Part shown: positions 1-64,000 of the stretch, piece after piece
Layout: each line of letters starts with the position of its first letter
Position numbering within the stretch: the stretch's first letter is position 1
DNA from: Psilocybe cubensis
Taxonomy: Eukaryota
Reading direction: 5' to 3'
Length of the DNA stretch: 64,000 nucleotides
Assembly: GCA_017499595.2 (NCBI GenBank)
Contig: CM038998.1
Location: 558,001 to 622,000, forward strand
Notes under the pieces: generated by a model
The model's input: the letters and a program-made list of their open reading frames with translations, nothing else
Databases searched by the model: none
Told to the model about the DNA's origin: nothing
Translations under genes and position numbers: made by a program

Positions 1-610
1 ACCGAGCCTTGGTGTAGTATACGCATGAGTATGTGGCGTCAGCCGGACCTGGAGGCGCGCTGATGACCTCACCCTTTTTACAGACACTTTCGCCGATACA
101 GCTGGTTGTGGAGTATTCATGAGCATAGCCTGGATATTGGCCTGTGTCTAATGATCCTAGGTGAGCAGAAAACTAAAGGAAAATAATCACGAAGCTCACC
201 CGCCGCAGCTGCTCGTTCTCTGCAGCCATTTGCTCAACAAGCCCCCGCATATCCTCCAACTCTGCCTCCTTCTGCTCCAGCGCCACACGCGCATGCGTCA
301 ATCCTGCATTGCTTTCGCGTAAACTTTCACGCGTTTCCTGAAGCGCCGTATCATTCTGCTTCAGTGGTACAAGCTCTGCGCGCGTTTTCTCGAGCTCGGC
401 TGTGGTTTTCTGCCAGCCCTCTTGGGTATCCTTCAGTTCTGACGTACATGCTTCAAGCTGAGACCGCAGTGCTTCAATCTGATTAAGAAGGTCTTGTTCA
501 GTTTTCTGAAATCGACGCTGCGAGTCCTGGCTTTGAGATTTGGTCGTTTGTAGGTCCTTGACGAGACTTTCAGCAAGCTCCATAAATTCCGTAACCTTTT
601 TGTCATCCAT
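1..610 (-). CDS. Coiled-coil protein of unknown function, partial (runs off the left edge)
   Basis: ORF 173..661 with likely start MDDKKVTEF at 610; heptad-rich E/Q/L/K sequence; GTGAGC splice donor after ...EQLRR. Confidence 0.5.
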
Positions 611-1008
611 ATTGTTATCCCGTGAACTGCTTGAACATTGGACGATGGTGTCCCTGTTCATATAGAATCCGTCCTATCAATGAGTTCAAACAGAGTGACA
701 GTTATGGCTGGCAGAGACACTTGGTATAGAAAGTTTGAGGCAAAACAAGCTTCGAAGAGCATAGACAGGAGTTTGGGCATCGGTTATGTAACCAGGGGTG
801 CCACTTACGACGGACACGAGGCTTGGCTCTGCAATTTTACACCGAGTTCAAACAGTTCTTAACAGGTCAACAAAACCTCAGGCCTCAGGCCTCAATACTA
901 ACATCGCAATACTAATTTGGGGAGCATTAAATTTTAGGTTTGAGAATTCACAGCAAAACGAGGCGGATGATTAAGCAATAAAAATAAAAGAAAAGCCTGA
1001 CGCGTTGA

Positions 1009-4000
1009 TCAAGAACGGCAAAGCAACCTGGGTCCTGACAGAAGCCAAACACATCGACAATCAGGTATCCGAAGACGAATACATCGCTCGAGTACGCCTC
1101 TCAACATCCGCACTGCACTTCGCCTAAGGGACAGTCCGTCAGCACAATTACCCATTAAAATGCAGCATATCTGACGCACTAGAATCTCTTCATGAAGCAA
1201 TCCAGCGCAGACCTGCATTCGTTCTTCGTGTTCGAGTTGTAAAAACTCTTCAAGTGTAATCTGACTGAGAATCATAGAAGCAGAGAAATGGTTCATTCCA
1301 TCTAGCCCGGCCAGCGCCTGTTCCTCGCTCTACGCAGATTAACGACAAATTAGATGGGCTACGAAATATGTGCACAGCAGACAACAAACTTACTTCAATG
1401 AAATCAGCAGATAACCAAGGCCTGGTAGCCCAAATGACACCAAACGTCTCATCCCTCTCCTCCGCTTGAGACCCAAAAATGCGCGCTGCAACAGCCGCAT
1501 CCCTGACACTGTCCGCGAAACTGTACTGCACCACCGTCACACCCCGTTTCGTCCCACAAGCATCCGCGATATTGATATCCCTTCTGAACTTTTTGATTGC
1601 CTTTAGTATAGGCGGAGTATACGCATACAGCTCCGATGCCTCTCCCCCTCCGTTTTTATCTTTATCTACCACAAACCGCTTCGCGCAATTTTCCGGGTAC
1701 GCCTCGAACACCACGAGCAAATATGAGAACCTCCATGACAGCTGCGCGACCTTCTCCACCTCCGCCGCACACATCGAAGGAAGGGTGAACAGCGAGACGA
1801 AGAGCACAGCACAATATGGATCGACGATCAAGTCGACCCCGCCGAGTGTCTCCCGTTCAATGAGCTCAATCGCACATTCTGCAGAGCGCAGTGCGCGGAC
1901 GAGGCCGTGTTTCTGGATGAGCGCGAGAGACGCCATGTAGCGATGGACTGGGAGCTCTACTACACCAGTGGAACCGGAAACAATGATGGTGTCTGCATCG
2001 AACAGTTCCTCCGGTGCACCCCTGTATATCGGAATGACGTCCTTCGCCGAGGGTGCGACTGGAGCAGGGGCAGATAACGGCGACGATGGTACTGTTGGAG
2101 CTGAAATTTTACGAGCGCGTAGCTGAGCAAATGCCAGGATGCCTAACGAACGCGACGCGATATCGGGCTCGAACAACATTTCATCTTGTGCATTCGCCGA
2201 GGTAGTGCCACGTTCTCCGTTCAAGATGTCGTGTTGATTTGCAGGCGTAGCATCTGGGTGCCGATTTGGGAATTCATCGTCGTTGAACCCAGCCTCCTGT
2301 GTTTCTTTCTCCGCGCCTGAGGGAAGATACCTCGAATCGAACGACAGAGGCTCGAAACTTTCCTCGCCCTCATCCCGATCATATCCAGCCATATAACAAT
2401 CATACTCGCCGCCTGCTTCGGGATTTCTTCTCTCAAAACGATCATGGAAATATTCGTCGCGAATGTCCTGATCCGACGATGAAAACGGTGGCCAATTTTC
2501 TTTATCCTCCTCCTCCTGCATGTAACACGATACAGGTGAGAGGTAACCAGGATCGATGCGCCCGTATTCATCATCACCATACGCCGGTAGAAGAGGGAGA
2601 GAAGGCCGCACACATGATACATCCTCAGGCGAGGGGGAGAGAGACGATGCGATGTGATGCTCGTCCAATCGAGGACGTTTGGCGAAGCGGTCGTCCTCAG
2701 CATGACCTTTAACGTTAAAATCTTCAGCATCGTCACCAGGAACGCAGAGGCTGCGCTGGCGTTTGACCGAGACCGACGAGCTAGAAAGAGGCATATCCCG
2801 GACTTCATCAACAACTTCAATTTCATCCACATCCACATCCATCGCCCCAACACACTGCGCTTCCTCTCCTTCAGAAATGACACCGTCGTTGACAACCCTC
2901 CTCCGTTCCTGCCTATTCAAAAGGAGACGAAATTCCTTTGGCGGTATGATGGGTCGATAACCAGTACCCTCTGTCCACGAAAATCGATGGCCGTTATCCT
3001 GAGATATGGAGACCTCCAAAGCCTCGAGAAGCCTCGCGGCCTCCGCCACGTCACCTCTGGGCTGCTCTCCATCTTGACCTTCGCCATGTCCAAAAAGGTC
3101 GTCCACACCGAGGAGCTCGATAACAGAAGGAAGCTTCTTGCTAACAGTGAACGGTCTGCGTAAACAAACAAAATGACAAATGGGAAAATCAGCACGGACG
3201 AAACAATATACATAGGAGTATAAGAGAGTATAGGAGTATGGAGGAAGAGACTGACACCCAAGACAACGCCAACGACAGAGCTTGTTTTCCCTTTACTTTC
3301 TTCAAAAACTGGAAGGCGGGTTCTGGTTTGATAAAAGCTGGATTGGTCTCTTGCTTGGTGCTCTCGGGTGGCGGGACGAGGAAGCCAGTGTACGTCTTGG
3401 GGATATCCAAATCGCCTGGCGGGTGGACATTTGGCTCTGGGAGAATCGGGACTGGAGAAAGAGAAAACGCGTCAGCGGAATCAGCGGAGGGTTCGTGTGC
3501 GTGTACTACAGAATAATTAATAAAAATCCAACCTTCCATGAGCAAATCCCGTTTATCGTCCAGCGGTTCGTTCATTATTGCCTCTTGCCACATAGGACCG
3601 CTGTACAGCGCCGCAATCTCATCCTCCAGAGACCGTTCTTGATTGAGCTCCGAATTACAGTTTTCTGCGGTGGAAGTTCCATTGTCGGATGCCTGACCGA
3701 CAACGGAAGAAGGTGTTGGCGACGCATTGAGCTTGGTTCGCTCTGGGACATTGGAGTTGGAGTCAGGCTTTGGATCAACTTCGAGTTGATCGCTGGTCGG
3801 TACTAGCAACGGCTGAAGGAACGCTTGCAATCTTACAATAAATGTGTCAGGACTATCAAATGCCAAAGCTAGAAAATAAGAAAACATACGTTTTTCCGGC
3901 CAATATATGCGGAGCGATACCGCTCTTTCCTCCAATTTTGCGCGAACGCGGTATAAGGACCTCTTTACGACATTATAATTAAAGATGAGTCATCAGAGTT

Positions 4001-5287
4001 ATACTTGCCATGAAAAAAAGAAAAGTATATAAAAAGACGAAAGAATGTGTACCCATTTTGGTTTTTTCGATCTCTTCCACTAGAGGAGGATCCGATGTGT
4101 CTGGCGACGATGGGAAAAGGAGTTGGTCGTGCTGGTCTTCGCTGTCGCTGTTATGACCCGATTGCGTTGAAGGGGGAGAAGATTGAATCGCCTCTACAAG
4201 ACGGTCAGTATCAGTACTCAGCCCTAAAGGAAAACGGGTCTTACGCCAGCCAGACACCACAACCAGATTTTGCATCGATATATCACCATCTATATCCTCG
4301 ACTTTCACCTTTTCGTCTAGAGCAGCAGGGAGCTCGGCGAAATTCTTCATCGTTGGAAGTGGTTGCGCTTGACCGGATGCACCAAAACCTGGTTTCCGAG
4401 ATCGCGGGAAGAGGGGCATGAACGGGTCTTCTGGAACTTGGGGTGGTTTCAGTACAACTTGGCATAAGGATTCAGGGTCGAGGTATCTGTTTTTGTACGA
4501 GGGCATGTAGCGCATTGCGTCTGCCGTTCGCTTGAGGATGGACTGGACCGCTGGCAAGTCTGGGGGATTGATATGGTGTTTGACTTTCCTGGAGGCACAA
4601 CCGGTTAAGAAGATATGCTGGAAAACAGGGGTAAAAATACGTACATAATACCTTCGAAGTCCAGCTTTTCTTCCTGAACAGGTTCTACTGCGAGTGGTTC
4701 AAGTTTATGGACTTGCACCAAGGTGGACAATTTGCGTGGTACGGAAGACGAGACTTTGCCCAACTTGGGTGTCTGGGTACGCGATCGACGCGTCAAAGCA
4801 GGGAAGAGAGGCTCATTCAAGCGCAAGACATCATCTGTGCATTATCGTGCCTACATATCTGTGAATGATTCTACGCAACTCACGAGAACGTTCGGACCAT
4901 TCCAATCGTAATGTCTTAGGGACTCCTTTGGTTGAATGCATGACATTTTTTAAATATAGTAGTGCTTCGTGAGTGGTCTGCAATATTTCGTCATATGGCG
5001 GTAGTGATTCCAAGTTATGAGTTTGGGAAAATGTTTGAAATGGCTCGACGGGGATGATGAACGAGTACGGGTCAGTAAGTGGGACTGGTTTGAGATCCTG
5101 GAGAAACTGAAAACCATTTTTTCATTGGATATAAGATTGGAGGTTGCAAAAGGTAACATACCTCGGATACCAGGCCTTCTGTAAACGTTAAGTAGTCAGT
5201 AGTACAATGAGTTATGATATACTCATAGAGCAGTGCTCTTATATGTTGTCGAAACTCTGCAGATTCGAAGCAGGCGTCGGCAGACAT
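1009..5287 (-). CDS. Large multi-exon protein with a C-terminal XPF/ERCC4-like + HhH region; Zip2/SHOC1-like meiotic crossover factor (3' end approximate)
   Basis: Chain of minus-strand ORFs 5287->1009 joined by GT-AG introns; C-terminal LIERETLGGVDLIVDP..SWRFSYLLVVFEAYP and spliced SEEQALAGLDGMNHFSASMILSQ resemble the SHOC1/Zip2 C-terminus. Confidence 0.6.
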
Positions 5288-7847
5288 TGTTCTCAGGTTT
5301 AAAGACACACAAATGCTTGATCTTTCTTAAGCTTTGGAGGAGTATTAGAGTATTCTTGTCATGAAAGCACAAAGTTCGTAAAGGTCAGTAACGATATGGG
5401 TAAAAGGTCTTGAAGAAAAGCGTTCAATCGTTCAAAAAGAGACGCGACTTTGACGTTGGCATTGTTTGTTTCTGAGGCGGATCGTGGGAAAATAATTTTT
5501 CAACTTATAAGGCTGGACATTTATTTTCTTCTTTCTCTTGTCATCTCCTTCGTCGTGCCTTGTGAAGGTCTCCGGCTTCCTCAATGAACACATTTTCTCT
5601 CGATATTGTGTGATCCCTCATTCAGAGAGGTGCATCGTCCATTTCTCAAATCAACCCCATGAACCTAGTCAAGGACCCAGTTCTCCCTTCGGGATACACC
5701 CTACACTTGGGGCCTGTTACGTTCATGGAAGATCAAGCGGTTCGATTCATCCTTGCTGCTTCTCCTTGTTTTTAGGATGGCGGAATAACAAGGATTCGGG
5801 CTCGTGACGTCTCTTCAGAGTTGAACGCCGTTGCTCTCGTCTTGTTGATGGGTTAACATGGTGTTCGTAGTTTTGGGACATACATCTCAATTCTCTATGT
5901 ATGTTTTTTAAACATTTTGTATTGCTTTGGTGCCCGTTAGTATTTGATATATCTCACCAATCAGTTTCTCGTTCAATTTTTTTCCTCTCGACGACTGCTC
6001 GACGATGTTCACATCCTTCGATATCTGTACCCTCAAACCTCGCGCGAAACAAATGTTACAAGTTGTTACAAAGATATCATTTCGGATAATTACACCGTCA
6101 ATCATGTCAAGCTGAGCCGAACATCATCCTCTAGATGCCATTTGGAAACCTCAAGTAAATCATACCAGCTATGCAAGGTATCTGCTTCGAGCTTCAATGA
6201 CACTTGCCGCTTCAAAGCATGGAGTAAAAAAGCATGTCCCGTGTTTCAATGGTTACTTGGATCGCAAAGCACACCTTTCATGTCTTGCGCGTTGTCTTCG
6301 TATGCGTTTCGAGATGTGAGCGAGTGTCTGAGGCCCAGTTCCGATCTGTAGCAGCTAACAGTAATTTGGTTTGAGAGGTTTGTTGGGCTAGGAGCATCCA
6401 AATGATTCGGACTACTGCTCATTGACGGTGGTACGTTCAAGGGATATCAGCCATTGAGTGGAGAAGTACCTCGCTAGTCAGTCAGAAGTCCGGTGCAAGC
6501 TCGAAGCGTCGACCAGACAAAGGGAGCGTTCATGCAATCTAGCCCCATCCTGAATATAGAATTCTACGATGCGCGCGCCTATTAACTTTCAGCAGGTATA
6601 CTTTGCAATTCCTGATATTGGTTGTTGTCAGACGACTACATATAGAACAGTCTGTGGCGCTAAGAAGTCCTGCCAACGAATCTTGCAGGTAGTAAGCAAT
6701 TGAAGGTAGTTCGACGGCGGTGAAACTTGTTAGTGGCATAAGGAAAGGTGTCGCTTCCGTTATTGGTATCATTATCGTGTCGTTAACTTTGAACCCAGAT
6801 TCGGCAGGGAACTGAATCAACTGATGCTCAGTCGCTCTTTCCACGACTTCCACCACCTCCCCGGCATACAGTATTGTTTGCTGTCGGTGGCTCATGGCAC
6901 ATTTCCAAGCTCAATCCTTTATTACACAAGGTTCTGAATACATTCCTTTTACATTCACCATATTCAACGTTGCAATGCTATAGGCCCCGCTGTCGCTGAT
7001 TCGAATAGATTTGAGCTCTGGTCTCTGTTGAATCTTGTCAAAATTCAAAAATGGTCTCATACACCCACGATCCCTTCGCGCAGCTGTCATATTGTGGGCG
7101 CGGCGCAACATTAGCGGTGAGCTCTTTTCCTGCTCTTACCAGCCACATGATCTAGCTCTTTACTCTGTGGCGTAGACGTGTTCCTCGCGTCATTGAAAAA
7201 TTGAAGAACCGCAAGGTTCCAGCAGCAGCGTTGGCAGATTTAGATCTCGCGCTGCTGACGCAGTCACCTTGTACATGGCTGTACAGTCGTCCTTTTTCAA
7301 CATCATTGTCGAGGGTCAGATACGATGACTCTCTTGTGATACAACAATAACCGAGTAAGCTCGGAGTAAGTAAGTCAATGAAAATCGATTACCATTGAAC
7401 GCTGAGATTGTGGCTAGAAGAATCAATCTCGGGTCAAAGGTGCCCCTGTGCGTTGATTGCACAATATGTCGCGTTCGCTGAAAATTGACCTGCTCTACAG
7501 GGATTGATAATGGGGTACAGGAAATATCAAGGACATGTATACATTTAATTGTTATCCATTGGGACCAGGACATACCCTCTGCATTCTCAAAAGCCTGTCG
7601 GTGGATTGAAACTAGAAAATATGTACTATTCGGCATCATCGAGTGTTTGCGAACTTTCCTTATCAGACAGTTATTTTACGCCTTTTTTCGGAACTTCGAA
7701 GCTTCCCGTCAGAAGTTCAAATGAATTGACTCATAAGAAGCAGAGATACAGGCACATGTTGGTTTTCCTACGGTCCGCCGAAATTTGGGATCCATCTCCT
7801 CTAGCTCAGCAGCCTCACCTACTGCATTCTCTAACGTGTCAACAACC

Positions 7848-10066
7848 ATGTCAGGTCATTCTTCACCTCCCGTTCTCTCACAGCCCGTGGGTATTCTGGG
7901 TGCAGGAGTAGCCGGTCTCATAAATGCCTATGTACTGCTCCAAGATGGGTTTACGAATATCACAGTCATCACTCGCGATCGGTCGGTCGGGGGAGTATGG
8001 TCTAGAGATAGAGTCTACCCAGGCCTGCATATTAACAAGTGAGTAGTGATTAAACGTATCTATCTCAAAGGTTTTGACAATTTCTCCCGGCAGCGTCCAT
8101 GGCGAATACAGGTTTTCACCTATGCCTATGCCTCCTCCCGAGGACTCTGAAGAGACCGGCGGTCACATCACAGGAATGGGCATGTGCAACTATATGGAAA
8201 CGTTCTATACCACATTCCTAAAGAACAAAGTGGATTTTGCATTCGAGACCGAAATCACGACCGTCCGGCGCATGCAGAAGGAGTCGTGGGAGGTGGAAGT
8301 TAAAGACCTTCAAACACATACTGTGAAGGTGCTGAGTTTTGCTCGAATTGTATTGGCAACAGGGGTGAGTGGTACGCTTTGATGTTTCCATCCTCTTTCT
8401 CTGAAGATGGTCAATTAGGGCTGCAGCAATCCGAAGATACCAGATGAATTGTCGCTGGAAAGAGCTAAAGAGGTGAAATTCAGCGGGATGATTCTGCACT
8501 CCTCTGAGTTCCGTATTCGCCTCGAGTCTATCCTTGAAAAGGTTAAGCCGAAGGAACAAACGGATGACACAATCTTAGTAGTCGGAGGGGGAAAATCGGC
8601 TATGGAGTACGTTAATGCCGTTTGCTATTCTGTTCCGCTCCATGAGTCGGCTAATAATACCACGATCAGTATGTGCGCTAAATTGACACTCGAGGGTCGG
8701 AGAGTTGCCAATGTTCTCACAACCCCGGATACATTCATCGCGTCGACTTTCCGTATTCCTGATTTCATCAGGAAAAGCAGGTTTTTGGGTCTTCTTTCTC
8801 CTCATATAACCCTCAACACACGCCTTGAGTGAGTTGATCATACTGAATCGGTTAACAAGCATTGTATCTTACATAAACTCAGGCGTTTTCTGCATACAAC
8901 AACTATAGGCAGCACAATCGCTCGATTTATTCTCAATAAATTAGAGCAAACATCCGTGAGCTGCTCGTGATCCCATTGGATATTCAAATCGACTGCTGAT
9001 TAGAATGCACCCTTGCAGCTCAATGCTTATAAGGTGTCGGATAACTCGCCGTTGCGACCTAATGCTGCAAGAAATTCAATTCTCTGGGGAATTCGAACTA
9101 ATGACGAAGGACTCGCCAATCCCAAGGCATACTACTCACTCGTTAATGAGGGTAAAATTAAGGTCATTGCTCCAGCACGAGCAATTGGATATGATGCGGA
9201 TGGAGCTTCCGTGAACCTGAGTACTGGCGAAAAGATACGCGCGAGCGTTGTAATTCTTGCCACTGGATGGAAAAGCTCGTGGGCTGATATATTTGACGGT
9301 AAGTATAGCGGTTTTCATTTGGTGTGATACAAACTTTACATTTTTTTTCTCAGAGACAACGGCGTCCGAGTTGGGTATTGGAAGACACCCTCCAACATAC
9401 GATCTTCAAGATGTCGAGTCCCTTTGGAAAGACTACAAGACACTCTGTGATCCTCCACCTAGACATGCTGGTCATGAGACGCACTATGTAACATCGATAT
9501 ACCGTGGTTTAATCCCAGGCAAGAACCTGAACAATCGCGATTTCGCTATAGCAGGGGCAATTGTGAGTGGACATCTCGGTTTATCCTCCATTCAAGCCTT
9601 TTCTTTATGACTGATATTTTGTTTCTGATGACCATAGTTCTCCTCAAATTTGGGCTACACCGGTGAAGTAGCCGCTCATTGGATATCGACATACTTCCAA
9701 GGCAGCCCTATGCGACTTCCTTCCTCGCCCGAAGCAGCAGTTGCAGAAGCCGAGCTTCGCTCAGCATGGATGAAATTCAGATACCCAAACATGTTATCTT
9801 GGGTGAATGAGAGCTACAGCACTACGCTGGACTTCTGGACGTAGGTCCCCCATCCTACACCCAGCCTACATTACGTCTTTGTTCACTTACTTTTTATTGA
9901 CTCTACTAGGTGGCCACAAGCAGCTGACGAGCTACTAGCTGACATGTACGTACCAAATATGCGAAGTGGTGGTAATTGGTTTACATGGCCGTTCCGTGTC
10001 ATTGACCTTAAGGAATTGGCGACTTTGGGAGAGGAAAGAAGGGCTGTACGAGAACGGATGATGTAG
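7848..10066 (+). CDS. Flavin-dependent monooxygenase (FMO-like, FAD/NAD(P)-binding), multi-exon
   Basis: GILGAGVAG FAD motif, GGVW, VLATG, FSGMILHSSEF (FxGxxxHS FMO fingerprint), VVGGGKSA NADP motif, second ILATG; canonical introns; stop TAG at 10064-10066. Confidence 0.9.
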
Positions 10067-10864
10067 ATCTGGCTTGATTTTTATTTTATTTCTACCGCAC
10101 TGTAGAATGTGGGATCTGATGTAAAGTGGATATGAAAAAAGAGTAATGCATCAAAGATTAGGCGCCGACAAATATGTGCATACACGTACATTTGGCCAGC
10201 AGCCTTCCAGGAGGAGACGCGCTGTTTTGAACTCTGTCACGTGCCGGGATCTGTGTTCAAGCTCCGCGCAAACTGGCGCTCTTTGATCAGTTCAGGGACT
10301 TGGCGGCATCACTTTCAACTATCTCCCCCCATTTACCCCGTAATTCTTCAAGCAAAATACTACTTCATCAGTGCCTGGAAGTTGGAGACTTTTGCGATAC
10401 CTTTCTGCTACTTCAAAACTCTCTGAGGTGCACGGAACCGCCTTTAGTTGTGGAACGGTAGCTTTGATTGCGCTGAGGCCTGTTTCAATGGCTTTCCTGG
10501 AAGTCGACAAAATCTTCCCTTTTTGAACGCGTTCCCGAATTCTAACAAAGGAACGAGTCATTTAGAGTCATTTCTAGGCGCTATCTATCTCGACCATGCA
10601 AAAAGCCACCATTGATGGGCCAACGGTCCAGTATCAGCAGCCACCTTTTGCTTTGACCCACATATTGCCTCCTCGGTGGCATGCTATAAAACATGGCGTA
10701 TCGCTCAGTTGACGAGATATCGAGTTTTCTCCTGAACACTCATCTATACTTTTCCAACACAAATTTATAGCTCCACAGTGAGTGACTGTCGTGTTGCTTC
10801 CAAAAAGAGAGTATTTTGTTTGCTCACATCAAAGGATCTCTGTTTCTGATTTGCAGGTTCCATC

Positions 10865-11509
10865 ATGGCTCAAATTCATGATGCAGAAGCAATTGAGCCA
10901 CTTGACCAATGGCGCACAGTGGATATCATTGACGATGAAGGTAAGCAAATATCTTAAAGCACATATAGCAGTAATTAATGTCTTCATGATCTTCTAGTTG
11001 AACCACCTGCTTCCGAGCCTTCTAACACCACCTCGGACACAGAGGCGCGCCTCGCCTCTACGATGCCAGGCAATATTATGGTTGATAGTGGTGTAAGATC
11101 TACATCAGGAGATCAATCCAGCGACTGTGCAAGCTCAGGGGCAAGCACTCATGAGCGTGGCGTACAGACCACAGAGTCACTTGGATCCGAATACGACTTC
11201 TGCCGCGTCGATCGTCCGCAGGATGTGGGCGCAACGTCCATTGTAAATAATGGTACTCTCAACTTAACTGTTCAAAAGTTCTACCAAGTCAACGCAACAC
11301 CGGCTTCTGCAGAAGTCGGGCGACCACCCCCTGAGATTGAAAACGCACCCCAACGAAATAACGTTTGGTCTTCAACATTCCTCCCGTTTATCCGCAACGT
11401 CATAGATACCGTGTTCAGTTCCCTTATCGAGAATTGGGTTGCAGAGGACCGCTGGGGAAGCCTGTGGAAGTGGCTCATTCTTGTGTTGCGTTTGTTTTTA
11501 GGTCAATGA
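10865..11509 (+). CDS. Hypothetical protein with hydrophobic C-terminus
   Basis: ATG at 10865, GTAAGC...TAG intron splicing in frame into ORF 11063..11509. Confidence 0.5.
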
Positions 11510-11856
11510 TTCCTCTTTTGCTCTCGCCTCTCATCGCCATGTTATCTTAATTTTTGTTATCGTACCTGTATGATCATGTGTCTTTTTTTCTGTCTTGTCC
11601 CTCTATCCTGTCCTGTAATATACTTACTGTATTGTTCCATATGATAGCGTGCCACATGAGATTTGATGTGTGGAGAGAAATAAGTGGTGTTACTACAAAA
11701 TACACAATTGATGGAAAGAAGAAAAAAAAGAGTAAGAAACCGTCCAACTGGTATAGACCATATAATCCCGCCTAGTCGAATTTGTCAATGAATGGTCATC
11801 GTAGCCGTCATAGATGATCGTAATGTCGTATTTGAGACGGAATGCGTGGCTCAAAG

Positions 11857-12818
11857 TCAGTGCCCAGGGCTGCCCGCCGCCATACGTGCCTCAACAACCT
11901 TAGCCTCAAACTTTCTGCCTTCCTCCTCCGCCCGCTCAAGCATTTTGTTCAGCTTTTCTTCCCTTGTATCCAACTTCTGATCCATACCCAAGATGAGCAT
12001 TCGTACCTGCTCGATCTGAGCCAATGCCGCCTGTCGCTGAGCCTCTCTCTGGTCGTTGTCATGTGGATGCTGGGAGGACGACGATGGCGCCGGACTACCT
12101 GAGGAGCGAGGGGGTATCGCCGTTGATTTTTCACCACGCAGGGAGGGTGTGGGGGAGTGATTGCGCGCCATACTGAATGAAATGGGGGATGATATGGTGT
12201 TCGATCGTTGGTGGAGTACGCTCAGCCCCCCGCTGAGGCCTGAAGAAGAGCGAATGGGGACATTGGATGAAGAAGGGATTTCGAGGTTTGCCTGGTGAGA
12301 TTGTGTGTTGAGTTGACGATACAGATCGTTAAGTTGGGATCAAGCACCTGCCAATTGTCCCCTGCAAGTCTCGTCAATTCACGCTCAAGCATTTTCTCTC
12401 GAGCTTTGGCTCTATGAGATATAAATTTATCAATTTATTCCGCACAATAATTCGTAGTAGAACTCACCTTTCAATATCAGCCATGCATTTTTCATTCTCT
12501 CTTTGTGTCCCTTGCAAAATGAGGTCGAGATTCTTGAATTCTTTCTCAAGTCGCTGAACCTCTTCGATCGGCGGGCGTTGGGCAAGTTGTGTTTGCAAGG
12601 CAGTAATGGTCATCTGAAGCTGTGATACATTATAAGTAATTATGTTCAGCATACAACTTTCAAAGACGTACTCTATCACACTCTCGATCTTTCTCCAGCA
12701 GCTGGCGTCGTAACACATCCTCGTTAGACTCATCTCCTTCCCGTAACACCCCAAGATCATCTGCAGCAAGCGCAAGGGAAGGTCTAGCGTGGTTACGCAC
12801 ACTTTGAGCGCGGCGCAT
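11857..12818 (-). CDS. Coiled-coil hypothetical protein, multi-exon
   Basis: MRRAQSVRNHARPSL start; exons LRRQLLEKDRECDR / LQMTITALQTQL / AKAREKMLERELTRL / QIEQVRMLILGMDQKL joined by short GT-AG introns. Confidence 0.7.
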
Positions 12819-15335
12819 GACAATGAGGAAATGATGGTGGGGAACAAATTTGGCGGCGACCACAAGCGTTTGTCCTTCGTTCTCCGACGACCAACGCGAA
12901 CTCTTGGCACTGCACGATCACGTGATTACTTCAGGAACGTCGCGCAGCTTGCGCGCAGCGAACTTAGGTGTGTCCAGCGCGGGTTTGGCTGGCTTGGGTT
13001 GAACCATACAAATTCAATCTCAAGAGACCAGAGTGATTTTTGTGAGCCTATGAAAGCAATTTTATTTTCATAAGAATTTATATAAGCACTCGTAATCCCA
13101 TTTCCAACTGATGATTTGAATGACCACAATTTAGGGGGGCAGCATCTTTTGGGGCATTTGCGTTGTTATAGATTCAACATATTTCTAGCAGTTACAGCTT
13201 TATTTATATGCAAAGAATTTTGAGATAAAGAGTGTGAGATCAACAGGTCTCTCTGTAGTCATTAGGGCGTTATTGTTTTGAAGCTCGAATTACTCTCAAG
13301 TCAGAGTCAGTGATGAAGCACAATAGTACCCCTGATAAGATCTTCACGCAAAAAAAGATAACTGTAGATTTGATAAGACTACATTATGATTAAAATAACA
13401 AGGATCATAATACAGATAGCGCTACGACGCATAGGGAAAGGCTTCAAAAAATAGATGAAACTGTTACTAAACAGCCATTGGTGAGGATCACTAGCAAACC
13501 TCTTGGATAAATAAAATGACCAAAGGTAGCAATGAGAAATCATTTATCCGCATGTAGGAAAAACCTAGCTGTCCTCAATCTTCAATCCAGAAATACAGCG
13601 GACAGTATGGCGGCCATCAACTCAACTCAGAAAATTCTACGTCGCTAATAGCAAATAGCATATAAAAATACGCACCATTCACCCCAATCATAGTACTAAG
13701 GAATCAGCAAGGGGTGTTCAAAAACTATCTTCGCTTTCTCTTGCACTTGCCCAAGGCACTGATGTCTGGTATTTTTAGACTGTTCAATTACCAAGGTATT
13801 TTTTGTGTGTTTTGATTAGCTCTTCGGTTCACGATGAGAACAAGATGATAAGGGATAGTGACTCGGGGAACGCACTACTATATCCCATAGAAGAACAAAG
13901 GCTTCCTAGCCTGGTATTGAAACTTCGGTGGAGGGAGTCATCCGAAATCCTCAACTTTTCAGTGCGGTTCGTGATTTGACAAAGGCAAACATTCGTCAGC
14001 GCAAGTCTCTGCCGGCACTGATTCCACCTGAGATAAAAATAGAAAATAGATATCTGTCTGCGTATGTGGGTTGAACATCAGGATCACGTCTTGGGACAGT
14101 GGGACTTGCATTGTCTCGAATCCGTAATTAATCAAGTGTTAAAGCATTATTGTTGTGTTGACATCAATTGAGATTAGGTCGCATTCATGTAGGGGCAAAA
14201 CCACAGCGATGCCAGTCCAGTCTAAGAATCCACCCATACTGCCCACATACTTACTTACAACCTCAATTCATAGCTGTATCACCTGTGAAACGCACAGAGT
14301 TCCAGATATTCGCAATCGGTAGGATACAAAAACCGATATTATTCAAGTTGGCGACAAGACCTTTTTCTTGAAAAATTCGACCGACTAAACGACAACCGGC
14401 TTTGCACGCAGCGGATGTAGTGATTGATTAAAATAGATTTGCAACAATAAGATTTAGAAGCTGTAATTTTCACATGTTTCGTTCATTCTCAAATCTCCAG
14501 GTATGCGCGTGAGAGACTGGCTGTCAAATTGAGTGCGTTGATGGAGAATCATCGGTTCCTGTACATCGGCCACTGCTCGACAGGAGAATAGAAAGTACAT
14601 CGATAAAGTTTTGGATACCACATTGGAGTGTCTCGCATTCTGATACGTGACGGGCGCTGGATGGTAGCCATGTAGCGAAGATAATTGTAGATCCGTTGGA
14701 TGCACCATCACGGTATTTGGAAAATCACAACTGGCATATTTCGCCTTCGTTAATACATCTATGTATACTTGACTCGTATCAAAGTTCGAACTACCGGGGC
14801 CTTGGCCCAAAACTAATGCAAGTGTCCACCTCCATTCAAGGCATTGTTCTATCAAGTGCTGTGTGTATTTGGATGTCCTGAATGGGAGACTGCGCTGTCC
14901 ATGTGGCGAGTCATATACTCTCACAGATGTTCGTTCAGCTTGCTCTATGCATCATTAGTGATGACAAAAAGTGATAAAAGAACACTCAACAGACCATTCT
15001 TTGTTCAGATTAAGTCATGAAACGTAGAACAGACCCAGTAGTGATCCAATGTTAGATGAAATATACTATAATTTAATGTATTTGGGTAATACAATGGACG
15101 GTAAATTACTGTGAAATACGGTTACAACAGAGACTACAGTACAAAATGAGGAGCTCTACTCCAAAAAAATCTACAATGATTTCATTCAAAAAAATTTGAT
15201 GCGGAGGAATGTGTATCAGAATAATTGTGCAACTTGGGAATTGTAAAAAAAAATTGGACGTAAGGACAGAGCGCGACCCGCAATGCTGGGGTCGGTCGGA
15301 ATTGATCAAGAAAGAGGTCGTAGAAGTAGTAAAAA

Positions 15336-17192
15336 TCACCAGAGCAAACGATCCATTTCCCGCTCTCTTCTAAGATGCGAGACAGTCATCTCCGCGTCCG
15401 CCAGAAGAGGGAAAACCTGGCCATCTCCATTCTTGTCCAAGGAAAGCGCACGCTGTTCATCTCCCATCATCCACACCCGTGCATGAATATTAAATGCACG
15501 CGTCTCGCGCTTCTCGAACAGCCTTGTGGGGATGGGTATCCAGAACTGGAGATACCACCCTCTCACAGAGGCCGCTCCACCGTATTCATTGTATCCCAAT
15601 AACGCATTCAACCCATCTCTCCTATGCACACGTGTACGACCGTTACGCTCAATGCCTGGTTTGGTGTATGTGCGCGTCCATTTCCCGTCGAGCGTTATTC
15701 CACTTTGGCTGATCCCTTTACCGGATTGTGGTCGGTCACTGGAGATGAGATCATCATTGGCTGTTCCAGTCTTGCACCCTGAGTAGTAAGTCGCGTACTC
15801 GTGCTGCGGATCGTTTCGCGACATGGGTGAGGCAAATGGAATGTCTTCGCATCGGATATCAATGAGTGATACGTCGGGGAGAGAGAGGGGTTTTCCAGAC
15901 CACCTCTGTGGGTCTTTTGCCATGATACAAAGCATCACGGGGAAAGCAACGTTGGAGCTGTATAGGAGGCTCATCGGTAATTCATTCTTTTAGCCTAAAA
16001 TATCGACTCACTTATCACCCATGTCCCAAACTTCAAAATGGGATGTCTGAGGGAAGACGATGGATAGCTCACAATCAGCTGCCCCGAGGTGCATGCATCC
16101 CCATGCATCTTGCTTTGAGGCTGAAGGGTTGGCAACTTTTGTCGGTTTAGCGCTTTGAATAACTTTCACCGGAAGCATCGGGACCGTTGCTGACGGAGTT
16201 CCCAAAGGGTGCTGGGGCTCGCGATTTTGGCACAGTGTACGTAGTGGGAGAGGATCAGGGAGACCCGTCAGTTTCCTGTCAAGGGAGTTGTGGGCACCAG
16301 GATCATCGGAACCCAGAGACAAGTTGGGCTTGAGCATAGCAGACGGCCGATTAATTGTCCTTACGCCGCTCTCACTACGCGATCGAGCCAGTGTTTTTGC
16401 CTTCTTGACGCCCATATTTTCCATCACCACTTTGGAATGTCTATTGAGCGGAAACGGTATTTCATTTTCGAGTAATTCATCGTCTTCGATTGGCGCTGAG
16501 AATGGCGGAGCATTATTTGAGGGTAAGGTAGTATCAATCGTAGATCCAGAGCTGGAAGCTGCACTCCCAGGAGAGCTGGGTAGGGGTGGTAGATAGTCCA
16601 TATCCCAGCAAGATAGGTCATCCGAGACGTCAATAGATAGATACGGTGTCGTGTATGTCGCGGCTCCAGTGGCGGTAACGTGGTGGGTCTGGTCTACATT
16701 GAGGTCCTTTAACGCTGGCTTGGATACTGAGACCTTCTCTTTAGTGTCGACGGAGTTCTCGACAGTAGGCTTGCGTGGTCCTTTCTCGAATACACCAAAG
16801 TCCAAGAAGATGACAGAAGAAGGGAGGAATGATTTTAATTTGTGTTTGATGGCGCCAGCGCTGTTAATAGTCAAAAGAGTTGTTTCATGACTCCCCTCAT
16901 CGGTGGAATTTTTAGATATTGAGAATCGTGAGCGGATGGTTTCGACGGAGGTGGTACGTCGGTGAACAATATCTTTATTTCCCTGATCTGACGAGGAGTG
17001 ACTCCGGTGAGTGAAAACGGCTGACTCGGCGGACCGTATCCGCCGCGGACCTGAAATCCTCCGACCGGATTGCGCTTGTGCTGAATTTGGAGGCATAGTA
17101 GCATTTTCCCGGAACGATGATGATGATCCAGTTGTGCATGTATCCCGGGTAGGCTGATATACCGATGAGTCCTCCATATCCATGACGAGCAT
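15336..17192 (-). CDS. Hypothetical protein (disordered N-terminus, folded C-terminal domain), 2 exons
   Basis: ORFs of 394 aa and 212 aa joined by a GTGAGT...CAG intron near 16010-15960. Confidence 0.7.
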
Positions 17193-19167
17193 GTGTAGTG
17201 GTTATAGAGATTAAATGCTGAAATCTATATGAAAGGGATAAAGGAACGACAAAGAAAAACAAAAGGAGTGAATAGGATAAGGTTAAAAAAGAAAGGAAAT
17301 TTTATTTTGAAAGGAGTGTGGGTGAGGAGTATGATGGTCAACAGAATGCGTTACCGACCATAAGCCTTGTTGGTGATCGACTGAGTACAAGAGTTTTTGG
17401 GTATAATAAAAGTTGGGGTTGGTCAAGGGAAAGACAGGGCGCCCTTATGACGAAGCCAGCGCTGCCTGGCATAATAAAGACTAAGAAAATATTCTTAAGC
17501 CTGTCTTGACTTGTTGATCTCGGGGATGAACACCTACCGATTGGGGCCACTCCGCTAGGTGCCTGTGCTAAATTCTAACCTGGACTTCAAAACATTTCAG
17601 TCATTGCTTACTCTTGAATAACATGCAGTGTAAGGACCGCAAATTCAATTCGTCAGCAACGAGGAGGAAAGTAGTAGAGATATACGTGAGCATTTACTTC
17701 ACGGGGGATAGAGGTTGAGGTTCATTCTCGGTCGGTCAAGTCGGAAGTCATTCATGTCCATTGCAACTTGCAACGTGCCCGGTTGCACATGGAGCGGAGC
17801 GTGAGAACAATTGTCTAAAAATAAATCAATCAGGGACACACCTGATATCCTTCAAAATATCATATAAAATTGCCTTTGAAAAAGTAAAAAATAAGTAATT
17901 CAAGAGTCAGAGTTGAAGCTTGAAGCAGTACTTACAAGGATGTACTACAAATTAAACAAAGACTCAGGATACTAAGACAATTTAATCAACTATTGTGCCG
18001 GATCAAATTGCGCCTCTCAACGGCGCCGCTGTTTGCCGGAATTAAAGTCACCGAATCTGGCCCACTTTGAACGATTATTCTCAATCTTCAACTCAACTTG
18101 AACTCATTACTCAACTTGCACCTACGTTTTCGACCGCGTTTAGCTTCGACGGCTCAATATTAATGTTTTATTGATACCAGCAACTCCTTTGACGAATTTA
18201 ACCTCGCCTTCTCACCTCCTCTTGTTAGCATAATCCACTAGTACTTCAAGCTCGTGTAGTACTTCTTCAGCATCTGATTTCTGGCGTTCAAAAACGAAAA
18301 AGGACCTCTGTGAAGCTGGATATTTGGCCCTCCTTGTACACGCGTGCTTTAAAAGCAGACAACTACTCATGTGCGTAAAGAAGGGGTCTTCGTTGAAAGT
18401 CGTGTTGCCAGACCACTGTGCCTTTAATCATCTCCCTGGATACAATTTAGAGTTCCAGTGCGCAAACCGCTCGTTCACGCTCGTTTGCATTACAAAGTAC
18501 CACTCTATTGGGGATTCAGACCTGTACACTGCTTGTTACAGTACAAAAATGCTCTTCTTCTCGACCCTGCAGTACGGAAGCGGGCATTATCCCTGGCGAC
18601 AGGATCATGCCTCGCTCGCATCCATAATACTGGGTTCAGTCAAGACTTGCTCTAGATCGGACGACGTTGACTCCATTTTTTCTTTCTATCTTCCTGCGAG
18701 GACCTTTTGCAACGTTGTGTTTTGTTATACAACTTTCCGCTTTTCCCCAGAGTAAGCTGGACGATCATTGCTTCTGGTTTAAAGCACTTGTGGGGAATTT
18801 ATGCCCTTTCACAACTCCAGAACCCATGCGTCGGTCCGTTCCTTGAAATTGGCTTGGCCAACCTTTTAGCCGTGTCTCCAACGTTGGTAAACACTTCCTC
18901 AATTTTAAATTGATATTTGTCGTCATCTCTACCTACATTTCATCGTGCCAAGCACAGGGGTTCGAATATCTATAAAACTTGCGAACCAGAACGATTCACG
19001 TTCGTTTTCATCCTTTTCTTTTGACCGGCCTGGCATCGTTGTTTTTTTGACCTGGTGTCTTTTTTGAGTCGACCTCACTTCGTTTCGTTTCGTTTCGTTT
19101 CTTCTTCAGTTAATTCGTTCTTTTTTCTAAACATTTTTCTTTGGGATACTTTTGAATCACTTCTCCA

Positions 19168-20974
19168 ATGGCACGCTTCCCTACTTCCTTGGTCTCTTTC
19201 CTCATTCTCGCTTGTGCATTCCAAGCCAATGCTGGTACGCTCCTATCTATATTTAACATCTACTTTACACTTAAAGCAATATTTAGCTCCTCTTCAGGGT
19301 CGTGGTGCAGGCAAAGCAGGCTCTGTTAACGCATGTACCTCAGCACAAACTTCGCTCGTTACCCAAATCAAGTCAGCCAATGATGCTCTCATCAAAACTG
19401 CCAACTCTTCCCCTAAGTAGGTCTGATTGCTACTGCGCAGATACCACCTTTACAATTTCTTGACAACAGGGATGTTGCTCTGATCGAATCCCTGACCGCC
19501 ATCCAGAAAGGATTGAAGGAGTCTTTGAGTGGAGTTAATAACGTCGCCGATTCTCTCTCCAAGGGCAGCACTCCTTCTCTCACCAGCTTCAGTTTGATTG
19601 CTAGTGGACTGGACAATGCCAGGACTGCCCTGTCCGGCACCAAAGCGTAAGCCAGTCATTGACTCATCGCATCGCATTCTTATATTTTTCTGATTTGCAT
19701 TTACACAGTGTTGATGCAAGTAAAGCCACACAGCTCCTCAAATCTGTCCAGGATAAGATCAACAAGGCCCTCGCTGCTGGAACGAAAGTTGTCGAGGCAT
19801 GCGGGACATCCAGTGTTACCACCACCCTCGCCATCGAGTCCAAATCCGCATCGGAGACCGCGACCGCCGTTGAAAGCGCCAGTACCACCGAGAGTGTTTC
19901 CGCGTCCACGATGAGTACCGATCACGCTTCCGCCACAACCACAGCTGCCGCCGAGTCTGCCTCTGTCACGGAGTCGGCGTCCGCTTCGACTACTTCGGAT
20001 GCCGCTGCTACAACGACTGCTATTGAGTCTGTCACGGAGTCGGCGTCCGCTTCGACTACTTCGGATGCCGCTGCTACAACGACTGCTGTTATGTCTGAGG
20101 TGGTGACGTCTTCCTCGAGTGCTGCGGAGACCTCCTCAACTGCCGCCGCTGCAACAGACACATGCCCTCCTCAAGTGGTAAGCTCTTTGTCTTGTTATGC
20201 CTCCTGCGATCAGTCGTTTAAATGCCCTTTTTCCTCAGACCGTCACACAAGCTGGTGCTGCTGTAACCAAGACCATTACCAAAGCTGCTATCCAGACGAA
20301 GACCGTGATTAAAGCTGGCGCCGCCGGCAAAGTGAGTGATTCACCTTTCGTTCTTGCATCTGCATACTTATTCACCATCAACAGCAGAAGACTGTTACTG
20401 TTACCGCCGCCGCTGTTGTAAGCACAATTTCTCGTCTTGGTTGTATGATTCTTACAATTCGCCTCAGACCGTCACCGTCACTGCCGATGCCACTGCCACA
20501 GAATCTGCGAGTGTATCTGAGGCTGCTTCCACTACGGAGACATCTACATCTGCTGCTGCGACCGAAACCAAGAAGAAGGTCCTCCTCGAGAAGCCCAAAG
20601 TCGCCGAGAAAGCCAAGGGCCCCAAACGCGTAGAAGACAAGGGCCCCAAACGTGCGGACGACAAGAAGAAGGGCAGGAAGTCGTCGACCTCCGAGGCAGC
20701 TACCAGCACGGTCGAGACTGCTACCGCCACCGCTTCTGAGACCGCCGCATCAGAGACTGCCACCGCCAGCGAATCATCGACAGTCAGCGCTTCCGAGACT
20801 TCAAGCGTCGCTGAGACCGCTGTAAGCACCTCCGCTGCTGCCACGTCGACTACCGCCGCTTCGCAGGAAACCGGTCGACCCGACCATCCTGGAACCAACG
20901 ACGACCTCCCCACCGTCGGCAAACGCTTCTTTGACTACATTGTCAAGCACCCTGCGCGCAGTGCCACGAACTAG
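19168..20974 (+). CDS. Secreted Ser/Thr/Ala-rich (mucin- or cell-wall-like) protein with an N-terminal helical 2-Cys domain
   Basis: Signal peptide MARFPTSLVSFLILACAFQANA; multiple short introns; long S/T/A/E tracts; TATAAAA near 18971. Confidence 0.75.
19962..20087 (+). repeat. Coding tandem repeat, 66-nt period, 2 copies (SVTESASASTTSDAAATTTA)
   Basis: Identical 60-nt blocks start at 19962 and 20028. Confidence 0.9.
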
Positions 20975-21635
20975 GATTCCCATTCTTCTCTTTGCCTAGC
21001 GAGAGGATGGAGATGAAGTTGGTTCGAATTTTTTTTTAATACAAAGGACTTAATTAGCCACACTCCTTGCGCACGATGACGCTCGATGCGTTGGCCCTCT
21101 TCCGGAGTTCTGCTTTTTTGCGTCTTTCACACAGATCCCTTTTTATTTTGTTTTGGTGCCTTTTCGAATTGATACGTATGGAAGAAAGGAAGAAGTGAGG
21201 TCGGGCTGTTTTGAATGGACTTTTTTTTGGACAATTAGCATTTAAAACAGCGCCTTTTAGTCGGTCGTTTAGAATTTATGGATGTTTTACATACATGTCA
21301 GAGTGTGACCACTACGCACCAAAGGGTAAGGTGTGTCTTGAGGGTGTTGTCGTAAGTGTTTCGGGCCAGTAGTAAGATGCCGCTGGAGGACGGCATGTTT
21401 TTGCTTTTTGACATTATTGCTTGTGTGCTGAGACCAATCTTATTCGCGCTAGCAGCTTTGAAAACTGAGTTTTGTATCGGGCTTGATATAAGACCATGCC
21501 TTTGAAGTGAATGGTATTAGGTGCTAGAAGATATTCTAAATTATAAATATTAGTCCGGTTGTGCCGCCTGTGCATGTTGTCAGAATTGAACACCGGGTTG
21601 ACAGGGTGCAGGTAAACATACCACACTGCCTGCTC

Positions 21636-22398
21636 TCAACCCAAAGATTCATAATCCTTGAGAACTGCTCCTGCATCCTTTTTCGAGTGATCACGGATAA
21701 GCTGGAAGGTATATTTCGAGTCGCTCTCGTCATCCACGTTTTCCGGAATCAAATCGATAAGGTTTTCCAAGGCCTCCCGCATAATGTCAAAGATGTAATT
21801 TGATGTACTCGCGATGGAATCATGGTCAAGATCTTGAAATGCAAGGTGGATTTGTTCCGCTGCGGTACGCATAATCCGATGAGCTTCGACTTCCGTCTCG
21901 CCTGCCTTGATCATACGAGACAAATCCTTGAACAAATCGTCGACTTCCTCCTGAGGGATACGAGCAAATGCTTGGTAAAGCTTCTTGAAGTATATCAGAG
22001 TCTCTGCGGAATCCTCCAGGTTGATATTACTGTAGGACATATCCGCTCGCTGGAGATATATGACGTTGACCAAAAGTCCAAGTGTAATTTCACCCTCTTC
22101 AACAAGGTCATACATCGTAGCCAGCGTCAATATATTGAATAAAACGAGGGTGCCTACACCACACATCAGTCTCTATAACAGTTTCTAGTGGTACCTGCTA
22201 CACACCGATGGTGGCACCCATTAACCGAGACCTGGGCTTTCCATCTGCTCTAAACCGAAGTTTGGCGAGCAAACTCCCTCCTCTTTGTTGATATAATTGT
22301 GGTCTGGGCAGTGATGAGTGCAATGAACGTCTCGGTATCTGGGGTCCTTGTCGGATGAGAGTGGCTGGCCGACGCACTATTGCCCTCCAGGCGAGCAT
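21636..22398 (-). CDS. Hypothetical protein with a mitochondrial-targeting-like N-terminus and one TM segment
   Basis: MLAWRAIVRRPATLIRQ..RRSLHSS presequence-like exon followed by a hydrophobic segment and acidic helical ORF 21636..22166; 3' end uncertain. Confidence 0.6.
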
Positions 22399-22825
22399 GG
22401 AATGGGGAGAAGAGTTCAGAAGTGTTGTGAGGAGGCGGTGTGGAAATGGGCAGAAACATCATATATTATGTAATATCATTCGGCACTTGTTCGGCAAGAA
22501 CGATTTCTCACGCAAACAGACATCAGCGCCAGCGTTTCTCGTACTTGTCATTAACATTCGCTCACATTCTTTCCTTGTCACAACTACTTTACTCGTTACA
22601 CGTCGATTTGAGGTCGAAATTCTAGTCAAATTTTCCTGCAAAATGAATGCGGGTGCCTCGCAGGGCAAGAAATTTCTCAATCGGAAAAGACTCTCAGGTG
22701 CATTGTCCGGTTTCGCGGATTTCAGAGCCAAGTTCTCGCGGATTTGAGGGCCAAAATGGGGGTCGAAGGCGGACAAAGCTTGTCGGGGCTTTTGTGTGGG
22801 TCAGCAAATTTTATTGCTGCAACTA

Positions 22826-23544
22826 CTATGTCACATCGTCGTGCCATGGGATGCCATGAGCCACGCGGAATTCGGTCCACTCAGACCATTTCTCTTCTGC
22901 TATTTCGTATGCCGGCTCCCAATCCACGCACGTATGTGTTGCCCCAAATCTCTCTGCAGTGAAATTTCGCTTCGTAAAGTCGCCAGGTTCAAGCGTCGCA
23001 TCCGCAGAACAAAGCGTATACTGCCGAAGGTAATTGAAGCAGTGCAAAATATGGTGCTGTCGTGGTAGGGTAAAGTTGTTCCATCCTTTTTCTATCACAT
23101 TTCGAATAGCCCTCAGGCAATGAAGTTCGTGAAACATGGCGACTGCGAACATCCTTTTCTCCTTTCCTAGTCGAATATGGCCGTCTCCTACGGACGCCGT
23201 CCACAACCACTCTTGCTCCGACTCGGGTGCAACGAGGTCGAAATGCACGCTCTCCTGTACGACCATCTTTACAAGTTTTTCTTCGATTGGAAGGCGCTTT
23301 GGATGGTCACCTCCGATAAATGCTGCAAAGGGTTAGTGAAGACGGTGGATGGTGAAAAGGGAGGCTTACAATACGAATCCAGAGGCCTTATTACATGGCT
23401 CCTTCTGGCGTGAGCCTTTACAGCGACAAGATTCTTGACGCTTTTTGCGAATTCAACCAATGACCACGTCAAATACAGCGAAGATGCAGCCAAGAGTGTA
23501 ATGCCCAAGAGTAGCGCTCGATGTCGTTTACCACTGTGTAGCAT
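22826..23544 (-). CDS. DUF3328 / UstYa-family oxidase #1 (2 exons; intron 23369-23323)
   Basis: N-terminal TM anchor; SFIGGDHP; two intact HXXHC motifs (MFHELHCL, HHILHCFNYLRQ); LCSADATLEP and HTCVDW typical of the UstYa family. Confidence 0.92.
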
Positions 23545-24879
23545 CGCGTGCTAGAAGGGCTGCTGTTTTTTTCGGACATTAGTTTGTCTCGAGCTCATTT
23601 GAATTGTGCAGACCTCAGAGCTTTTTGGAGAAATGGATAAATTCAAAACAATTCCCTTGAGCTAACATGTTCACAGGGACCTCTATCACCTCGGTAAACA
23701 TTCTACCGAAGTGTTGATGTTGTCAAAATATATCCCATTAGGGCGCAAATGTGCCAGCCGCCCCATCCCCGTTTCTCCAGCTCTAAAGGCGTAAACAAGC
23801 AGTGCTAACACCGACGTGCGACACCCAGGGGAGTAGGTCGGGCTCGGACTCTTTTGAAACGACAAGTTCCCGCCAACCAAAATTTTGGGTCCAAGTTGCA
23901 AATTTTCATCGAGTTGCCGCCAATGTCTGTTTTTCTTCAAGGTTGCGCAAGTGGTCTCTGTTCCTATTTTTAGCCTCGTCGTCGGCTGATCGTCCTAGTT
24001 TGCTTTTCTGGAGGAGACGGCAGTACGATTGTTCACCGACGTTATGCATCAACATCACTTGATTTCACGGCAAAAAGAATTGGGTGCAATAGGGAGATAT
24101 CGTTGATGAAGCTGAGTCTTGAGAGATTGGCCATCCTGCCGGCAGGCGTGCATAGCGCATAGTACGTTTGAGTTGATATCCAAATCGGGGTTTCAAAAAG
24201 CGACTTACTTGCGACTCGAGAGGGAAGAACGGAAGAGCCTTGGCTATTATGACTTCATGTCCAAGGTTTACGATGAAGCACAAATATATTTCAATTCCAA
24301 GGTGTGAAAACACTTATTGAATAACAAGCATTCAATTCGAAGACGGATATGGATTCTGTTTCTTTTTCAGTACATCGATGAGATACCTGCATTCGTCGCA
24401 AGTCTATTAGGCACTACAGTACGTCAGGAATGTCAATGTTGAATGTCTCCTACATATTGATATTCTTCTAGGTACAATAAATTCCTGTGGCTTCAAGCAG
24501 AAGATGTATTAAGGGCACTCTCTATCTGTCCTTGATAGACATTCTAAATCTAAACCATTTTTCTTATTCTTCTAGGCCTAGATCCCTGGGACTCCCTTTC
24601 AACATGCGCCACCAGCGATGAGAATGTGTGTTCGAACATACTGAATCAGGATGTGTATTCAATCTTCAATTATTCTGGGCTTATCGTCAAGATTCGTGTC
24701 TATACTAGTCTTGGATATAAATTTAAAGGGTCGACGATAATGTCTTTTTTCCGGGGGGAATGGCCTATTCATGTCTTAAAGCTATAGATTCCGGTCCCGA
24801 GCCAATATGGTGCAGTTAATTGTTCAATGGCATTGTCACAGCCACCCTGAATTTGACATGAGGGGTGGCGGGAAGTGAA

Positions 24880-26569
24880 CGGGGAGCGGATTCGGGAGCA
24901 AGAGCATTATCAACACGTCAAAGAGCACAGTAGTATCAGGCACATACAATATTTCTACATAACGATTTTACAAATACACACATTAATACAAAAAAATTGT
25001 GTATAATATTATTATCACCCTGGTGGATACGGTCGGGAATTTTTTGGGACAGCGGCTGCGCAAGTGAATGGAGATTAGATGTACTTCACATTGGTCAAGG
25101 TGCGAAATGCTTAGATGACGAGTGTTCTAGAATTGTTTGAGAGGATCGGTTTTGGCCCAAGAAAGCCACAGAATGAAGTGGTGATGGGATGGTTGTGACG
25201 TCGGGCGGGAGAAAGGTGAGAGGTGTCCGGATTTGTGTACCATCCTCACTCCATGCCCTGCCATTTACAACCCGTAATATGATCAGAAGGGGTGCGATGC
25301 CCTGGTGAAAGTAAGTCAGTGATGAGGAAGGGTTGATAGCAGCAACACTGGACGTACGCTCATCTTCGACCATAGTTGGCCAAATAGAATACCCGTTCCA
25401 TATTCCAGGGAAAAGGGTATGAGATACATGATTCCCAGCAGACTGTAGGGAGCGGCGGACTCGATAAGGATGGCCGCTGCACCCCCGTAGATTTGCCCGT
25501 TCTCTTTCCCGAGTGTTTTTGAGAAACGCCTAGACAGGCGGAATAAGCGAACACAGATGAAGACAGTCACCACGATGTTGAGGCATATAGTAATGGAATA
25601 GTATGCCACCGCCAGCCTGACACTATCCTTGCCGAAGAAGTCGCCATTAGGCTTCCCTGCTAGGACAAGTTGCTGGATCGCTAATGCTTCAGACAACGTT
25701 TATGAGCACACGGTTGCAAGCTAGGCGAAGGAAACACTCACCAAATCCGACCATGTATGCCAACGCAGGAAGCAAAATAACCACAAAGCTCCTTCCATAA
25801 ACGAGAAAGAGGCGATATATCTGCGAAAACAATGGATATCGATTATCCCCTGGTGTGAAAATGAAGTCCCACCAGAAGTGCATCGCCCATGAACACAGAG
25901 CCGACGACCGATACTGACCCCAGGGTCTCGTATCCGACAGAGACCTCTGTCTTGATATACTGAGCAACTCCTCCAGGTCTTTCCCGATATGTGATCCACA
26001 TCTCTTCTCCCCAAACGGCATTGCAGGCGACGTCAATCGTTGTCAGCAGAACCATGATTGTGCTATATACCGCGCGGAACCGTTTGCTATGCATGGAACT
26101 CTCATTCCCTCTGCGGAACAGCGATTCCAGAATCATGAAGTACACGCTTAACTCAAACCCTGTAAGGAAGTCTAGGTTGAGTATCAACTTTCGAGTAAAA
26201 GTGTGACCCACCGTACATGATCCCTCCTATGTAGCTTCCTATGTAGTAGGAATGCTCGAAAAGTGTAGTTCCTGTGGACATGGCATGCAGCGCGAGTGCG
26301 AGACCAGCTCGTTGAAGTGTGGGGTATTAAAGTGAGCTTTGGGGACAAGGGGGACGAAACAATGGCATGTGTCAATATTATGTGAAGACCTGTGTTAATA
26401 AACAAGTCATCAATAACTTAGACTCAATAAGCCTGCCACCAAACCATTTATGCCGTTCTAACCTGCGGCAGGATGTCTTGGATCTGAAAACATAAGTTTG
26501 AGACTGTGGCTATATAGTACTCTGTGTATGATGTGAGTAGATTAATGCTTAATTGGCTTAGTTGCTTCT
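24880..26569. repeat. Segmental duplication copy A (~1.69 kb) containing a 7-TM gene
   Basis: Near-identical direct copy of 30113..31799. Confidence 0.95.
25095..26281 (-). CDS. Agaricomycete 7-TM (GPCR-like) membrane protein, copy A (5 exons)
   Basis: Spliced MSTGTTLFEHSYYIGSYIGGIMYG-FELSVYF...MGDALL-IYRL...IESAAPYSL...LIILRVVNGRAWS; about seven hydrophobic segments. Confidence 0.8.
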
Positions 26570-26615
26570 GAATCCCATACACAAACAATGTAAGTAAATA
26601 ACTATTAAGAAGCCT

Positions 26616-28278
26616 CTACATAGACGAGCCTGAAACAAACTCAAGAATGCCGAGCATACCTTTTTTGTCCTCGGCAGGCTTGACGGTTCGCCCAACAATA
26701 TCTCTGAGAAGGGATTTACTGGCAAGGTGGTGAGCAAAATGGTTACCCCAGTTGCGGATAGATGAGTTCGTCTCCGTCAGCAGGCGCATCGCATCCTTAT
26801 TATCCACGAGTACCTGGATTGCCTGTGGAATTATACCCCCTCTGCCAGTCAGGAGTGAGCGTGCAGTAAGCAAGCGGGCATCATCAGCTGCTGGTTCCCC
26901 ATCTTCACCTTTCAATTTCAGCCGCCATGTCATTGACGCGTACGAAGTAGTCTCTTTCTCAGAAACAAGCCCTGCAAATCTGGCTAGTTTTGCTTGACCT
27001 TCATCAACAAGAGTACGGAGTCGTATGCGATCAAGTATTTCAGGGTCCTGCAATAATCGTAAAGAATAAGTAACGGTCAAAAGAAAGCAGCTATAGTCAT
27101 ACGCACCGCAGTAACGGCCCACTGCTCGAGTTCGCCCGTACGTCCCGTAACATCGCTTAACTGCCAAAGATGCTCGTCTCTCTCAGACGCCAACGTCGCC
27201 TCGACTTTCTGCCTGGCTTCGCGCTCCTCGGTCATCGCCTTCTGTAAGTTCGCCACCTTTTCACGCTCCTCAGTCATCGCTTCACGCTCCTCGGTCATCG
27301 CCTTCTGTAAGTTCGCCAACGTCGCCTCGACTTTCTGCCTGGCTTCGCGCTCCTCGGTCATCGCCTTCTGTAAGTTCGCCACCTTTTCACGCTCCTCAGT
27401 CATCGCTTCACGCTCCTCGGTCATCGCCTTCTGTAAGTTCGCCAACGTCGCCTCGACTTTCTGCCTGGCTTCGTGCTCCTCAGTCATCGCTTCACGCTCC
27501 TCGGTCATCGCCTTCTGTAAGTTCGCCACCGTTTCAGTCAAGAGTGCCTGTGAATTAAACCGTCAGAGGCAAGTCAAGAGGAAAGACGATTGAATGGGAT
27601 CAATACCAAAGGATCAGAAGGAGTCGACGAGCCACCAACGGAGGCTGCGCCACTCTTCTGTGATTTGCCTTTCTTCCGCTGCGGTTTCTTTGGCTTTGTA
27701 TCTGGGATGGATAAACAATTCGAAAAATCATTAATAACTCACAACCAGAGTGGAATGAAGGAGATACCTTCTTCCTGAAGTAACTCGGCCAAGGCAAGTT
27801 GATGTTGCAACTGAGTGACTTTTTCTTGCAGCATGGTATTCTCCTCGGTCAGTTGATTATTGGTTGCGACTTTTTGCTCGTAGTTCTTAAGCAAGCGAAA
27901 TATGTGGTGAGCGGAAGTGACGTTGACCATGCAAAGTCCCGTCTCGCCTGCAAAAATGGTGCTGAGGGAAGCATTCGTTGGAGCTGGCATTCCGACAGAA
28001 CTTGAAGTCGTGACTGGTTAATAAGTCAGCTTCTATGTGACGGTCACAATTTTGATCCCACCTGGTGCCGGCGAAGGTCGAGCTGGGTAGAAAGGTGTAA
28101 CACTGATGCAAGTCTTGAGAATAACGTCTTTTTCTACGCCAACTTTCTGTCCCATCTCGGAGGCATACATATCCAAAAGATCAGCCCCAGTCTTCGTGCC
28201 TTCGACATCAAGCACCACGCTATCAATTAAAGTATGCATTTGAATGGTTAGACTGCGTGAATTCGATGATTCCGACAT
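26616..28278 (-). CDS. Multi-exon hypothetical protein with an internally amplified coiled-coil repeat (ANLQKAMTEERE)
   Basis: Exons from ORFs at 28033, 27739, 27077 and 26616 plus a short Lys-rich exon, joined by GT-AG introns; near-perfect DNA repeats. Confidence 0.6.
27188..27530 (-). repeat. Coding tandem repeat, 126-nt (42-aa) period with nested 21-nt modules
   Basis: caacgtcgcctcgactttctgcc recurs at 27191, 27317 and 27443. Confidence 0.92.
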
Positions 28279-30112
28279 GGTTAGCGAGAAGACCAATGGG
28301 TAGGACAGAGAAGGCATCTTTCAAATACATAATTTATATGTCCCTTTATAATTTTCGTTATCGATTGCTGATCGATTGGCCTGTGAATCAGCAGTACTTA
28401 GGTGGATGATATGATTATCACTGACTCGGAATCCCTGATGTACCGGCTCACGAGGCCACACGAGGACACTCAAGATCGATGAACTAAGTCAACGGCTTTC
28501 TTAACAGCGTTCACTTCTTCAGAGCCTTTATGATTGGAAAGATGTTTTAATAGCATCGAACTCCAATGTGCTTTCAATAAGGGACACTTGAAGCTTGAAG
28601 CTTTGATTGAACCTGAACAGACCAGAACTCGGCAACCAACTGTCCTAAGTTAATAATATAATGAGATCATACCAAAAACAGAAGTAAAATTTGGAAGAAA
28701 CGAACCTTGATTCTTCATTTGAATCAACACAGGTGACCACTGACAGAATAACCAGCTGGATATTAATATTCCGCTGAAGAAGTAACTGAGTTTCTCCGTC
28801 TGTCCGTTACATAGCAGGAATGCTTGTTGAAATTCGACAGCCGTACACGGAGCAGAATGACAGATGATAAAAATTCTAGAAGAGTGAGTCTTGGTCAGCT
28901 TCTGCGAAGAGCAGTTGTCGGAGCATTGAGGAAGCCTCCTACTTTCTGATGAGCATTCGCGACAGCTGCTTTACCTGTATTATGCATTGAGTATCGTATC
29001 AACTACCTACAGCCGCAGTCCTGAGTTGTAAAGCAGTACCGTTTATACTTCAGCATCGCATGTGAAGTTCGAAGCTCAATATTCTTAACGCAATTGAAAG
29101 AACAAGGCATACTACCTACAAAAGAACCAACTTGAATTTCTTCATTCTCTGAATATATATATGATATATGCCTGGCAAAAAGTTGAGATTCCGCCAAAAA
29201 AAAGCATTCAAGGATCCGCAGGCCAGCTAACCAGAGACGGTCGACCCCGCCCAATCCCGGGCCCCATCTCAACTCTAACCAGTGTTTTTAAAGCTGCTCG
29301 ACTGTTAATAAGATCTTCATGCTATTTTACATGGACTTTTTCAAAGAGTATCTATCACAATAGTAGACTCACCTGTAATATAATACTCGTTAGACAGGTT
29401 ATTAGATAAGAAGATGAAAGAAATCAACTTACCAAATGCGAATACCCGAACTTATGCCCACGCTGCACGTACTCTCCCTCTTCCGCCCTCGTCTTGATAG
29501 TGCCAATCATTATGCGCCAACACAAACGCCATGACGCGGCCAAAATATGGGCTATCAATGGGCACGATCCGTGCATTTTCGCCGTATACATCTAGAGTAG
29601 TTCGAATAGCTTGCAGCTAGATATCAAATAACATCCAAATAACATCGTCAGTTAAAGAAACAAAAGCGGAAAAATCAAAAATCAAAATATGAACATTGAC
29701 AGAATAATACTCCCCAGTAATATACGTCATCTTCCCAGTCATACCCTCAACCGGCGAATGAAAGCGGCAATAATCGTGACTCTCTAGTCGTAGATACATC
29801 CTTTAGTGAATTCATATACATTAAACCCGTCTATTGAGTTCCTCTACTGTGCCGAAACTACCCTCTCCGTCACTTTCCCAAGTCACGGGAGTCCCTTTCG
29901 TCACACGTACATGGTCTAGAAAGAAATCTGTGGAAGAAGGAAGAAAAAAAGAAAAAAAAAAACTTAAACATCCCATCACTGCCTGGACTCACTCCAATCG
30001 CACCGTAAATCGCATTGGCGATGGTGCTTGTCGTCAAAATGAGCGGCACCCCAGAATCTAGGACAGCACTGGGCCACACAGCGCCGGTATTGCTCCCTCC
30101 CACATCCAAAAC

Positions 30113-31799
30113 CGGGGAGCGGATTCGGGAGCAAGAGCATTATCAACACGTCAAAGAGCACAGTAGTATCAGGCACATACAATATTTCTACATAACGATT
30201 TTACAAATATACACATTAATACAAAAAAATTGTGTATAATATTATTATCACCCTGGTGGATACGGTCGGGAATTTTTTGGGACAGCGGCTGCGCAAGTGA
30301 ATGGAGATTAGATGTACTTTACATTGGTCAAGGTGCGAAATGCTTAGATGACGAGTGTTCTAGAGAGGATCGGTTTTGGCCCAAGAAAGCCACAGAATGA
30401 AGTGGTGATGGGATGGTTGTGACGTCGGGCGGGAGAAAGGTGAGAGGTGTCCGGATTTGTGTACCATCCTCACTCCATGCCCTGCCATTTACAACCCGTA
30501 ATATGATCAGAAGGGGTGCGATGCCCTGGTGAAAGTAAGTCAGTGATGAGGAAGGGTTGATAGCAGCAACACTGGACGTACGCTCATCTTCGACCATAGT
30601 TGGCCAAATAGAATACCCGTTCCATATTCCAGGGAAAAGGGTATGAGATACATGATTCCCAGAAGACTGTAGGGAGCGGCGGACTCGATAAGGATGGCCG
30701 CTGCACCCCCGTAGATTTGCCCGTTCTCTTTCCCGAGTGTTTTTGAGAAACGCCTAGACAGGCGGAATAAGCGAACACAGATGAAGACAGTCACCACGAT
30801 GTTGAGGCATATAGTAATGGAATAGTATGCCACCGCCAGCCTGACACTATCCTTGCCGAAGAAGTCGCCATTAGGCTTCCCTGCTAGGACAAGTTGCTGG
30901 ATCGCTAATGCTTCAGACAACGTTTATGAGCACACGGTTGCAAGCTAGGCGAAGGAAACACTCACCAAATCCGACCATGTATGCCAACGCAGGAAGCAAA
31001 ATAACCACAAAGCTCCTTCCATAAACGAGAAAGAGGCGATATATCTGCGAAAACAATGGATATCGATTATCCCCTGGTGTGAAAATGAAGTCCCACCAGA
31101 AGTGCATCGCCCATGAACACAGAGCCGACGACCGATACTGACCCCAGGGTCTCGTATCCGACAGAGACCTCTGTCTTGATATACTGAGCAACTCCTCCAG
31201 GTCTTTCCCGATACGTGATCCACATCTCTTCTCCCCAAACGGCATTACAGGCGACGTCAATCGTTGTCAGCAGAACCATGATTGTGCTATATACCGCGCA
31301 GAACCGTTTACTATGCATGGAACTCTCATTCCCTCTGCGGAACAGCGATTCCAGAATCATGAAGTACACGCTTAACTCAAACCCTGTAAGGAAGTCTGGG
31401 TTGAGTATCAACTTTCGAGTAAAAGTGTGACCCACCGTACATGATCCCTCCTATGTAGCTTCCTATGTAGTAGGAATGCTCGAAAAGTGCTGTTCCTGTG
31501 GACATGGCATGCAGCGCGAGTGCGAGACCAGCTCGTTGAAGTGTGGGGTATTAAAGTGAGCTTTGGGGACAAGGGGGACGAAACAATGGCATGTGTCAAT
31601 ATTATGTGAAGACCTGTGTTAATAAACAAGTCATCAATAACTTAGACTCAATAAGCCTGCCACCAAACCATTTATGCCGTTCTAACCTGCGGCAGGAATG
31701 TCTTGGATCATTACTGAAAACATAGGTTTGAGACTGTGGCTATATAGTACTCTGTGTATGATGTGAGTAGATTAAAGCTTAATTGGCTTAGTTGCTTCT
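30113..31799. repeat. Segmental duplication copy B (~1.69 kb)
   Basis: Near-identical to 24880..26569, differing by a few SNPs and small indels. Confidence 0.95.
30328..31505 (-). CDS. Agaricomycete 7-TM (GPCR-like) membrane protein, copy B
   Basis: Same exon structure as copy A; differs by T6A, R->C (RFCAVY) and a 9-nt in-frame indel (QTI) near the C-terminus. Confidence 0.8.
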
Positions 31800-32944
31800 C
31801 TAGATCATTTTGCTAGCACGAATGATGGCGCGTTCACTAGCGAACAAGGAATTGCAATTCTGAGTGTTGTGTGTCACGTTAGAGCCCCGTATTTTACAGA
31901 AAGTAATGTGATAAAAATCCGATTATGTGCAGAAGAAATCAGGGCAGGAATCCCATAGGAACTGTCGGCCTGGATGTTTTGCAATCCGAAAACTTCAAGG
32001 CGTGATTGACATTTAAACGGAGCGCTTATATTTGACTCGGAGCTTTAACAGAAAATTGACATTCTTGGTTGATCGGTGGTCGACGTTGATCCAATATCAA
32101 TTGCATTCCTTCCATCCTCTTCACTGCATTATTGCCATATGTACCACACAAAAGGCAATGGCTTAATGTGTTCTTTGAACCGTAATGAGCAGCGAGATGT
32201 GCAAGGCCATTAGTACCTCTTTCTATCACCGTCCAAACGGGTTTTTGTTGATGCCGAATCATTTTGTTGCACTGATTTGTGTAACCTGTGGTGAGTGGGC
32301 GCAAAATTTCACCTTTTCACACACATGTTGTATAGCATGCAGCTCACTTTTCGTAATTACAGGTGATGGCCACTGCCTCTACGTTTGCACCTATCCGCAC
32401 AAGTACTGGAAATCCTTGTAATCGCCGAAATGACAGAACAGCGTGGAGTTGCTGGTTAATTTTGCACATCAAAGCTAAGATGATCAAGGCATCATATGGG
32501 GAAACCAGTTAAGTTTCTTGGCCTTTGCTCCAGGTGAGGCACTTGAATCTTTCTTGGCGAAGATGTTTCTCTAAGTAATGTTCGTCAGTAACGATATCAT
32601 CGAGGATGTTTTGCTGGACGCCCAGTCTTCAGCATTGCTGTAAGCACTGTTTGTGATCAATATGCGACATTTTTTTCTGCTATTTGGCGGCTCCGACTTG
32701 AACGTGCTTCCAATCATCACATTCCCAGGCGGCCATTAGTTGGTGTTATTCAACAAAGCCATGTGTACCCAGGTTTCACGAGCCCCTCATATATAGTCCG
32801 ACTACCCTGCAAAGGATGTTCATGACCATGCCGCATGATCTCAACATGTTTCGCAATCTCTGGATCTCATTTTGGGCGCATCCCTTGATTTCCTCGTATT
32901 GGCCTTTTCGCTTAGGTGCAGTTACCTCAGCCACTGACCACATC

Positions 32945-33994
32945 ATGCCAGCATTCACGGTTCAGCGCGTACAGAACCCAACTGGTAGGAAAACCTCATT
33001 TCTTCACGGTGTGATTCGATCTGATTCTATTCGATCCTCAGAGGAGGAAATCAATGCTTCGGCTGATCTGTTCTACGACCTCATGCAAGACAGTAAGCTG
33101 ATTGATTGCAGCTCCGTAATAGTTTCTGAACAACTATCTGAAGATCAAGGAGCGATTAGTCTGTCGGGAGGCGACAAGTCGTTGATGAAGCTGCAAGCAT
33201 TGGCTATGCTAAGGGCCGGTATTCTGGCAGGAGAATATTATACCGCTACCAATAAAGATGGAAAGTTGATTGGATACACTCTATGGATGCCTCCGGGTCG
33301 AGAAATTTTCAGCACGTGAGTTACTCCAGCAAGTCAATAATATAAGTGTGAAGCTGATCAGGTCGATCAGCGAAGAAGAAAGACAACTTGGCTTTAACGA
33401 GTTCATGGCTCGCCTTCCAGATCAGGGCAAGGAGTACTTCCGAACAACGGTACGAGATGTCTGATCGAAACTATCGCAACCCTGCAATTGACGCCTTGCA
33501 TATCAGTTTCTTGCGCACTTCCCGGGATTTGTGAACAGTATACTTGGGCCTACTGTAGGTTTTACGCAGGACATCGCCTTAATTGTAAATGAGCATGGAC
33601 TAAGTGTATATCCTCAGGGAAAACTTGACTCCTGGTGGCTTCACATGGCAATGGTTGACCGAAATTATCAAAAAATGGGAATCACAAGGGCACTGATCAA
33701 CCTTGTTCGCGAAAAGGTACGATAAAGCCCAAATGAGGTTGTTGTCGCATATGTTAAAACAAACCCTCATTTTAGGCCTCTGTATCTGGGGATACGCTGG
33801 CTTGTTCTACAACCAACGACAATAACGTACGTGAACGTCATACGTGCTGAAGTTTATGCCTTACCTGTTTCCCCTTGTAGGTTCCTGTTTACCTTGCTCT
33901 AGGCTTCACTCATCGAGGGAGGAAGATTATGCCTTCTCCATGGGGCGATTGGCCAGTTCATCTATTCTCGCTCGATACCTCTTTGACATCATAA
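32945..33994 (+). CDS. GNAT-family N-acetyltransferase, multi-exon
   Basis: Spliced MPAFTVQRVQNPT...IGYTLWMPPG...WWLHMAMVDRNYQKMGITRALI (acetyl-CoA motif A, Q-x-x-G-x)...NNVPVYLALGF (motif B); stop TAA at 33992-33994. Confidence 0.88.
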
Positions 33995-34545
33995 ATGTCC
34001 AGATGTTTTCTATCTCTTTCACCAGGAATACCTCGGTACTACAATCCAGGAAACACCTTTCAACGGTAATTTTCAGTGGGAATTCTGTTTCTTTCGTTCA
34101 AGTTCTAAGGCTTTCCCCTGTCGATTATTCCGCCTCCATGGACTTTCTGGCTCTGAGATCACCGTTGAGTCAGCTGTATGCTTCGAGTTAGACTCCTAAT
34201 GCTTGTTGCTTGCTTGTCGGCGCGCTAGGTATGTGGGGGGCAGTCGTTCCCTGGCGGCCCGGACTTCGGAATCTACCGATGATCCCCCTTAACTCAGAAC
34301 TGTCACCCCTGTGTCAATTGATTTATTCGGGGGATGTCTTTTGTCCGTTTCGTCGTAATGAGCTTATGGTCAAATTTGGTGGCTTCACCTTTTGCTCGAT
34401 CATGAGTGTCTTTAGATGACTGTCTGGGGTTGTCGATGCCTAATGCGATGCCGTCGCTGAAAGGACTTTGAGAGAATAGCTTTATCGTTAAATTGAACAC
34501 AATTTTGCTTTCAATCCTTTAGACCCTACCTCCTTCACACTCGCG

Positions 34546-35556
34546 ATGTCAGAGAGGTCGGACGAGCTCGAGTCGATGACTCTGCTGGAAATCCATGAAG
34601 ATGAATATAATGGCTATCGAGGCGAGTAACCTACGTTCAGCTTAACGAATTTATTTAATTGGTTCTCAGGCTCCAAAACAGCCCAGAAGTGGCACACTAC
34701 CCCGACCACAGTCACCACAGCAATCACTATCGGGTTGGCCATTTTTTTCATTTTTGACATCATGGCATTTGTCTATATTATCATGATTCTCAAAGAAACT
34801 AGTCGGATAGGCGCAGTGGACAGTTTGCCGTTCAAGAATCCATATGTCGGACTGGACCAACTTTACAACCTCCACAAAATAAAACCTTCACAGTACGATC
34901 GGATTGTCAATGAACCTCGTCTAGCTACCCAGATTAGCCAAGATGAACCGCAGAAAATATTTCCCGTCGATCTCCACCGATGGCTCAGTGACTTTGGACT
35001 TCTTTCGCCGCCTGATCGCAACTTCAAAGTTACCAGCACTGTATGATCTTCTCTTTGTATCGTCCATGATCATTGCCTCATGTATTGCTCATAGATCCAT
35101 ACGATACTTCAATTTCACGTCCTAGATTACGGTATGGAACAGTGTTCGCTTGCAGTTCGCCTTCCGAACCGCGAGGACATTCTGCCCCACCCCTTTTCCT
35201 TGCCTGTGACGGGGGACACTGTGAGGCTTGACATATGCGAGCTCGCCGCCAGCCGTCCCTTGAAAGAAAGCACACTAAGCTGGTCGACACGCCCAAACTG
35301 TATCCGGAGCCTGGGAAGTCTGGACGCCAAAATCGGAGGAGAAGTCAGCATGGAACCGTTTTTCTGTAGATCAGGTTCGTTCATCGCATATCAGGTCTCT
35401 TGTGCAAAAGGATTTCCCGGCTGTGAGGTCGATGTCTGGACAAATCAAAATGCGACTTGGGGTGAGCTCTATTGTTTGTCCCCGTACTGCTTTCGTTCCC
35501 CTGACTGTATTACGACATTCAAAGGCGTTTATTTGAATCAATATCAGACTACTTAG
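34546..35556 (+). CDS. Type II membrane protein with a But2 C-terminal-like domain (function unknown)
   Basis: N-terminal TM (AITIGLAIFFIFDIMAFVYII); NPYVGLDQLY; HTILQFHVLDYGMEQCSL motif; Cys-rich C-terminal region. Confidence 0.65.
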
Positions 35557-36615
35557 ATGAAGTTATCTACATCTGCATCGTCAGGCACTGTTGAGTACCT
35601 GAACACTCTGGGCGTTCTGTTATGTCATTCCCAATCCATTTCTATTTTGCCATGCAGTTTGCCATTACGAAAGTCGACAAAACAGAACGTCATCACAAGA
35701 CCCCGCCGCCCTAATTCTTACCGGCGCGAGATGATTCCATAGATCGATCGAGCTTCACCTATCTTTTTAGGGCCAAACAGCGAATTTTTCAAGTACAGCC
35801 CTGATAATACAAGGCCATCGATGTCGCCGATAGGATCTTCTGAGCATATGAAGAACATGGCTGATCTGCAAATGTGTCCATTGTATGGGCGTTGTGTGGC
35901 TTTCCGCAGTTTCTTTTTAGTGAAGGAACATGAAACACGCAGCTCTTCTCGGGAGCAAGTAGGTATCGGACATTGAGCGCTTATCTTTTCCAAGTGAACT
36001 CACAGCAAGGATGCATGTCCCAAGGATCCAATACGGTCCACTATAGCCGGATCAAGAGTAATTATCCTTTAATAAAATGTGATCTTTTCTTCCTTGATCT
36101 GTTGAAAGGGAGACGAAGAGGGAAAAAATAAACGCGGTCATCTAAACGACTGCAATTGCAGAACCCGGACTTTAAGTAGAGAGTCCATGCAACCTGGTGA
36201 CCTCCATATGCCGATCAGCCATTGACTAGCACTTTCGTCACATAAAGAGTCGGCATTTGCTTGGAGGCATTCCTAGACTTCTAATCCCTTAGAATTATTG
36301 ATCCGTGGTATGCCCAGACCATTTAGTAAACTTCCCCGCGGCTATTATAGGACACGCGCCCGTTGCGCATAAGCCAAAGGTCTCAGGTGAGCATGTAAAA
36401 TTGCTGAATAAACGGATGAAATTGAATCTTCTGCACTAAGTGGTGTCGATTCTAAATATAAACTGGTCGTATTGTACACTAGCCCCTTGGCTTACTATCA
36501 CGCTGGAATTATGAAGTATTAAGGATGAACATCAGCCGGAAGTGTGCTGGGAGGGCAGTTTTTCCTTGACAGAAAAAGTCAGCTGGGTCATATACAACCA
36601 TGATGATATCTCACT

Positions 36616-36890
36616 TCATTGAGTATCTTGCTGTGTAGAGCGTCGCAACCACGCAGTATCGGCACGAGCGACTTCAACCTCACGCAGCCAAGCGGTATCG
36701 GCACGAATAGCTTCAACTTCTCGGAGCCACGCAGTATCGGCTCGACCAACTTCAGTTTCAACTGGTAGCGGGTTAGAGACAGAAACGGCGAGTATAAACG
36801 AATAATCATACCTGATTCGATTTGTGCGACTGGTAAGGCCGTAACAGATACAATAAGAGCAACAACGATGTAGAGTTTGGCGCTGAACAT
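36616..36890 (-). CDS. Secreted repeat precursor peptide 1 (74 aa): MFSAKLYIVVALIVSVTALPVAQIESV-ETEVGRADTAWLR-EVEAIRADTAWLR-EVEVARADTAWLR-RSTQQDTQ
   Basis: Exon 1 36890-36812; 50-nt GTATGA..CTAAC..CAG intron 36811-36762; exon 2 36761-36616; signal peptide; three 13-aa repeats with identical core and synonymous-only differences in the core codons. Confidence 0.9.
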
Positions 36891-36950
36891 TTCTGAGATG
36901 CTAACCGTTGCAGTAGGAGTTATAGAGCTGTGCAACATTTGAAACCCTGC

Positions 36951-36957
36951 TTTTATA
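36951..36957 (-). promoter_or_regulatory. TATA box of precursor 1
   Basis: TATAAAA on the minus strand about 60 nt upstream of the ATG. Confidence 0.55.
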
Positions 36958-38388
36958 ACTTTCCGTCTGCTCGTTTTCAGATCCTGCATCTTACTTAGTT
37001 GACTCAGGGCAGCTTCCGAGCATTTTGGTATATCGGGCCCCCTTTTCCGCTGCTAGCGTCTGGGGCAATTGACATATTAGATCAGGTATCGATATATGTC
37101 AATAATGCGGGTCCGTCCTTTTCGCTGACTCTTCTGTCTTATGTCGCAAATTGGAAGGGAAGATAATAATTAGCATGTTCCCTCCTAGGCAAATGTAAAA
37201 AAAAACTAAAATAAAATAAAATCCCATGATACTGTATTCAAAAAGCATGAAACAATCGGAGTAAATATGTACTTCTAGTTATGGTATAAAATTGATTTCC
37301 AATGACGACGATTCTGCTTGTCGTGAAGATATATTAATTTCTAAAGTTTACCATCCCTATTTGATTGCAAACCCCTTTTGAGGATGATCCCCTCAACATC
37401 GGTGGCTGTGGGACCATCATACCGCGTAGCAGGCGAGACGGGTGACACTGCACGCGAAGCCCTTGGCAAAGTACGTACATTCGGATGCCCCGAGGCGACC
37501 ACCGATCGTTGAATGCATGACTAAGTTGACTTATGTACCTGGACAACTTTCACATTTCTCTGTGCCTTAAGGTACTTCCGATTTCAGTCGAACCTGAGAT
37601 ATGGTCCGTATGTAATTATGAAGGCCAACTAGACGAAAGTTATTTTTGGTCATTACTATTTTTAGGCGCCCATGAAAGCGCCAAGCGCCATGGTTGATTT
37701 GACCATCGCGCTTAGTTGGTTACACACGTCAAAGTCAAAGTCGCATCAAAAGACGCAAAACAGCTAAGCCTAAAGAACTGTGTATAACTGACCTCCTAAG
37801 AGTATGCAAAGTTTATTGTCCTGCTCGTAATTATGCTTGAACACTTTCATAGCGGGATTGATGCCCCTTAATGCCGTTAGCAGACGAATATCGTCGTGGG
37901 TGAAACAGAAAAATTAAACTACATTGAGTGTTTTATTAGTACCAATATGTATCCATATTTTAAGCATCATCTACCCGCTATATTCGTTTCTATTCAGGTA
38001 AATCGCCCTGGCATGATAATGATACATTATTTCCATGGGGAGTATCTACGAAAGCAAAAGAATCAAAATTTATAAAATTTACTCTGCACATGGCATGGCA
38101 AATAAGAATACCCAAAATGCTACCAAGTTAATCACCACTAATCCCGCGTGCCTCTACCTCAGCTATTCCGGATTATCATTCCAGGCGAACTTGGGTTTGC
38201 TACCGAGATCTTGAGTGAGTCGATGCATCTGCTCAGATCCTTGTACATCAAACGATCCAAGTTTCATAGACACAGGAGTTGTTTCACTAAACACATACTT
38301 TCCGTTTTTGTTAATATGAATATATCAGGCGGCCGTATTTACTACCCTTGATATTGTCGAAGAACTTCCTACGTTCATTTTCTCCACA

Positions 38389-38394
38389 TATAAG
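38389..38394 (+). promoter_or_regulatory. Putative TATA box of precursor 2
   Basis: TATAAG about 85 nt upstream of the ATG at 38475. Confidence 0.4.
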
Positions 38395-38474
38395 AAGGAT
38401 ATTTCTTGAGAGTGGAATTAAGAAACTATCAATTGCTCACCCAGCTTCACTCACAACTCTACTTGCCATACAAC

Positions 38475-64000: not shown

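Follow-up and report, generated by a model that had tools for sequence, protein, structure and literature searches.

An intron-containing multi-core precursor gene, its sister and a UstYa/DUF3328 gene pair in Psilocybe cubensis: a credible candidate for an agaric modified-peptide pathway

Introduction

Can a small repeat gene of Psilocybe cubensis, which an open-reading-frame track reads wrongly, supply the peptide on which neighbouring oxidases act? In dikaritin pathways, as set out in the available part of PMC9233826, the repeated precursor passes into the ER, Kex2 cleaves it and UstYa/UstYb introduce cross-links. The accessible sections of PMC12435403 describe DUF3328 proteins as dimers anchored in the membrane, whose HxxHC motifs contain a binuclear copper site on the lumenal side and which act on peptides by hydroxylation, halogenation or cyclisation; CctR needs the first His of both motifs for its activity. 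Dikaritins are placed under ascomycetes only in the corresponding sections of two reviews (PMC12048977, PMC9233826), and a KEP survey suggested, in the portion available, that repeat peptides might scarcely be cyclised in Basidiomycota (PMC7329392). Here we analysed a 64,000-nt stretch of the P. cubensis genome (the window), for which an original prediction had proposed a spliced precursor with three identical cores.

Results

Gene structure of precursor 1

The gene in question, precursor 1, consists of two exons separated by a short intron (Table 1) and encodes a product of 74 residues followed by a stop. Each repeat unit of exon 2 is built from an acidic spacer, Arg, ADTAWL and Arg. The best 9-residue Kyte-Doolittle mean at the N-terminus is 3.4, and the hydrophobic stretch is conserved in homologues. 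Both the intron at 36811-36762 and the 74-aa product of the original prediction were borne out by canonical splice signals and by a public model with an identical intron. The ORF track had been said to read through this intron and to shift frame, and indeed the unspliced reading from ATG 36890 gives an unrelated 101-aa frame. The description of the gene as hidden is right for the ORF track but not for the annotation: the GenBank P. cubensis model JR316_0000165, a hypothetical protein, is 100% identical, has the same splice and carries 16 extra N-terminal residues. Precursor 1 is already annotated in GenBank, without function.

Table 1. Coordinates of the precursor genes, the oxidase genes and neighbouring features in the window
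Feature	Position	Strand	Details
UstYa1 (UstYa/DUF3328 gene 1)	22826..23544	-	PF11807 E 8.1e-19; exons from tblastn with P0032
Second membrane protein, same family as the 46854..48084 gene	30328..31505 (approximate)	-	self-blastn, exon alignment
GNAT-like acetyltransferase, 217 aa	32945..33994	+	introns from RNA-like contigs; frame open
But2-domain membrane-anchored protein, 281 aa	34546..35556	+	PF09792 E 3.5e-7; frame open; tail to tail with precursor 1
Precursor 1 exon 2	36616..36761	-	146 nt to TGA at 36616; three 13-residue units, short tail, stop
Precursor 1 cores ADTAWL	36741-36724, 36702-36685, 36663-36646	-	in exon 2
Precursor 1 intron	36762..36811	-	50 nt, phase 1, donor GTATGA, branch site CTAAC, acceptor CAG
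Precursor 1 exon 1	36812..36890	-	79 nt from ATG 36890, 26 codons + 1 nt; hydrophobic signal-peptide-like stretch and short pro-region
TATA-like box (putative promoter of precursor 1)	36951..36957	-	67 nt before ATG 36890; 19 nt before upstream ATG 36938 of the public model
Precursor 2	38475..38749	+	exon 1 38475-38532, inferred phase-1 intron 38533-38600, exon 2 38601-38749; 68 aa
Multi-pass membrane protein, basidiomycete family	46854..48084 (approximate)	-	ESM Atlas 0.95 to Basidiomycota clusters; candidate receptor
UstYa2 (UstYa/DUF3328 gene 2, JR316_0000167)	48720..49424	+	PF11807 E 7.5e-17

The 74-aa form is favoured over the public model because the TATA-like box stands only 19 nt from ATG 36938 and because the start of two homologues aligns with ATG 36890; the upstream ATG is for these reasons the less likely start. 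Two other frames were rejected as genes, the unspliced 101-aa frame and a 133-aa ORF (36588-36989), as past exon 1 no homologue follows either of them.

The GNAT-like and But2 genes next to precursor 1 have introns of 48-63 nt, one of which shares the donor GTATGA, and these are skipped by RNA-like contigs. Since introns of similar size are skipped in both adjoining genes, the precursor 1 intron is of the local type. The same two RNA-like runs, which cover the GNAT-like and But2 genes, gave no contig over either precursor; such contigs drop short transcripts, and this absence therefore says nothing on expression. Among the 51 candidates of a search with exon 2, three proteins were found: JR316_0000165, CVT25_009642 of Psilocybe cyanescens and one Logan protein. 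Pfam gave nothing above a cut-off for the two precursors and four homologues, and the best ESM Atlas score of precursor 1 was 0.83, at the level of leads only.

A sister gene in head-to-head orientation

Precursor 2 lies head to head with precursor 1 at a distance of 1.6 kb and carries four cores, ANTIFL, ADTAFL, MDTAFL and VDTVFL, each followed by Arg. Its orthologue is CVT25_009662 (P0004) of Psilocybe cyanescens, in which both exons were matched. Neither the protein search nor either profile search yielded a P. cubensis model of precursor 2; the locus tags from JR316_0000165 to 0167 allow for a single gene in between, where the window offers two candidates. A six-frame scan of the window gave eight matches, seven of them in precursors 1 and 2, and revealed no third precursor.

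Cores, spacers and the homologue family

Tandem Repeats Finder reported an array at 36644-36754 with a period of 39, 2.8 copies and 77% matches. Words of 6 residues present in three exact copies within 60 residues were counted at 49 window positions, in which the precursor 1 locus and other tandem arrays are pooled, and in none of 10 triplet shuffles. The three cores of precursor 1 are identical, with the codons that the original prediction had quoted. Its further claim, that cores vary synonymously and spacers by amino acid, agrees with the counts: in the three pairwise comparisons, which are not independent of each other, the eight codons of the Arg-core-Arg segment gave 13 identical, 11 synonymous and 0 replacement pairs (24 in all), and the five spacer codons gave 5, 3 and 7, respectively (15 in all). 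This suggests a purifying pattern in the core codons. In two other DNA runs the sole spacer change is a replacement and the sole core change is silent, and neither precursor has a frame-breaking change. The spacers of precursor 1 follow E-V/T-E-x-x-R, its predicted cut sites are single Arg with one RR, and its tail resembles a decayed fourth unit. Precursor 2 has no RR.

Among 1.84 billion representatives, a profile search found 19 matches. Seven of these form the family, namely two proteins of Psilocybe cyanescens, one each of Panaeolus cyanescens and Panaeolus papilionaceus, and three further records; 11 were dropped after inspection as unrelated repeats and one, P0018 (2334 aa), was left out with its sequence uninspected. 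The second profile search returned eight matches, seven already known and P0030 (E 0.73), which was dropped, and brought no credible addition; it missed CVT25_009662, itself part of the query alignment. In a metagenome scan, one of 64 pattern matches passed; it has just one copy, lacks both repeats and a signal peptide, and was rejected.

Conservation of the core in homologues, on which the original prediction had staked its reading, was found: the Psilocybe cyanescens orthologue of precursor 1 has four exact cores set in different spacers, and further relatives retain x-D-(T/A)-x-(W/F)-L. The pattern x-(D/N)-(T/A/N)-x-(W/F)-L, which itself fixed positions 2, 3, 5 and 6 and missed one divergent unit, gave 43 cores in nine sequences (five near-identical ENA proteins being counted as one). 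Arg follows the core in 30 cases, Lys in 7 and His in 1, and in 5 a stop stands at this place; the core is preceded by Arg or Lys in 34/43. Position 5 is occupied by Phe (25) or Trp (18), and Tyr is found in 0/43 cores. KR or RR stands at 10 of the 43 sites, nine of these in the Panaeolus and window/Logan proteins.

Because the core Leu is the C-terminus of the protein in five of the nine sequences, the Arg after the core is probably the cut site and the core a hexapeptide. The released piece is thus more likely ADTAWL than the ADTAWLR of the original prediction, as several relatives stop after Leu and basic residues flank the conserved unit on both sides. Pro or Leu precedes the core in the ENA form, for which reason the product may be longer and include some of the spacer. 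Two homologues have an insert of about 20 residues beginning with Gly at the position of the precursor 1 intron; judged from the protein, this would be a retained intron placed as in precursor 1.

Two UstYa/DUF3328 genes flank the precursors

The precursor pair is flanked by UstYa1 and UstYa2, of which UstYa1 is 13 kb and several genes off. UstYa1 has both HxxHC motifs intact and an N-terminal membrane helix, and is predicted to be an active copper enzyme. In UstYa2 two of the four ligand histidines are replaced (HQLKC, LVRHC).

A search with the exons of both genes gave 109 matches among 212 candidates, 67 nearer to UstYa1 and 42 nearer to UstYa2, and in a tree of 45 named or window rows the two formed fully supported groups, each spanning Agaricales and Polyporales. 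In the UstYa1 clade the first His of both motifs is present in 67/67, and the second in 67/67 and 66/67, respectively. The second His of motif 1 is found in 0/42 of the UstYa2 clade, with Lys or Arg in 40, and the first His of motif 2 likewise in 0/42, mostly with a hydrophobic residue instead. UstYa2, judged by these residues, would not share the mode in which CctR, ApnU and AprY bind two coppers. With its 42 relatives it forms a DUF3328 clade with fixed loss of two ligands, whose contig is nearly always shared with an intact paralogue. Both types lie on contigs of equal size in 14 of the 15 named assemblies that show both.

A complex prediction of UstYa1, UstYa2 and exon 2 of the precursor, run without alignments, scored 0.00. 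The predicted fold of the UstYa1 exon (pLDDT 70) had no match in the PDB at E 0.001.

Linkage of precursors and oxidases in other genomes

The contig of the precursor carries a UstYa orthologue in 3/3 other genomes, in Panaeolus cyanescens that of UstYa2 only. In Psilocybe cyanescens both UstYa orthologues and both precursors are located on one contig of 181,794 bp, with oxidase and precursor locus tags 24-58 apart. In Panaeolus cyanescens the precursor and one UstYa2 share a 96,895-bp contig, and a second UstYa2 lies with UstYa1 on a contig of 17,924 bp; the type-181 KEP PPR06249 of this species adjoins UstYa2. In Panaeolus papilionaceus the precursor KAF9055666 is 3 and 8 accessions away from UstYa1 (KAF9055669) and UstYa2 (KAF9055674). 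If accessions follow position, the gene order there differs from that of the window and the genes stay together.

In Galerina marginata a repeat precursor catalogued by Umemura, KDR85986, known here from its catalogue entry alone, is two accessions from the UstYa2 orthologue KDR85984. In four other species no catalogued precursor with a neighbouring accession prefix was found. For comparison, the available portion of the KEP survey reports a DUF3328 gene within 15 genes for only 103 of 1680 basidiomycete KEPs (6.1%) (PMC7329392). Inherited gene order explains part of the linkage, because Psilocybe, Panaeolus and Galerina are relatives.

Other genes and elements of the window

A Pfam scan of 52 frames of the window, in which short exons could be missed, found no tyrosinase, peptidase or transporter. 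The GNAT-like gene matched PF00583 in no more than a single 35-aa exon, at E 0.0063 and short of the curated cut-off. RNA-like contigs skip three introns of the But2 gene, the first of which (34622-34669) fits best as a GC-AG intron.

No Pfam match was obtained for the membrane protein at 46854..48084. A 1.7-kb duplication (24880-26569 / 30113-31799), 98.4% identical, holds a gene of the same family, to which the gene at 46.9-48.1 kb is a more distant paralogue. The proteins of this family, encoded at 25, 30 and 47 kb, may be seven-helix receptor-like. Between the duplicated membrane genes there is a coiled-coil frame at 27077-27562 (-) made of 63/126-bp tandem repeats, with 98% matches at period 126 and no family above the cut-off. 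The protein encoded at 19025-20974 (+), 2 kb from UstYa1, is probably secreted; it has a long repeat tail rich in Ser, Thr and Ala, a basic island in which KR and KK sites occur, and no Pfam match. It may correspond to the Panaeolus cyanescens KEP PPR06249.

Precursor 2 and UstYa2 are parted by transposon insertions. One is a copia-type LTR retrotransposon at 40068-45620 (+), with 373-bp LTRs that are 99.7% identical, a 5-bp target duplication and a gag-pol split into two frames of 756 and 785 aa. It sits within inverted repeats 39374-39585/46175-45965 (99.5%) and 39668-39761/45964-45871, which are probably a nested DNA element. A short poly(A)-tailed insertion with a flanking direct repeat of about 12 bp lies at 39119-39263; it is probably polymorphic, because in two other DNA runs the contigs are interrupted at 39117 and resume with sequence like that beyond the insertion.

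At the right edge of the cluster there is a sirohaem synthase (MET1-like) gene at 49813-51921 (-). Further out we noted a multi-exon flavin-dependent monooxygenase-like gene at 7737-9610 (+) with weak per-exon Pfam matches, a fungal FunK1-type kinase frame at 55209-56366 (+) and, at 61371-63836 (-), a protein kinase whose long N-terminal part is of low complexity.

Comparison with known systems

The dikaritin clusters of Ascomycota (ustiloxin, phomopsin, asperipin-2a and victorin, and the epichloecyclins) share with this locus a signal peptide, here a putative one judged by hydrophobicity, repeated cores, acidic spacers and a nearby DUF3328/UstYa gene, as far as the available parts of PMC7329392 and PMC9233826 describe them. 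By the same sources, the ustiloxin precursor also has a 13-residue repeat, and two DUF3328/UstYa genes accompany it, as here. The differences are that the host is a basidiomycete, that the Psilocybe proteins have single Arg where KR would stand, that neither tyrosinase nor transporter was seen in the window, and that one oxidase constantly is without two copper ligands. The cores of ustiloxin, phomopsin and asperipin use Tyr, and tyrosinase belongs to the ustiloxin and phomopsin clusters, in contrast to the Tyr-free cores of this family. Two HxxHC motifs, by which dikaritin oxidases are judged, are present in UstYa1 but not in UstYa2 and its clade. UstYa1 also resembles the copper-dependent DUF3328 enzymes CctR, ApnU and AprY in its N-terminal membrane helix and HxxHC...HxxHC arrangement.

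With the KEPs of Agaricomycetes (Le Marquer 2019, Umemura 2020, Vogt 2022) precursor 1 has in common that it is a small, putatively secreted protein with short repeats ending at basic residues, and its Panaeolus relatives carry true KR sites at some positions. The KEP rule of Umemura 2020, in the portion available, asks for at least three tandem repeats of 8-100 residues, and precursor 1 has three units of 13; it also asks that these be separated by KR, KK, RK or RR, whereas precursor 1 has one dibasic site. The Psilocybe proteins as a group do not satisfy this dibasic rule. The proteins PPQ90003, PPQ90022 and PPR06266 are absent from Table S2 of the KEP survey in the form available (PMC7329392), though their genomes were covered; the table gives accessions without sequences. 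The KEP peptides of Vogt et al. are linear, and DUF3328 has 0 occurrences in the main text available (PMC9769878). Precursor 1 is not a KEP by the published rule; by analogy it would work like a dikaritin precursor, with dikaritin membership awaiting the product.

Clusters of Termitomyces and Fomitopsis called 'fungal-RiPP-like' by antiSMASH were likewise called on a UstYa/DUF3328 match, and the accessible text on them identifies no precursor, vs. two precursors here (PMC11455885; bioRxiv 10.64898/2026.09.14.751415). The Termitomyces authors state there that a precursor is required to establish a RiPP.

We found no literature on precursor 1, its core or the cluster among the texts searched; figures, bioRxiv supplements and subscription papers could hold the family. 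The core motifs are absent from the available text supplements of PMC7329392, PMC6339444 and PMC9769878, save for one chance match inside an enzyme, and the part of PMC10282164 covered has no relevant passage.

Discussion

Three observations carry our reading of the locus: the gene structure in the DNA, the conservation of the core and the linkage with two UstYa/DUF3328 genes. Precursor 1 is a real, conserved multi-core precursor gene, and together with its sister and the oxidase pair it makes up a credible and apparently undescribed agaric peptide pathway. At a probability of roughly 60%, precursors 1 and 2 are the multi-core precursors from which a dikaritin-like peptide arises, one that is ribosomally made and then modified, lacks tyrosine and has single-arginine sites. 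Against this stand the 13 kb that separate UstYa1, the lack of tyrosinase, peptidase and transporter among the 52 frames scanned, and the cores devoid of Tyr. Since the UstYa pair, with its 109 matches, is far more widespread than the precursor family, it may also act on something else.

In the proposed pathway, the signal peptide would carry the precursor chain into the ER, where UstYa1, membrane-anchored and lumenal with an intact binuclear copper site, would oxidise or cross-link residues of the core x-D-T-x-(W/F)-L. The acidic spacers may serve as the recognition sequence, and UstYa2, without two of the ligands, could be a non-catalytic dimer partner or a substrate reader. A Kex2-type protease would then cut after the single arginines on both sides of the core, as the cuts after single Arg reported in the available text for Coprinopsis KEPs expressed in yeast would allow (PMC9769878), and a Kex1-type carboxypeptidase would trim the last Arg to give hexapeptides such as ADTAWL and ADTAFL. 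The product would be secreted, with defence or competition as the most plausible role. Trp and Phe interchange at position 5 and Tyr is absent, which excludes ustiloxin's tyrosine ether as the chemistry. Hydroxylation of a C-H bond, or a linkage to the aromatic residue, would fit better, by analogy with victorin, a Tyr-free precedent reported in the available part of PMC9233826 to be cyclised via the side chain of Phe.

The alternative that holds up best, which we consider unlikely, is that the precursors release unmodified linear hexapeptides as alpha-factor-like signals, which are read by the neighbouring multi-pass membrane proteins, with the oxidases as bystanders. The precursors indeed have three genes of one membrane-protein family within 12 kb; according to the text available (PMC9769878), the KEP peptides so far detected in agaricomycetes are linear and several have Trp at the end, and the ESM Atlas gave a yeast alpha-factor cluster at 0.80, as a lead only. 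Alpha-factor-like pheromone precursors, however, have X-A/X-P runs for Ste13 after the Kex2 site, and no regular dipeptide runs of this kind follow the predicted cut sites here; MF_alpha domains had no Pfam match at E up to 5 in the precursors and four homologues. Moreover, DUF3328 neighbours are almost never beside pheromone-type KEPs in the available part of the survey (PMC7329392), and two of the three membrane genes go back to a recent duplication.

It is less probable still that the precursors, as real secreted repeat proteins, were recruited to an old UstYa block or merely lie within it, with a linear defence peptide or the whole protein as the active form and an older substrate for the oxidase pair. 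The age of both UstYa clades, seen in their span of Agaricales and Polyporales, would agree with this, as would the restriction of recognisable precursors to two genera and three further records. Yet small spliced precursors are easily missed, as the model of precursor 2 and CVT25_009662 were in our searches, and the catalogued precursor of Galerina stands beside an orthologue of UstYa2. That the locus is silent or decaying in the P. cubensis lineage and the repeat a remnant is very improbable: the transposon insertions between precursor 2 and UstYa2 and the tail of precursor 1 speak for it, but the frames, splice signals and cores are intact in both precursors, silent changes dominate in the cores, and two other DNA runs break neither frame.

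If the modified-peptide reading is followed further, the old pair of an intact and a ligand-depleted DUF3328 protein across Agaricomycetes might be central to a class of modified peptides that is spread across mushrooms, whose first substrates would be the tyrosine-free hexapeptides x-D-T-x-(W/F)-L described here, and whose enzyme-pseudoenzyme heterodimer would carry out new chemistry. We put this forward tentatively, as an idea more doubtful than not. Precursors of such a class would have been missed because they are tiny, have an intron after the signal peptide and are cut at single arginines.

Basidiomycete genomes hold many UstYa-type clusters, for which the portions of the literature found name no precursor or product. 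The locus supplies exact candidate cores and masses, which makes the question of modified peptides testable in a cultivable mushroom, and exposes a blind spot of surveys based on dibasic sites. It also brings a candidate peptide metabolite to light in a fungus that is consumed by people. Should the idea of a mushroom-wide class prove true, the peptides would represent a new product class of psilocybin mushrooms.
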